A model generated the notes under the pieces. The model saw only the letters and a list, made by a program, of their open reading frames with translations. It did not search any database and was not told where the DNA came from. Shown here one piece after another: positions 1-64,000 of a DNA stretch of 64,000 bases (positions are counted from its first letter, which is position 1; each line of letters begins with the position of its first letter). This DNA is from a virus: positions 1-64,000 of the IMG/VR virus record IMGVR_UViG_3300036390_000001. One strand, written 5' to 3'. The position numbers were made by a program, and so were the translations under genes.

Positions 1-52
1 ATAAAAAAAATCCAAGCGACTATGGTTTTGCTCTTGGCAGAAATACAACTGT

Positions 53-469
53 ATGGGAAAGAAGATAGTTGTGAATCAAAAATCCAAGCGCGGAGGCGCC
101 CGCAGAGGCACTGGACCAAAACCCAAGCCAGTTACCAAGCAGAAGGTAACTGTGTCAATCTACGAAGAAACTAAGGAGATTATGAAAAACTTGGGCAATG
201 GCAATGTCTCTGAGGGTGTAGAGATAGGCGCCCGCATCTACGCTGAAATGACTGCTGATAAATTCTTCGCACGGGCGCCAGTATCTGAGCAGTGTCGATT
301 GCTTCTAGAGATGGCGCAAAATGACCCCGACTCTATTAAATCAGAAGAAAGTCAGCGCCGCATTGCTGATGTTCTTGAAAAGATTGAAAGCTTGGGTATT
401 GAGTGCGCGTATGAAGATGCAATGACTGATGGAATTATTGAGTCAAAAAATAATTGTTGCATTATATAG
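53..469 (+). CDS. Small DNA-binding protein
   Basis: Basic RGGARRGTGPKP motif followed by an RHH-like segment. Confidence 0.45.
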   Translation: MGKKIVVNQKSKRGGARRGTGPKPKPVTKQKVTVSIYEETKEIMKNLGNGNVSEGVEIGARIYAEMTADKFFARAPVSEQCRLLLEMAQNDPDSIKSEESQRRIADVLEKIESLGIECAYEDAMTDGIIESKNNCCII

Positions 470-483
470 AAAAAGGAACGAGT

Positions 484-696
484 ATGCTAAAAAAATGCTT
501 TTTAACAGATGACGAATACATCCACAACACAGCGCATTTGTCTACAGAAGAACTGGAGCAGAAGCAAGCAGAGGCGCATGAAATGAGCAATGGCGCATTC
601 AAATGGGTTGACGAAGAGGCAATCGACCTACCCTACTCGCCAACATATCGCCACATATCGCGCGAAGACATGGCTTTAACAAAGCAGGGCAAATAA
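484..696 (+). CDS. Hypothetical protein
   Basis: ORF with AAGGA RBS upstream of ATG 484. Confidence 0.45.
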   Translation: MLKKCFLTDDEYIHNTAHLSTEELEQKQAEAHEMSNGAFKWVDEEAIDLPYSPTYRHISREDMALTKQGK

Positions 697-815
697 CCTA
701 TCTCTATATCAATCACAGGCGCCTCCCCAAAAGATGCCTGTCTTGTAAAGTCTCGCTTAGGGTTACCCGGACGCGCGAGCTTTACGCTTTTCCATGTGCA
801 GGAAAAATATCAATC

Positions 816-1808
816 ATGGAAACCTTAACCCTAGACCTAAAATCCCTAGTCCGGCGCCTGCTCAACAAGCAACCAACCCTAGCGGCGTGGGTAGATGTAT
901 GCGATATATATATAGATAAATTCGAGAATCACTTTTCGACTTGCTTAATAATTGATTGTAAATTTGAAGCGCTCGCCAATTTTATACGCGCAAATTTAAG
1001 GGCGTTTCTTGAGCCAATAGCAAATACAAGTCCCATCCCAGTGCGTATTATCTATCAAGATACAGTGCTTGCTGCGTACTTACCTCTGTTAGAATTGTCA
1101 CCAAATGATACGACAATGGGACTAACTATGGTAACGACGACTTTAGCGCCTCAACAAACTGAGACACAACCTTCAATAGCTCTAAACCAAATTCCTAGCT
1201 CAATAAGAGACTTGATTCATGAGCAAGTGGCATCTTTAAAATTACCTGTCCATTTAACCAAAGATGGTTACTCTATCCCACAAACAAGCTTTGATATTGC
1301 GTGGCAACATGTGGGTAATGCTGTATGGCAACAAGAATTCGGCAAAGAAGCACCAACAAACGGCGCCGCACCTTCCTCAGCAACAAAGCCAGCTAAACCC
1401 GCAGCCAATAACAATAATGAGAAGCGCGCTTCTTCCCAAAAAACAGAGGTGCCACGCATATTATTGATGCGCGAAAAACTCAAGCCCGAAGAAGATATTA
1501 TTTTGGGCAGGAATGGCATTAAAGCAACCTTGGATAAGTTTTTAGCAAAGGTATCCTTCAAGCATTTCACGCGCGAGCAAGTCTTAGAAGGTATTGCTAA
1601 TGGCTCCGACCACGGCAATCAACTACTTCAAAAGCTGCATGAGGCTTATGCCAAGAAAGATGGCATATACAAAGTGCGCCCCCAAGAATGGGAGAAAACC
1701 AAAAACAAGATAGTTGACGAGGCGAAAAAGTTATTGGCACCTCCATCACCGGAAACATCAACAGAGCAGTCAGAAGCCAAGCAAGAGGCTGAAACTACCG
1801 CGCAGTAA
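816..1808 (+). CDS. Hypothetical protein
   Basis: 330-aa ORF directly upstream of the portal gene. Confidence 0.6.
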   Translation: METLTLDLKSLVRRLLNKQPTLAAWVDVCDIYIDKFENHFSTCLIIDCKFEALANFIRANLRAFLEPIANTSPIPVRIIYQDTVLAAYLPLLELSPNDTTMGLTMVTTTLAPQQTETQPSIALNQIPSSIRDLIHEQVASLKLPVHLTKDGYSIPQTSFDIAWQHVGNAVWQQEFGKEAPTNGAAPSSATKPAKPAANNNNEKRASSQKTEVPRILLMREKLKPEEDIILGRNGIKATLDKFLAKVSFKHFTREQVLEGIANGSDHGNQLLQKLHEAYAKKDGIYKVRPQEWEKTKNKIVDEAKKLLAPPSPETSTEQSEAKQEAETTAQ

Positions 1809-1823
1809 GGGAAACATGGGAGG

Positions 1824-3230
1824 ATGCACCCAACTGACATTGCCTCCCTGCCCTCCTATCTATCCAAAGCTTATTTAAGTAGCTTTGAAGAAATGCAGCT
1901 CGCCCACGACGTTTACCACGACCTAAAGGGCTGCATCAGAAAGTATTTACCAAAGGAATTGAAAGAGCCTCAACAGGCATATGGTGACAGGCTCAAGCGC
2001 ACCCGCTTCGACAATCGCTTCAAGCCTGCCATCGGTGGACTGGCTGGATTACTGGGGGAATTTACGCTTAACGAAGATGTGGCGCCGTCAATACTCGACG
2101 CTAAAAATAATGTCGATGGGCAGGGCAACAGTTTACACGCCTTCTTTTCCGAAGCTGATACTCTAGCGCTGCGCGATGGTTGGTGCGGCATTTACGTGGA
2201 ATATCCACCAGCTAGCAACGAGATTGAATCGCAGGCCGACTTTATAGCTAGCGGCAGGCGCCCATACTTCGTATTAATCGACAGGCGCGACATATTGAAC
2301 TGGCGCTTTATTTGGCAGGGCGATATTCAGTACTTAACTCAAGTCACTATAAGGGAGCGCAGAATCGTACCTGACGGCGCCTTCGGGGAGGCAGAAAAAA
2401 TTTACTACAGAGTGCTAACACCTGGTCAATACCAAGTCTTTGAAATCATTGAAAATAAACAAGACTTTCAATTGTTGCTTATTGAAGAAGGCGCCACGAG
2501 TTTGGATTTTGTACCACTCGTGTATTACTCGGTCAACAAAAGCGCGTTATTTTCAGCCGAGGCGCCGTTACTCAACCTTGCTGAACTAAACATTGAACAC
2601 TTCCAAAAGCGCAGCGAACTTAATGAGGTAATGCGGAAATGCAACCTGCCTGTACCAGTAAGGCAAGGGTTGATACGCAATGCCGAAGATATTAAGAAGG
2701 CGCCACCGATAATCATTGGACCAAATTCAGGCTTAGATATTCCAGCGGATGGCAAGTTTTATTTTGCTGAACCAAGCGGTGCCGCCATAGCATCAACCGA
2801 GCAGCGCATCGACAAACTTGAAGCCGCAATGGATAGACTCTCTCTCGCATTTTTAACAGGTGGCGAGAACAATCGTACTGCGACAGAGGTAATGCTTGAC
2901 TCGGCACAAACCACAGCCAGCCTTAAACAACTAGCCGAACGCAAGGAAAGCAACGTACAGCAATGCTTCCAATTTTGGGCTGCCTACACGGGAGAGGTTG
3001 AAGGCGGAACCATTAGCCAAGACAAGAACTTGCTGCAAATGCCACTGGCGCCTGAAGCTACACAGCGCCTCATCGACCTCGCGCAAACAGGCTTCATTAG
3101 CCACGAAGCTTTATTGCTTTTATTGCGATTAGGGAAAATACTGCCGCGCGAATTCGATATACAGCGCGAACTACAGCTTGTTGGAAATACAAGAGGAGAT
3201 CAATTCAATGAAGACCAAGCCACTAACTGA
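1824..3230 (+). CDS. Portal protein (DUF4055 family)
   Basis: 468 aa; YLPK..E..Y..RL, N(V)DGQG, ILNW, PLLNLAELNIEHFQ motifs. Confidence 0.88.
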   Translation: MHPTDIASLPSYLSKAYLSSFEEMQLAHDVYHDLKGCIRKYLPKELKEPQQAYGDRLKRTRFDNRFKPAIGGLAGLLGEFTLNEDVAPSILDAKNNVDGQGNSLHAFFSEADTLALRDGWCGIYVEYPPASNEIESQADFIASGRRPYFVLIDRRDILNWRFIWQGDIQYLTQVTIRERRIVPDGAFGEAEKIYYRVLTPGQYQVFEIIENKQDFQLLLIEEGATSLDFVPLVYYSVNKSALFSAEAPLLNLAELNIEHFQKRSELNEVMRKCNLPVPVRQGLIRNAEDIKKAPPIIIGPNSGLDIPADGKFYFAEPSGAAIASTEQRIDKLEAAMDRLSLAFLTGGENNRTATEVMLDSAQTTASLKQLAERKESNVQQCFQFWAAYTGEVEGGTISQDKNLLQMPLAPEATQRLIDLAQTGFISHEALLLLLRLGKILPREFDIQRELQLVGNTRGDQFNEDQATN

Positions 3231-3354
3231 TACAGAGATATTTCAACTTGTAACAATCTCCGAGCTTGATATAGAGAGAGCCATAAAAATCGCGCACCCT
3301 ACTCTCAAGCCATTTTTGGAAGCTGGCGCCAAGCAAAATAAACCCGCATCCTGA
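3208..3354 (+). CDS. Small hypothetical protein (48 aa, not in ORF track)
   Basis: GAGGAG RBS; MKTKPLTDTEIFQLVTISELDIERAIKIAHP...; overlaps the portal 3' end. Confidence 0.55.
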   Translation: MKTKPLTDTEIFQLVTISELDIERAIKIAHPTLKPFLEAGAKQNKPAS

Positions 3355-3415
3355 AGATTCTTCAGGATGTAAGACGTAAGACAAAAACTACATCAGCAAG
3401 AATCTTGCGGATGTA
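3347..3415. promoter_or_regulatory. Two related tandem palindromes (putative operators or hairpins)
   Basis: CATCCTGAAGATTCTTCAGGATG and TACATCAGCAAGAATCTTGCGGATGTA. Confidence 0.5.
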
Positions 3416-3436
3416 ACATTTAAATACATTAACTAC

Positions 3437-4036
3437 ATGCTGGAATTCGACGCGCGCTCCCACCGGTACAGAAACACGCAGACAGGTCAATTCGTGCGCT
3501 ATGCCGAAGTACTGAAGCTCGCTGACGAAGAAGTAAATCGCCTAGAAGTTCGGTTGCAAGGACACGCGCGCTTGTTGAATTCTGGAAAAATTGGCATTGG
3601 CGATTTTCAAGAACGCATGGCTTCTTCATTGAAAGAGTCGCACCTACGAATGGCAATGCTCGGCGCCGGAGGCAAGAAAGGCATGAACCCGCAGCAGTAT
3701 GGGTACGTGGGGCAGCAGTTACGCAGGCAATACGAATATTTATATAAATTTGGTAAGACATTAGAAGGCGCCACCTTGACCGAAGCTCAGATACTAAGAC
3801 GCGCCAAGAGTTACGCCAAGAGCGCGAATATTGCGTTTAGACAAGCTGAATTTCAAGCGCGCGGCCGTGTTGGATTTTATGCCAAGCGCTTACTTGACCC
3901 ACAAGCTAGGCATTGCACTGAATGTATTAGTTACCAGGTTTTGACATGGACGCTAATTTCTCAGATAGTGGCGCCGGGTGTTAATTGCTCGTGCGGCGGT
4001 CGGTGTAGATGTCGAGTAGTTTTTAGGAAGCTATGA
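3437..4036 (+). CDS. Head morphogenesis / minor capsid protein (Mu gpF-like)
   Basis: Follows portal; HC..C and C.C.GRCRC C-terminal motifs. Confidence 0.7.
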   Translation: MLEFDARSHRYRNTQTGQFVRYAEVLKLADEEVNRLEVRLQGHARLLNSGKIGIGDFQERMASSLKESHLRMAMLGAGGKKGMNPQQYGYVGQQLRRQYEYLYKFGKTLEGATLTEAQILRRAKSYAKSANIAFRQAEFQARGRVGFYAKRLLDPQARHCTECISYQVLTWTLISQIVAPGVNCSCGGRCRCRVVFRKL

Positions 4037-4151
4037 CCAACGGAAACACGAAGGAGGAAATATACACCAAACGAAAGCGATGTATCAACTGCAATTATCA
4101 TGTCCCTCATGTTTCACCAGGAATTTTGGTAAAAACTCCTGGTGATTTTTT

Positions 4152-4622
4152 ATGCCATTTTCCCTAGAACAGCGCTACAAAATACTTACGCACCTGAATA
4201 CAGCGTTACTTCGCTCTACAGAGCAGCGCGCTAACTACGAAGATTGGGGCGCCGAACTTTACCATCTTTCTGCCAAGCTTAACCCCACCGAATACCAAGC
4301 CAACCGTCCACGCCCCCTAGTTTTTGAAAAAGATGACATATGGCGGCGCCTTGATAAAATCGAAGCCGAGTCAGAATTTTTAGTCAATCAAGCACTGGAA
4401 GTAGTTAGTGACCTCGATTTAGTTGAGTCAAACCTAAAAAAAGAGCGTAGTAGCGTCAACAGCGCGCTCAAAAAAGCGGATGTACTAGAGTGGGATACAA
4501 GCGCGCGTTCTGATGCGATGCTCGCTCAACGTGACGAACTAATCGAAAGACTTAGATACTTCTTAGAGCTTCCGCCAACTCCCCAACATGGCGGTGGAGG
4601 CGCGAGTTTGTACAGAAGCTAG
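4152..4622 (+). CDS. Putative head-tail adaptor
   Basis: Position; LKKADVLEW motif and C-terminal G..LYRS. Confidence 0.55.
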   Translation: MPFSLEQRYKILTHLNTALLRSTEQRANYEDWGAELYHLSAKLNPTEYQANRPRPLVFEKDDIWRRLDKIEAESEFLVNQALEVVSDLDLVESNLKKERSSVNSALKKADVLEWDTSARSDAMLAQRDELIERLRYFLELPPTPQHGGGGASLYRS

Positions 4623-4672
4623 GGACTGTTATCGGGAACTCTGGCATTGCAGATTTTATAACTTTTTACAAA

Positions 4673-5476
4673 ATGGCAGGCTCCTTAACCGACTATTGCG
4701 AAGCGCAATTACTCAATCACTTATTTGGCGGAATTCCCTACAACTTCCCCTCGGTGTTGTACTTCGGGTATATGGTCGGCGTGCCAGGTGAAACTGGACC
4801 AGGCGCCGAGCCAAATTTTGGCAGCTACCAGCGCGTGGCAGTTGATAATAACACCATTAATTTCCCAATCACCACAACCCAAACCAAGAGCAATGCAACA
4901 GAAATACAGTTTGCAGAGGCAACAGCAAATCACGGACTCGTCCAGGCTGTTGGTGTCTGGGACTCTCCTGTTGCTGGTAACTTGTTATGTTATTTTCCTC
5001 TTGCGAATCCTATTAATATATCCGCTAGCGATGCAATGAAAATCCCCCCAGCGTCGCTAACAATAGCGTTTCAGGCTGGCGGTTTTTCTAATTACGTCAA
5101 AAATGCTTTTCTCAATGCTTTGTTTGGAGGCGCCCCCTTCAATTTAATCCCTATCCTTTACGTGGGCTATTCCACCACGGCGCCAACCGACGCAGTTGCT
5201 GGAACTGAACCATCAGTAGGCGGTTACGCGCGCGCTCAAATTGCCAACTCCGCGCAAATGTTTCCAGCGTCTTCGACAGGCGTTAAAACAAACGCACTAG
5301 CCGTTCAATTTCCAGAAGCAACAGCAAGTCAAGGCACTGCGACCCATATTCAATTCTTTGATTCTTTGAGTGGTGGTAACTATTTGGGTAGATACCCACT
5401 GGCGCCCGTACAAGCAATCAGTCAATACACAATCCCAGTAATTGGCGCAAACGGCATCAATATCACTTTGGATTAA
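4673..5476 (+). CDS. Virion structural/tail fibre-associated protein with internal duplication
   Basis: Two copies of an EP..GSY.R / N...I.F..AT..G.V..D...GN.L domain. Confidence 0.65.
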   Translation: MAGSLTDYCEAQLLNHLFGGIPYNFPSVLYFGYMVGVPGETGPGAEPNFGSYQRVAVDNNTINFPITTTQTKSNATEIQFAEATANHGLVQAVGVWDSPVAGNLLCYFPLANPINISASDAMKIPPASLTIAFQAGGFSNYVKNAFLNALFGGAPFNLIPILYVGYSTTAPTDAVAGTEPSVGGYARAQIANSAQMFPASSTGVKTNALAVQFPEATASQGTATHIQFFDSLSGGNYLGRYPLAPVQAISQYTIPVIGANGINITLD

Positions 5477-5513
5477 TTACCTTCGCAACCTTCGTATCCG
5501 AAGGTAGTTAACT

Positions 5514-6206
5514 ATGTCTACTCAACTTTTAATAGGAAGCGCGCTTGCATCCCTTGCCGAAACCGAGATTGGAGAGCTAAATCTAGTCAAAAATATCGCC
5601 AAGCCAGGGCGCTTTGAAACTAAGACAGTAATGGCGGTTGGTAAAGTTGTTCGCGAGCGCAGCTTAGTAACAAAACCCTGCCTTGTTACCTCGAACATCA
5701 CTGGTACAATGCGCCGGAAGCTGATTTTCCCAATTGGCTCAATGGCTACAAGCTCAAACGGCGCCGTTAAATTCTTCTTGGCGGTCAATCCCGTGGCGCC
5801 TCCCGAAGCCACTATGTACCGCGCTTCCATATCTACGCTTTTATCAGGTGGCAAAACTCCGGCTTGGCGCTCAAGTCAAATTACCAAGGGCGATTTAGTC
5901 CCAGTCACTTTCAAAGTACAAGGTCAAAAGCTCGAAGGGCTGTTTGCCGAATTTACAGCAACTCGCAAGGACGACCCAGATGCGGCGCCAATTGTTAAAA
6001 CTGGCAATGCATTTCATTTGACGGCGCCTGTCGTTGATTCAAAAACCAGAATTGAAACTATGGCTGGCAGCTTCGCAATTGAACCTGCTGATACCCTGAG
6101 CTTTCCTAATCAAGAAGTTGAATTAAGTTACAGACTTAGGTTATTAGATGGAATCGGGCGCGTCTACACAGTTGAATGCGGTTCTTTTACTGTTAAAAAT
6201 TGTTAA
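5514..6206 (+). CDS. Putative virion protein (Ig/BppU-like C-terminus)
   Basis: C-terminal GD...F.V ... Y.L...DG.GRVYTV..G.F.V pattern. Confidence 0.5.
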   Translation: MSTQLLIGSALASLAETEIGELNLVKNIAKPGRFETKTVMAVGKVVRERSLVTKPCLVTSNITGTMRRKLIFPIGSMATSSNGAVKFFLAVNPVAPPEATMYRASISTLLSGGKTPAWRSSQITKGDLVPVTFKVQGQKLEGLFAEFTATRKDDPDAAPIVKTGNAFHLTAPVVDSKTRIETMAGSFAIEPADTLSFPNQEVELSYRLRLLDGIGRVYTVECGSFTVKNC

Positions 6207-6210
6207 AAAC

Positions 6211-6480
6211 ATGATTCACAATACAGTAACTCAAGAGCAAATCGACAAATTGCTCGACGAAAGCGACACCCAAGAACATGTATTTTGGGGTAAAGAGTTA
6301 ATGGTTAGCTATCGCCTTAAATGCGGTTTTACTGTTAGCGGACGCGCGGCATGTGTTGACCCACTAAACTTCAATTTTGAGATTGGTCGAAAAGTGGCGC
6401 GCCAAGATGCTGCAAACCAGCTATGGAAGCTTGAAGGTTATCTTCTACAGTGGCGCTTGTATGTACAAGGATTACTTTAA
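6211..6480 (+). CDS. Gp49 family protein (N4 Gp49/Sf6 gp66)
   Basis: GFTVSGRAACVDPLNFNFEIG ... LWKLEGY signature. Confidence 0.85.
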   Translation: MIHNTVTQEQIDKLLDESDTQEHVFWGKELMVSYRLKCGFTVSGRAACVDPLNFNFEIGRKVARQDAANQLWKLEGYLLQWRLYVQGLL

Positions 6481-6692
6481 TGTCAGACATTTCTAAGTTT
6501 GTAAAAGTTTACAAAAATAACGATTTGTTCTTATATTTTCAAGTTGACCATCGTCATCCAGAATGGCTGAAACTCTGTCTTAAGACTTGGCTTATTAATG
6601 CCAAAAATGACTGGCATAGCCCAGGTTTTTGGCTTATAGTGACGCCGAGGTATATAGCAAGGTTAATATGGCTGGCAATCAAGAACCCTTAA
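6480..6692 (+). CDS. Hypothetical protein
   Basis: TAATG coupling with the upstream gene. Confidence 0.45.
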   Translation: MSDISKFVKVYKNNDLFLYFQVDHRHPEWLKLCLKTWLINAKNDWHSPGFWLIVTPRYIARLIWLAIKNP

Positions 6693-6856
6693 AGCCTGAG
6701 CAAGAACTTGGTATCAAAGCTTTTGCGGCAAGCGTAGAGAAAATGAGTCCCGAAGAAGTAAAGCGGCGATTAGCGACTATTCACGAAGCAATGCTTTATA
6801 TGGACAGTTACTACCAACAAAAAATAGCGCGCGCTTGGGGAGTGAAGATTCGATGA
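6668..6856 (+). CDS. nblA: Phycobilisome degradation protein NblA homologue
   Basis: L..EQE..I..F..SVEKMS.EE....L..I...M......YQ......WG matches the NblA consensus. Confidence 0.75.
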   Translation: MAGNQEPLKPEQELGIKAFAASVEKMSPEEVKRRLATIHEAMLYMDSYYQQKIARAWGVKIR

Positions 6857-7266
6857 CATCGCCATTTGTTGACTTTAAAAATGCAGCGCTTGTTTTCAAT
6901 GTGCCAGATGGAAGCTATACAGTTAATTCTGCTGGTAATCGCGTTGCCAATTCTCGCGCATTAAAGATTGAAGCACTGCTCAAACTGTCTAAAGACAAAG
7001 GCGATTTAACCAAATACAGCAAAGACGTTGAAGCTTATGCAGGCGCCGATGGTTACGCCTTCTTATTAGAAGGTTATTTGGTTGAGCCACTGACTTATCC
7101 ATCAGAGATAAACTTCTTGATGGAAGGCGATGCTGAAATCACGCTCACTATTGGACAGCCCAAGATAGGGAGATTCAAGCTTCTACCATTAATCGATTCG
7201 CCTTATTTAATAGGCGCCGGAGTTGAAATCGTAACAGCAATAAAAGGTATATTTAGGGTAAATTGA
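6853..7266 (+). CDS. Putative head-closure protein
   Basis: Position before the gp10-like and tail terminator genes. Confidence 0.5.
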   Translation: MTSPFVDFKNAALVFNVPDGSYTVNSAGNRVANSRALKIEALLKLSKDKGDLTKYSKDVEAYAGADGYAFLLEGYLVEPLTYPSEINFLMEGDAEITLTIGQPKIGRFKLLPLIDSPYLIGAGVEIVTAIKGIFRVN

Positions 7267-7661
7267 TGGCTATAATTATCGACGCGAACAAATTAAATAA
7301 CGCTGTAAATAATGCATTTGATGTGGCTATTGAAGAATTGAGCGATGCTTATGACGAGGCGCTTGAAAGCGACATTTGGCAGTGGGATAGAACCACAGTT
7401 AGGCGCAACGGTGAAATTGTAGATTCTCCGCGTAACGCGGTTGATGAAGAAGAATTGATAAACTCAAAAGTGATTCTTCGCAAGGGCAACAAAGCGAGAT
7501 TTGAATGGCAGGCGCCACACGCTGCTATCGTTCATGATGGCGCCACTCGCGCAGATGGCTCAGATTATCCCGCGCGTCCTTGGACAAAATGGGCGCAAGA
7601 AAACAGCGACCCATCTCTAGCAATGCAGCGGAAGTTAAACAAAAACCTTAACCAACGCTAA
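7266..7661 (+). CDS. Tail completion protein (HK97 gp10-like)
   Basis: SPRNAVD..EL..S, W.APHA..VH.G, PARPW motifs. Confidence 0.65.
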   Translation: MAIIIDANKLNNAVNNAFDVAIEELSDAYDEALESDIWQWDRTTVRRNGEIVDSPRNAVDEEELINSKVILRKGNKARFEWQAPHAAIVHDGATRADGSDYPARPWTKWAQENSDPSLAMQRKLNKNLNQR

Positions 7662-7663
7662 TT

Positions 7664-8083
7664 ATGCTTGACCAACTTGCTTTGAGAAGCGACATATTAA
7701 CAGCAATTGAAAACGAGCTTGGCACCTACAAATTCCCAGACGGCGCCACTGATAAAGCAATATGTATACTCCCAGACCCAGATAGAGGGTTTAATTACCC
7801 CGAACAAGGCACAAAAGTAACTGGTTTGGAATGTGTGATTAAAAAACCTATTCCCGATGTAGCGGCGCTTCTTGGTGGAGGCGCTACTAAAACTTATTGC
7901 TGGGAGATTCACCTCAAGCAGTGGGATGCAAATAAATCTTTAATGGGCGCCTGTGATTTATTAATTAATGGGTTATCTCAAAAATATTTGATAGAGCGCA
8001 CCAGCTACATGCCAATTTATGAGAAGTTGGCAACTATTGAGCAATGCAAGATATTTCTGAAGGATTTTGAAACAAGAATTTAA
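7664..8083 (+). CDS. Putative tail terminator
   Basis: Position directly before the tail tube gene. Confidence 0.55.
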   Translation: MLDQLALRSDILTAIENELGTYKFPDGATDKAICILPDPDRGFNYPEQGTKVTGLECVIKKPIPDVAALLGGGATKTYCWEIHLKQWDANKSLMGACDLLINGLSQKYLIERTSYMPIYEKLATIEQCKIFLKDFETRI

Positions 8084-8141
8084 CTAACTCTAATTCCCAC
8101 AGGAATCCTAGTCAAAGATTTGACTCCGGAGTTGGAAATAA

Positions 8142-8852
8142 ATGTCTAGAACTTTTGTAAGCGGCGGTGGCGACAAGGTAAAACTTTTCGTAGCGCTACT
8201 GCCCCTCGGTGATAGAACCGAGCCACAAGACGTAACTATTACCGCAACAAGCGGTATCACGCTAAACGCAACAACAATTACAGTAAACGCGCTAACAGGA
8301 AGCATCGGCGCCGGCACACCCTTAAAATTTGCTGATGCTGATGATGATTTTGTAATCGTTTATCTAAAAGAAGATGCGCTCGCAGGCGCCACAAGCCTAA
8401 AGATTGAAACAGGCGCCACCGCTTTAACTGGTCCACTCACCTGCACATACAAAGCCAAATTGCGCCTACTTGGTGGTACACAGATGTCCGTAAGTACCAA
8501 CGCGCAGCGCACTGAAACAATGGTATTTGAAGACCCATTAGGCTACGGCGATGGCGTTATTACCAAACAAATGTGGCAGATTCCTTGGACTGCTAACTTG
8601 CTTACAGACGACGAAGCTTACCAGCGCATTTACTACGCAAATATTAATGGTGTATCTGGCCGCGAAGTTTACGTTTGGCAACAAGACCCACCTCCAGCAG
8701 GCTTCAATACAGGCGATGGATTGAAGGGTTCAACCGTAGTAACGAACTTTACTAAGCAAATGAACGCGGACGCGATTGTTACCTTTAACTGCGAATTTAT
8801 GGGACAAGGCGCGCCTATCCTTACCCGTTACGGCAATGTAGTTACCCCGTAG
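8142..8852 (+). CDS. Major tail tube protein
   Basis: Position; G...VTNF......D.IVTF...F.GQG.P C-terminus. Confidence 0.75.
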   Translation: MSRTFVSGGGDKVKLFVALLPLGDRTEPQDVTITATSGITLNATTITVNALTGSIGAGTPLKFADADDDFVIVYLKEDALAGATSLKIETGATALTGPLTCTYKAKLRLLGGTQMSVSTNAQRTETMVFEDPLGYGDGVITKQMWQIPWTANLLTDDEAYQRIYYANINGVSGREVYVWQQDPPPAGFNTGDGLKGSTVVTNFTKQMNADAIVTFNCEFMGQGAPILTRYGNVVTP

Positions 8853-8947
8853 GAACAATAGACCGGGACTTTGAAGGGAAAACGGCGGGAGTAATTAACC
8901 CGCCTCCCTCAATAAAACAGCCCCATAAACATACACAGAGTAGAAAA

Positions 8948-9580
8948 ATGTTGAAACTTCCCTTCAAGACAACCCCAAGAGAATTTGAAAAAGTAACCGT
9001 CGGCGCCCCAGAAATTGGCGAATTAGAATTTCCCAAGTACGGCGACTTAAGTCCCAATGAGCGCGCTTATTTAAAAACACTATTAAAAGACGCGCCTGAT
9101 TTAAGAGCTTCAGCAGTCAGATTGGCTCGCAAAATTTCCACTAAAAGCGGAACTAAATTAACCGATGTTTATAACGCGCTTGTGAGTGCCGACAGCGAAG
9201 CATTAGGTGAATATTTAGAAGAGTTTGTAGAATTCCAAGCGCTCATGGAAGACAACGCAAAACAGCGCGAGATTGCTCTTGTTACGAGCTTAATTCGTTA
9301 TCGTCTGCACAAAGAATGGACTATCGATGACACTGGCAACCCTGAATTATTGCCACTCAAACTATTAGAAGCAATTGCAGAATTCGCGCGCAACGAAGAA
9401 AATGGCTGGCAAGAAGCGCAGCCTGAACAGCAGGAATTAACAGAGGAAGATTTGGGAAAATCGAGCGAGGAGAACTTGAAGAACCAGACTGGGGAGAAAT
9501 CTTCTGGCGCCTCCGAAAGTATTGGAGCAACGAAACCCGCTTCAACGAAGAAAACTTCGGCAACCAACCAACCTGGTTAA
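8948..9580 (+). CDS. Tail assembly chaperone (G)
   Basis: Between tail tube and tape measure; slippery G GGA AAA at 9454-9460. Confidence 0.8.
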   Translation: MLKLPFKTTPREFEKVTVGAPEIGELEFPKYGDLSPNERAYLKTLLKDAPDLRASAVRLARKISTKSGTKLTDVYNALVSADSEALGEYLEEFVEFQALMEDNAKQREIALVTSLIRYRLHKEWTIDDTGNPELLPLKLLEAIAEFARNEENGWQEAQPEQQELTEEDLGKSSEENLKNQTGEKSSGASESIGATKPASTKKTSATNQPG

Positions 9581-10134
9581 TACTACAGGCGCTGCACTAC
9601 GGCGCCAAGCTTGCCCAAGAAGAATTACACCTTCAAGAATTGGGCATAGCGACACTAACCGCGTGCTTTGTAAATTCCAACCGCGACCCCAAAAAATCAC
9701 AGCCAGCGAAGCCACAGGAATTTTTCTACTTCTGGAAACAGCCCGAAGACGAAGTTCAAATTCCTCCAATTGTTGCCTCTGTATTTTTTGAAATGCTTGC
9801 GGAGAAACTTGTGCCCGGTTGGGTGGTAGCAATGGCGCCTATTGATAAACTACGCAAAGCCAAACCTCAAAACAGTATTAAGCTTTCAGGAATACGCGCG
9901 CTCAGTGGTGATGGGGCATTTTTACTACTTCCGTCATTTGAAGGCGAGAATATTAAGGCGCGCTTGGCTTTTGTTGAGGATGCTACCTGCACAGAGGTGC
10001 GGGATATTGATAGCGGCGCCGTTTATAAGTTGAAGAGTAAAGAATGTCCGGCGCCTTGCTGGATTATTGATGGTGAGTGGTCTATAGTGGGTAAGGCTTC
10101 CACAGAAGTTGATTTAATGGAAACGAAACAATAG
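9460..10134 (+). CDS. Tail assembly chaperone -1 frameshift extension (GT)
   Basis: The -1 frame is open from 9460 (IERGELEEPDWGEIFWRLRKYW...) and continuous with ORF 9640-10134. Confidence 0.8.
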   Translation: MERGELEEPDWGEIFWRLRKYWSNETRFNEENFGNQPTWLILQALHYGAKLAQEELHLQELGIATLTACFVNSNRDPKKSQPAKPQEFFYFWKQPEDEVQIPPIVASVFFEMLAEKLVPGWVVAMAPIDKLRKAKPQNSIKLSGIRALSGDGAFLLLPSFEGENIKARLAFVEDATCTEVRDIDSGAVYKLKSKECPAPCWIIDGEWSIVGKASTEVDLMETKQ

Positions 10135-10142
10135 ATATAACG

Positions 10143-10179
10143 ACAAAAAGGTGCCTAGTAGATGCAGGCACCTTTTTGT
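10143..10179 (+). terminator. Intrinsic terminator
   Basis: ACAAAAAGGTGCCT...AGGCACCTTTTTGT inverted repeat with U-tract. Confidence 0.75.
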
Positions 10180-10419
10180 TTTGAACTATTAATCGCCTAC
10201 TGGCATCACAGGTAAATTAAAAGAGCGATTGAAGTCTAAACTTTAAACTTTAAAACTGCTCAACACTTTGCAGCAATCAAAGGTTGTTTTTAAATATATA
10301 TCGGTGCCGCGTCCACTTGTAGGGCGCTTTAAGTTTTCTTCACGAACAGTTAAAACCACCTTCTGATAAGAAGGTATTCGCCATAGGAACTCTAAACCCG
10401 ACGCAAGTAGTGGCTGGGT

Positions 10420-13400
10420 ATGGAAGTCGGGTCAGTTTCAATTCAACTAGATTTAGAGCGCGCGGGATTTGACCGAGACATATCCTCAGTCGAGCGCACA
10501 GCCATTGACCCAATCAAAGCGCCGCTTAAGTTAGAGAAAGGGGAGTTTGATAGACAGGTCAAGGGTATTGGCGATTTAATCAAACCCATAGTAGCCCCCC
10601 TCGATGCTGACACCAAAGGATTGCAGCGTCAGTTATCAGGCTTAAAGCTAGATGCAATGCCCGTCCAGCTAACTCCAGACTTACAAGCTTTTAATCGCCA
10701 AATACAGAGCTACAAGGCGCCAGAAGTAACCGTAAAGCTCAAAACTGACGCTTCAGAGATTAATAAAATATCTGACCAAATCACTACAGAAGTTAAAACC
10801 AAAGTAGAAGCGAAAATCAGCGTTGACGGCGGCACTAGTGGCGGTTTTAGCCCTGCGAGCATGGAAGGCGCCATTGCCAAGGGAATGCAGGGAGCGATGG
10901 AGTCTCAAGGTAGAAGCTCAAAAGCTGATTCAATGGGTCAGCAGTTTACAGACTTCATGCTATCCCCTCTCAATGCTGCCTACAAGGGATTAAAAACTGT
11001 TGTTAGCGGCGCCTTAGAAAATGTTGGTAAATCTTTTAGCGACTCGTTTGGTAAATCATTAGCGCAAGGGCTGGACAAAGATTTTGGCAGCGTGTTACAA
11101 AAAGCAGGTGCCAAGGTCGGAGAATCCTTCGGCTTTTTGGGCAAGGAAATAACCAGCAAAACCAAATACAAAGATTCTTTAAATAACGATACTAAAGGCA
11201 GCTTTACTGAACTACAGCAAGACTTAAAGCCAATTGTTACCGACATCAATCAAGTAGCATCAGCATTTAAAAAAGTTGGCTTAGATATTGGTGGTTTTGC
11301 TTCCCACATTCAAAATGCTTCTAATTCGGCACTGTCTTTAATTTCCGCATTCACTAAATTAGAAACCATTGTTTCTAAATCGTCTCTTCAACAAACGAAG
11401 TCATCAGCTACAACAGCAACACAAGGCTTTTTAACAGGCGACATTAAAAATCTCACTACAATACAAGCGCGCGGACAAGTTGACGGCGCCAGGAAGCAAC
11501 TAGAATCTCAACTTAACGAGTTAAAATCTTTACCTCAAACATCGGAAACTAGAGGCAAAGTAGCAGAGCTAATTAATCAAATATCTGAGCTTGAGCAGAA
11601 AATTGCCAATGATATTAAAAACTCTGCAATCCCTGAATCGGTACGCAGGTCGCTAGGGAAATTAAAAGGCGCCGGAGGTAAGCTCAGTGAACTTAAGACA
11701 GAAGCCGAAAAAATGCGCTTGTCGATGGGTTCACCAACGGCGCAGCGTGATGAGTCGCAAGTTAAAGCTAGACCTAGTACGCAAAATTTAAGCTTGTACA
11801 GAGCGCAAAGTCTGCCACAGGGAGGACTCCCCGTGGCGAGCTTTGCGTCTGGTAATAGTGGCAACCGTGACAGCCTCATGGGTATTGAGCAAGAAGCAAA
11901 ACTTGCTCAAGCTAATTTCAAGCGCATTTTTAAGCAGGTTGCAAAACTCTCAGGAATGCCGTCCGAGCAATCCAAAAATGCAAACCTAGGACTGGAATTT
12001 AAAGATTTAGGCGAAGGCGTTAAAGGTGCCTATAATGCCAGAAACAACAGCGTTAGTTTAGCCAATGGCTTACAAAGTAAGCTTGCACAAGGGATTTTAA
12101 GTAAAGACGAGTTAAATACTTTAATTCATGAAATCCGTCACGCATTACAGATTGATTTTGGGAACACGCGCGTTACAGGAATAGCAACAGGTAATCAGCG
12201 AGCAGGTGTCAAGCTACAAGCCAAGGCGCCTGATAGCGTTAAAAAAGATGTTGATGCTTCGGTCGAAGAGTATCGACAAGCATTTAAGCAAGAGTTTGGC
12301 AAAGAACCACCACAGAAACTATTAGATACAATTCGCAAACTAGAAACTGATGCTTATGCATTTGCAGAAAAAGCGATATTCCAAATATCTCAAAACTTAG
12401 CTAAAACGCTTAAGCTTAATCCTGATAAACCAGCGCAAGCAGTTAGACCATCGCGATTACCAACTCCTCCACCTCCACCGCCAGAACTTGCAATCAATAG
12501 AAGACCTAGGGCGTCCACGTTACCTACTCCCCCTCCCCCTCCAGATTTTAAACTGCCTTTTGAATCTTCATCTAATCCGGCTCGTCGGGAACCAGAGGAA
12601 TTAAAGAAAACCCTCAGATCAAACTTGCTTCGTATGAATGCAATTGCCGAACGCATTCAACAAGAGCAGCAAGAAGAATTTGGGCAATCTTACGGCATAA
12701 AAACAATAAAAGGACTGCTCAACAATGGACAAATTCCCGACGCTGAATACAAAGCTTTAAAACGTAGCCAAGCGCAAGCAGCACAGGAATACAAAGGCGC
12801 AATTCAAGGTGGTTACAAGCCTTTTGTTCGCTCAACGGCGATACCTATACCACCGCCACCACCAGCAATACCGCCACGTGCGCGAGAATCTATTCGACCT
12901 GAACTAGAAATTCAAAATTTACAAAATACTACCAATCAAGCAACAAAGGCATGGTGGAATGGTACTACAAACCAACTTCGCCAAATTGGTAAAGACATTA
13001 ATCAAAGCTTTAATCCTAAAGTTTCTGCAAGCTCTATTAAGCTCGACAACATTAAAGCTGAAATCGAAAAAAATCAACAGTACATGGCGAAAGCCATTTC
13101 TGACCTCCAGCAAAAACTAATAGCTGAAGGTATGAATGTTACACGCGCTAACGTCGCTAAAATGCTGCGTAGTGGACAATATTATGACCCACAATTTAAT
13201 ACTGCACAAGCGCGCACTAAAGAACTTCAATTTACACGCGCGGATATTCAAAAAGGCAATCAACCCAGCATCGTTGATGGTTCTACCGGGCAGAAGCGCC
13301 TAGTAGCAGCAAACGACCCAATATTTAAAAAGCTAGCAGATACTCAGCGCAAGCTTGACGATTCTGCTCGTAAGGCGCAAGCAGAAATACTAAAAGAGAC

Positions 13401-16400
13401 AGGACAGCAATACAAGTTAACAACTGTCAAAAATTTCTTAAGGCAAGGCAAATTTGAAGGCACGTCTGCTGGAAACGAATACTCAAATTTACAACGTCAG
13501 AAACAGCAACAAATTGAAGAGTTAAACAGGCGCCGCACTGCTGCCGTTGCGCCTCCATCCCCAAGACCAGCGAACGACGCTCAAAGATTCGAGAACATGT
13601 TCCGCAGGTTGGAAGTGATGCTTTATCGCTCACCCATGCTTCGTGGAGTGCCTGCTTCATCCCGACGCTCGCTAGTCTCTGAAGCGACGGGTTTTGTGTT
13701 TAGCGGCGCCGCGATGATTAACCCTCTCGCTACTTTTGGCGCTTTGTTGGCGCCGCTAACGCCAGCAATAGCGCCCTTAATTACTACCTTTGGCTTGCTT
13801 GGTAATGCGCTTAAACCTTTAATTGATGTTGTTACAGAAACTATCAAAAAATTAGAGCCAGCAACAAAGCGATTAGAATTTGTTTCTGGCAGTAAAGAAG
13901 CTGCTCAAAAAGACATTAAATTTGTTACAGACACCTCAGATAAATTAGATACTCCTCAGTTAGCTTCAATAGAAGGATTCTCTAAATTATCAGCAGCAGC
14001 CAAAGGGACATCATTAGAAGGTGGGGGAGTAAAAGAACTATTTGAAGGGATATCAACCGCATCTAAAGCGCTTCAGTTGTCGCAAGAAGATTTAAACCTT
14101 GTAATGTTTGGATTTTCGCAAAGTTTAAGTAAACAGCGTTTGACAGCAGAAGAGGTTCGTCTACAAATTGGCGAACGCTTGCCGGGCGCCATTTCTGTCT
14201 TCGCTAAATCTCTTAACATGACAGTTCCAGAATTTAACGAAGCCTTGGAAAGCGGTAAATTAGGAATTGAATCATTAGCTAAACTTGGTAAAGGTTTTCA
14301 ACAGTATTTTCAACAAGGCGCCGAAGCTGCTAGCGGTGGATTACTTGCAGCATTAACGCGCGTTGATAACGCAGTTTTGAAATTACAAAAAGGATTAGCA
14401 GATGCGTTTGGCCCAGCGCTTGCAATGTTTAATAATGGCTTTGCAAGTTTAATCAATTTTATTAGCTCTAATCTAGAAAACATTATTAAAGTCTTTAACG
14501 TTGCAGTGATTGGGATAGCAGCGCAGTTTTTAGTCGGGATGACGGTCATCCTTCAAGGTTCAGGCATACCGCAAAAAATCGCCGCATTTTTAACGCCATT
14601 AGTAGCGCGCGCCGCCTCGACAATGACACCATTTGTCTTGGGTATTGCAGCTGACTTATTAGATGACGTATTCGGCGCCAAAGCTTCGGTCATGGACAAC
14701 ATGATGAAAGGCTTTTACAACATGGTATTGACCGTTATTTTAGCGGTTGACGGCGCCATCAAAAAAGTCAGAGAATTATTCAACGTAGCCGACTCTGGCA
14801 TCAAGAGTCTACCTAAAATCCCAACGCAAGGAGAAAAACCAGAAGGCAACAGAATGCTTGATACTTTGGGTACAACCGTTGTCGCTGGGATATCTGGCGG
14901 TTTAATGGGTGGCGCCAAGGGTGGGGCGGTTGGAGCAGTAGCGGGAGCTATATTCGGCATCGTTGGCGGGATGGATGCACTGCGTAAAATTATGCCTAGT
15001 GTATTTGTTGAATTCGCTTCTTTGATGCTGATTTTAATGCAATCAGTAGTATTGTTGAAAATGTCGCTTGGAGTGCAGATTGCTGCATTCGTTGGCAACT
15101 TAAAAGCGATGGCGTCCGCATTTTTAATTAACGCCAAAAATGGCGGAGTCTTTAGGTCGGGTTTAAATACATTGAGTGCTGGGTTTGACAAAGCGCAATT
15201 GAAGATGGCTGCTTTTTCTGCCGCGTTTATTCTGTTCTTCGCTAAAGCTAACTTCTCTAATGAATTGGGTAGTAGCTTTGACAAATTAGGCGACCAAATG
15301 GCTAGCGCAATGCAGAAAGCTGCTTTATCGACTCAAAAGGTTGTCGATAAACAAAAAGAGCTTAAAAGTAAAACCGAACTAAAGTCTCAAGGCTTTGACC
15401 TTACTTTTGGCTTGGGTGAGTCATTTGGCATGGAGAACGGTTTTAGAACCGATGACATGATTAAAAGGTTTAGACAAAGCACGCTGGATGATATCGACGA
15501 AAGCGAATCGCGTGGACAAATCTCTAAAGAAAGGGCTAGCCAACTTCGCCAAGAAGTTAAAGATAGCTACAGGACTTTTGCTGACAATAATTTCGATAGC
15601 AACTTATTAAAAATAGATGAGCGCAAACAAGAATTAGCTGCAATCACAGATGGTAGCGGATTATTTAGCGGGCAATTCAAAAGCACCAAGGCTGGCGAAT
15701 CATTTGAAAGAGTTAAGCAAATTGACTCAGAAATCAAGAATCTGCAAAATCAAAGATTAGATTTAGTAGAAAAACCAGGCGCAACTAAAGACCCAGCAAT
15801 ATCTAAACAAGTTCAAGAGCTAGAAAAGCAAATAAAGGATAAGGAGAAAGAAAGGGGCGAAGCTGTTAAACCTGTACAACAGCTACGAGATTCTATATTG
15901 TCGAGTGAGAAAGTATTTCAAGATGCGCTCGCTAAAATCAACGAAGACCCCAATCTTCCCGAAGCCAGCAAGCAACAGATGCGGGATAGGTTACAGCCTG
16001 CCATAGCTGAAGTTGACAAGCTCAAAGAAAAACTAAAGGAGTTAGGTTTAATAGATTTATCTCCTTTAGGGAAGCAATTCTCTGAAGTTCAAAGCGCGAT
16101 TGAAAAGTCTAATATTGAGCTTGAAAATGATAAAATGCTGCGGCAAGTTGAGCTTGCCAAAAATCAACAAGTAGACTACGAAGATTACGCAGCAGGTAAA
16201 ATCACTAAAGAGGAACTTGATGTTAACCTCAAAACGAGCGAGAGAAAATCTTTACAAAAAGATGCTGACATACTCAGGGCGACTCTAGACACACGCAAAA
16301 CGCAGGTGCGTGATTTGTTAGCAGTCCCTAACCCCAGCAAAGACCAAAAAGAGGTCATTGAGAAGACACAAAAAGAAATTCGTGATAAAGAGCTAGAATT

Positions 16401-18780
16401 AGCTAAAACTCGCATTCAAATTGCTCAAAATGTCGCAGATGCCAAGCGACAATCAGAGGAAGAAGCATTGCGCGCATTCCAAGAGGCAAACGCTAAAGTT
16501 GCTTCCACTATTCAAAGGCAACAAACCGAGCAGGTTACAGGCATAAAATCTCGCTTGATGCGCGGACAAATTACTCAAGAGGAAGCAGACAAACAATTAG
16601 CGGGCAATAGCTCAAATAGCGCATTGCAAGATATTGAAGAAGCAAAACGTCAGCTTGCTAACTTTGAAGCGAAGCGCAGCACATTCAACTCCAAAGAAGC
16701 AATTAAGCAAGAGTCTGAACTTCAAAGAAATCTTGCTGAAGCTAATTTAAAATATATTGAATCCGAATTATCAAGAATCGACCTGCGTAAAAAACAAATT
16801 ATTGATGATTTAGAGCGCGCTAATCGCAAAGCCGAAGCAACAATTAATTTATCTCAAACCAACCGCACAACGGCAATTAAATCTCAATTATTAGACGGCG
16901 ACATCTCTCCCGAACAAGCGGCGCGACTACAAAACAAAATTGACCAAGACGCAACAGATGAAAGTATTGCTAATATCAAGCGTCGCATAGAAGAAAACAA
17001 GCGCCTACGCAAAGAAGGCACGCGCGACGCTAAAACAGCAGACGACATCGAAATTCAACTCAATCAAGATTTAGCAAAAGCTAACCAACAAGCGATTGAC
17101 CAACAAATACAAGCACAGGAGCAATTGCGCGACGCCATAGACAAAACTTTACAGCGCCGCAAAGCACAACTTGATTTAGAAAAGCTTGGCGCCGATATTG
17201 ATTTTGAATCAACTATTTTAGGTCAAGCGCGCACCAAAACCAATCGACTTAGTAGTAACTCCCCCAGAGATATACGCGCAACTGAATTAAGCGACCGCGC
17301 GCTTGAATTAAATAATAAAGGCGCCGCATTATCAAGCGAGCGCACCAGTATTGAAAAGCAAGCTGCTTTAATTGATGAACAAATAGCTGGACTTGATAAA
17401 CTCAATTTATCAACCGAGCAATACAATGACCGCAGAACCGCGCTAGAAAATGAATACGGTCAACTTGCGCTGCGCTATCTTAAAAACCAACAAGAGCAAG
17501 AGCAAACCAAGCAAGAGAAAATCCTTAATAATAAAGAAGTAGAAATTAATGCTATTGAGCGCGCCAAAGCAGCCGAGCAAAACCGCCATCAATTATTAGT
17601 TTCTCAACTCGACGAACAAAAATCTAAACTTGATTTAATCAATCAAAGTTTAGAGCTAACAGGTAAACTCAATGAATCAAGGCTCAATTTAAGTAAAGCG
17701 CTTTCTGATGCGGCAGTGGCGCCACTCGAAACCAGAAAATCAAACGCTGATAGAGCATTGGAATTATCTAAGCGCCTTGATGACAAAGACTTAGACCCTC
17801 GCGTTAGTCGTGAGATTAAAAATCAGCTTGGCTCGCTTGGTTTTGGTACTAAAGAAATTGACATACTCAATCAGCGCGCGCAGATTGAAGACGAAATCGC
17901 CGCCAAGAAATTAGAGGCATTAAAAACCGAGCAAGCCTTCCAGCGCAAGTCTTTAGAATTAGATTTACAGCGCCAAGCAATTGCTGCTCAAATGGCGATT
18001 TATGATGCGGAAGGCGCCCAGTTAGCAGCAGAAAAATCAAGAATCGAAGCCGAATCAGCGCTGCGTATTGCTCAAGCTAAAGGCGATGACTTAGGTATTA
18101 AATCAGCAGAAATTGGAATTCAATTAGCTGAGAAAGAAGCCTCAATTGCTGAGAGGAAACTAGAGGCAGCACAAAGTAGCGCCAACGCTCAAGGCGAGCT
18201 TGCAAGAAACGCAGTTCTCGCTCAAGAAGTAACCCAGCGCACAGCAATCGACCAACAACTAGCAGCAGACGGCGCCCGTAAACAAGCCAACGCGCTAGAG
18301 AAAGTTGAAACTATAGCTAAAAATAGCGCTTCTAAGAATAGTCCCGGTGCATCGAGTGGTGGAGGCGCCGATAATTGGGAAAATCCCTACATTCAAAAGA
18401 AGGGCGAAGGGATATTTGACTACAACCTGCGCCTTAATAAAATGCGTACATTTGGGCAACTCGTTGAAACCAACAACCGCACAAGCGTAGTTGAAGACAA
18501 TATCTTAGCTAGTCCCAACCCACGCACCCTACCGCCAATTGACCGCACTGCCCAAGTCGCAAACGACGCACGTATACAACCTCTTGAAAGTCCGCTTACT
18601 CAAGCAATAAACGCGCTTGAATATACCTTCTCCGCAAAGATTGATAATTTATCTGCTGCCATTATGCAAGTCGTTAACATGCCGCGCAACCTCACAGTAC
18701 AAACGGCGCAACCAGTTGACGATGCGGCGAGTATTTGGAATGACTTGGCTAATCAGAAGGTTGGCGCCAGTAATTTGTAG
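10420..18780 (+). CDS. Tail tape measure protein
   Basis: 2786 aa; N-terminal VGSVSIQLDL, tape-measure motif Q..SK.RLTAEEVRLQIGERLPGA, long coiled coil. Confidence 0.92.
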   Translation: MEVGSVSIQLDLERAGFDRDISSVERTAIDPIKAPLKLEKGEFDRQVKGIGDLIKPIVAPLDADTKGLQRQLSGLKLDAMPVQLTPDLQAFNRQIQSYKAPEVTVKLKTDASEINKISDQITTEVKTKVEAKISVDGGTSGGFSPASMEGAIAKGMQGAMESQGRSSKADSMGQQFTDFMLSPLNAAYKGLKTVVSGALENVGKSFSDSFGKSLAQGLDKDFGSVLQKAGAKVGESFGFLGKEITSKTKYKDSLNNDTKGSFTELQQDLKPIVTDINQVASAFKKVGLDIGGFASHIQNASNSALSLISAFTKLETIVSKSSLQQTKSSATTATQGFLTGDIKNLTTIQARGQVDGARKQLESQLNELKSLPQTSETRGKVAELINQISELEQKIANDIKNSAIPESVRRSLGKLKGAGGKLSELKTEAEKMRLSMGSPTAQRDESQVKARPSTQNLSLYRAQSLPQGGLPVASFASGNSGNRDSLMGIEQEAKLAQANFKRIFKQVAKLSGMPSEQSKNANLGLEFKDLGEGVKGAYNARNNSVSLANGLQSKLAQGILSKDELNTLIHEIRHALQIDFGNTRVTGIATGNQRAGVKLQAKAPDSVKKDVDASVEEYRQAFKQEFGKEPPQKLLDTIRKLETDAYAFAEKAIFQISQNLAKTLKLNPDKPAQAVRPSRLPTPPPPPPELAINRRPRASTLPTPPPPPDFKLPFESSSNPARREPEELKKTLRSNLLRMNAIAERIQQEQQEEFGQSYGIKTIKGLLNNGQIPDAEYKALKRSQAQAAQEYKGAIQGGYKPFVRSTAIPIPPPPPAIPPRARESIRPELEIQNLQNTTNQATKAWWNGTTNQLRQIGKDINQSFNPKVSASSIKLDNIKAEIEKNQQYMAKAISDLQQKLIAEGMNVTRANVAKMLRSGQYYDPQFNTAQARTKELQFTRADIQKGNQPSIVDGSTGQKRLVAANDPIFKKLADTQRKLDDSARKAQAEILKETGQQYKLTTVKNFLRQGKFEGTSAGNEYSNLQRQKQQQIEELNRRRTAAVAPPSPRPANDAQRFENMFRRLEVMLYRSPMLRGVPASSRRSLVSEATGFVFSGAAMINPLATFGALLAPLTPAIAPLITTFGLLGNALKPLIDVVTETIKKLEPATKRLEFVSGSKEAAQKDIKFVTDTSDKLDTPQLASIEGFSKLSAAAKGTSLEGGGVKELFEGISTASKALQLSQEDLNLVMFGFSQSLSKQRLTAEEVRLQIGERLPGAISVFAKSLNMTVPEFNEALESGKLGIESLAKLGKGFQQYFQQGAEAASGGLLAALTRVDNAVLKLQKGLADAFGPALAMFNNGFASLINFISSNLENIIKVFNVAVIGIAAQFLVGMTVILQGSGIPQKIAAFLTPLVARAASTMTPFVLGIAADLLDDVFGAKASVMDNMMKGFYNMVLTVILAVDGAIKKVRELFNVADSGIKSLPKIPTQGEKPEGNRMLDTLGTTVVAGISGGLMGGAKGGAVGAVAGAIFGIVGGMDALRKIMPSVFVEFASLMLILMQSVVLLKMSLGVQIAAFVGNLKAMASAFLINAKNGGVFRSGLNTLSAGFDKAQLKMAAFSAAFILFFAKANFSNELGSSFDKLGDQMASAMQKAALSTQKVVDKQKELKSKTELKSQGFDLTFGLGESFGMENGFRTDDMIKRFRQSTLDDIDESESRGQISKERASQLRQEVKDSYRTFADNNFDSNLLKIDERKQELAAITDGSGLFSGQFKSTKAGESFERVKQIDSEIKNLQNQRLDLVEKPGATKDPAISKQVQELEKQIKDKEKERGEAVKPVQQLRDSILSSEKVFQDALAKINEDPNLPEASKQQMRDRLQPAIAEVDKLKEKLKELGLIDLSPLGKQFSEVQSAIEKSNIELENDKMLRQVELAKNQQVDYEDYAAGKITKEELDVNLKTSERKSLQKDADILRATLDTRKTQVRDLLAVPNPSKDQKEVIEKTQKEIRDKELELAKTRIQIAQNVADAKRQSEEEALRAFQEANAKVASTIQRQQTEQVTGIKSRLMRGQITQEEADKQLAGNSSNSALQDIEEAKRQLANFEAKRSTFNSKEAIKQESELQRNLAEANLKYIESELSRIDLRKKQIIDDLERANRKAEATINLSQTNRTTAIKSQLLDGDISPEQAARLQNKIDQDATDESIANIKRRIEENKRLRKEGTRDAKTADDIEIQLNQDLAKANQQAIDQQIQAQEQLRDAIDKTLQRRKAQLDLEKLGADIDFESTILGQARTKTNRLSSNSPRDIRATELSDRALELNNKGAALSSERTSIEKQAALIDEQIAGLDKLNLSTEQYNDRRTALENEYGQLALRYLKNQQEQEQTKQEKILNNKEVEINAIERAKAAEQNRHQLLVSQLDEQKSKLDLINQSLELTGKLNESRLNLSKALSDAAVAPLETRKSNADRALELSKRLDDKDLDPRVSREIKNQLGSLGFGTKEIDILNQRAQIEDEIAAKKLEALKTEQAFQRKSLELDLQRQAIAAQMAIYDAEGAQLAAEKSRIEAESALRIAQAKGDDLGIKSAEIGIQLAEKEASIAERKLEAAQSSANAQGELARNAVLAQEVTQRTAIDQQLAADGARKQANALEKVETIAKNSASKNSPGASSGGGADNWENPYIQKKGEGIFDYNLRLNKMRTFGQLVETNNRTSVVEDNILASPNPRTLPPIDRTAQVANDARIQPLESPLTQAINALEYTFSAKIDNLSAAIMQVVNMPRNLTVQTAQPVDDAASIWNDLANQKVGASNL

Positions 18781-18937
18781 GGTGGTGCGCTAAAGCCCTC
18801 TGAAATCGCTGGAACGTCTATGAGGCAAAGCATTGAGGGTGGTGCCCTGGAATGACAAAAAATACCTTCGGATGCGAAGGCGTGCTAACTAAAAAGGCGC
18901 CTGTTTTGAGTGGAGGCGCTTTGTTTAGTCTTACAGA

Positions 18938-19147
18938 TTACTCATTAACTCGAACTTCCTTCTCGGCTTCTACTAACTCTTCAAAAGTGCATCTGTAAAC
19001 TTGCATAAGTTTTTTGATACCCATAGGCGTCATCCTGGGGGAGGTTTTGAACTGCTCCCAGTTTCTTATCGTAGAAATAGCCACGCCAAGCTCTACAGCT
19101 ATTTCTTCCGCTCTTTTTCCCGTCCTGAGTCTCAACTCTTTCATGTT
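18938..19147 (-). CDS. XRE-family HTH regulator
   Basis: LRLRTG...EEIAVELGVAISTIRNWE. Confidence 0.85.
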   Translation of the reverse strand, partial: NMKELRLRTGKRAEEIAVELGVAISTIRNWEQFKTSPRMTPMGIKKLMQVYRCTFEELVEAEKEVRVNE

Positions 19148-19317
19148 CATCGCTGCTAAGTACTTTATTCTCAAATATTATCACAACTAGTTAGTACCGT
19201 CTAGTTGACTTGATACCATTTATTTAGTACTATAAATGCATAGAAAAGGCGCCCCAGTCTGGACAACGAAAGCGCCTCTTCTATATCCACCAATCTTCAT
19301 AAGAGGACATTTTAATT

Positions 19318-19584
19318 ATGACTCAAGCTGTCCTTGAGGCTCAATTTTTGGCGCAAGAAATTTTCCCGAGCTATGAAATCGACTCAGATATTGACCAAGA
19401 TTTCGGTACTCTTTACCGCGTTTGGAACAGCTACCACTTGTGCGGGACGTTTTATCAAGACGCTGATGGCTACTGGATTCCACAGCCAGTTAAATCAGAC
19501 TTTCGTCCGCGCGTGAGAACCGAGATGCAAGCGCAACTCATCATTATCACGGTGTACGAGAACCCTTGCTTGCAAACTGAGTAA
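19318..19584 (+). CDS. Conserved cyanobacterial hypothetical protein
   Basis: EIDSD.D.DFG.LYRVW....L.GTFY motif; GAGGA RBS. Confidence 0.65.
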   Translation: MTQAVLEAQFLAQEIFPSYEIDSDIDQDFGTLYRVWNSYHLCGTFYQDADGYWIPQPVKSDFRPRVRTEMQAQLIIITVYENPCLQTE

Positions 19585-19652
19585 TTGATTTTCCCATCAC
19601 TTTAGCGAGGCGCATAACTAGCGCCTCTTTCTTTCAAATATAGGACAAAATA

Positions 19653-20456
19653 ATGAGCAGCTTAACGATTTTTAACTTTGAGTCGCACGAGGTTCGCTTT
19701 GTAGGGACGGCAGAAAATCCTTGGTGGGTTGCAGTTGATATTTGCGCTGTACTCGAAATAAAGAACAACAGGGACGCAATTGCTAGGCTCGACAATGATG
19801 AAAAAGATGATGTCGCTATTACCGACACCATCGGTAGGCAACAAACAGTGACTTGCATCAACGAGTCAGGACTATATTCTCTTGTTCTCACTAGCCGCAA
19901 ATCTCAGGCGAAGCGCTTCAAAAAGTGGATAACGTCAGAAGTTATTCCAGCTATACGAAAAACTGGCAAATATGAAGCGCCTCAATCTCAATCTCAACCT
20001 AAAGCGCTTGCGCCAAGCCTTGAGCAAATATCAGATTTGGTTGACTTAACTTTGGGCAAGGCAGGTATTGACCCCAAGTTACTAGCAGGTGTCAAACTCA
20101 ATGCCATAGCTAAAGAATATCCAGCGCTCGCGCAAGCCGCAGAAGAAGCCAAGTCGGTTTTAGTGGTGCCAATAGAAAATCAACTACTTCCTCCCAAGCG
20201 CATTGGTGAAATCATTGGCGAGCGCACTGGCGAGAAGAAGTGGTCAGCACAACAAGTTAATAAGAAGTTGATTGAAAAGGAGCTACAGATTGCCAATCCC
20301 GAAGGCGATAACCCTGATTACTTGCCAACAGAAGAAGGCAAGCAATACGGCGAGATAACGCTTGGCACAGCCAAAGGGCACGGCAAAACAGTGCAGCATT
20401 TACGCTGGTATGAGTCAGTGATTGATTGCCTATTGGAGGTTGACAACAATGCGTAA
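19653..20456 (+). CDS. BRO-N domain antirepressor
   Basis: PWWVA.DIC.VL, INESGLYSLVL.SRK..AKRFKKWITSEVIPAIRKTG.Y. Confidence 0.92.
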   Translation: MSSLTIFNFESHEVRFVGTAENPWWVAVDICAVLEIKNNRDAIARLDNDEKDDVAITDTIGRQQTVTCINESGLYSLVLTSRKSQAKRFKKWITSEVIPAIRKTGKYEAPQSQSQPKALAPSLEQISDLVDLTLGKAGIDPKLLAGVKLNAIAKEYPALAQAAEEAKSVLVVPIENQLLPPKRIGEIIGERTGEKKWSAQQVNKKLIEKELQIANPEGDNPDYLPTEEGKQYGEITLGTAKGHGKTVQHLRWYESVIDCLLEVDNNA

Positions 20457-20868
20457 AATAATTGCTTTAGCGCTTGCTTCATGTTTAGCACTGGCGCCGC
20501 AAAGAACACAAGCGAACGGCGCCGCATTAGCGCCCGCTCTTTGCAGCACTGGCGTTGGCTGTATATTTGTCGGCGTAATCACGGTTGGTGGAATCGCTTA
20601 TTATGTTTGGCAAGCCAACGGCAAACAATACCGAGCAAAGCGCAATGGTACTTTAGTCTATCCCGTGGCGCCTGCCAAGAAACCGAAGCCTTTAAGAAGC
20701 GCAAAAGAGAACCGCCATGCCGCAGCTAGCCCTGAACATTGCAGAAAGATGGCGCGCAAATATGGATGGGAGCTAAAAGATATCGAGTACACAGGTAAAG
20801 GATTGTTACCCTACGAGTGTATTTTCAAAGGAAAACAAACCAGTTTCGAGGATGCGGCTAATGAATAA
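20449..20868 (+). CDS. Secreted/membrane protein
   Basis: Signal peptide plus TM helix (ALCSTGVGCIFVG...). Confidence 0.6.
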   Translation: MRKIIALALASCLALAPQRTQANGAALAPALCSTGVGCIFVGVITVGGIAYYVWQANGKQYRAKRNGTLVYPVAPAKKPKPLRSAKENRHAAASPEHCRKMARKYGWELKDIEYTGKGLLPYECIFKGKQTSFEDAANE

Positions 20869-21244
20869 TACAGACTATAACAACCAAGGAACGTTAATTA
20901 TTTACATGGCAAAAGACGAAGATGAATGGCTGACAATCGATGGTAATCTGTTAGCAAACGGAAGGTGTACTCAGATACTCAAAGAGTCTTACGATTATCG
21001 CCGCATAGAAAAAAGGGAGGTAGAGATTGGAGAAAGACTTTTAACTGGTATTCGCTGTAAAAATGGTACCAGAACAATCCCAACTGATTGGGTTGTAACA
21101 TCAACCGAAACTTATGCGCCATCCTCCGACATTCCCGGCTTTAGAGAAGTAACAATTGCTTACTGCGAGCGCATTCCACTATCGTTAGAAGAGTTTAGAA
21201 GCGCGATTTACGACAGCGAGGCAACAGAGCATTATGAAGCTTGA
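20861..21244 (+). CDS. Hypothetical protein
   Basis: ORF coupled to its neighbours. Confidence 0.55.
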   Translation: MNNTDYNNQGTLIIYMAKDEDEWLTIDGNLLANGRCTQILKESYDYRRIEKREVEIGERLLTGIRCKNGTRTIPTDWVVTSTETYAPSSDIPGFREVTIAYCERIPLSLEEFRSAIYDSEATEHYEA

Positions 21245-21485
21245 AACCGCAAAAATCGGCTTTCACGGAACTATTGAGCAAGCCATCGACAGGATTAACG
21301 CAGAAAAGCAGTCCGGTAGATGGGAACTAGCTGGTTACGATATTTTTGAAAAAGCCAAGACTGTGGGAAGTGACAACACCTTCAAAGCCAAAGCGTTTGT
21401 CATGTGTTATTACAAGTCACATGACGGCGCCGCGCTTAATCTCACCTACGAGATTTGCGATTGGGATTTCGATGACGAAAAATAA
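21234..21485 (+). CDS. Hypothetical protein
   Basis: ORF coupled to the upstream gene. Confidence 0.5.
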   Translation: MKLETAKIGFHGTIEQAIDRINAEKQSGRWELAGYDIFEKAKTVGSDNTFKAKAFVMCYYKSHDGAALNLTYEICDWDFDDEK

Positions 21486-21840
21486 GGCGCGACCAGCGAG
21501 GAGTAAACAATCTCGTCATTCGCGCCAGACGTATTGCGAGCGCGACTTTTTGAGACTTATATTGATTGCATAAGGCGAAAGAGGACAAGGTTTTAACCTT
21601 GCTTTGAACTGAAAAAGCTGTCCCAATCAAGCAAGTTTAAGTACGTTGACCTTGTTGGAACAAGGCAGCAAGTAAGCGGAGTGCTGAATTAACAGCTAAT
21701 CCCAAGCCCCCTGGTAAGGGTAGCATCCCGCGAACCTGGGCGCGATAGAGAAATTGTACAGAGCCGTTTGCACCACATTGTGGGAGGTGCCGAAGTCCTT
21801 TTCTTCCAGGTTTTAATAAACAACTTAAGAGGATTTAATT

Positions 21841-22038
21841 ATGTTAGGCTCTGTTGCTTTTGGCGATAATTTGAACGAGTGGACTAAAGAAGAGCAAATT
21901 AAGTGGTATGACGAGTTGATGGAAGTGTTAGCTAAAAATGAAAACCCTGCGCCACCTTTGACAGATGAGGAATTTTTCGCAAGGCAAGATGCAATAATTG
22001 ATGAGTTAAACGCAGAATGCGGCTTTGACGAAACTTAA
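21841..22038 (+). CDS. Small acidic hypothetical protein
   Basis: GAGGA RBS. Confidence 0.55.
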   Translation: MLGSVAFGDNLNEWTKEEQIKWYDELMEVLAKNENPAPPLTDEEFFARQDAIIDELNAECGFDET

Positions 22039-22188
22039 TAGCTAGAATAGGATTGCGACGAACTGGAAATTTGCTTCATCCCTCGTGGGATAAGCCGAGG
22101 CGCCTGCTGACAACAAAATTAGCAGGCGCCTCGTTTTGGCTTGGACACCTTCGCATCCGAAGGTGGAGGCGCCAGGAATTATGAACAC

Positions 22189-22665
22189 ATGCCAAAAACA
22201 CTCACATTATCTCTTGATGCCTACAATGTACCCATCTCCGTATTCAGCGATGGCAATGGATACGAGCGCACGCTTGCGGATACAGGCGCCACCGAATACT
22301 CAATTTGGGGCACACCTTTAGACTCGGGACCATATTTTGAGCCAAAACACATTTGGACTATTTCGTGTTATTTGACAAAGCAGGAGTGGCTGACGTTGAA
22401 AGCTATTTTCGCGCTTAGTGATAAGAGGCGCCGCGCACAGCAAAATTACCGCATTACACTACACGACTATATTCAAGAATTTTTAGAGGACGGTGTACCA
22501 ACGCGCGGTATTGCGCCTGGTGGAAGCGCTTATACTGTTGGGAGTAGCAGCTATTATCCGGCGTCGTTTTATGCGCGGATGTTTGAGCCAAAATATAATT
22601 TACAAGCGGGACTGCGCCCTTACTTTACAAGTTTTGTATTGAGAGAATTAGATAAATTTGTATAA
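22189..22665 (+). CDS. Putative distal tail/virion protein
   Basis: Beta-rich ~158-aa ORF, the first structural-looking gene after the tape measure; start moved to ATG 22189. Confidence 0.5.
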   Translation: MPKTLTLSLDAYNVPISVFSDGNGYERTLADTGATEYSIWGTPLDSGPYFEPKHIWTISCYLTKQEWLTLKAIFALSDKRRRAQQNYRITLHDYIQEFLEDGVPTRGIAPGGSAYTVGSSSYYPASFYARMFEPKYNLQAGLRPYFTSFVLRELDKFV

Positions 22666-22685
22666 TACAAGTAGTATATTTAAAC

Positions 22686-22844
22686 GCGCACATGATGGAA
22701 GCTGCCTAGCCCTTAGATGGGTAATCACCTAACATTGTGGCTTCATGCCAGATGTTAGCTCTGTATAGGCAGATAGTAGACAAAGGGTGGAACCGGGAGT
22801 CGTCCGACTAGAACTCCGTCCTCGTGCAAGTCGAGGTGTGCGCT
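22686..22844 (+). ncRNA. tRNA-like structured RNA, copy A
   Basis: Acceptor-like stem GCGCACA/TGTGCGC; T-arm CCTCG-TGCAAGT-CGAGG; covaries with the copy at 62088. Confidence 0.8.
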
Positions 22845-23168
22845 TTATCTAACCATCCAATCGACACTAGCACTACTGGCGCCCAGCGGCATTGTACCGC
22901 TAACCCTATCACCAAGCTTGACCAGCCCGTTCGACACAGTACGCGCGCGCACCACACTACCGCTACTTAATTGAATAAGCGCTTCTCCAGTTTTGCTATC
23001 AAATCCCGCATAAGTCCCTGTAAACTCGCGCGATAAATCTGATTTTTCCTGCGCTTCTACAATCCGTTGGGTGTAAATTGCTCGACTAGTAAGCGCGCGT
23101 TTCTCTGCGAGGCAAGAGGCGCCGCGCGGACAATTATTGTCATTACATCGACCAAGTGGACAAATCAC
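22845..23168 (-). CDS. Tail-associated hypothetical protein
   Basis: Last gene of the minus-strand tail block; SNGL..G motif shared with the N-terminus of the upstream gene. Confidence 0.55.
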   Translation of the reverse strand: MICPLGRCNDNNCPRGASCLAEKRALTSRAIYTQRIVEAQEKSDLSREFTGTYAGFDSKTGEALIQLSSGSVVRARTVSNGLVKLGDRVSGTMPLGASSASVDWMVR

Positions 23169-24430
23169 AATATTTCAACCCAATCATATTTATTTATTTC
23201 ATTGGCAAGCTCAATCGAATCTTCATTGGCAAGCAAAAAATTAAATATAAGGTCATTGCGCCTATTTTCATCAAGCTTAAATAATGGCATTGCATAGGAT
23301 TTTCTTACTGAATCAATAAAGCGAAAATTCGCGCAAGCTACTAAAAATATCGGCATGTCTTCCAAAGCCAAATCTGTAAAAAAGCTGGGGCGAAGATGCA
23401 TCAATACCCTATTACTAGAAAAACTCGTAGCTGGAGGTAAGTAAGCGATGTTGCTATTTAGCGAATAGATTTCGTAAGTATTAATACATTGTATTATTCC
23501 ACCATTACTTAAATCAGGCGCGCTTGGAATCAAAAGCTTGCCGTCTTCGCTTATCCTTCCGGCGCCAACTATTTCAACGTTATATTGCCGCTGAAACCCC
23601 GACTCTTTATAAGCTTGAACCGCCATCCATATTAAAGCCGATTTACATTTTTTTATTTGCTCAACATTCTGTTGACTAAACAAATTTTCGCATTTCTCTC
23701 TTTTTAAATCATTAAGAGAAATATTTTTCATAAAATCAGTTACATCTACGGTCGGGCTATTTATCAGCGCGTTATCCACCCCAATGTTATTGTATCTAAA
23801 CACTGGTAAATTCAGCCTTTTAGATAAAAACCTAGGCTGACAAAAGCTGATGTATGGCTTTTTGTTTTCTGAATTCTTAAACTTTATTTCAAATTTATTA
23901 CCACTTTCCTGAATCTCGCCTGATATATTGGTGAAACACGGGATATGATTTTCTGTTTGATATAAAGAGCCAATAATTTCTTCTCTATCCACCAAAAGCG
24001 TAACTTGTCTAGATTTGCTTATTTCTTTAATATATCTCCCTACTCTTGAAAGTGAATATTTTTGACTCGACGCTGATTTTATGAGCAATTGAACCGCATC
24101 AAAATTTTCTTCAAAGCTCAATACTTCTGCTATTATCTTGTCGAATTGTTCAATCTGTTCAATTTGTTCTATCTCCACTCTGGGCATAAAATCTGCCACG
24201 CCACCACTGACAGATATTTCTCGCCCTGGCACAATCAATCCATTGCTAATAGGTTTTAATATCTTTATGCCATTTAGCTGATTAACAATAACTCCGCCAT
24301 CAACTTGAAAGCCTTGATATTGAGCAGCGCGCGGCGCCGTATCAAGCAACTTTTGCTGCTTAACGACGCGCTGAACTTGGCGAAATCTTCCTTCACTAAG
24401 GCGCTTACGGAGTAGCTCTTCGGGCGTCAT
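23165..24430 (-). CDS. Tail-associated protein with AT-rich variable C-terminus
   Basis: 421-aa ORF with ATGA coupling. Confidence 0.6.
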   Translation of the reverse strand: MTPEELLRKRLSEGRFRQVQRVVKQQKLLDTAPRAAQYQGFQVDGGVIVNQLNGIKILKPISNGLIVPGREISVSGGVADFMPRVEIEQIEQIEQFDKIIAEVLSFEENFDAVQLLIKSASSQKYSLSRVGRYIKEISKSRQVTLLVDREEIIGSLYQTENHIPCFTNISGEIQESGNKFEIKFKNSENKKPYISFCQPRFLSKRLNLPVFRYNNIGVDNALINSPTVDVTDFMKNISLNDLKREKCENLFSQQNVEQIKKCKSALIWMAVQAYKESGFQRQYNVEIVGAGRISEDGKLLIPSAPDLSNGGIIQCINTYEIYSLNSNIAYLPPATSFSSNRVLMHLRPSFFTDLALEDMPIFLVACANFRFIDSVRKSYAMPLFKLDENRRNDLIFNFLLANEDSIELANEINKYDWVEIL

Positions 24431-25161
24431 GTTCCGGCGCCGACACCAAAGCCGGCTGCATTGGCAATAAAGAAATTAAAGCTTCTTGGCGCATTTGCGG
24501 CGAGAGTTTCAATGCTGTCCTCTCTTCTATAACCAACGAGGCGCCCACGAGCGTATCTTAGTTGAAGCGATGAGCCTGCTGCGGATAAATCAAGCGCGAC
24601 TCGGTTCGGGTCGCCTGGTGGGAGCGCTGATATTTGAAACTCAGTTGAGCTGAGAGATGCGAACATATAATATATTACGCTTGCATCCAGTCCCGTTGGC
24701 GCTGTACCACTTATGCCAGGGGTAATCATTAGTTCTTCGTCCTGTGATAATCCATGCGCGTCGCTTGTTGTAAAAGTCGCTGGGGTTCCAGGCGTAATTA
24801 CTACAGGTTTGTTACTTTCAGCGCGCGAGTCAGCGATTAAAACTACGGAATTGTACTGTACCGCCTCCGGGTAAGAGACAGTCCAGGTCACAACGGGCAT
24901 TTGCCAGCGCTTGTTGGCGCCGTCGTAGATTGCCTCTGTCGCGAAGGGCGCGTTGAAACGGTTGTAATTATTTGTAGTCGTTTTTTCAATCTCGGCAGCA
25001 ATTACAGACGCTTTGCTGCTGACATCTGTAATGTTGCCGTTACATAACAAGGCATAGAAATTGGCGCGGTCGGGGAGAGTGCGCGGGGCGCTGGAACTAT
25101 TTGTAAAAATCGCTTCGATTTCGTATTCGAGCCAGCTTCTGAATTTTAGATTTGTTGGCAT
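24427..25161 (-). CDS. Tail/virion protein
   Basis: T...HGL....E.......P.GL....YY......T.FQ.S domain typical of phage tail proteins. Confidence 0.6.
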   Translation of the reverse strand: MPTNLKFRSWLEYEIEAIFTNSSSAPRTLPDRANFYALLCNGNITDVSSKASVIAAEIEKTTTNNYNRFNAPFATEAIYDGANKRWQMPVVTWTVSYPEAVQYNSVVLIADSRAESNKPVVITPGTPATFTTSDAHGLSQDEELMITPGISGTAPTGLDASVIYYMFASLSSTEFQISALPPGDPNRVALDLSAAGSSLQLRYARGRLVGYRREDSIETLAANAPRSFNFFIANAAGFGVGAGT

Positions 25162-25192
25162 ATTAATTTCAGATAAATTAACAAATTATACA

Positions 25193-25858
25193 TTACTGTG
25201 CGCGTAACCAAATTGCAGGCACGACACCAGCCGTTACAGAAACAAAAGATAGTGAATTTGGCAAAGGAGCATAAGCGACGTTAGCAGAAAAATGCATCCC
25301 AGTATTAGCGGTTAAATTAGAGCCTGCAACCGTCGCATTTCCAAACAGGAAATTCTTTTGTGTAGTGTCAAAAGCGAAAATTGTAGTATTCGCATTAACA
25401 TGTGAAGCTAGCCCATACCAACCAGGTGAAAGCAGAATTCCGCCGAAGAAAGAAAAAGTTTTTGCGCCTGTGGTACTTACGCTTATTTCGCCCTGTGTCA
25501 ATAATGAAAACTGACCAGGTGACCCCATTTTGTAAACACCCAAAGACATCAACGAACCGGCGACAGAAACATTAGCATTTAATTCAGAAAAACCAGAAGC
25601 CCTTGGACACCAAAAAGGGGTAACTGCTAAATTTCGAGTTCCGACAGTAAAGGCATACGTGGAACTCGTATCAGATGCGTAATGCGGTAAGTACAGGCGC
25701 CCGCTTATGAAGCCAGGGTGAGGTATGCCAACCGCTTCAGCAATTGAAGCGACCACAATTTTTTTTTGTTCGCTGACACCGGTATCCCAGACAGGGAAAA
25801 AATCGCTACTATCAACCCTTGATTTAACCAAAGTGTCGTTAATAGTTACATTTGTCAT
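25193..25858 (-). CDS. Tail fibre/receptor-binding-like protein
   Basis: Beta-rich; N-terminal D.FPV.D....KKI motif. Confidence 0.55.
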   Translation of the reverse strand: MTNVTINDTLVKSRVDSSDFFPVWDTGVSEQKKIVVASIAEAVGIPHPGFISGRLYLPHYASDTSSTYAFTVGTRNLAVTPFWCPRASGFSELNANVSVAGSLMSLGVYKMGSPGQFSLLTQGEISVSTTGAKTFSFFGGILLSPGWYGLASHVNANTTIFAFDTTQKNFLFGNATVAGSNLTANTGMHFSANVAYAPLPNSLSFVSVTAGVVPAIWLRAQ

Positions 25859-28800
25859 TTATGTTATCCTCCCTAAATACATTTGAAGCTTAAGTACGAT
25901 GTTTTCAAGTAACCTAATTTCTGAGGCGTTCAATCCTTTGCCAATCGACAAGAAAGAAATTAGTCCAGGTAAATATCTGGTATGTCCATCTAGGAAGCCG
26001 CCCGCAAAAACAGGCATCTCTCGATTAAGAGTTAAGCCTGCTGGCGTAAAATTTTGCGTCCTTTCTATTCCGATAAAACGGGCATATGCAATTCCAGACA
26101 AAGCAGAGCCACAAAGGAACCCAGGCTGCGAATAAAATTTCGCTATCGACACAAGCGCCGAATCCCCAACGGCAAAAGACAAGGAAGAAGAATTGCGAAG
26201 AAAAATCCTCTGTGTTCCTGTACTTGTAAGCCCAGTGTAGTAGCCGTCAACAGTCGAACCTCTTTCTATTTGCGGCGCCCAAGCCGAAATATGGAAATTG
26301 TTATCTGTCAGTCCATTACTAACAGGCAAAAAACCTGTGCCTAACCTTTTGTTTAATCCATTCCCCCTTAACCCAGAAAATCTTGTGTAATCAGATTCTA
26401 CAAAATTAAAATTAGTCAGCAAATTTTGAGAAGTAGAAGTTTTTAGCTTCACCCGCGCGCTTGCCAAATTGTTACCAGCAAAAGGATAAATCTCTAAGCA
26501 TCTATTCCAAAGATTAGCTGCTTTCATTTCTTGAATAAAAGCATTGATTCCAATCAAATCGCCGCGCGCAATACTTCCACCATTGGCAATGATATTTTGC
26601 TGATAAAATATTGACTCCCACTCAAGCGCCAAGTGCTTCATGTCAGGCATGAAAGCCGTCCATCGCGCGCCGTTACTACTTACTAAAAGCGCATCGCCAG
26701 CATGAGTCACTAATTCAGAATTGTATGTTTCGCTATCTATCCCAGACATTGAGCCTAATTCAATATCAATGCGAGGTGCCTGCTCAACGTCGAACCCGGA
26801 GACGGCGCCCAAATCAACCGAAGCATCAAAGCTATCAACATCAATTTTTAATTCTTGGAAAGAACCAAGCTGAACATTGAAGAAACCTGGGATGTCGGCA
26901 TTGAACCCTGAGCTAGATTCAAGCTCAACAACGACATCAAAATTATTAATTCCAATATCAACACTAGAAGCGGACTGTAGGTTTATATAAAATTCCGGCG
27001 CCTGCTCAATTTCAAATCCGGAAACACTACCAAGCTCAACAACAATATCAAAATCATCAACATTAACATCAACACCAGAAGTTGAACCTAATTGGATGCC
27101 TTCTGCCGCTAAAACAAATATCCCAGAGGCGCTGTTAAGCGAAATGTTTATTGGAGTTGTTAATGCAAAGCCGGAAGTTGAGCCAAGTTGAACATCACAA
27201 ATATCGGCATCTGTTAGCATCAAGAAGCTAGAAACAGAGCCTAACTCAATATCAAAAATATCGGCTTCTGTTAATATCCCAAAACCAGACTGACTAAAAA
27301 AACCTGCCTCAACAAAACTCAACTCAATCGAATAAGGAAACGCCTCGGATTCTAGTATCGATAACGAATCAAGTTCGACATCAAACACTTGAGAATAAGG
27401 TGGCACTAAATAATCGTACTGCTGCTCAGGCGCAATCCCCGCAGGCACCGAACCACACCAAATCCCATCAAAAGCCAGTGCCAATCGATTATTTACAAAA
27501 GCAATACTCAACCCATCGACCATAAACAAATACGAGGCACCGCTTAAATCCTTCCACCAACAACCAACCAAAGGCGCCGCATTAAACCACTCATCGCCAA
27601 CTGCGATACTACAACTTTGTCCTTTATGGCGCCCCCACAAAATGGCGCCTTCAATCAGCCCTAACTCGCGCGCTTGTTGTTCGGAAGTTAACAACCCGCC
27701 ATCAATTACTATTTCTTTCTCGCGCGGGCGGAATTGAGGATTGCCAAATAGAGCGGGCAAGCGTACTTCAACTTTTATCTGCTTTTCGATTACTTCATGC
27801 GTTGGTGGGAAGCGCTCAGGCGCCGGAGGGGTCGCTTGTCCGCTGTTGCTAACAATGGTGCGCGCGCTTCGCTCAACTAAAACTAATTTACTCGCCAAAC
27901 TAATAACAACATTAGAATCAGTTGGTTCAACCAAAGAAGGGCTAACTATAGCCAAGCATTCAAAATTCGTTTCTTTGAATTCCCACTCCTCTTTGCGCTT
28001 CTCTCTCCACTGTTGCCGTTGGCGCTTTGCAGGGTAATGCGTCAGCGGGAAATTAGCATAGCTTTCGTTGGGTAAAATCTGCCCAACTGGGCGCGTTGTT
28101 TCGTTTACTATGCGCGGGATAATCGTTATTTTCTTAGTATCTTTATCCTCTTTCTGCTCGTAGCTGTAATCAATAATATTTGCTTCATCCAACCAAAAAA
28201 CAAGCCCGCCACCAATATCTGAAGGTTCAATTCCTTTCTCTTCAAGATAATCTCGAAGCACAACCACGAACGGGCGATAAATCTCAATTCCGTGCCTGCT
28301 CAATTTACCTTCGTCCGGTTCTTGGCAATTGTCCAGGGTGGCGCCTTGCGTTACTGTTCCAGTGTCAGTGGTTCCGGGAAGCTCATAATCTTTAATTTCT
28401 AATTTGTACGAAGAGTCCCAAAGCTGAGTATCTCCCTTCTTTCCTCTAGGGTCAATTATTCCAAGCGGTTCCTCTATAAAAGTTTCTATTTTTATTTGTC
28501 GGCTGAAGCGCTCAATTTTCTCAATAGTCTTAGTCCTGCGAAGTAATATCACGCTTAGACTATTACTTTCAGGATTTACAGCAGAAACCGGGCCATATTC
28601 CTCTTCTATTGTTACGGTTGGCTCAACTTCTTTTTTAGTTGACAATACGCCCGACACTTTTATCAATTCAACCGGAGATTCGGCGCCTGCCAACCGCTCA
28701 TAGCGCGCGTCGTCAATACCAACCTGCAAAGATTTAATTGCAGCAGGCGCCTTGCTGACTTTGCGAGTGCGTATCATCCCTAAATTATCTTGATACGCTA

Positions 28801-29461
28801 CGAAGCAATTCACCCAGCACAACTTACCAAATAGCTGAATGTAGGATTCATTGCTAAGTTTAGGTAACGGCACTCTTAAAGGCGCGCCGTTTAAACTACC
28901 TGCCCATTTACCAGAGGCGCCTGCCTTATTGAGTAACTTGACCGCAATTTCATTTAATCCAACACTTTCACCCAAATCAAAACAGGCGCCATCACCTGCG
29001 GGAGTGCGGAAGTTTAATAAGTTTAAAATGCATCCAGCCTCTATTTTTAGCTGGGATATCCCATCAAATTCTGCTTTCAATATATATAGATATCCGAGAA
29101 CAGGCGCCGATTGAAGAGGGACAAGGGAGGCAGGAAGGTTGGCGGACAAGGAAGAATTTTCTGCCTTGTCTTCTTGTCCTCCTGTCTTCCTAGTCTCTCC
29201 CAATGGCGCCGCCACTAATTCACTCGAAAAATTAGCTATATATAGATTAATTAAATTGCCACGCGCCCACCTAGGGTTACTGCGGTCGTCTAAATTCTCG
29301 GTAAAATCAAGCGCGCGCCCTAGCACAAAAGACGCATTTATTAATATCAACCCTGTGCTGTCGTAGTGAGAAAATCCCCCATCAACGCTTTTTAACGCCT
29401 TGGTACAATCCAAGCCGTTTACCACTAATTGATAATTGCGCGCGCTGATATTTACAGCCAT
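25859..29461 (-). CDS. Large tail tip/hub protein
   Basis: ~1200 aa with acidic (I/V)ELGS.SG(F) repeats; start moved to ATG 29461. Confidence 0.65.
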   Translation of the reverse strand: MAVNISARNYQLVVNGLDCTKALKSVDGGFSHYDSTGLILINASFVLGRALDFTENLDDRSNPRWARGNLINLYIANFSSELVAAPLGETRKTGGQEDKAENSSLSANLPASLVPLQSAPVLGYLYILKAEFDGISQLKIEAGCILNLLNFRTPAGDGACFDLGESVGLNEIAVKLLNKAGASGKWAGSLNGAPLRVPLPKLSNESYIQLFGKLCWVNCFVAYQDNLGMIRTRKVSKAPAAIKSLQVGIDDARYERLAGAESPVELIKVSGVLSTKKEVEPTVTIEEEYGPVSAVNPESNSLSVILLRRTKTIEKIERFSRQIKIETFIEEPLGIIDPRGKKGDTQLWDSSYKLEIKDYELPGTTDTGTVTQGATLDNCQEPDEGKLSRHGIEIYRPFVVVLRDYLEEKGIEPSDIGGGLVFWLDEANIIDYSYEQKEDKDTKKITIIPRIVNETTRPVGQILPNESYANFPLTHYPAKRQRQQWREKRKEEWEFKETNFECLAIVSPSLVEPTDSNVVISLASKLVLVERSARTIVSNSGQATPPAPERFPPTHEVIEKQIKVEVRLPALFGNPQFRPREKEIVIDGGLLTSEQQARELGLIEGAILWGRHKGQSCSIAVGDEWFNAAPLVGCWWKDLSGASYLFMVDGLSIAFVNNRLALAFDGIWCGSVPAGIAPEQQYDYLVPPYSQVFDVELDSLSILESEAFPYSIELSFVEAGFFSQSGFGILTEADIFDIELGSVSSFLMLTDADICDVQLGSTSGFALTTPINISLNSASGIFVLAAEGIQLGSTSGVDVNVDDFDIVVELGSVSGFEIEQAPEFYINLQSASSVDIGINNFDVVVELESSSGFNADIPGFFNVQLGSFQELKIDVDSFDASVDLGAVSGFDVEQAPRIDIELGSMSGIDSETYNSELVTHAGDALLVSSNGARWTAFMPDMKHLALEWESIFYQQNIIANGGSIARGDLIGINAFIQEMKAANLWNRCLEIYPFAGNNLASARVKLKTSTSQNLLTNFNFVESDYTRFSGLRGNGLNKRLGTGFLPVSNGLTDNNFHISAWAPQIERGSTVDGYYTGLTSTGTQRIFLRNSSSLSFAVGDSALVSIAKFYSQPGFLCGSALSGIAYARFIGIERTQNFTPAGLTLNREMPVFAGGFLDGHTRYLPGLISFLSIGKGLNASEIRLLENIVLKLQMYLGRIT
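29103..29210. mobile_element. Miniature repeat element inserted in frame between two GGCGCC sites
   Basis: GGCGCC sites 102 bp apart; core nearly identical (reverse complement) to 46737-46770. Confidence 0.7.
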
Positions 29462-29512
29462 TCGTCCATTGGGAATTACAAACATTGTCGTGATGACAAA
29501 TAACTATACCTC

Positions 29513-30235
29513 ATGGATGACATTTTAGATACACCAAAGCAGTATTCCGAAGAAGAAATTCAAAAAATACTAAATACTGCCAAGGCAACGCGCAAGGAAA
29601 GAGACGAAGTAGCAAATAAAGCCAAGGAGCTAGAAAGCAAAGTTTCAGAGCTTTCTAAAAACCTCGAACAAATCAAAGGTATTGACCCAGCAAAATTCAA
29701 AGAATACGAACAGCTTGCTGCTAGCTACGAAGAGCGCAAGCTTGAAGAACAAAGAAACTTTGAAGAATTAAAGCAGCGCTGGACGGGCGAAAGAACTTCG
29801 TTCACTCAACAGATTCAAGAGCTACAATCGCAACTTCAAAATACCCAAGTTGTTAATGCTTTAGAAAAAGCTTTTTATAGCTGTGGTGGACGCGCGGGTA
29901 AAGATGAAGATGGCTATAGCTACTTCGATTTAATTCAAGAGCGCGCTAAAAATTATGTGCAATTAGATGAAAAAGGGCGCCTTGTGGTCTTAGACCCGCG
30001 CGATAAAACACCAATGCGCGACCCCAAAGGCAACCCCTACAGCGTTGAAGACTTGATGCTCAAGCTTCGCGCTGGTGGACCAACCGCTGCATTATTTGAA
30101 AGTGATAAAGGCGCCGGAGGTGGTATGCAGCGAAGCGCTCAGTACAACTCAGTAAATGCGACGCGCGAATCTTTGATGCAAATGGGCAACCGCGCGGAGA
30201 GATTAGCTAAAGCGCGCGAGCTTGGCATTCAATAA
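29513..30235 (+). CDS. Capsid scaffolding protein
   Basis: Coiled coil, GIDP.K, LF....GAGGG; directly before the capsid gene. Confidence 0.8.
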   Translation: MDDILDTPKQYSEEEIQKILNTAKATRKERDEVANKAKELESKVSELSKNLEQIKGIDPAKFKEYEQLAASYEERKLEEQRNFEELKQRWTGERTSFTQQIQELQSQLQNTQVVNALEKAFYSCGGRAGKDEDGYSYFDLIQERAKNYVQLDEKGRLVVLDPRDKTPMRDPKGNPYSVEDLMLKLRAGGPTAALFESDKGAGGGMQRSAQYNSVNATRESLMQMGNRAERLAKARELGIQ

Positions 30236-30409
30236 AACCTTCGGATACGAAGGTCATGGGAATAAAGAAAAAGAAAGAAGGTAAAGTGTCCAAAAATTAC
30301 TGCACTTTTACCTTCTTTCATTTTTTAAAAATCGCACCAACCAGTGTGACGCTGGTTTGAATAGGCGTGATGCCAGAGCGATGTAAAAACTACAACATCG
30401 TAAACAATC

Positions 30410-31342
30410 ATGGCAATGACTTTATTGGAATCAGCAAAGGTAGCTGATTCGATTGAAAACGCAACAATTATTGAAGAATACGCAGCCCAAAGCGACATCC
30501 TGCGCGTACTTCCTTTTGAGAATCACGACGGTACAGGCATTCACTACAACCGCGAAGATGAACTTCCTGGTGTTGGTTTCCGTGGTATCAACGAGGCTTA
30601 CGAAGAATCGGTAGGTGTCCTCAATCCACAATCAGAATCTTTTAAGATTGCTGGTGGCGACTTAGACGTAGATAAATTTATTTTGGACACCCAGGGAGAG
30701 GGTGTCCGCACGGTTCATGAGCTACAGAAGGTCAAATCTTTGTCTTTAATGTGGACGCGCAACTTTATCAAAGGCGACAGTCGCGTTAACCCTCGCGCAT
30801 TTGATGGCTTACAGGTTCGTCTTACTGGCTCACAACTTCTTGATAACGCACCCGCAGGCGGCGCCTTATCTCTCCTAAAACTTGATGAAACAATTGACCA
30901 AGTTGATCAACCTACTCACGTAATGATGTCGAAGGCTATGCGGCGCCGACTTACACAAGCGGTTCGTAATGGCTTAGGTGGTCAAATCGAGTTTCGCATG
31001 GACGAGTTCGGCAAGCAAGTCATGTTCTACAATGACCTGCCAATTTTGATTGCTGACTACGATAACTTCGGTAACGATATTTTAGGCTTCACCGAAGCTT
31101 CTAGCGACGGCACCAATGTTCAATGCACATCTATATATGTAATGTCTTTGGGTCCAATGAAACTTGTCGGGATTCAAGGGCGCGCTGATGGTCGCTACGG
31201 AATTACTACACGCGACTTAGGAGAATTAGAAACCAAGCCCGTAAAACGCACCCGTGTTGAGTGGTACAACGCTTTGGCTTGTTACCACGGCCGCGCCGCT
31301 GCAAGGCTTCAAGGTGTCACCAACGCTCCAGCAATCGCTTAA
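30410..31342 (+). CDS. Major capsid protein (HK97 fold)
   Basis: TLLESAK, LPGVGFRGINE, GGDLDVDKF, FDGLQVRL, RTRVEWY. Confidence 0.92.
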   Translation: MAMTLLESAKVADSIENATIIEEYAAQSDILRVLPFENHDGTGIHYNREDELPGVGFRGINEAYEESVGVLNPQSESFKIAGGDLDVDKFILDTQGEGVRTVHELQKVKSLSLMWTRNFIKGDSRVNPRAFDGLQVRLTGSQLLDNAPAGGALSLLKLDETIDQVDQPTHVMMSKAMRRRLTQAVRNGLGGQIEFRMDEFGKQVMFYNDLPILIADYDNFGNDILGFTEASSDGTNVQCTSIYVMSLGPMKLVGIQGRADGRYGITTRDLGELETKPVKRTRVEWYNALACYHGRAAARLQGVTNAPAIA

Positions 31343-31396
31343 TCGCTAATCCCTTAAACCTTCATCACACCTTCGTATCCGAAGGTAAAAATATAT

Positions 31397-31807
31397 ATGC
31401 CACGCTCAACAATATCAAACCGCCGCGCGGTTCATTTTGATAAGTCATTAGAACTACGTAACGCTTCAAACCCTGCAATCTCTAGTGGAACAGCAGAAAC
31501 AGGGGTGGACTTCCCAGTTCGTAAACAAATGAAATACACAGCTGCGGTACATACCACTGGCTACACTGGCTACGTTGCTACAACCGCTGAATGGCAAGTT
31601 GCCATCGAAGTATCCGCTACTCTCGCTGGAACATATGTACAAGTAGGTATCGCGCCTCTCCCTGGAGCCGGCGGAGATGTGCTGATTCCTCTTGATGGCG
31701 CCTACGTCGAAGATATTTTGGCGACCGCCGAATTCATCCGCGCGCGCTCAATCAAAGTTGGTAGCCCCGGCAATTTAGTCTACGGAGCATACGTTTCGCC
31801 ATGCTAG
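31397..31807 (+). CDS. Capsid decoration/minor capsid protein
   Basis: Directly after the capsid gene; beta-rich. Confidence 0.6.
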   Translation: MPRSTISNRRAVHFDKSLELRNASNPAISSGTAETGVDFPVRKQMKYTAAVHTTGYTGYVATTAEWQVAIEVSATLAGTYVQVGIAPLPGAGGDVLIPLDGAYVEDILATAEFIRARSIKVGSPGNLVYGAYVSPC

Positions 31808-32046
31808 ACCCCGTGACTTTATATAAAGACGGCGCCTGCAAAAAAATTCCAGCAATTGACCATCGCGCTTGGATAAATGCAGGGTGGTCACTGACTGAAA
31901 CTTCACTTACCTTCTTATCAGAAGGTGGTTCGCTAGAAGAAGGCGCCTCTATGACTGAAGGCGAGGAAGTTTTATCAGAAGAAATATCCAACCCACCTTC
32001 TGACAAGAAGGTAGAAACAAATAAGCGCAAATCCCTCAATCAATAA
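31801..32046 (+). CDS. Small hypothetical protein
   Basis: Overlaps the upstream stop; contains two copies of the 18-bp palindrome. Confidence 0.55.
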   Translation: MLDPVTLYKDGACKKIPAIDHRAWINAGWSLTETSLTFLSEGGSLEEGASMTEGEEVLSEEISNPPSDKKVETNKRKSLNQ

Positions 32047-32051
32047 TAGCT

Positions 32052-33809
32052 ATGGCAGAGCCGCTACAAAGCCCTTACAGCAAAGTCAATATTGTTGACG
32101 CTGAAGGCAATTTAGTTAACCTTGGCGGCGGCAGTGGCGATAGTGGTACTACTATTGGTGGCGCCACTGCCGCAAACCAAGTAACCCAAACTCAAGTACT
32201 CCAAAATATTGATGCCGACTTAGGCACCGACATTACTGGCGCCGTGATGCCTGCTGGTGGCGCCGGAGTTAGAGGCTGGTTGTCGGCAATTTATAATTTC
32301 TTATCATCGAGGCTTCCTGCGCTTGTTAGTGGGCGCGTACCTGTTGATGTTGCTTCGCTATCAGTAACGGTTAATAACGCGCAGTTAGAAATTGCCAATG
32401 ATGCCGGCAATCCGATTCCTGTCGATGGCTCGGTTAGTGTAAGCAATTTTCCAGCCACTCAGCCAGTAAGCGGCGCCGTCAGTATTTCTAATTTTCCAGT
32501 TACTCAGCCAGTAAGCGGTGCCGTAAGTATCTCTAATTTCCCCGTTACTCAGCCAGTAAGTGGGACAATTGCTTTTAGTAATACATCAATTGGTGTATCT
32601 TCATTGCCTGCTTTACCCGCTGGCAATAATGCGATAGGCTCGGTTAGTATTTCTAATTTTCCAGCTACTCAACCAATAAGCGGCGCTGTCAGTATTTCTA
32701 ATTTTCCAGCCACTCAACCAATAAGCGGAACCGTAGCAATAAGCAATTCTTCAATCGAAATTGCTAACGACGTGGGCAGCCCGATTCCTGTTAATGGCAG
32801 TGTAAATATTGGTAACTTTCCTACTACCCAAGTAGTTAGTGGAACTGTCGCTATTAGTAATTCTTCAATTGAAATTGCTAATGATGTTGGCAGCCCTATT
32901 TCAATCGGCGGTGTTTACAATGTGACGTCGCCGACTTTAACCAATGGACAGGGCAGCAATATTCAGCTTAGTGTTCGCGGGAATGTATTAATTGATTGTG
33001 TTGATTATGTTAGCTCGCCAACAAACATTCAAGCCGTTGACACTAATTCCACAACATCAATAGGGCAAGATAATCAAGTAATTATTAGAGGCAATCCTAG
33101 CAATAATAGTTTTGCTTCTTATGCCTCTTCTGGTAACAGCAGCTTTGCAATATTAATTGAAAATCAACCTGCCGCAACTCCTTTTGTTGGAACACTACAA
33201 ATCGAGCGTAGCTTAGACGGAAACATCTGGACTTCTATCGGCGCCTTTGTTGCTGGTTCGCGGTTTGTGCGCTCACAAATTACAGCCGAAGCAGTATTGC
33301 ATGGTAATTGTTCAAGCAGCCAATTTCTAAGAGTTCGTGCTATTGCGTGGACTTCAGGAATCGCGCGAGTTACCTTTTTAGCTGGACAAGGGACAGGCAC
33401 GACAACAGTTGGAAACCCGCTGAGAATATTTGACCAAGTTAGCGGCGCCGAGCTAACGATTAAAGCGGCAAATGTATCTGCTACTTCGGCAGACCCCGCT
33501 GTTGTTGTCACTAGTAGAGATAAACCCTCAACGATTAATACTAATATTCCAAATTCTTTTCCAGTTAGCAGTACCGCCAGTGTGATTGCTTTGAATAACG
33601 ACAGAAAAGGATTAACTATTTCTAACCCCCTAGCCTTTGATATTTTCGTAGGGTTTCAATCAACCGTTTCATCCACTTCTTACGCCGTGAAAATTCCTCC
33701 TTCTGATAGCTATGGCTATTGGGAAGCGCCATACAATTACGTAGGAATTATCTCTATCGCAACCGCCACTGGCAATAGTGGAAATATTTTTGTCAGGGAG
33801 CTAATTTAA
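32052..33809 (+). CDS. Fibre-like virion protein with tandem 15-aa repeats
   Basis: SG(A/T)V(S/A)ISNFP(A/V)TQP repeats (45-bp unit) and EIAND(A/V)G.PI repeats. Confidence 0.7.
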   Translation: MAEPLQSPYSKVNIVDAEGNLVNLGGGSGDSGTTIGGATAANQVTQTQVLQNIDADLGTDITGAVMPAGGAGVRGWLSAIYNFLSSRLPALVSGRVPVDVASLSVTVNNAQLEIANDAGNPIPVDGSVSVSNFPATQPVSGAVSISNFPVTQPVSGAVSISNFPVTQPVSGTIAFSNTSIGVSSLPALPAGNNAIGSVSISNFPATQPISGAVSISNFPATQPISGTVAISNSSIEIANDVGSPIPVNGSVNIGNFPTTQVVSGTVAISNSSIEIANDVGSPISIGGVYNVTSPTLTNGQGSNIQLSVRGNVLIDCVDYVSSPTNIQAVDTNSTTSIGQDNQVIIRGNPSNNSFASYASSGNSSFAILIENQPAATPFVGTLQIERSLDGNIWTSIGAFVAGSRFVRSQITAEAVLHGNCSSSQFLRVRAIAWTSGIARVTFLAGQGTGTTTVGNPLRIFDQVSGAELTIKAANVSATSADPAVVVTSRDKPSTINTNIPNSFPVSSTASVIALNNDRKGLTISNPLAFDIFVGFQSTVSSTSYAVKIPPSDSYGYWEAPYNYVGIISIATATGNSGNIFVRELI

Positions 33810-34729
33810 TGCCGTTATATAGATACAATTCAACAGCAGTAAAACCACTTATTTACAGATACACAACAACCGGAACCTTTGTATTAAATTACCCCAAAAC
33901 TTACACTTTTTGCAGGATGATTTTATGCGGTGGTGGCGGTGGCGGTGGGAGCGGAAGGCGCGGCGCCGCAGCTTCTGCTCGTTGGGGTGGTGGCGGTGGT
34001 GGAGGCGCCGGAATCAGCGACTGGATATTTAATTTAGAAAACGTCAATAACACGACTTTTCCAAATTTTAGTATCACTGTTGGCGCAGGTGGAGCGGGTG
34101 GCGCCGTTACAACAACAAACGATACGAATGGTAACAACGGCGTAACAGGGAACGATTCAAGTATTTCGCTTGCAAGCTCCGACGGCACCGCGCAACAAAT
34201 TATTATTTACGCGCCTGGAGGATTACTAGGTCAGAGCGGTAGCGCATCTGCCGGAAACGGTGGGGCAGGTGGTAGCGCTTGTGTTTATCCTGGCGCCTCT
34301 GGAGGAAACAGCGGACTTGCGGCTACAGCAAATAGCGGAGGGTCGGGCAATACAGGGATAGCCGGTGGCGGCGGAGGTGGCGGAATAAGTACAGGTAACG
34401 TCGCTTATACGGGCGGTTCTTGCGGTGTTAGTCAAAGATTTAGACTAAACACTACTGCATTTAATACTGCATCCCAAGCAGGAGGCGCCGCATCTCAAGT
34501 AGCCGACGCATCTAATGGTATATCGGCATCTGTCCCAACAAACTATACAGATTTTATCTTTGGAAATTCTGGCTCTGGTGGCGGCGCGTCAAGCGCTGGG
34601 GCTGGTGGTAGAGGAGGGGATGGAATCTTTGGTAGTGGTGGAGGAGGAGGAGGCGCTAGTCTAAATGGCTTCAATTCTGGCGCTGGGGGTAAGGGTGGGG
34701 ACGGCGCCGTTTATTTAGTTTTTTACTAA
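33809..34729 (+). CDS. Glycine-rich tail fibre-like protein
   Basis: GGGGGGG...ITVGAGG.GG...GG.GG.G.V pattern. Confidence 0.8.
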   Translation: MPLYRYNSTAVKPLIYRYTTTGTFVLNYPKTYTFCRMILCGGGGGGGSGRRGAAASARWGGGGGGGAGISDWIFNLENVNNTTFPNFSITVGAGGAGGAVTTTNDTNGNNGVTGNDSSISLASSDGTAQQIIIYAPGGLLGQSGSASAGNGGAGGSACVYPGASGGNSGLAATANSGGSGNTGIAGGGGGGGISTGNVAYTGGSCGVSQRFRLNTTAFNTASQAGGAASQVADASNGISASVPTNYTDFIFGNSGSGGGASSAGAGGRGGDGIFGSGGGGGGASLNGFNSGAGGKGGDGAVYLVFY

Positions 34730-34970
34730 CTAATTAAGGAAGAAGAAAGAAGGCAGAAGGCAGAAGGTAAAATACTTCTTTCTTCTTTCTTCGTTTAGTT
34801 ACAATTTTAAGCGCGCAAAAACATTTAATCGCTTAAAACTTTACCCTACAGAGCTTTTGTTGCCTGAAAAAAGGTATATTGTACCTATTAGATAAAAGAA
34901 TGAAGAAAGCAGAAGCGCTGACATATCTAGCTTCTGCTTTTTCGTTGGCGCATCCTTTTAATCTCTGCGT

Positions 34971-35010
34971 CGTGCCAAATCATGCCAAATGATGCCAAGA
35001 CATGCCAGGA
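34971..35010 (+). repeat. Four 10-bp direct repeats (putative integrase arm sites, attP region)
   Basis: CGTGCCAAAT CATGCCAAAT GATGCCAAGA CATGCCAGGA just upstream of the integrase gene. Confidence 0.6.
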
Positions 35011-35055
35011 TAAGGCACAATGTTAGTTACATTATTAGCACGCGGCGCCGACATC

Positions 35056-36156
35056 ATGACTGATTTTGACAAGAAGCTAGAAGAAGTCAACGCTCGATTA
35101 CGAGGCGCCAAGTTAAGAGTTTCTATATTCCAGCGTCAAAACAAACTATGGCTGCGGGCAACTCTCCCACCCAAACCCCACATCAGGCGAGAGGGAAATT
35201 ACCAGCAAGCAGTAAGTATCAACTGTAATGCCACAATTGCTGGATTGAAATACGCCGAGCAAAAAGCCAAGCAGATGGCGGTCGAACTAGATACAGGCGC
35301 ATTTGATTGGGCGCGCTGGATTGAAGTCAAGCCCGACAATGAAGAGCCAAAAATAATTCATGAATGGATAAATAAATTTCATGAGCATAAAGCTTCCACT
35401 TCCGCGCTCGCTTCTTCTACATGGAAGTTTGATTATTTAGGGGTTGGGCGCAAACTGCCTCAACAGGAAGAACTATCAGTAGAAGTGTTAATAAAGTTTA
35501 TTTTTGCTAATAGTAAACCTGACACGCGCACTCGCAAGCGCCTTGTTGGCTACTGCGCGCAGCTGGCAGAGTTTGCACTTCTCCCTTCTAAAGAAATTAG
35601 GACGCTAGAAGGCAGTTACTCAGCTAAATCCGTAAACCCGCGCGCGCTACCAAGTGACGAAGAAATTCAAGATTTTGTAGACAGTATCAAAGAGCCTGGA
35701 TGGAAATGGATTATAGCAGCAATTGCCACTTATGGACTGAGGAGTCATGAGGCATTTTTTACAGATTTAGCGCGCTTCCCCAAAATCCGGGTAACCGAAG
35801 GCAAGACAGGCGCCCGCGTGATACAACCTCTTTATCCAGAGTGGGCGCCACGCTGGAATCTACAAAATAAAATCCTACCTTCATATCAGAAGGTAGATGC
35901 TGCCCACGAAGAATACACTTTGAAAATTAGCGCTTGGATGTGCCGCAACAGTCCATTCAAAGCGCTTGATTTGCGTCATTGCTACGCGCGCCGATGCTTC
36001 CAATTTGGATTTGACCCTACCCAATCAGCCAAGCTAATGGGACACTCGTGGCAAATCCACCTTCAAACCTACCGCGCGTGGATTGATGAAGAAGTTTATG
36101 ATAAGGCTTATCTGGCTAAAATCAGCAACCCAAATCGACCACTACCACCAAACTAA
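35056..36156 (+). CDS. int: Tyrosine recombinase/integrase
   Basis: TYGLRSHE (R), GKTG (K), LRHCYARR (HxxR), MGHS, H..TY. Confidence 0.92.
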   Translation: MTDFDKKLEEVNARLRGAKLRVSIFQRQNKLWLRATLPPKPHIRREGNYQQAVSINCNATIAGLKYAEQKAKQMAVELDTGAFDWARWIEVKPDNEEPKIIHEWINKFHEHKASTSALASSTWKFDYLGVGRKLPQQEELSVEVLIKFIFANSKPDTRTRKRLVGYCAQLAEFALLPSKEIRTLEGSYSAKSVNPRALPSDEEIQDFVDSIKEPGWKWIIAAIATYGLRSHEAFFTDLARFPKIRVTEGKTGARVIQPLYPEWAPRWNLQNKILPSYQKVDAAHEEYTLKISAWMCRNSPFKALDLRHCYARRCFQFGFDPTQSAKLMGHSWQIHLQTYRAWIDEEVYDKAYLAKISNPNRPLPPN

Positions 36157-36221
36157 CAGTTCGCAATTCGCAGTTCGCAGTTCGCAGTTAAATTCAATTG
36201 CGACTTGCGAATTGCGAATTG
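36157..36221. repeat. Heptamer (STRR-like) inverted array, likely bidirectional terminator
   Basis: (CAGTTCG/CAATTCG)n followed by (TTGCGAA)n between the convergent int and xis genes. Confidence 0.65.
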
Positions 36222-36225
36222 GTAA

Positions 36226-36471
36226 TTATCTTTGGTGAGTAGGCGTGGCTCTAAGGCGCCGTATCGCTTCTAAATTTATTTTTATATTGCGCTTCTTGCT
36301 GCTGGGCGGCGCGTCGTTTACCCAATGAATGCCTTCGATAAAGTATTCGGCTTCGATGTACCGCAAGATACTGCGGCGACTAAAACCGCGTCCTAATATC
36401 CTGTACGCTTCGTCGATGGGCACACAGTCTTGTTCGTTAATAGTCGCTTTCAGTAAATTAGTTTTGGGCAT
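36226..36471 (-). CDS. Excisionase-like DNA-binding protein
   Basis: Winged HTH, EG.HW motif; convergent with int. Confidence 0.65.
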   Translation of the reverse strand: MPKTNLLKATINEQDCVPIDEAYRILGRGFSRRSILRYIEAEYFIEGIHWVNDAPPSSKKRNIKINLEAIRRLRATPTHQR

Positions 36472-36483
36472 AATTTTATGTTA

Positions 36484-36702
36484 CTAAAAATCCTCATCGG
36501 CGCCGCTAATTTCGGCGCCATACTCGTTCATCAAGGCGCCCACCCTCTCAAGCAATACTAGAGCTTTGGCGCGCTCATCTTTTAGCTGGCTTTGCTCGTA
36601 AAACTCCTTGTCGTGCGCTTCGATTCCTCCAAGGGCAATGAAGAGAGCGTTTGCGGCGCCGTAGGCTTTAATGAGGTGGTTCCATGTTTTTACGTTTTTC
36701 AT
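36484..36702 (-). CDS. Hypothetical protein
   Basis: Coupled ORF. Confidence 0.5.
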   Translation of the reverse strand: MKNVKTWNHLIKAYGAANALFIALGGIEAHDKEFYEQSQLKDERAKALVLLERVGALMNEYGAEISGADEDF

Positions 36703-38168
36703 TCACCCTCCCAAGCATCTTTTTCAAGTTCTTGACACTGTGCTGAGATAGAACCCCAATCAATGTTATTTAAAGCATTGCTAGGCGTTGAATTAGTAGC
36801 TTTTGGTAGCGCATTTTGATTGATAAATACTTTCACAATATCTCCACTGCTATCTCTCTCAAGCCCATATCTTCTGACCATAGCAAGCTTTTGGGCTTCC
36901 TGTTTCAATACATTGCTGGCGCCATTTAACCATTCATTTAGTAATTCAACCTCTTTTTCTGGCTGATTGTAAAAGCTTCTCTGGCGCCTTAATTCAGCCT
37001 CAATATCAACTTCTTCCAATGCAGGCAATGCTTTGATAGTAGCGGCGCATTGCGCTTCTTCAAATGGCAATGCTTGAGAAGTTGGTGTGGCTGATTTAGT
37101 TGGCATCAAGACATCAGCGCCGCGCTCTACTAAGGTTGTAATATTGTTCATGAGCGCTTGAACGTTTTCTTCAGTTGCTTCGGGCAATGGCACAAAGTAA
37201 CTGGGTAAAATCGCCTTTTGCCCATCATTCTGAAGCTGATTACAGGAATCAGTGGTCGTGTTCAAATACGCCAAGAACTCTTTAAAAATTTCGTTAGCGC
37301 CTTTGGGGTCTCTATAAAACTGATTACGAGCATAGATGCGGGCGCCTGTCTCTCGATGTCCGCCTTGAGGCTTGTAATGCCTCTCTGCCCACCAAGTTAA
37401 AAACAACGGGTAAGGCTCGTCCAGCGCTATCTCCCACACATGCAATTCTCGACTATCATTTTGTGTATTCGCTATTGTTCGTTTTTTCGGCATATCCGAA
37501 CAAGCGCGGGAAAGTTGATCTGAATTAGGGACTTCAGTTTTAACAAAAGACTCTTGAATTAGTCCGTTGACTTTAGAGTTTTGGGGCGCCTCTTCTTCTT
37601 GTGTTTTAAAAACCTCTTTCTCTTGCCCTTCCTCATCTGCGAGAGATAGGGTTTTTTTTGTATATATAGTAGAAAATTCACTAGCGCAGGTTGGATTCTG
37701 CATTAGTGAATCTTCCAATCTGCATTTTTGAAGATTGGCGCCCAGCAAGGATTCTGGGTCATAGCCAATCCAATCCGCGAGTTCAGCTAGCTTTGAGATG
37801 CATAGTGTCATCCAGCTGGTTTGGTTATATTCTTGGAATCCAACTGGCTTATTAATCAGGCGCCTTTTCAAGGATGAGAACGTTTCTTTGACAACGATGC
37901 CCAAACCACATAATGACCGAATCATGCGACCAATTTGAGACTCAGACATGCAGGGGAACTGCTGGCGCCAGTGTTCGTAAGTGTTGTAAATGAATTTTTC
38001 GCCATCTTTTGTAAGATGTCCCGACTTGGTGTTTAGCCAAAAAGCCAACTGGTTAACAAATATTGCCGCAGCGGTTGGGTTGGGGACTCCTAAGTCTTTA
38101 AGCGCGGCCGCAAGCATGGGTGTATAGGCTTTAGGGCGGTTATCGATTTCAATCTGTCTATCGCTCAT
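36699..38168 (-). CDS. Putative replication initiator
   Basis: AAIFVNQL.FW...IYNTYE.W..QFP.MS...I.R N-terminal winged HTH seen in phage replication proteins. Confidence 0.7.
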   Translation of the reverse strand: MSDRQIEIDNRPKAYTPMLAAALKDLGVPNPTAAAIFVNQLAFWLNTKSGHLTKDGEKFIYNTYEHWRQQFPCMSESQIGRMIRSLCGLGIVVKETFSSLKRRLINKPVGFQEYNQTSWMTLCISKLAELADWIGYDPESLLGANLQKCRLEDSLMQNPTCASEFSTIYTKKTLSLADEEGQEKEVFKTQEEEAPQNSKVNGLIQESFVKTEVPNSDQLSRACSDMPKKRTIANTQNDSRELHVWEIALDEPYPLFLTWWAERHYKPQGGHRETGARIYARNQFYRDPKGANEIFKEFLAYLNTTTDSCNQLQNDGQKAILPSYFVPLPEATEENVQALMNNITTLVERGADVLMPTKSATPTSQALPFEEAQCAATIKALPALEEVDIEAELRRQRSFYNQPEKEVELLNEWLNGASNVLKQEAQKLAMVRRYGLERDSSGDIVKVFINQNALPKATNSTPSNALNNIDWGSISAQCQELEKDAWEGE

Positions 38169-38830
38169 TCCTCTACCTCCCCATCTAAAAAAAGTTTGTC
38201 TAAATAGCCATCTATAAGTCCATTGATGTAATTTTCTGGGTTAACTATATAACCGTACTGCTCATACGTAAACGCAATTCGCTGAGGAATCTGCTCATAA
38301 ACAAATTTGTGTATTTTTTTTATCTCGCTCAAGCTCTTCGCATTTGCAAAAATTAGAAGCAAGCTAACATTTAAGTCAAAAGACTTATCGTTTTCGCTAT
38401 ATATTTGATGTACTTGGGTGAGAAAATTCTTGGCAGAGCGAGCCATGTACGTAAGAGTATAAGAGCCTTTAAGGATGTAAGGCGGAGTCGCTTTGCGTCC
38501 TAAATGTGACAAAGGTTTTTTCTTCAAAGGGCTGTTTTCAGAGTCTTCTATGTTCTCGTCGAATTCAAAATATTCTCCATGAACGCGACAATGTGAAAAA
38601 AGTTTATGTAAACACTTTTCATCGGTTACGCAATCTGGAGTCCAAAAGCAGTCTTTGACGATTAATGGGTATGGAGATTGTGTTGTTATTTTTTGACTCC
38701 TAACCAAAGGGTTGTTAGATCGACCAATCTTATATCTTGGCGTGCCTTCGGCTTTAAGCAAATAAACATATCCACTTCTACCAGACGGGATATCGTTTAT
38801 TGTTGATGTGCTAAAATTGTATTCAAGCAT
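38165..38830 (-). CDS. GIY-YIG / T5orf172-family nuclease
   Basis: GYVYLL...YKIGRS.NP..R...EK.LH..F...RVHGEYF. Confidence 0.85.
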   Translation of the reverse strand: MLEYNFSTSTINDIPSGRSGYVYLLKAEGTPRYKIGRSNNPLVRSQKITTQSPYPLIVKDCFWTPDCVTDEKCLHKLFSHCRVHGEYFEFDENIEDSENSPLKKKPLSHLGRKATPPYILKGSYTLTYMARSAKNFLTQVHQIYSENDKSFDLNVSLLLIFANAKSLSEIKKIHKFVYEQIPQRIAFTYEQYGYIVNPENYINGLIDGYLDKLFLDGEVEE

Positions 38831-38903
38831 TTGGTCCTTTCTTAATATTTGTTGAGATGGGAATCAATTCTCGCTTCATCTGTGCAATAGATGAGGCGAG
38901 ATT

Positions 38904-39131
38904 TTAATAGCGCCCAAAGAACGGCGCCAACAAAATCTTCTTCTTCAACCTATAACAAAGCGCAGGCGTGGCGCCATCACTCCAGAAAACTTCAACCTCG
39001 CCTTCTGCAATCAATGTACTTATCGGTTGACGTAGCGCGGGATAATCGGTGCCTGTTTCGTCTTTAATCTCCCCCAGTGTTTTATCACCATTAGTAAGCG
39101 CTTGTTTAATCCTGTCCGTAAGGTTGCTCAT
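38904..39131 (-). CDS. Small winged-HTH protein
   Basis: Paralogous to 39135-39326 (L.D.IK..L..GDKT.GEI). Confidence 0.6.
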   Translation of the reverse strand: MSNLTDRIKQALTNGDKTLGEIKDETGTDYPALRQPISTLIAEGEVEVFWSDGATPALCYRLKKKILLAPFFGRY

Positions 39132-39134
39132 TTT

Positions 39135-39326
39135 TTAAACCCTCTTCAGTTTGTAATAAATTTTGCCGCTAACGAGGCGCTGCTCGATTTCACCCGCATC
39201 GACTAAGCGCGATGCCTCTGCGAATATTTCTGGGTAATAGGCGCCTTCGATTGAGTTTCTTATTTCGCCCGGTGTTTTATCACCGGTGGCGAGAGTTTTT
39301 TTAATTTGGTCTGCGAGTTTTTCCAT
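39135..39326 (-). CDS. Small winged-HTH protein
   Basis: Paralogous to 38904-39131. Confidence 0.6.
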   Translation of the reverse strand: MEKLADQIKKTLATGDKTPGEIRNSIEGAYYPEIFAEASRLVDAGEIEQRLVSGKIYYKLKRV

Positions 39327-39349
39327 AAATGTAGATGCCCCTAATGGGC

Positions 39350-39577
39350 TTATAAATTTTCAACTAAGTATCTGTTACGGCGCCTCTTGAGAACGCCCTC
39401 GGAAGCAAGCACTTTCATACAAATAATGACTTTCTCGCGCGTCATGTTTGTTTTAGCCATGACTTCGGACACAGTACAGTCCGAAATCCTTAAGACATCT
39501 CTTACTGACTGCATTTCTAAGTCGCTGCCACTTTTGTAGCCTTTATCGCGCAAAAACATATTCTTTGGTTTATTCAT
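39350..39577 (-). CDS. Small winged-HTH protein
   Basis: TVSEV...T.M.R..V......L..EG. Confidence 0.5.
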   Translation of the reverse strand: MNKPKNMFLRDKGYKSGSDLEMQSVRDVLRISDCTVSEVMAKTNMTREKVIICMKVLASEGVLKRRRNRYLVENL

Positions 39578-40818
39578 GCCGCCTCCTTTTGAAGAAAACT
39601 GATTGCAGCTGCAACGACGCCTGGATTACCAACGCCCAATACCTCGCCCAGCTTGCCAAGCAATCCTTGAATAATTAGCTCTTCCGGCGCCTGTTTACGC
39701 GCTTCCGCTAAGTCAATAATTGTGCGCGCTGTACTGTCGTAAGTGTCGTGAAGGTTAACTTCTTGCCCATGAAGACTAACCTTGTAGTGGCGCGCTGCGT
39801 TTGGACCAGCTACCCATCCACACTTCGTCCTGATTTTCTTAGGTGGTTCAGGAAGTTGGGCAATTTCTCTTACTGCGGCGCCGATATCCGCAGCTTTAAC
39901 CCTACGGTTTTCGGATTCAGCAACTTCGCAAGCCAATTCCCAAGCCTTTTTACAGTCGTGGATATTGTCGCGCAATGGGTAAAGTTCGCGCGCTTGTGTT
40001 TCTGGTAGCGTGCCAATTTTTAATCCCATGCTGTGTTCTAGTTTGCCAGCCTGCCATTCCTTTTGGAGGGAAGAGTAGGCGCGCTTAAATAAGGAGTGGT
40101 GATTCTCTAAAAATGCGCTCATCGAATCACAGCCAAAAGCCTTGTAACCTTCGCGCGCGTCGATTTTTACAAGCGCGTAACGGGTGAAGTTCTTGGCGAA
40201 TAAAGCAAAGTTCTTAAGCGCTTCGCCGTTGTCGATGATGCGCTCGATTAACTCTTCGACTTCTTCTTTAGATAGCGCGGCGCCGTCGATGTCGTTGGGG
40301 ATTTGAAGGGCAACTGGCGCTTTTTCTTCTGGCGCTTTTTCTTCTGGCGCTTCAACTTCCGTTATTTCTTCCACCTTCGTATCCGAAGGTTCAGATTCAA
40401 CCTTAGTTAAATGCCATACAGGAAGCTGGCGTTCGACAGGATTGTTGTCCGGATTGGGAGAGTCCAAGCGCCGTACTTGAGCTTGTCCTTCCTCGACGTG
40501 AATAACCTTATATATGTCGTCGAAGTCATTCGCCTTAACTTCGTCGCCCGCCTTTATGTCTGATTCAAGCGCAGGAAACGCGATTAAGTTCAAAGGGTTT
40601 ATCGGCTCGGTGAGTCCCTTGTCGTCGAACTTTACCCAGGCATCAGGCATGGGTAAATCTTGATAACCGATGTAAGTCCCGCTTCTCATGAGCGGTTCGC
40701 AGAAGACTCTCGTGCCCTCAGAAAAGGAATTTAAAATTTCCAGGCGCCTCTCCCTCGTATCTTCCGGGTTCCTCTCAAACTTCTTGCATTTAGATTTACG
40801 TACAGTTGTCGCGACCAT
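39574..40818 (-). CDS. Hypothetical protein
   Basis: 414 aa; GAGAGGA RBS. Confidence 0.7.
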   Translation of the reverse strand: MVATTVRKSKCKKFERNPEDTRERRLEILNSFSEGTRVFCEPLMRSGTYIGYQDLPMPDAWVKFDDKGLTEPINPLNLIAFPALESDIKAGDEVKANDFDDIYKVIHVEEGQAQVRRLDSPNPDNNPVERQLPVWHLTKVESEPSDTKVEEITEVEAPEEKAPEEKAPVALQIPNDIDGAALSKEEVEELIERIIDNGEALKNFALFAKNFTRYALVKIDAREGYKAFGCDSMSAFLENHHSLFKRAYSSLQKEWQAGKLEHSMGLKIGTLPETQARELYPLRDNIHDCKKAWELACEVAESENRRVKAADIGAAVREIAQLPEPPKKIRTKCGWVAGPNAARHYKVSLHGQEVNLHDTYDSTARTIIDLAEARKQAPEELIIQGLLGKLGEVLGVGNPGVVAAAISFLQKEAA

Positions 40819-41131
40819 AACATCCTCTCATGTGCTAATTTATCCTTCGCAATCTCAAACCAATTGAGCTTTCGTTCGAGATATGTATTCTTTGATTATC
40901 CGTACCAGATTTAATTTTATTTTTGCTACAAACCAACAAAAAAGTAAAGCCTCAGTCGCTAAATATTCACATTGGTTGATGTTAAGTTCCTCCTTTTTTG
41001 TGCAATAATAAACAAACAAGTTTGGGGTAGTGACCATTCCCCACATGTGCTAATTTTGCCGCTTTTGCGGCTTTGTAATTTGAGTAGAGGCGCCACCACG
41101 AGGCTGAGAATCTAGTGGGTGGCGCCTTTGT

Positions 41132-41380
41132 TTATGCGGCTAATGCTCCTTCAATTTCTAGCTGCTTTTCCGTTGATTCAAGAGTTTTTATTCTTTCGCT
41201 TAATTCTAATTTTGCAAGCCTTTCTTGCTTGTGTTTTTTAATAGCTTCATCAATCGCTATTATGCAAAAAGCTGTAACGCTTAAACCTGTCTCTTTGCAG
41301 GCCTTAAGCAACTCGCCTCCCAGTTCTAGCGGCACATTTATGCTTGTTCTGTACAAGTGTTCTTTACTACTAAGCTTCAT
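41132..41380 (-). CDS. Ribbon-helix-helix (Arc/Cro-position) regulator
   Basis: TSINVP.EL...L...C...GLS..AF...AI; divergent from the XRE repressor. Confidence 0.65.
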   Translation of the reverse strand: MKLSSKEHLYRTSINVPLELGGELLKACKETGLSVTAFCIIAIDEAIKKHKQERLAKLELSERIKTLESTEKQLEIEGALAA

Positions 41381-41575
41381 GGCGTTTATTAAATACGTTT
41401 TTACTAAGCCGCAAGCAGCGTCAACACGACATAGCTTGAGTATGTTGTGGTGTTTTAGTTACTGTGGCTACTATACTATATCAGCAAATCAACAGATATA
41501 GTCACACCCATTTGAAAAATTTTTCACAACCGTGAATAATGTATGTTTAAAAATTAAGTGAGTACGGTACGGGAA

Positions 41576-41917
41576 ATGGATAAAGATGCCAAGGCGCGCT
41601 TTGTAGAAAAGCTTATGCAAGCGCAAGCGGAACGCTCGCAGCGACGATTCGCTAAAGACTTGGAAGTTCAGCTTGGCACGTTGCAAAATTGGTTACGTGG
41701 CGACAGCTATCCAACTCCTGAGAATTTTAAGAAAATTGCCGCAGCTGCTGGGATGTCCCAGCTTGAATTATTTGCTTACATCTTCGACGAAGACACTAGC
41801 AACTTACCTCCGGCGCCAATTCAAGCAGAGCAGGCGCTTTCTTATTTGGCGCCTCTCTCAAAAAAAGAAAAAGTACGGCTGATAAAGCTATTGTTGGATG
41901 ATGTAGCTGACGATTGA
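41576..41917 (+). CDS. XRE-family repressor (CI-like)
   Basis: SQRRFAKDLEV.LGTLQNWLRG.SYP. Confidence 0.82.
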   Translation: MDKDAKARFVEKLMQAQAERSQRRFAKDLEVQLGTLQNWLRGDSYPTPENFKKIAAAAGMSQLELFAYIFDEDTSNLPPAPIQAEQALSYLAPLSKKEKVRLIKLLLDDVADD

Positions 41918-42011
41918 CATAGACAGAACTTTTTAGGTTTATCAGCCCACGGCGCAATCGAAGCGTATGTGTGGCTGAATTAGATGCACGCTACTCATCA
42001 AACCTTAGCTT

Positions 42012-42251
42012 CTAAGACGCATTTTCTTTTTCTTGCGCTTGCGCTTCCATTTCCTCTGCTTTTTTTTGCGCTTTAATTTCAGCCTGAACCAATAAAGCAT
42101 ACCGTACAGAAGCTTCTAAAGCCTTAACAAGTTCGTCTTTGGCTTCAGATTGTAGATTCATGCTTGTCGCTATATCGGCAAGACGGTCAAGCACTTCGCT
42201 GAGTAAGTGTTGGTCAATATGAAATTGTAGCTCTTGTCTAAGTGTTCTCAT
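42012..42251 (-). CDS. Hypothetical protein
   Basis: Helical ORF. Confidence 0.45.
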   Translation of the reverse strand: MRTLRQELQFHIDQHLLSEVLDRLADIATSMNLQSEAKDELVKALEASVRYALLVQAEIKAQKKAEEMEAQAQEKENAS

Positions 42252-42589
42252 CTTTAAGTGTGTGCAAGTAAAAATCATTTTTGCCTTTACTTAAAAATAG
42301 CGAAATCCCTAAAGGGAGCATTTTTAGCGGCTTTGATTTATTTTTCTATAGTTTTCGTGATGCACTTCTCGTAATCATTATCAATGTCAATGGCGCCAAA
42401 GTATTGCATAATGCGCCTAATTCAAAAGAATTTCTCGGTATTTCCCCGCAGGCGCCTTATCGACTAGTTTGTTAAAATCTGCTGACAAAGACAACAGACA
42501 CAGTTGTAAAAGGGTTTTAAGTCAAGCCTCCGGCGCCGGAGGTTTTTTGCTGCTTAAATTAAGTTGCGCTTTCTTTCGGGTTTAGGTTG

Positions 42590-43129
42590 TCAGTCTATTT
42601 CTAGTCCATATTTTCGGCGCCACTCTTCAGCCCAAAGGAAGTCAATGCCAATTTCGTTAGCACAATCTTTATCTTCGGGGCGGTCGCCAACCATTAGCCT
42701 TCCTGTTACTTCGCGTTCCCCATCTTCTATAAATAGTTTTGCAAGCTCAAGCATCCCGGAATGAGGCTTGCGGTATAGCCCTATTAACTGGGGTTCTCTT
42801 GTTCCTATCTCGTGGAATTCGCTTCTAGTAACGTGCCAGCACTCTTCTCCCGCAAAGTCCGGGCAAAAGTAAATTTCTTGCAATTCAGGAAACAAGCTGA
42901 GTGTATAAAGCATTTCTTGAGACGCCGATGCAAGAGTCTTGTATCCGCTTTTGATGCCTGCTTGATTTGATATTCCTACACAATGAGCGCCGTTATCGGC
43001 AAAGTGTTTTAGCGCTTTGTCTGCACCTTGGATTATCTTGACATCGTGCGGATGCTTCTTAAACGTGGCGCCGCTTATAGTTTCAGTTAGCGTGCCATCA
43101 ATATCAACAAACAAAATTCTGCCTTCCAA
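42590..43129 (-). CDS. HAD-IIIA phosphatase (PNK 3'-phosphatase/GmhB-like)
   Basis: DIDGTL, SNQAG, RKP.SGML, MVGDR.ED. Confidence 0.88.
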   Translation of the reverse strand: MEGRILFVDIDGTLTETISGATFKKHPHDVKIIQGADKALKHFADNGAHCVGISNQAGIKSGYKTLASASQEMLYTLSLFPELQEIYFCPDFAGEECWHVTRSEFHEIGTREPQLIGLYRKPHSGMLELAKLFIEDGEREVTGRLMVGDRPEDKDCANEIGIDFLWAEEWRRKYGLEID

Positions 43130-43463
43130 ATTTAACTTCTCCTTTAAGGATAAAATTTATTGTTTTTAATAAGGCGCCATGCATCGCCAATTGTTGAGCC
43201 GTACTGACATGTGTACCTGCCGCGCGAAACAATTTCAATGCTGTATCTATTGCCTCGATGCCAAAAGAAATTGCTTGGTTCAAGGCTTTTCGCGCGAAGA
43301 AAGTAATCGCCAAATCTCTTGTATTGCATCAAAAACCTTAATTGTCCGATACTTTTGTAGTTTCATCCTGCTTGATTAAAAATTTACATTAAGTTCAGGA
43401 CTTACACCTATAACTATCTTTAAAAATTTGGGATTCATAAATATAGTTACTTGAAACGTATTT

Positions 43464-43850
43464 ATGAAACTTAATTTATCAATCAAGGGTTTAATTGCTG
43501 TTGTTTTACTTGCTGCTTCCCATGCGCCTGTTATGGCGCAATCCCGCTCGCATTTAGTAAACCTTGGCGCCGATAGTCAAGGTAACAATTACTATCTTGA
43601 CGCGAGGACTGTTCGTTCTTACCAACGGTTTGAGATTCGCAAACTACAAAATCAAACTATGGTGCAACTAACGATGAGCGCTAATTGTCGAGAGCGAAGG
43701 ATTTGGGTTACAAAGGTTGAGCGCTTCTCCATGAATGGTCAAAGACTCGCTCAAGCTACCGACCTCATGGAAGAAATGCCATACGAAGAAGGCGCGCCTG
43801 CCACTAATGCATTGAGATACTACTGCGCTGGTGTAGGTGTTCGTTGGTAA
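43464..43850 (+). CDS. Secreted protein
   Basis: Signal peptide; YYLD..TV and two Cys. Confidence 0.7.
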   Translation: MKLNLSIKGLIAVVLLAASHAPVMAQSRSHLVNLGADSQGNNYYLDARTVRSYQRFEIRKLQNQTMVQLTMSANCRERRIWVTKVERFSMNGQRLAQATDLMEEMPYEEGAPATNALRYYCAGVGVRW

Positions 43851-43903
43851 TATTTTGTTTTCAAGGTTCAGTGCGGGCGCCTTGATTAAGAGGCGCCTGT
43901 TGT

Positions 43904-44209
43904 TTAAGCGATTCCTTTGGCAAAAGTTGTGCGATACCAATTGTGGAATCCCGTTACTGCTTCGTCGCAAGAAGTCCATTGCTTAAGCATTGAACCCGAA
44001 CCAGCGTAAGACTCGTAATAATGGTAGAAAAACTCGCCGTTCAGCTTAACGATTAGCCCTATGTATACTTCGGGTTCTTCGTCAAAACTTAAATCCGCGC
44101 GGTACTCTATGTCGTACTCATTTACGGGCTGCTTTTTCACCTCAGAAAGTGAGAATTCGCTGTCTTTAAACAGTAATAAAGTCTCTAGTAGCTTCACTGG
44201 ATAAGCCAT
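43904..44209 (-). CDS. Hypothetical protein
   Basis: GGAG RBS. Confidence 0.55.
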   Translation of the reverse strand: MAYPVKLLETLLLFKDSEFSLSEVKKQPVNEYDIEYRADLSFDEEPEVYIGLIVKLNGEFFYHYYESYAGSGSMLKQWTSCDEAVTGFHNWYRTTFAKGIA

Positions 44210-44329
44210 TGGTTTTCTCCGCGCATGTGTTACTTTTTAGATATCTCATTAATTTCTCTAGACTCAGTTGCAGGCGCCAGTAATTCATTGTGTTGGCCGC
44301 TTGTTGTTTTGGTTCGTGGCAAGTGGCGC

Positions 44330-44932
44330 CTAGTATCTTTTGTTGAGAGATGGCTTAAGCTCATGAATCAGATGTAGTTCTGTGTCTCGCATTGCTTGCT
44401 CTGTTCCTTCCAAAGGGAAAAGGAGGCAATAAAGGAGAAGCTCAACTCCGCTCTTTGTAAAAATTTCTAGTTCTTTGACATGGTGAGTGGTTATTCTTAA
44501 ATGTATGTTCAAACTTGAACCTACATAAGCAATCCTTTTTGAGTTTTTGTTGTTGATAGCTACAATATAGACTCCAGGAGAGTCAGGAATTTTGCTTATG
44601 TCCTGGGGGATTCGGAATGGAGAACAGGAGTTAATAATTGATTGCAAAATGGGATTCTCTTGTCGAGGGACTATCTCCAACCCATCAAAGTTATGTTCTT
44701 TGTTTATGGCAAAGTTGACGATATTGTATCTGCTCGGCGTTTTGGCTTTTAAAGCCCTCCCTAGAATTTCATTGAATCTATCAACGTCGTACTCGTATAG
44801 CCAGCGTATGCAAGTCATGCAGCTTTTTTGGTGGATGATAGCGTGTCCCGTGACACCATCGGTGCAAAGGTGTTTAAGGCGCTCGCAATTTGATATTTTC
44901 TTGCCTATTGCTTCAACAAATTCCATGTACAC
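44330..44932 (-). CDS. Protein with C-terminal GIY-YIG domain
   Basis: PGVYIV...YVGSS.N...R...H...E..LI..LKP.LN. Confidence 0.8.
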   Translation of the reverse strand: MYMEFVEAIGKKISNCERLKHLCTDGVTGHAIIHQKSCMTCIRWLYEYDVDRFNEILGRALKAKTPSRYNIVNFAINKEHNFDGLEIVPRQENPILQSIINSCSPFRIPQDISKIPDSPGVYIVAINNKNSKRIAYVGSSLNIHLRITTHHVKELEIFTKSGVELLLYCLLFPLEGTEQAMRDTELHLIHELKPSLNKRY

Positions 44933-45146
44933 TTACTAGTAAAGAGTCGGATATAGCAGGCGCCAACATCGTAAGTGTTGGCGCTTGTTGTTTAATTAGC
45001 CCGAAGGCTTAAGTATTACGGTACCATATTCTATCCAAAATGGAATACTTTTTACCCCTAAAATCAAAACCCACCCGGACTACTTGAGTCGGGTGGGTCT
45101 TCTTTGGCTATTTGCTGTATTTGTTTCAGCTTGCGCCTCAGCGTAT

Positions 45147-45431
45147 TTATATAGTGGCTGAGGCGACTAGCTCCCCCTTGCGCGCTTCCTCTATTTGCTC
45201 AAGCCTTCTCTTTATTAACTGCAATTCCGTCTCTAACCTCTCTACTCGACTTACTTCATCAGCATTGACAACAATTTCACCACTGAGGAACTTTTCAGCA
45301 AGAGCTGTTAGCACTTTTGCCTCATTCAGCCCTATTTCTTTTGCCTTCTCAGCAAACCTATCCTTGAAAGATTGAGTGACGCGCGTACTGATTCTGACAT
45401 CTTTTACTGCTTTTTCCATTTTGGCTCCCAT
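45147..45431 (-). CDS. Ribbon-helix-helix regulator
   Basis: ISTRV....KD.F...A...GL....VL. Confidence 0.6.
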   Translation of the reverse strand: MGAKMEKAVKDVRISTRVTQSFKDRFAEKAKEIGLNEAKVLTALAEKFLSGEIVVNADEVSRVERLETELQLIKRRLEQIEEARKGELVASATI

Positions 45432-45489
45432 TTATAAATTTCTTTGGATAAGCAAAGTCTAGCACTCTCACCCTGTAAAGGTAAATGAC

Positions 45490-45530
45490 GTATCCCAAAT
45501 TATTGACATTTTGGGATACTTGGGATACAT
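45490..45530 (+). promoter_or_regulatory. Promoter -35 (TTGACA) flanked by operator repeats
   Basis: GTATCCCAAA-TTATTGACAT-TTTGGGATAC-TTGGGATAC. Confidence 0.6.
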
Positions 45531-45621
45531 TTAATTCATAGGCGCCACCAACAACCGCCCAAAGAAAAACCCCTCGGCGCCAACCGAGGGAAACAATAAA
45601 CTTCAACCAGGATTTTAACAA

Positions 45622-46521
45622 ATGCAAACCTATACTCAAGCGCAACTTGAAACAAAAACTCTTAAAGAACTTAAACGGCTAGCGCAAACACTCGGCGCCG
45701 AACCAACCAAAGACGCGCGCTTAAAGCAAAGTTGGGTTACAGCAATACTAGGCGCCATGCCTCAAAAGGTTGAGGAACTACCTTCGGATACGAAGGTAGA
45801 AGCTGAAGCTAAAACTTGCGCGGATTGCCCACTGTTTCAAGCTTTCAATGACGGCAGCGGTCGCGGTTTATGTTGCGGCGCCGACCGAGTAGCGCGCGCT
45901 CATCATCAGCAGACCCAAGATTGTCTTCACTTAATTGAAGCGCACGAGGAACAACCTTCGGATACGAAGGAAGAAGAATATGTCTTGCTACCAGCAGGCG
46001 CCACTCAAATGATGACCGCTTACCACGTAAAACATCAAGGCTTGATTGTCGGCATGATATTTAACGTGCATCGAAATAATTCTTGGCAGTGTGGTGATGG
46101 ACAAAATTATAGGTATCCAGCAGAAGCTAGAGAGGCGCTTGTAAAACTAACCGAGGCGCCGCTTTTAAAGACTCACCCACATAAATACCAGTCACCAGAT
46201 GGCGCGCTAGAAGTAACTCAGATGAGCGAGATTGGTAAACATAAGTTATGGGTGAATAACAAAGATAAATTTTATTACAGCACTTACCGCGACGCCGAAA
46301 AATCTAATCATCCAGTAGCAGTGCGCTGTGATGATGTGAAGGTGGGAGATAAGATATATATTGCTGGTTACTCGCGTATAGTATCGGACATTCTTCAAGT
46401 TCCACACTTAGGAATAAACTGGACGAAGTTTGTGTGCGCTGACGGAATTGAAATAAAGGCGCCGTGGTATTGCCCGGTTCAAATAAGCGCTTTCCCTTCG
46501 CTTGAACTGGAGGCTGCATAA
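45622..46521 (+). CDS. Hypothetical protein with Rho-N-like N-terminus and Cys motif
   Basis: L..KTLKELK.LA; C..CP...G.CC. Confidence 0.65.
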   Translation: MQTYTQAQLETKTLKELKRLAQTLGAEPTKDARLKQSWVTAILGAMPQKVEELPSDTKVEAEAKTCADCPLFQAFNDGSGRGLCCGADRVARAHHQQTQDCLHLIEAHEEQPSDTKEEEYVLLPAGATQMMTAYHVKHQGLIVGMIFNVHRNNSWQCGDGQNYRYPAEAREALVKLTEAPLLKTHPHKYQSPDGALEVTQMSEIGKHKLWVNNKDKFYYSTYRDAEKSNHPVAVRCDDVKVGDKIYIAGYSRIVSDILQVPHLGINWTKFVCADGIEIKAPWYCPVQISAFPSLELEAA

Positions 46522-46522
46522 A

Positions 46523-46738
46523 ATGCGTATCTTCTTAATCACTGCGCTTTTAGTTTTTCATTTACCAGCAGAGGCAATCACTTTCAAGCCACCTGCGGAA
46601 CCCTCGCCCAAAGATAGCGCTAGTGGCGCCAGTCGATGGGTTGATTCTCCAAGTTTTGAACCGCCCCCAGATAACCCGCGACCTCACTGTAAAAACTTGG
46701 GGTGCAGAAGGGGAGGCGCCGCATCTAGAGGCGCTTGA
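46523..46738 (+). CDS. Small secreted Pro-rich peptide
   Basis: Signal peptide plus two F.PP...P...G(A)ASR units. Confidence 0.55.
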   Translation: MRIFLITALLVFHLPAEAITFKPPAEPSPKDSASGASRWVDSPSFEPPPDNPRPHCKNLGCRRGGAASRGA

Positions 46739-46824
46739 AGACAGGAGGACAGGAAGACAAGGCAGAAAAATCCCCCTTGTCCACGAATCCTCCTGTCCAC
46801 CTTGTCTCTCCCAAGGAGGCGCTT
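46728..46824. mobile_element. Miniature repeat element with 9-bp direct repeats
   Basis: GAGGCGCTT at 46728 and 46816 flanks GACAGG/GACAAG...CTTGTC/CCTGTC inverted arrays. Confidence 0.7.
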
Positions 46825-46865
46825 AATCAAACTACCGCGCTCGTTTAATGCGGGCGCCTAACAAA

Positions 46866-47066
46866 ATGAAACCAAAACAAGCAAACAAAATCATAAGACA
46901 GTGCATCGAGAAATTAACAAAAGTTCAAGACGGAATAGAAGTTAATTTTCCTGAAGAGTTGGCGCCGAGAACTACTGACGAAAAGTTCTTTAGTCAGCTT
47001 GCAGAAGCCCTTGGTCAACTTGAAAACTGTGAATATGACTTAGACCAACTTGAGGAGGCGCCTTAA
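46866..47066 (+). CDS. Hypothetical protein
   Basis: ORF adjacent to the ERF gene. Confidence 0.5.
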   Translation: MKPKQANKIIRQCIEKLTKVQDGIEVNFPEELAPRTTDEKFFSQLAEALGQLENCEYDLDQLEEAP

Positions 47067-47915
47067 ATGACACCACATCTTAACGCCGCGCTTGCAAAAG
47101 CCAAGCTAGAATTTCCTCAGATATTAGCTAACCGTAGAGTTAAAATACCGACTAAATCAGGTCGAGAAATTTCTTTTACCTATGCTGAATTGGAAGAAAT
47201 AGCAGAAGCAGTAACGCCAGTATTAAGCGCGAATGATTTGTCTTTGTCTTCTCAAATGCGCTATTTAGAGAATGGCAAATTTGTCCTCGCTACTGCGCTT
47301 CGTCATGGGTCGGGAGAGTTTATAGAATCCTTCTTTCCATTGCCTGAATCGGTTGGCGACGCCAAGGAACTAGGGATTCAAATCAGTTATGGGCGCCGTT
47401 ACAACGCATTATGCTTACTAGAGATTAGTGTGGTTGAGCCAAGTAATGAGCAGCAATGGCAAGAAAAGAAGCGCAAGATAGCTGGTGAACTTAGACAGGA
47501 AGTTGAGCAGGCGCCGCAGTTATCCGCGAAGCCCAAGAGAGAAAATGGAGGATTGCTTGAGGCTGTTTCAGGAGTGGCGCCTGTTACCCCAAAGCCCTCG
47601 ACTAAGCAAAATGACCGTGTTAGGGCTGTTTGTGTTCAGATAAACTACCCTATGGAACTCGCGCGCGAGTGGTTGGCTAAATTTAGTCTAAAATCATTTG
47701 ACCAGTTACCGTTGCAGGCTGTTGACGACTATATCAAAAACATATGCGCTGCTTGGGCAAGTCAAAACGGCATGAACGAACACCATGCCAAGCGCAGTTA
47801 TGAAAAGCGCGTGGTTGGTCAACCTGACGAAATCAAGGCAATTGCTAGCTGGATGGAGTACGTAAGCTCTATTAATCTGGATGAGAAAGACTTAGTGGAG
47901 GCGCCTGCATCATGA
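47067..47915 (+). CDS. ERF-family single-strand annealing protein
   Basis: F.YA.LEEI, L.H.SGEFIES, G..ISYGRRY. Confidence 0.87.
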   Translation: MTPHLNAALAKAKLEFPQILANRRVKIPTKSGREISFTYAELEEIAEAVTPVLSANDLSLSSQMRYLENGKFVLATALRHGSGEFIESFFPLPESVGDAKELGIQISYGRRYNALCLLEISVVEPSNEQQWQEKKRKIAGELRQEVEQAPQLSAKPKRENGGLLEAVSGVAPVTPKPSTKQNDRVRAVCVQINYPMELAREWLAKFSLKSFDQLPLQAVDDYIKNICAAWASQNGMNEHHAKRSYEKRVVGQPDEIKAIASWMEYVSSINLDEKDLVEAPAS

Positions 47916-48385
47916 AAATCATCACTCTTCATCAGCCTTGGGCGCATCTCATCGCCATAGGTTACAAACACTACGAAACGCGCTCTTGGCACACCAAATA
48001 TAGAGGTGCCTTGGCTATCCACTCAGCCAAGCGCCCGGTTTCACTTGAAGAGCTAGCGCGTATTTCTAATGAGAGCGCTGGAACTTTAGATTTAAATTTT
48101 CTGACAGCGCTTAACTACGAATACGGAAAGATTGTCGTCGTTGCCGAGTTGACTGATTGTCTTGCAATGGTTGATAAGCATCATCCTGGGCGCCTTGACT
48201 CAACGATTAAAGTCTCCTCTGTTTCAGCGCTAGAAAAAGCCTGTGGAGATTGGCGCGCTGGGCGTTATGCTTGGGAGCTAAAGGATATCAAGAAGCTTGA
48301 TGCGCCGATTCCTTATAAAGGGCGCCAGGGCTTGATGAATGTTGATGGCGCCACTGCTGCATTGCTGTCAAAGTCTTGCGGGTGA
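47912..48385 (+). CDS. ASCH domain protein
   Basis: ITLHQPWA.LI..G.K.YETRSW.T.YRG.LAIH; PIP.KG.QGL. Confidence 0.92.
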   Translation: MKIITLHQPWAHLIAIGYKHYETRSWHTKYRGALAIHSAKRPVSLEELARISNESAGTLDLNFLTALNYEYGKIVVVAELTDCLAMVDKHHPGRLDSTIKVSSVSALEKACGDWRAGRYAWELKDIKKLDAPIPYKGRQGLMNVDGATAALLSKSCG

Positions 48386-48467
48386 AGCTTTACCCGCAGA
48401 GCTTTGACTGGAAGAAGAGTATTCCAGGCGCCTTGTATAATTCAAATTAAATTAAGGAGCAACAAAG

Positions 48468-48770
48468 ATGACTACTTATAACGTAAATTTTGACGAATCG
48501 ACTTCAGTTTTAACAATAGGCTTTGGCGAACCAGCTAATAACGACCAAATTGTTAAAGATGCCGTTGCAGGAATCAAGCAAATTAAAGAACAGTTGCATG
48601 GCGCGGTTCTTAAAGTCAATGGCGCCGCATCCCTTCCCGTTGGCTTTGCTCTTTCCGCTGAATTGGCGCACGTTGTCAAAGCAATTGCGGTGTTCGACCC
48701 AAAACTAAAGCAGTATGTTGTGGCTGTAACTCATGACCCTAGTTACTCAATTGGCGCCTTGATTGACTAA
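48468..48770 (+). CDS. csx3: Csx3/Crn3-family ring nuclease homologue
   Basis: GFGEPA.NDQIVKDA...LKVNG.AS...LAH....IAVFDPKL..YVVAVTH.P.Y.IG; AAGGAG RBS. Confidence 0.85.
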   Translation: MTTYNVNFDESTSVLTIGFGEPANNDQIVKDAVAGIKQIKEQLHGAVLKVNGAASLPVGFALSAELAHVVKAIAVFDPKLKQYVVAVTHDPSYSIGALID

Positions 48771-48781
48771 GTAAAGCGCCT

Positions 48782-48845
48782 GTTCAGTTAGTAAAACAAA
48801 TTCAAAAGGGATTGAAACCGCATTAAAATACTTTCAATCCCTTTT
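48782..48845 (+). repeat. Solitary CRISPR-repeat-like 37-mer overlapping a terminator hairpin
   Basis: GTTCAG...GGGATTGAAAC (37 nt); inverted repeat AAAAGGGATTGAAA/TTTCAATCCCTTTT. Confidence 0.4.
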
Positions 48846-48854
48846 TAGTGAACT

Positions 48855-49202
48855 ATGGATAGCAAAATTTTTTATCGTATTGAAGAGTTAGCGCTATTGA
48901 TTGAAAAATTCCGCGCGCTTGATGGCAAAGACCAAGAGTGGTTGCGCGATTTATTCAAAGGCGACCGCACGATTATCTCATGTTTAGAAATTCTTGATTT
49001 AATTGAGAATAAATCTTTGAGTTATTACGAATTAGCGAATATCATGGGATGCTCGCCGGAAACGGTTAAGCAGAAGCTCAATGCCATGATATCTGGGGGA
49101 ATTGCTATAAATCAATCGCGCAGGAAGTACAAGGCGCCGCGCGGTGGCAGACCAAGAAAGCTTTGTAATAAACCTTCGGATACGAAGGTGAGTGTTTTAT
49201 AG
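48855..49202 (+). CDS. HTH protein
   Basis: LSY.ELA.IMG.S.ETV.Q.L; GGRP. Confidence 0.6.
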   Translation: MDSKIFYRIEELALLIEKFRALDGKDQEWLRDLFKGDRTIISCLEILDLIENKSLSYYELANIMGCSPETVKQKLNAMISGGIAINQSRRKYKAPRGGRPRKLCNKPSDTKVSVL

Positions 49203-49301
49203 CAAACCTGAATAATATAAGCGCAAGCGCTGAAACCCTTGTAACTGCGTAGTTAAAGTGTTTTAGCACTAATTTTTGTTTGGGATGCGGGCGCCGTTGT
49301 T

Positions 49302-49637
49302 CTAATTTTGATTATTAATACCTTCCCAGTCTTTGCAAAATATTCCAGGCGCGCCTTCTGGGTGTACCGCGCAGTTAATGCCGCATTGTCCGTGGTAAAA
49401 TTTGCAACCAATACAGGCGCGCGGTTTTATCATTGAGCGCGGTGAGTCGAACTCTTCTATCAGTATTTCCAAGAGGGAGAAGCAGCCACCAACGATTAGG
49501 CAGGCGCCTCCAATAGACAGCGTGCTTACAGCGAGGTCGCGCTTAAAGTTGCTGTTTGGTAGTAGTAAGGAGATGGCGCCGATTATTGTAATTGCGGCGC
49601 CGAACCATGTCATTTTTGTAGTGGGTTCTTTGTACAT
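49302..49637 (-). CDS. Membrane protein with Cys-rich C-terminus (DUF6464-like)
   Basis: Two TM helices; C.GC.FY.....CAVHP.G....C.DWE. Confidence 0.6.
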   Translation of the reverse strand: MYKEPTTKMTWFGAAITIIGAISLLLPNSNFKRDLAVSTLSIGGACLIVGGCFSLLEILIEEFDSPRSMIKPRACIGCKFYHGQCGINCAVHPEGAPGIFCKDWEGINNQN

Positions 49638-49678
49638 TGTTCTGTTTGTCCGGGGATGCGGGCACCGATGTTGTTAAC

Positions 49679-49900
49679 TCACTGATGCATTGCCCATTGT
49701 TGCGCTGCCCATTGTTTTGTTTTCTCGCTAGCATGAGCTAAAGCCTGCCACTGCTCAAGGGTAAATTCCTCTTCGCTGAATATCTTCCGCATCGTGTTGG
49801 CAATGTAGCCCGGATGATTTTCATTGACGCGCGCCACTTCTTTCAAAACAGCGAGAGTTGTTTTAAAGTTCAGTTGCTCAAGCGCTACGATTTCACTCAT
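49679..49900 (-). CDS. Hypothetical protein
   Basis: AAGGA RBS. Confidence 0.5.
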   Translation of the reverse strand: MSEIVALEQLNFKTTLAVLKEVARVNENHPGYIANTMRKIFSEEEFTLEQWQALAHASEKTKQWAAQQWAMHQ

Positions 49901-49959
49901 ATTTTTCCTTGCGTTACGTGGTGTTTATAACTTTGCTTGGGATACGGGGCGCCTTTGTT

Positions 49960-50250
49960 TTAAGCTGCCTCTTCACGCAGGCGCCGAATTTCCTCTTCTA
50001 GTCGCTCTTGAACTCGGCGCTCTATTATTTCATCTATTTTTTCTACTACATAGTCCGCGCGCGTGAAAGGCTTTGAAAGGAATGTATATTCTTGAAGAAC
50101 ATTTGTGCAATTTTCCATCAACAAGCTGTAATCGTGAAGCTCGCGCGCGACTTTGTCTAATATTAAATTGCCGCCTTCATCGCATACCAAGCGCTTCCAC
50201 TCTTTTTCAAAAACTCCCATATAATCGCTCTCAGCATATTTATTTTGCAT
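49960..50250 (-). CDS. Hypothetical phage protein
   Basis: AAGGAG RBS; V.RELHDY motif. Confidence 0.55.
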   Translation of the reverse strand: MQNKYAESDYMGVFEKEWKRLVCDEGGNLILDKVARELHDYSLLMENCTNVLQEYTFLSKPFTRADYVVEKIDEIIERRVQERLEEEIRRLREEAA

Positions 50251-50571
50251 GATTAATTCTCCTTGTCCAACCTTGTTTTAATTTAGATAAATACTCTTGA
50301 TTATTCGCGCTTTCAAGCACGGGATTATTAAAATCGTATTTCCAATTGCGCCTGTGATGGGCGCCTTCTTTGTGCCTGCGTGAATGATGCAATTTACACA
50401 GTGGGAAAATATGTACTCCTGGTATTTCTCGCCCAGCTATGGCGCCGCGCTCATCAGAGTAAAGTGCGTGGTGCGCTTCGATTGCGGGAGAGTGGCAGCC
50501 AGGGTAACAGCATTTATGGTTTGTAAGGCGCCTGCATTCCCTTGAAGTTTCGCTCCAGTTGGGCGCGTATC

Positions 50572-52047
50572 TTACACTGAAATCCCAAACTTTTTTAGTA
50601 GGTCTTTCCTGCCTCCTTGCTTTAGTGCGGTTATTATGGCGCCTTTAATTTGGTTAAAAATTTCGTCATCAGTAATATTTAAATCTTCTTTAATAAAATT
50701 ATCGAGTGTTTTATTAGAGGCTTCCAACTTTGCTATTACTAGATTTGTTTGCTCATTAGTTCTTGATGTTAATTGCGCCCTTTCCTCGTCTGTAAGCGCA
50801 TCGCTTTGTCCAGGTCGTTGTAAAAATTCGCGCTTATCTCTATTATAGCCAGAGTAATTTTCAAGCTCTGGGACTGGTATCCACTTATTTAATCCCCCAT
50901 GAAACATGCATCTTTTTACGGGAGAGATGGCGCAAAGCTTGAGCATTTCGTTGGTGGATATTTTAGCATCTTGGGGTATTACATTTGCCTGAAGAATCAA
51001 CTCTGTTTCGCTCATTGATTCATCTTTAGCAATTAAGAAGGGAGTAAAAATTGCTTTATCCCCTCCGCTTAATTTAAGGCTATCACCGTGTCCATTTTGT
51101 GAAGCAAGGAATATTTTGATACCTGAACTATCTCCACTTGAACCATATCTTGATAATTTCCCAATCCACCATTGTATTGGCTTTGCTCCTAGTTCTTTAT
51201 CCTTTGGTAACTCTGACAAGCTAGAATTTAGTGCGGCTAATTCATTACATGCAAGGACTTTAAACCCAGTTCCCGCATCAAACTCATCATACTCTTTGAT
51301 GACTTTTTTAAGCCACTCAAAAACGTCTTTAGCGCTAGATTTGAATACTGCTTTGCGGTAGAGCTTGTCAATAACACCTTGAAAGTAACCAGTTTCTTTT
51401 GGTTCATCTTTACAGTCAAGCATGAAGATTGTTGCTTTGTCGCCATGCAATGCTTTAATGTCACGATACAAATGGGATAAGAAAAAATCTTTGCCGCTTC
51501 CAGGAACCCCATAAACTATGATTCTGGGTGAATTTTTAGCCAAATCTTTTGTAAGGTCTGTTGGGAGTTCCTCCTTGAATTCTATTGACTCTGTATCAAC
51601 AACGACTTCTAATTTATTCGTTAATTGATTCGGCTGCTTGCTACCCTCAATTAGTTCCGGCGCCTCTACGTCCAAATAATCAAGCGCGGCATCGCTAAAT
51701 TGATACTCTTCTTCTGCCGCATACTTTAATTCTTCTAGAATTGCCTCGCGCCCAACCTGTCGTGCATAGCTTCTAAAATCAGAGCCTTCCAGTACATGGG
51801 CGAGACAACCTTTGCGAACTGCCTCGAAATTATTCTCTTGGCTTCGCCCTTTCTCAAAAGCCGAAAACAGTACGTAACCAAGCACTAATGCACCAGTCAA
51901 GGGGTTGGACATAACTCCAACCACAAGCGCGACTGCCGCGCCTCCAAAAAAATGCGCCTGTAGTCCGTTGTTGCCAACACGAGCTAAGGCGACTTGCTTC
52001 CATTCCTTTGGGTCTTTATATGTTTCCTCAACATTAAAGCTTGACAT
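50572..52047 (-). CDS. Membrane-anchored FtsK/HerA/VirD4-like P-loop ATPase
   Basis: N-terminal TM helices; Walker A GVPGSGK; MLDCK; Walker B-like LACNE; FLASQ. Confidence 0.7.
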   Translation of the reverse strand: MSSFNVEETYKDPKEWKQVALARVGNNGLQAHFFGGAAVALVVGVMSNPLTGALVLGYVLFSAFEKGRSQENNFEAVRKGCLAHVLEGSDFRSYARQVGREAILEELKYAAEEEYQFSDAALDYLDVEAPELIEGSKQPNQLTNKLEVVVDTESIEFKEELPTDLTKDLAKNSPRIIVYGVPGSGKDFFLSHLYRDIKALHGDKATIFMLDCKDEPKETGYFQGVIDKLYRKAVFKSSAKDVFEWLKKVIKEYDEFDAGTGFKVLACNELAALNSSLSELPKDKELGAKPIQWWIGKLSRYGSSGDSSGIKIFLASQNGHGDSLKLSGGDKAIFTPFLIAKDESMSETELILQANVIPQDAKISTNEMLKLCAISPVKRCMFHGGLNKWIPVPELENYSGYNRDKREFLQRPGQSDALTDEERAQLTSRTNEQTNLVIAKLEASNKTLDNFIKEDLNITDDEIFNQIKGAIITALKQGGRKDLLKKFGISV

Positions 52048-52762
52048 TGCTAGAACCCTTCAAAAACTTGTATAACATCCAAACGCTAATCAGTACATGT
52101 ACGACAATCTCTACAGCGAATAGCGTGCTGATTACTCCAAATAAATTTGCAGTGTTGATTCGGCGCCACTGCCCTAATAAAAGTAAACTTACTGCCTTAT
52201 CCCAACTAACGCCAGGAATAAGTGGGTAATACCAACAACAGATAGCTAAATCGATTAAATAGGCGCCAATGCAATACAGCCACATCTGTCTCAAGAATCC
52301 ATCAATAAAATTATTAAGGGTCTTCTTGGCTGATTTTATTGTTACCCCGTCGTTGTCTTTAATAGCTACATATCCATTGCTATCAGACGCGGAAACAACT
52401 GCCTCAAGAAATCCATGATGGCGCCACAATACTCCAGGCAGGACTTCAACTATCTGAACAGGCAGCCAAATCATAAAGGCGCCTATCCACACAGTTGCAT
52501 TGCCCAAAGTTCGGAAAAGGTTTCCAATTAGCGGCAACCACAGAACAAATGCCATGAAGCCATTCTTAACAAACTCGGCACCTGCGTTGTCGAGTAAAGC
52601 TTTGTATGGCGCGATGTTCATTGCTGCGAACCAAACAAGCGCGGCGCCTGCACCCGCATAAAGGCAAAGGATAAAAATATCCAGTAGTCCAAAAGATTTA
52701 CCGCGCTTGCGTTTACTGCCAAATCCAGTTTGCATTATTGCTCCTTGATGGGTGTATTCCAA
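52034..52762 (-). CDS. Multi-pass membrane protein
   Basis: About four TM segments; coupled to the ATPase gene. Confidence 0.7.
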   Translation of the reverse strand: MEYTHQGAIMQTGFGSKRKRGKSFGLLDIFILCLYAGAGAALVWFAAMNIAPYKALLDNAGAEFVKNGFMAFVLWLPLIGNLFRTLGNATVWIGAFMIWLPVQIVEVLPGVLWRHHGFLEAVVSASDSNGYVAIKDNDGVTIKSAKKTLNNFIDGFLRQMWLYCIGAYLIDLAICCWYYPLIPGVSWDKAVSLLLLGQWRRINTANLFGVISTLFAVEIVVHVLISVWMLYKFLKGSSNVKL

Positions 52763-53262
52763 TAAACGCGCGCTTTTGACCCAGCTATGCGCCGAATATT
52801 TTTATCAACTAATTCCTTTGAACCTCCCGCTGCAATATCCAGCGCCACAGGAGTTCCTTCTTGATTTTCTCTGAGTATTGCGGTTTCGCCGTTGGCACCT
52901 ACTACACAAGTCCCTGCTACCAAGTACGATTTATTCGTGCGGTCACGAACTGGTGCCGCTTTTTGTAAAGGCACGAGGTTGAAGTAAGTAAACTCACCAA
53001 CCTTCTTGGAGTTGGGGTCAACCACTGGAATACAACCGCGCGATAGTCGAGCATCTGCTATTTTTGCTTGCTCGGCAAGGTTATCTTCGCTCATCTCCAA
53101 CATAGTTTGGTAATTGGCTTGCCTCTCTAGCTCAATACGCATGTTCTCCATATTGGTCATGTTCCGCGCAATACCTTTGTGGTTAAGTGCAAGCGAACCA
53201 ACAATTAAGGTGCCGAATATTATCCTTGACTTATTGCGGCGCCAAAATCTATTCCTCATCAC
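52735..53262 (-). CDS. Membrane-anchored protein
   Basis: N-terminal TM, coiled coil, two Cys. Confidence 0.65.
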   Translation of the reverse strand: MMRNRFWRRNKSRIIFGTLIVGSLALNHKGIARNMTNMENMRIELERQANYQTMLEMSEDNLAEQAKIADARLSRGCIPVVDPNSKKVGEFTYFNLVPLQKAAPVRDRTNKSYLVAGTCVVGANGETAILRENQEGTPVALDIAAGGSKELVDKNIRRIAGSKARVYWNTPIKEQ

Positions 53263-53915
53263 TACCTCCCGCTGTACTTTTGTACCAAAGCCTTTACCAA
53301 CCCCTTTGAGTCTTTCGCGGTAACAGGCGCCTTACTCAATTCCTTACCCGCTGACACTTCTGCTAAAAATGCAGTTGGGTCGAAGTCTGTAATTTCTTCT
53401 TGATATGCCTTGGCGTGGTTAGCCGTTTTAAAATCATCAATACCGTACTCTGTGAGAATTTTATTTAAGGCGCCGTGGTCATTAAGTAACCTAAATAGCG
53501 CCTCTGATTGCTGAGTGTTTAACCCTGCTTGCTGCCGAAGGTAATCAAATTCCAACTGCGCGCGCGTCTTCTCTGTGGCCGCTACTTCCAATTGATGAAG
53601 CGCAACGCCTCTGGTTATGCCGCGCTCTAAAAATACTTGTACTATGTTTTCGACGGCGCCGGGGTTCACAGTAATTCCTCTTTCTTCTGCGATGTCAACT
53701 GCTAATGATGAGGTTAGCGCGCGCTGTTTATCAAACGCTTCTACCACCACCTCGAACACACTTTCTAATTGCTCGGTTATATGGTCGCTAAATTCGGCGC
53801 CTTGCGGGTTTACCGTTGTGTCATATTTAGCCAACTCGGTGAGCGCTTTTTCTACAGTTGGCGCCTCGTATCTATCCGCAAAATATTCAAATAACTCTTG
53901 GCGTGTAAAGCTCAT
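53262..53915 (-). CDS. Coiled-coil hypothetical protein
   Basis: Same operon. Confidence 0.65.
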   Translation of the reverse strand: MSFTRQELFEYFADRYEAPTVEKALTELAKYDTTVNPQGAEFSDHITEQLESVFEVVVEAFDKQRALTSSLAVDIAEERGITVNPGAVENIVQVFLERGITRGVALHQLEVAATEKTRAQLEFDYLRQQAGLNTQQSEALFRLLNDHGALNKILTEYGIDDFKTANHAKAYQEEITDFDPTAFLAEVSAGKELSKAPVTAKDSKGLVKALVQKYSGR

Positions 53916-54017
53916 TTGTCCCCCTGACTTGTGCTTGTGTCATCGATTGGCGCCTGTCCCGCTAACTGTTGAATTGCAAGTAGGAATTCTTCGTCGGTCA
54001 TGTCCTGTTGTTGTTGG

Positions 54018-54383
54018 TTATTCTGATTGCTCATGGGCGTTAATCCAGTTGTTGAATTTTTCTCTCGTTAGGTTCGGCGCCTGTTTCTTTAACCAGTCCT
54101 TTGTCTCTTGGTTGTCGCGCTTCTTACCATCACACCACCCCTTCTTTAGCGCGTGAATAATCGCCAAGATAAAACGTTGATAATTGTCAAGAAACTTTGA
54201 TTTTTGGTACTCCTTGAGAATTGGGAACACGAGACGAATAATCCCTGACTCCCATCTCCAGATTGAAGTGCGGTCACGACCAAGAACTAATGCCCATTCT
54301 TCGCGCGATTGGTAAAAATCCTTGAAATAGGCGCCGAGACTGCTTTTTGATTCCAATATTTCTAATATTTTTTCATGCTGCAT
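54018..54383 (-). CDS. HTH DNA-binding protein
   Basis: SREEWA.VLG.DR.SIWRWE. Confidence 0.6.
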   Translation of the reverse strand: MQHEKILEILESKSSLGAYFKDFYQSREEWALVLGRDRTSIWRWESGIIRLVFPILKEYQKSKFLDNYQRFILAIIHALKKGWCDGKKRDNQETKDWLKKQAPNLTREKFNNWINAHEQSE

Positions 54384-54510
54384 TTTTGCTCTACTAGTGT
54401 GGAAGTTAATTACAGTGCGCTTGAATCATGTTGCTGTCGCGTTGCAATACATTGATATTAGAAAACCTCCCACTGGGAGGCTATTAACTCTGTTAATTAC
54501 TTTGGAGATG

Positions 54511-54726
54511 CTATTGGTTTGATGCGGGCGGTTCTAAACCTTGCGAGCGGATAAAGTCAAGTAGCTGTACAGTTCGGCAAACAATAGGCGAGGGCTGGCG
54601 CCTGTTCTTAGTCGATAACAAGTACATCCTATAACCCGTCTCGGTAATGCCAATTTCTACAGAAGCAGCAGTGATAGAGAGATTGTATTTGCTGCGATAC
54701 TGTTCAATATCGTCGATTTGGTTCAT
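54511..54726 (-). CDS. HTH regulator
   Basis: LS...A..EIG.....Y..Y....R.PS; GAGGA RBS. Confidence 0.6.
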   Translation of the reverse strand: MNQIDDIEQYRSKYNLSITAASVEIGITETGYRMYLLSTKNRRQPSPIVCRTVQLLDFIRSQGLEPPASNQ

Positions 54727-54866
54727 GATGGTAACGTCCTCTAGTAGTGACGGCTACTGGCTGGAAAGTCCCCAATGTTCACAGCATTGGGGGCGCCTCA
54801 ATTAAGACTGATATATTAACCAGACTTACTAAACAATGCTACCATGAGGTTACAGACCAGTAGCAA

Positions 54867-55181
54867 GTGCAGATGTGGAATCTTGATAAATTAATTGAAT
54901 CCCTGAAGTTTAGGGACGCGCTGGACAAAATCATTGATAAGCGTCCTGGTGTTTCCCGTCTGCCGGCACAGCTATACTTACGACTTATTGTCGCGTCAAT
55001 TGCTACCAACAAAGACATTAGTGGAGTCATCTCAACCGCGCTAGAGACTTATGCTATGCGAAATGAGCAAAAGCATTTTGACGAAATAAAGATAAAAGCT
55101 GCCGCCGCAGGAATGGAGTTAGAAGAGTTCTTGGCAGAAGAAGTTGTGCGGCGCATTAAAAAGGGCACCGACACGGATTAA
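54867..55181 (+). CDS. Hypothetical (RHH-like) protein
   Basis: Divergent from the HTH gene. Confidence 0.5.
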   Translation: MQMWNLDKLIESLKFRDALDKIIDKRPGVSRLPAQLYLRLIVASIATNKDISGVISTALETYAMRNEQKHFDEIKIKAAAAGMELEEFLAEEVVRRIKKGTDTD

Positions 55182-55293
55182 CCGATTCTCCTAGCTAATA
55201 GATAACGCACCTCTCTTAGAAAACAGAGGGGTGCGCGGTTGATTTAATGATTAATTTGATTTTAGTTCATGGCTATCTTGCACAGCCGTAAAG

Positions 55294-56013
55294 TTGTTTG
55301 ATCTGTTTTTGAAATTACACTCAACGCTTATGCTATTCAGAGTATCAGAGTTAACAATACACCAAATTGATCAAAATAAAGCTGGATATGTCTACATGTT
55401 AGAAGCCCAAGGAACCAAAAGGCTCAAAATAGGGCGCTCTAGGAATCCGCTAGAAAGGAACCAGCGAATAAACTGTCAATCCCCGTATCCATTAAAAATT
55501 GTTGACTCCTTTTGGACTCCAGACTCTGCCGCAGACGAAAAGTATATACATGAAAAGTTAAGTAAATATAGGGTTTATGGTGAGTACTTTGAATTTGATA
55601 GAACTTTGGAGGATTTAGACGCTGATATTGAACTGTACAAAATCAGAAAATCCAAGCATGACCAAATAGGCTATCTTGAGTTTTTGATTAATTTTGTGTC
55701 TATTGATTGGTATATCGGTGCATCCCATACACTTACTTTTTTACATTTGTACGCAAGGCAGTTCTTGTCAGACGAGTATTGTAAGTATGGCGAAATGTCT
55801 TGCAAGGAAGATTGGGATATATCATCTATATACAAAAATGCCAAAAGCATAAGTGAGCTAAAGAAAGCTCATAAGTTTATATACGAGATATTACCAAAAT
55901 ACATGGAATCACAATGTCCATACACTTGCGACAATAAAACTCGTAAGCTTCTTATTCAGTCGCTGATTTTTGGTTACATAGAGAAACTGTGCCTAGACGT
56001 GACACAAGGATAG
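55294..56013 (+). CDS. GIY-YIG / T5orf172-family nuclease (paralogue of 38165-38830)
   Basis: GYVYML...KIGRS.NP.ER...QSPYPL...FWTPD...DEK..H...RVYGEYFEFD; true start uncertain. Confidence 0.85.
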   Translation: MFDLFLKLHSTLMLFRVSELTIHQIDQNKAGYVYMLEAQGTKRLKIGRSRNPLERNQRINCQSPYPLKIVDSFWTPDSAADEKYIHEKLSKYRVYGEYFEFDRTLEDLDADIELYKIRKSKHDQIGYLEFLINFVSIDWYIGASHTLTFLHLYARQFLSDEYCKYGEMSCKEDWDISSIYKNAKSISELKKAHKFIYEILPKYMESQCPYTCDNKTRKLLIQSLIFGYIEKLCLDVTQG

Positions 56014-56135
56014 ATGTTAGTGGAAGCTTAGAACCGTGCCATATTCATTCCAAGGTTAACCAAGTGGTTAAGGTTAAATTGCCGGAATCCCGGTGATAAG
56101 ATTATTCAAAGATTGGTACGGCGCCTCAAAAGCTT

Positions 56136-56369
56136 ATGAGTAAAAACATTAACTCCATAGAAGTACACGTAGAATATTTGTTCCACTACAAATGCGGCGC
56201 CTGCAATCAGTGGTGGACGATAGCCGACAAGCTGATAAAACTAGGCGTAGCTTGCCCAGATTGTAAAACGTTGCAAAATGTTGATAAAGTGATTGCCCAT
56301 GCGGAGGCGCCTGTTGTTGATGAAATTGAGGGGGTAAGCAATGAAATTGCAGATAGGAAGCAAAGTTAG
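56136..56369 (+). CDS. Zinc-ribbon protein
   Basis: C..C.QWW...CP.C. Confidence 0.6.
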   Translation: MSKNINSIEVHVEYLFHYKCGACNQWWTIADKLIKLGVACPDCKTLQNVDKVIAHAEAPVVDEIEGVSNEIADRKQS

Positions 56370-56562
56370 GTTTTGTACACATTCTCGCGCACCCAGAGAA
56401 GCGCTGATTATTGGGGAAGTTGATGATGGGCGGGAAGCCCCAAAGTGGATAGTGAATTGCGACAATAAAGACGTAATAGGCGCTGTTTTCTATAAAGAGT
56501 CAGAAGATAACAAACATTATAACTTTGGAAATAGAGCTTTTTGGATTGAGGGTAATGAGTGA
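56341..56562 (+). CDS. Hypothetical protein
   Basis: GAGGGG RBS. Confidence 0.45.
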   Translation: MKLQIGSKVRFCTHSRAPREALIIGEVDDGREAPKWIVNCDNKDVIGAVFYKESEDNKHYNFGNRAFWIEGNE

Positions 56563-56586
56563 AATTGTATTAGAAGGCTTATACAG

Positions 56587-56811
56587 CTATCCTAAGTCCG
56601 GCGCCACTTCAGGAGACAATAATTTGTTCTCGATTGCCACTTTCCATAGCTTCTTAATAGCGCCTGTTAAAATTGGTTGAAGCTCGTCGGAATTTCTACA
56701 AAACTGATATACGCCCTCTAAGTTTATGTTGTCAATTGCAAATAGCAACTCTTGTAGTTCGTCTCCCGTTAGCTCTATTTTGTACATCTGATTTTCTGGC
56801 GTTGTGGACAT
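56587..56811 (-). CDS. Hypothetical protein
   Basis: Short ORF. Confidence 0.45.
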   Translation of the reverse strand: MSTTPENQMYKIELTGDELQELLFAIDNINLEGVYQFCRNSDELQPILTGAIKKLWKVAIENKLLSPEVAPDLG

Positions 56812-56881
56812 GGCAAATACAATACTCGGAGTCAGGGCTTGTACAATTTTAGCGGCGCCACCTTACCTTCGTATCAGAAGG

Positions 56882-57121
56882 TTAGTAATTAGAACATGTA
56901 TACCTACATACTCTAAATCCGGCGCCGATTGGCTCAACATAAATAGTGACGCGCTCGAAGAAAGTAATCCCGGCGCCTCTAAATTCAACCTGCCAGCAGT
57001 TAGCAGATTCGTTCCAGGTCGTACTGATTAAGTCAAGGGCGCCTGCGTCGAATTCTTCTATCTTCAGTTTTGCGATTGTTTCAACTGTGGTCAGGTTGGT
57101 TTCGATTGGTGTTTGCAGCAT
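56882..57121 (-). CDS. Hypothetical protein
   Basis: Short ORF with GGTGG RBS. Confidence 0.45.
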   Translation of the reverse strand: MLQTPIETNLTTVETIAKLKIEEFDAGALDLISTTWNESANCWQVEFRGAGITFFERVTIYVEPIGAGFRVCRYTCSNY

Positions 57122-57255
57122 ATTGGAAAATCGCCACCTACTCATAAGTAGCGATTAGGTATTAAGTATCAGTTATTTCAGGTATTAATATACACCATTT
57201 ATTTGGCGGCGCCAGTTAATAGCTTTATCTGCACGACCTTCTTATCCGAAGGCGA

Positions 57256-57863
57256 TGAACCACCCCACCGCACAGGCGGATAGGGTTTCTTGTTTACTGT
57301 CTGGGTTCAGTCAGACCTAATAGTCGTACTATCAGACAAGCTAACAGTCGTACCTTTACGTGAATCAAGTCGTCAACATTGTACAGTATCCGTTTCCGGG
57401 TTGTTGCTGCTTGTACCGCCTTGGGACTACTTGAATCGGGGTGGTTTTGCATTCCACTCTCAACGGGGCAATTACCGTCTCAAAACTTTCATTCTGTACG
57501 CATACACTAATGTTGACGTATATCCTTGAAGATTTTACGTACCAAAGGAAACAGCTTTTTGCTGTATTTCTTGGTACAACGCCATATCTTCAGTTTTCAA
57601 GGTTCAGATGTTAGTATTGTATCACTTGATGCGGTACAGTACAATGGCGAAACCAAGCATTTTTATTACATTCCGTGTAGTTGAGGAGGAGAAAGAAATC
57701 TTGAAAAAGTACTGTGAGCAAACGGGGCGACAACAAAGTGATGTGCTTAGAGAGTTTATTCGTTCACTTGAAAAGAAGTTACAAAAGTAAGAGGCATTGA
57801 ACCTCTGACTTTTGTGTGCTATCCATCCCCACCGTATGACGGATGGGGAATTCCGCAAGTCAG
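57256..57863 (-). mobile_element. Non-autonomous IS200/IS605-like element (no tnpA/tnpB)
   Basis: Related subterminal hairpins CCCCATCCGTCATACGGTGGGG and CCCTATCCGCCTGTGCGGTGGGG; minus-strand end ...GGTTCA. Confidence 0.65.
57644..57790 (+). CDS. CopG/RHH protein inside the IS-like element
   Basis: ITFRV.EEEKEIL..YCEQTGR.QSDVLREFIRSL. Confidence 0.8.
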   Translation: MAKPSIFITFRVVEEEKEILKKYCEQTGRQQSDVLREFIRSLEKKLQK

Positions 57864-57974
57864 TTAAAAAATAAAAACGCTGCTATAGGTGAACAGCGCT
57901 CTTTTTTCATCAGGGTGCATCTATCCAGTTGATTATAAGCGCGCTTTTTCAAAATGCCAACTCGCGTCATGTGC

Positions 57975-58493
57975 CTAAGCAGCAAGCAAATTGCCTTTAT
58001 CAAGTAGAGTCAAAACCTTCCCTTTTCTGATGCGTCCTTGGCTTTCAAGTAATTGGAATGAGCGCGTAACTGTAACGCGCGTTGCGCCAATACAAGAAGC
58101 GTACAAATCGTGAGGGGCTTTAGTAATTTCAATGCCTTCGCTGGTTACTTTGCCAATTTTTCGAGCTAAATATGTCAGCAAATTAAATAATCGCTCTTCA
58201 ACTCTTGTGCCAGTTATGCACGTAGCAAAATCAAGTGTGTCGCTAACTTGAAGTATAGGCACTGAATCAAACGAGGCGCTTTTTAACCTCACGTTATCCA
58301 GGCAAAGTAACTCAAACTCCATGCTCGCAATAGATTTTGAAATAAAATCACCTTTGCTTAAAAAGCCGATGCATTTAAACGAATCTTTGTAGGGCGCCTC
58401 AATAGCTAAGGTGCCTTCAGTTACTTGCCAACTGCGTACTTGATGATATTGAATTAAATCTCTCTTCCGAAAACAGATTTCTAGCATAGCCAT
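57975..58493 (-). CDS. Crp/Fnr-family regulator
   Basis: VEERL...L..LA...G; H...A..IGATRVTVTR....L...G.I. Confidence 0.85.
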   Translation of the reverse strand: MAMLEICFRKRDLIQYHQVRSWQVTEGTLAIEAPYKDSFKCIGFLSKGDFISKSIASMEFELLCLDNVRLKSASFDSVPILQVSDTLDFATCITGTRVEERLFNLLTYLARKIGKVTSEGIEITKAPHDLYASCIGATRVTVTRSFQLLESQGRIRKGKVLTLLDKGNLLAA

Positions 58494-58664
58494 CACGGAG
58501 ACACGTGAAATAAAGATATGCGCTCTATGTAAATGTGTCGAGCGTATATTTACCGACGTACTAAAAAAAACGTACATAACCAGTCTCGCGTTAGGTACGT
58601 TTGGCGCGCGAAGCTCGCCGGGTGGAAGATTCCGTCCGGCAGACTTCGCCTCAATCCGAAGCTA

Positions 58665-59144
58665 TCAAGTCGCCGTAAAGTATTTCAAAAATATCTTAAC
58701 ATCTGGCGCCTCAAAGACAAAGCATGGCATGTCCGGCGCCGTGTCAACAATATGCACATCCTGAGCCCAGTTTTTGGTTCGTAGAAAGTTTAAGCAATCA
58801 AGCGCGCTCGCGAAGCCATTGTCTTTAATATATTTGACTGTCAGATGAGTCTTGCACCCAATTATTTTAGCAATTTCTTGACGGCGCCTTAACTCTAATT
58901 GCGTGTGACTATTTGTGCTAAGAAGCGCTTCACCTTTCTCTTTAAAAATATTGGATAACTGAACGTTGTTTTCTGCCTTTAATTTGTTACGCGCGCCGTA
59001 TAGAAAACTATCTAAAGTCCTTAAAGTTATATGCATTTTCTTTGCGATTTGAAACGGGAAAAGCCCTTCTGAAATTAGCTTCGTTGCTTCAAATTCGCGC
59101 GGTGTTAAAGTTCCTAGCTCTAGCTTATGTTTGGCGATTTCCAT
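58665..59144 (-). CDS. LuxR-type HTH regulator
   Basis: LTPRE.E...L..EG....QIA..M.IT.RT.......ARNKL.A.N..QL. Confidence 0.85.
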   Translation of the reverse strand: MEIAKHKLELGTLTPREFEATKLISEGLFPFQIAKKMHITLRTLDSFLYGARNKLKAENNVQLSNIFKEKGEALLSTNSHTQLELRRRQEIAKIIGCKTHLTVKYIKDNGFASALDCLNFLRTKNWAQDVHIVDTAPDMPCFVFEAPDVKIFLKYFTAT

Positions 59145-59262
59145 ATGTCGATAAAATCGCCCCTACAAGGGTAAAAGTAGTAGCGGCGAATTGTGTGTAA
59201 TAAATATGAGTACAGGACGCACCTGTTTACACAAATGCGATTGTGTCAATATATCCTCAATT

Positions 59263-59778
59263 TCAAAGAGGCGCCACTTTTTTGACAACCCACCCAACCT
59301 GGCGCCCAACCTTACCGCAGCGCTCAATCCTAAAACTCCCATACCTACATCCCAAGAGGCGCGGCTTGAATCCAATCAATACTTCTATCTCTGATGTGGT
59401 TATTATCCAGCTCTTTGCTGCTATCTCTTCCAGTTGTTCGTATTTTTGAATGATTGAAGGCGCCTGTTGTTGCGCCATGAACAACCTTTCTAGTAAACCT
59501 AGAAGCGCTTCAAATGGTGGAGCCTCTTGTCTATCTATAACTGAACTAGACAAAGTAATCTTGTCTGGCTGGACAACTTGAGGACCATGAACAAAGTTAT
59601 CAATTGTCCCCCCTCCCTTGATATGTTTGTCCAGTTGGTCCATCAGCGCTAAATCAGCGAAACTTATCTTTCCTCTCTCTGTCTGTCTGATTCTTAAGTC
59701 TTTTAGCCTGTCATATATAGTTTGGCGCGAATTTAAGCCATAGCGCGCGCATAGCTCAGATATATTGAAGTTGTCCAT
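59263..59778 (-). CDS. HTH DNA-binding protein (cyanobacterial plasmid type)
   Basis: L..RYG..SRQTIYDR; L..LE..A...W.I.T.E. Confidence 0.6.
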   Translation of the reverse strand: MDNFNISELCARYGLNSRQTIYDRLKDLRIRQTERGKISFADLALMDQLDKHIKGGGTIDNFVHGPQVVQPDKITLSSSVIDRQEAPPFEALLGLLERLFMAQQQAPSIIQKYEQLEEIAAKSWIITTSEIEVLIGFKPRLLGCRYGSFRIERCGKVGRQVGWVVKKVAPL

Positions 59779-60211
59779 CGCTTGTCCAGTTGTTAACTAG
59801 ACAAATTCTACAATGACTACGCGCGCTATAAAAATTGGGTGAAGTTTTAATTAGTTGCCTCTATCTAAAGGTAGAATTGTTGAATAACTATTAAGCGTTA
59901 AACGATGATATGGCGCCGATTACAAGCGAAGAGTTATTCTGGTTGGCGCAATCTAACGAGTGCGTCAACAGCAGCGACCTTGCTGCTTTGGTTAGATTGT
60001 TGCGCCAAGTTCGTGGCGCCGCAAAATTTGCATCCTCGCTGGATACCATCATTGTTTTGAGAAATGTTGATTTTGACGTAAGCTCTGCGATTCGTGAAAA
60101 ACTCTGTTGTAGAATGCCGCTAATTTTAAATAGCGAGTGCGTGGCGGCGCTTCCCACAAAATAAGCGCACGTTTTTGAGGCGCGCGCTTATTTTTGGTTT
60201 GTGGATAGTAA

Positions 60212-60478
60212 TTACACAGGAGCTTCTTCAGTAGGTGGCTCAACAGGAACAGGAAGAGATGCAGCCGCTAATTCGATTAACTGCTGAATTTTTGCGGTTG
60301 CCTCACCAACAACAGATGCGTTTGAAGCATCTTTTGCTACCAAATCAGTCGCTTCTTGTTTGGCTGCAACTAATTCGCTTTCGGTAACTTGCTTTGACTG
60401 AATCAGCTTAGTAACAATGTCAACTAGCTTAACAATAGCTTCAGCTTGTAAAACATTAGCTTGTTCTGTTTGAGACAT
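60212..60478 (-). CDS. Small coiled-coil protein in the lysis region
   Basis: GAGG RBS; downstream of the lysozyme gene. Confidence 0.55.
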   Translation of the reverse strand: MSQTEQANVLQAEAIVKLVDIVTKLIQSKQVTESELVAAKQEATDLVAKDASNASVVGEATAKIQQLIELAAASLPVPVEPPTEEAPV

Positions 60479-60587
60479 AAAACCTCTGTGTTTATCGGGA
60501 TATCACTAGCCAGTCTATGCGACTAAACCCTTGGTGACAAGAATCTAGTCCTTTTTAGTAATTCCCAGAAACCTTCTTATCCGAAGG

Positions 60588-61055
60588 TCAATACGCCTTC
60601 AGAAATAATTCAGCTTCAGCGAGTCGGCGCCTCCTTAGTCCAGCTTCAACGCGCGTGCCAGGATTGCGATACAAAACAAACACATTCTTGGCTCTATCCC
60701 AGGCTTTTTCATCAAGCATTTTCCGCATTGAATCAAAATTTCCAGTGAAATAGAATGAGGCGCCGAGATTAAAACAGAAACTAAGCAAGGCGCCTTGTTG
60801 ATTGATGTTTAATTCATTCCACACTGGTATTTTTTGTAGTTGCGGCAAGTAGTCGCTCGTTAATTGGAAAATCAACAAATCATCAGCTTCTCGTCGAGTG
60901 ATTTTATCTCCGAGCTTCCATTTACTGCCATCACGCTTTTTAGTTAAGCCCCAACCAATAGTAATCGGCTCGGCACCTGTTAATGGGTCGGGATAAGCTT
61001 CAAGATAACAACCTTCAAATTGTTTAATTAATTCTATTCCTGGTGATGGCAGCAT
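60588..61055 (-). CDS. Endolysin, GH24 lysozyme
   Basis: LIKQFEGC.L.AY.D......TIGWG; ALLSF.FNLG; GL.RRR.AE..LF. Confidence 0.93.
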   Translation of the reverse strand: MLPSPGIELIKQFEGCYLEAYPDPLTGAEPITIGWGLTKKRDGSKWKLGDKITRREADDLLIFQLTSDYLPQLQKIPVWNELNINQQGALLSFCFNLGASFYFTGNFDSMRKMLDEKAWDRAKNVFVLYRNPGTRVEAGLRRRRLAEAELFLKAY

Positions 61056-61706
61056 TCAATTCTCCAACTTCGAGCCGTTAAGAATCGAAGTCCAAAAAAC
61101 ATAATTTTTGTTTTTTTGATAGCGCGCGTCGCTTTTAACAATGCTCATGAATTCTCTATGCCCAGAGCGCGATTGACCAACTAAGCAACCAGCAGAGGCG
61201 CCTTCAACAGTCTTCCAGTCGTAACCCCAGTGTTGGTTGACACCAATGCCAGTTTGAATAACAACTGGGTCATCGGTTCTCAATCCGTCTTTGTTTATAT
61301 CACGATGACCGCGCAATTGACCAACGCGCAAGCCATTGTCAAGCTCCTCGCCAGCTTCCCAAAGTTGGACAAGCGCTTCATGGTCTTTATGTTTACCAAC
61401 TACCCAAGCTTTGTACTGACCAAATGCAATACGAAAGGCGCCTTGTGCATTAAGTGGCTTAAGCGTGTACTTCCAGCCCGGTTCAGTTGTAGCTTTCCAT
61501 GCGCCGAGTAATCTTGGTTTATCGTCGGTCACGTCATAAACTAACCGCACATCGTTCCATTCGTTCATGCGGTCGCCGTTGGCTTTGCCGTTTAAATCCA
61601 CGCCTTCAATGTAGACAATATTAACTTCGCCTTCGGTGAAAACTTTATGGTTAAGTTTCTGCTGAGTCTTGATAATTCTGCTTAAGAAGTCTGTTCCAAG
61701 TTGCAT
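61056..61706 (-). CDS. Putative peptidoglycan-acting enzyme
   Basis: NIVYIEG, WND.R, ATTEPG, GQYKAW.VG.H, G.NQHWG...SAGC.V (H...C); adjacent to the lysozyme gene. Confidence 0.6.
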   Translation of the reverse strand: MQLGTDFLSRIIKTQQKLNHKVFTEGEVNIVYIEGVDLNGKANGDRMNEWNDVRLVYDVTDDKPRLLGAWKATTEPGWKYTLKPLNAQGAFRIAFGQYKAWVVGKHKDHEALVQLWEAGEELDNGLRVGQLRGHRDINKDGLRTDDPVVIQTGIGVNQHWGYDWKTVEGASAGCLVGQSRSGHREFMSIVKSDARYQKNKNYVFWTSILNGSKLEN

Positions 61707-61794
61707 GTTTGTACCTGTGCTTTATAACTCAGGATTCCATCAACTTCGTATCCGAAGCTAAAATAGATGCGCCAGCAACTATAGCAATGATAAA

Positions 61795-62067
61795 ATGCCT
61801 AAATTTAGAAAGAAGCCTGTAGTAATCGAAGCTATGCAGTTTAGTGACTTAGATAGCTATTTAGAAATCCTGAAATGGATGAAAATTTGCGGCGACACTG
61901 TTGCTTTAGCGAACGAGGTTAAATACGTCACGCCTCTTATGTTAATCCCAACGCCTGAAGGTGTTATGGCGGCTAACCCTACTGATTGGATTATTAGGGG
62001 AGTAAAGAATGAATTCTATCCATGTAAGAATGACATTTTTCTTGCCACTTACGAGAAGTGCGATTAG
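61795..62067 (+). CDS. Conserved phage protein (PGDYG-like)
   Basis: KFRKKPVVIEA.QF ... T.EG.M.A...DWII.GV..EFYPCK.DIF..TYE. Confidence 0.8.
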   Translation: MPKFRKKPVVIEAMQFSDLDSYLEILKWMKICGDTVALANEVKYVTPLMLIPTPEGVMAANPTDWIIRGVKNEFYPCKNDIFLATYEKCD

Positions 62068-62087
62068 AGCCGTGTATAATAATACTT

Positions 62088-62230
62088 ACGCGCATGATGG
62101 AAGTTGTACAGCCTTTATAATTGTGGCTTCATGCCAAATTGTTGCTCTGATAGTACAGATAGCAGACAAAGGGTGGAACCGGAAGCCGTCCGATTAGAGC
62201 TTCGTCCAAGTGCAAGTCTTGGTGCGCGTT
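62088..62230 (+). ncRNA. tRNA-like structured RNA, copy B
   Basis: ACGCGCA/TGCGCGT stem; T-arm CCAAG-TGCAAGT-CTTGG; TATAAT at 62075-62080. Confidence 0.8.
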
Positions 62231-62234
62231 TTAT

Positions 62235-62519
62235 TTACCTTCGGATAAGAAGGTGTTTTGTTTTCCTCAGTTTTTTATCCCGTAGATAAAGCAACCAAGT
62301 AATAAGCGCAGGCGCCGTGAACAGCAACAAAATTGCTGATGCTGATATATTGATTATCACTTGCTCACCTCCAATAACCTTCTGTTCACGTAGTGTCTCC
62401 AAAGGAGAATACGAAGGTGGTCTATGTTCATAAGAAGTCGGGCACACAGAAGTATCTTCTGATACCTCTATGGCACCTCGACATAGCTCGCGCTCAAAGT
62501 AATCACGGCGCCGCATCAC
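62235..62519 (-). CDS. Small membrane protein
   Basis: C-terminal TM helix. Confidence 0.45.
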   Translation of the reverse strand: MMRRRDYFERELCRGAIEVSEDTSVCPTSYEHRPPSYSPLETLREQKVIGGEQVIINISASAILLLFTAPALITWLLYLRDKKLRKTKHLLIRR

Positions 62520-62827
62520 TCTTCCTCCTCTCGTTCGTTGGTTTCTCGGCTAGTTTCTCGTCCAAAAAGCCTGCCCACAGCGGCAGTGATAGCATCAGTA
62601 TTTAGTCCCAAGATTGAGGCGATAAAAACAACCGAGGGGATGAAAACATGCGCTGGCACTTCGCGCGTCGCAATTTTTATTTGCGGGTTCTTGTCGGCAC
62701 CTACATATTCAACCTGTAAGTCGAGCGCTTGAAGACTAACAAGCGCAGTCAAAAAAATTGCAAAAAGATATGAATAACCTTTGCCAATGGTTACTATTTT
62801 TTTCTCACTTTTTTCATTCTCTTCCAT
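62516..62827 (-). CDS. Putative holin
   Basis: Two TM helices, charged C-terminus, near the lysis genes. Confidence 0.45.
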   Translation of the reverse strand: MEENEKSEKKIVTIGKGYSYLFAIFLTALVSLQALDLQVEYVGADKNPQIKIATREVPAHVFIPSVVFIASILGLNTDAITAAVGRLFGRETSRETNEREEEE

Positions 62828-62828
62828 C

Positions 62829-63707
62829 TCAAATGCCGATTGGTTCTGTTGTTAAAAATTCCCCAAATTCCTTGATAAGTAATTCTTCGGCTTTCTTCAA
62901 TTGGCTTTCAGGCAAGCGCAACACAATGCTAATTAAGCGCTGCCTATTATTTCCATCGCTTGTGATTGGCGTAACAGGTGCCTCAGTGCGCTCGTATGTG
63001 ACTTCACTTATAGGCGCCTTCACATCACCTAATTCCGACTTTGCAAAAGGATAATAACTACCATCGGGCAATTTACACTGATACAAGTCGCCTGATTTGA
63101 TTTCGACTAGCTCTACTTCTTGACCGTAATATTCAGGAATGTCGGGAGAAATTACCTTGAATTTTTGCTCTGTGGTTGAGGCGCCGCCAGAACCTCTATA
63201 AGAATAGCTTTGCCCACCGCGCGTAACTTCCTTGACTTCAGACTTCTCAATCTCGCCGCTCTGTTCAAGTTTACGGCGCCAGTCGGTAATAGTTATATCA
63301 GCCACTCCGCAGTGACGAGCGATTTCTTTATTGCTTTTCAAATGCCCGTAAGGATGTTTTAATGCGCCTATTATCGCGCGTTGTTTATCCGCATTTGAGC
63401 GCTTTAATGCGTGGTGTTGGTTGACTGCAAAGCTGTGCCAAATGGCATCTTGTTGCGTACCTTGACGAATTTCAGCTTTGATTTTATCTAATCCGCGCCT
63501 GGTTGTGGCCGCTAATCGATGAAAGCCATCAGTTAACCAATAATTGCTTCCATCGAAATATAAAAGTATTGGGTCAAATGAGGCGCCGTCACCAAGAGCA
63601 AGCACTAAATCTTCAATGTGGTTTTCGTCTAATTCGGCGCGCGGTTGGGTACCACCATCGCGGCGGATATGGTGAATAGAAATTTCTATATAAGCTTCAG
63701 TGTTCAT
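62829..63707 (-). CDS. ParB N-terminal domain protein
   Basis: TQPR..LD; YWL.DGFHRL.A; N..H.L.RS.ADK..A; HTH. Confidence 0.82.
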   Translation of the reverse strand: MNTEAYIEISIHHIRRDGGTQPRAELDENHIEDLVLALGDGASFDPILLYFDGSNYWLTDGFHRLAATTRRGLDKIKAEIRQGTQQDAIWHSFAVNQHHALKRSNADKQRAIIGALKHPYGHLKSNKEIARHCGVADITITDWRRKLEQSGEIEKSEVKEVTRGGQSYSYRGSGGASTTEQKFKVISPDIPEYYGQEVELVEIKSGDLYQCKLPDGSYYPFAKSELGDVKAPISEVTYERTEAPVTPITSDGNNRQRLISIVLRLPESQLKKAEELLIKEFGEFLTTEPIGI

Positions 63708-63999
63708 AATTACTTGATAAATAAGAATTTAATAAATATAGCGCCTCGGCTATAGTTGCCTCTATTGTTATAGTCGAGGTTTTTAGATTGTTAGCAATAT
63801 ATTGAATTGATTTGCCTTGGAAAAAGCGCTGTGTAATACAATATCTTTGTCTTGAGTCTAGCTTTGCTAAAGCTTCATAAACAGGCGAATTATCTTCAGT
63901 ACGCGCCTCGTCAATCATTGGCTCATAAGGCAATTCATCCCAAGATACTTTAGCAGGCGCCGAATTTAGCGCCGTAATTTCCTTCCACTGCTCTTCATT
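63697..63999 (-). CDS. Sigma-70 family sigma factor, C-terminal part (truncated by window edge)
   Basis: Frame open to the window end; region 4 AL.KLD.RQR..I..RFF.G.S...IA..L..S. Confidence 0.75.
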   Translation of the reverse strand, partial: NEEQWKEITALNSAPAKVSWDELPYEPMIDEARTEDNSPVYEALAKLDSRQRYCITQRFFQGKSIQYIANNLKTSTITIEATIAEALYLLNSYLSSNYEH

Positions 64000-64000
64000 A

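Follow-up and report, generated by a model that had tools for sequence, protein, structure and literature searches.

A Csx3-family protein encoded by a putative temperate cyanobacterial phage: a predicted interceptor of the type III CRISPR messenger cA4

The cellular relatives of the 100-residue protein considered here sit in type III-D CRISPR loci, and the location of its gene on an apparent phage genome raises the question of whether it acts against the type III system of the phage's host. The stretch of DNA analysed (the window, 64,000 nucleotides) comprises bases 1–64000 of contig C13 (74,115 bp), in an assembly of 8.66 Mb and 91 contigs. A first-pass annotation had described the gene product as a stand-alone Csx3 (Crn3) ring nuclease and a candidate anti-CRISPR, presumed to have been captured from a host. 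Its description of the locus is sound: the ORF starts with ATG and has a strong ribosome binding site, and it lies in an early recombination setting, downstream of genes matching the ERF and ASCH families (Table 1).

Table 1. Features of the csx3 region (positions are those of the window)
Feature	Position	Strand	Basis or remarks
ERF-type annealing protein gene	47067-47915		PF04404, phrog_2324
ASCH protein gene	47912-48385		PF04266
Accessory cassette (csx3, hairpin and HTH gene)	48386..49300	+	flanked by ASCH and a convergent membrane-protein gene
Extended -10-like element TGTATAAT	48434..48441	+	direct reading, in the 82-bp gap 3' of ASCH
Shine-Dalgarno AAGGAG	48454..48459	+	8 nt 5' of ATG
csx3-like gene, 100 aa	48468..48770	+	ORF, PF09620, full-length homologues, AF2 model
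Terminator-like hairpin	48804..48846	+	perfect 14-bp stem, 14-nt loop, T run at end
Putative helix-turn-helix protein gene, 115 aa	48855..49202	+	directly 3' of the csx3 hairpin
Membrane-protein gene	49302-49637		convergent to the cassette

From its gene content and ends we take C13 to be a temperate, siphovirus-like phage genome. Positions 1–127 are identical to 73989–74115, an exact terminal overlap of 127 bp that indicates a circular or circularly permuted element of about 73,988 bp, and the GC content is 43.9% as against about 39% in the other (host) contigs. The contig encodes a portal, a head protein, a 2786-aa tape-measure protein, a DnaD-like replication initiator, a DNA methylase, a tyrosine integrase and a second integrase-like gene, and the nearest relatives of the portal, at about 35% identity, are those of the cyanosiphoviruses S-CBS2, S-CRES and PSS2. 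Anti-CRISPRs are encoded by viruses or other mobile elements, and this csx3 gene lies on a circle with structural genes and an integrase. The annotation had also reported that the window lacks cas genes and arrays, and this holds for the whole 74-kb contig, which we searched for arrays, Cas10 and RAMP proteins; the phage copy thus stands apart from the association with type III loci that is a trait of its family. According to its listing the sample is a metagenome-type run, and the gene could in principle be an ordinary CRISPR accessory gene on a plasmid or on a mis-binned cellular fragment. We consider this very improbable in the face of the structural genes and integrase on a 74-kb circle, the lack of any cas gene or array on C13, and the host spacers with a PAM that target it (see below). 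Elsewhere in the assembly we found no integrated copy of C13, only remnants on contig C80 with 68–74% nucleotide identity to it. These C13-like stretches (C80:95276-96551 and 107120-115244) are situated between host CRISPR arrays, and resemble what a related prophage would leave behind within the CRISPR-cas supercluster.

The claimed match to cyanobacterial Csx3 is borne out by full-length homologues that are 45–57% identical, well beyond chance. Sixty full-length homologues were recovered at E values of 1e-11 to 1e-47, many of them named Csx3, and phmmer gave full-length links to proteins of that name at E 1e-23 to 1e-26. Homologues named Csx3 occur in Anabaena, Nodularia, Trichormus and CPR bacteria, and the family amounts to 261 clusters (50% identity, E<=1e-3) with tandem and fused forms among them. 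The profile search that the annotation had proposed as a check gave a divided answer: PF09620 scored 24.6 bits against a cut-off of 21, with the match confined to residues 66–99 of the 100, whereas TIGR02579 scored 18.8 against 55.4, a cut-off set at equivalog level. No PHROGs family was found for the protein. A phmmer search of the PDB with the single protein gave no match, and a profile built from 50 sequences reached AfCsx3 (AF_1864) at E 1e-3.

Structural comparison leads to the same family. The AlphaFold2 model has a pLDDT of 96 and a pTM of 0.85, and the best PDB matches in Foldseek are all AfCsx3 (probability 1.00, TM 0.63). With VIA-align the model superposes on AfCsx3 3wzg with Z 11.2 and an rmsd of 1.9 A over 90 aligned residues, and on the cA4 complex 6yud with Z 11.0; the figures for the AfCsx3 structures as a set (3WZG, 3WZI, 6YUD, 6VJG) are Z ~11 and 1.9–2.0 A over ~90 residues. 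The protein has the Csx3/Crn3 fold, with a beta-alpha-beta core distantly akin to CARF and STAS domains, and is a member of that family. The runner-up after Csx3 in the VIA-align list is the cA4-binding C-terminal domain of the type III effector Cat1 (9mud, residues 144–257; Z 9.5), with ordinary CARF and SAVED domains ranking far lower.

A dimer model had also been put forward as a check on the annotation, and the homodimer was predicted with an ipSAE of 0.91, the best control reaching 0.05; the mark applied is one attained by 20/30 solved homo-pairs and by 1/23 single chains. Contact agreement among the runs is at least 96%, and the pLDDT of the partner is at least 94. The modelled contacts centre on residues 52–64, with the 63:63 contact on the axis, and residues 59–64 lie along the two-fold axis in a position comparable to that of H57 and H60 of AfCsx3. 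The predicted two-fold arrangement through the central helix is that of AfCsx3, and the D-P-(R/K) motif is retained. The agreement of the dimer model may mirror likeness only, because the AfCsx3 dimer has already been solved.

We know of no member of the cyanobacterial Csx3 branch that has been assayed, and residues were mapped by profile alignment to AfCsx3 together with family alignments. The three active-site residues that the annotation had aligned by eye all map as claimed (H68 to H60, D77 to D69 and H89 to H80 of AfCsx3), and further equivalents are K79 for R71 and G52 for G45. Lysine occupies the R71 position in about 90% of the cyanobacterial branch, a conservative change, so that H68, D77, K79 and H89 supply the equivalents of H60, D69, R71 and H80. 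In AfCsx3 the H60A and D69A substitutions abolish cA4 cleavage, and R71A and H80A reduce it strongly (PMC7371418). What the annotation missed is that the equivalent of H57 is Ala64. H57, termed 'absolutely conserved', is with H60 a proposed Mn2+ ligand (PMC7371418); the H57A variant is described, in a summary of Yan 2015 given by PMC7371418, as lowering RNA cleavage without abolishing it. Histidine is found at all three positions (H57, H60 and H80) in 273 of 302 distinct family sequences, and the triad is complete in 80/80 homologues from cellular genomes and in 79/80 metagenome loci, the exception being the phage-like L052. The phage protein thus shares fold and homology with Csx3/Crn3 and departs from the canonical active site. 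Of the label 'ring nuclease', then, the fold and family part stands, and the implied intact active site does not; because the H57 equivalent is histidine in every one of the 80 cellular homologues and alanine here, the label may overstate catalysis. The alanine may slow the turnover of cA4 or change the metal site. The residues of the D face (D77, P78, K79, G52 and S55) are all retained.

The alanine is not peculiar to this protein. In the tree the window copy groups with five other sequences in a clade (SH-like support 97) whose members have Ala or Ser in place of H57; two of the six, P0005 and P0009, lack the equivalents of H60 and H80 as well. P0009, the only relative for which a long contig is recorded, sits on a contig of 73,986 bp, a length close to that of the 73,988-bp phage circle. 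Scans of IMG/VR with the single proteins P0009 and P0002 gave no match. A second lineage (L008, L009, L010 and L052) comes from 74–83-kb contigs in IMG/VR and metagenomes, with csx3 at 10001–10303 of each locus and portal, DnaB and methyltransferase genes nearby. Here the H57 and H60 positions are Lys and Ala respectively, which makes this Csx3 a naturally occurring parallel to the inactive H60A variant of AfCsx3. Two alleles of the lineage differ at 17 nucleotides with a dN/dS of 0.11, and the protein without these histidines is therefore under purifying selection. The phage copies thus have in common a modified H face, and they retain the cA4-binding D face.

The annotation had asked whether phage copies form a clade. 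The clade around the window copy is supported, but the phage-like L008 lineage stands separate from it, and the five Csx3-bearing contigs found in IMG/VR occupy at least four positions in the tree, which argues for recurrent, hitherto undescribed acquisition of Csx3 by mobile elements. One of the loci from IMG/VR, on a 154-kb contig (L011:10001-10681), encodes a 226-aa fusion of an N-terminal Csx3 domain to an unknown C-terminal half; its Csx3 domain has the full His triad, and a DarB-like antirestriction gene (phrog_10089, E 3e-214) lies 5 kb away. That the phage gene was captured from its host is not demonstrable from the tree, as identity between the clade and any cellular copy does not exceed 56% and no donor lineage could be identified in a 103-column tree in which most deep forks are open.

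These substitutions bring up an alternative in which the phage protein is a cA4 sponge or filament former, catalysis having been traded for sequestration: dimers stacked on either side of cA4, the arrangement seen in the crystal of AfCsx3 H60A, would keep it from the effector. The complex with cA4 (6yud) is itself of the H60A variant (PMC7371418), and the idea would account for a triad that is invariant in cells and altered both in the window clade and in the L008 lineage, for selection on the Lys/Ala protein, and for the retained D face. The window protein, however, keeps H68 and H89, the H57A change in AfCsx3 only lessened RNA cleavage in the summary cited above, the phage location of P0002–P0005 and P0009 is only putative, and the cOA output of type III systems is large and has been argued to defeat sponging (PMC13148439). 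We regard the sponge as rather unlikely for the window protein. A bolder version, to which we would give a little credence though we do not expect it to be right, is that phages repeatedly took Csx3 and stripped it of its metal-binding histidines, yielding a protein that no longer cleaves cA4 but traps it by polymerising around it; the window protein would be an intermediate, and P0005, P0009 and the L008 lineage the end state. If true, type III CRISPR signalling would thereby have its first inhibitor of the sponge type.

Whether there is a signal to intercept depends on the host, which XisF and HetL-like genes indicate to be a heterocystous cyanobacterium. It has one type III locus (C80:78211-89523), to which every RAMP match maps, consisting of genes for a TIGR03986 RAMP, Csx19, a two-domain Cas7, Csx10, a small Cas7, a Cas10 of 546 aa in which the GGDD motif is intact, and a divergent WYL protein. 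A 429-aa protein encoded beside Cas10 has a Card1_endonuc domain and matches PDB 8q3y at 1.6e-22, and also Can2 (7bdv). By gene content the locus has a type III-Dv-like architecture with a Can2/Card1-like effector; a Cas10 with GGDD and a neighbour of this kind are the makings of a host cOA pathway. Enzymes of the Can2/Card1 family are activated by cA4. In Synechocystis, a III-Dv complex makes cOA that activates Csx1 (PMC11026444). By analogy with that complex and with the effector family, the messenger in this host would be cA4. Searches of the host genome for PF09455 and PF09651 gave no match, the control for the latter likewise being without one.

In six other genomes the corresponding locus reads WYL - Csx3 - Card1-like - Cas10 - Cas7 - Csx10 - Cas7-2x - Csx19 - RAMP, and of 200 genomes sampled from the host's family, 104 have Csx3 homologues. 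In the assembly studied here no csx3 was found at the III-Dv locus or elsewhere, the phage copy apart. Since orthologous loci have Csx3 and this host does without, the phage brings along the natural partner regulator of the host's own system. In many genomes of that family the cellular locus pairs a stand-alone Csx3 of about 100 aa with an immediately downstream gene for a protein of about 310 aa, which begins with another Csx3 domain (e.g. G134:C1:5029443-5030110) and may be the known Csx3-AAA fusion.

Three host spacers match C13, one over 32/32 positions (in the methylase gene), one over 36/40, and one that is degenerate. They are situated at C80:55468-55499, ~55169-55207 and ~97776-97816, with targets at C13 71338-71369 and 65087-65126, both beyond the end of the window, and at window positions 32039-32077, respectively. 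With the arrays oriented so that the repeat ends in ...GGGACTGAAAC, all three protospacers have a 5'-GTA flank, which we take to be a type I-D-like PAM, and the crRNAs are in the same sense as the local mRNAs. The matching arrays adjoin type I-MYXAN and I-D modules. Because of the GTA PAM and the mRNA-sense crRNAs, the three spacers look like type I spacers; they indicate that this type of phage infects the host lineage, which is a separate matter from targeting by type III. In the array next to the III-Dv locus no spacer matches the phage, and the same was true of arrays across 165 related loci. All six arrays of C80 share a repeat hairpin and 3' handle, and it is possible on that ground that the III-Dv complex uses their crRNAs. 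One assembly contains both the circular phage and a perfect, PAM-bearing spacer against it, a hint that the phage has an anti-type I function at some other locus, or that the culture was mixed.

The surroundings of csx3 suggest that it belongs to an accessory unit. A related prophage in a genome of the same genus (L195) has the order ERF - ASCH - homologue of the membrane-protein gene, with 58–62% identity to C13 in ERF and 64% in ASCH, and neither csx3 nor the HTH gene is found between its ASCH and membrane-protein genes. The extra segment in C13 is 0.9 kb long and carries the -10-like TGTATAAT, the strong Shine-Dalgarno sequence and the hairpin with its T run. No good -35 accompanies TGTATAAT (TTGACT is found 26 nt upstream of it), and a consensus promoter scan omits it for that reason; we nevertheless treat it as a candidate promoter of the cassette's own. 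The hairpin has a predicted energy of -17.5 kcal/mol (z -2.9). Downstream of it, the 115-aa ORF matches seven Pfam families of HTH domains with E values from 3e-4 to 4e-3, every one below the cut-off, and has a weak sigma-factor match in PHROGs. By analogy the layout of the cassette is moron-like and acr-aca-like: csx3 is variably present, being gone from the syntenic site in L195, and a small ORF with weak HTH matches follows it, placed as an aca gene would be in an acr-aca pair, so an Aca-like role might be imagined for it.

Both arms of the hairpin contain AAGGGATTGAAAC, at window positions 48806-48818 (+) and 48831-48843 (-). In its 5' arm form this sequence equals the last 13 nt of the CRISPR repeats that the host carries on C87, C77 and C38, that is, the 3' arm of the repeat hairpin plus the 8-nt crRNA handle, and two such matches were found against a chance expectation of 0.14. 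The likeness could be a coincidence or a mimic of the repeat or tag. A reading of the terminator arm as an RNA anti-CRISPR or solitary repeat unit was considered and set aside, as the match spans 13–15 nt only.

A temperate phage with a tyrosine integrase and a second integrase-like gene, carrying a cassette with its own promoter-like element and terminator as prophage-expressed morons do, could instead use Csx3 to help lysogeny: the prophage would supply the off switch that orthologous III-Dv loci have and this host's locus lacks, damping the cA4 response to leaky prophage transcription and thereby permitting mutual tolerance between lysogen and prophage. This seems to us quite unlikely, as C13 was assembled as a free circle with no integrated copy in the assembly and csx3 sits among early recombination genes; the biochemical action would moreover be that of our preferred explanation, from which it differs in timing and beneficiary alone. 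The altered His face, the 17–20% identity to the assayed archaeal enzyme and the HTH gene downstream leave room for another ligand or role, such as binding of cA3, cA6 or SAM-AMP, action on RNA, or a cA4 sensor feeding the HTH neighbour. AfCsx3 was first described as an Mn-dependent deadenylase, and the cA4-sensing domain of Cat1 has the same fold. Against these stand the link of the family to III-D loci with cA4-type Can2/Card1-like effectors, the lack of an RNA-metabolism context, and the present view of RNA cleavage by Csx3 as a side activity of a ring nuclease (PMC7371418), and we give such roles a slender chance.

Our preferred reading, which we hold with slightly better than even confidence, is that phage Csx3 is a cA4 ring nuclease directed against the host type III system, as predicted from its sequence and model; put more generally, it would be an interceptor of cA4, probably as a nuclease and possibly as a sponge. 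Following recognition of a phage transcript by the host III-Dv complex, the GGDD Cas10 would make cA4, and this would activate the Can2/Card1-like nuclease whose gene adjoins cas10. The phage Csx3 homodimer is predicted to bind cA4 on its Asp77/Lys79 face, and a second dimer, stacked head-to-tail, would present the His68/His89 face as in AfCsx3. The ring would then be cut with a metal ion to linear A2-P, or would at least be held, and the effector would stay off. Binding, cleavage and protection are all predicted steps of this scheme, and for AcrIII-1 the protection conferred by natively expressed viral ring nucleases is disputed, according to the account of Martinez-Alvarez 2025 in PMC12751052.

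A Csx3 of phage origin was previously unreported. Our tblastn search of 50,697 deposited phage genomes with the protein gave no match, a fold search of BFVD found no viral protein of the Csx3 fold at E<=1e-3, and no paper was found in a literature search pairing Csx3 with cyanophage. In 28,114 phage genomes searched with profiles for Crn1-3, Csx15, Csx16 and Csx20, Hoikkala et al. found AcrIII-1, Csx20 and Csx16 only (PMC12409355). The chromosomal Csx3 proteins of III-D and III-Dv loci in, among others, Anabaena, Nodularia and Cylindrospermum are 45–56% identical to the phage protein, have the same stand-alone form of about 100 aa, and accompany the same system as that of the window's host (III-Dv with Can2/Card1-like and WYL proteins); they adjoin cas genes and have the full His triad (80/80), whereas the phage copy belongs to a separate clade. 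AfCsx3, with H57 and R71 where the phage protein has Ala and Lys, has been assayed biochemically, whereas the protein described here is phage-encoded, lies outside any type III locus and is known from sequence and model.

To our knowledge, the only viral ring-nuclease folds proven as type III anti-CRISPRs are AcrIII-1 (DUF1874) and AcrIII-2 (viral SAVED). The job proposed for phage Csx3, that of a small viral protein removing cA4 and so disarming whatever type III effector depends on it, is the same as theirs. AcrIII-2 binds cA4 in a sandwich of subunits and derives from a scavenged domain of host defence, both of which are likewise proposed for phage Csx3. The fold of AcrIII-1 is unrelated and that of AcrIII-2 (9r8s) distant (Z 4.7), and both are biochemically proven, whereas the activity of phage Csx3 is predicted. 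If the histidine losses matter, the phage Csx3 lineages would sequester their ligand in the manner of the Acb2 and Tad1/Tad2 sponges, which differ in fold and act on CBASS and Thoeris signals. Csx15, of another fold and not found in phages, is a good cA4 sponge and a slow ring nuclease that forms head-to-tail stacks with cA4.

As a predicted inhibitor, phage Csx3 would add an off switch for cA4-based CRISPR diagnostics, and would serve as a marker of anti-defence islands in cyanophages. It offers a natural pairing, in which a phage with Csx3 faces a host that holds spacers against it and has a III-Dv and Can2/Card1-like system without a Csx3 of its own. The contrast between phage and cellular copies at the catalytic histidines makes it a testable question whether type III signalling may be beaten by sequestration of the messenger rather than by its degradation.
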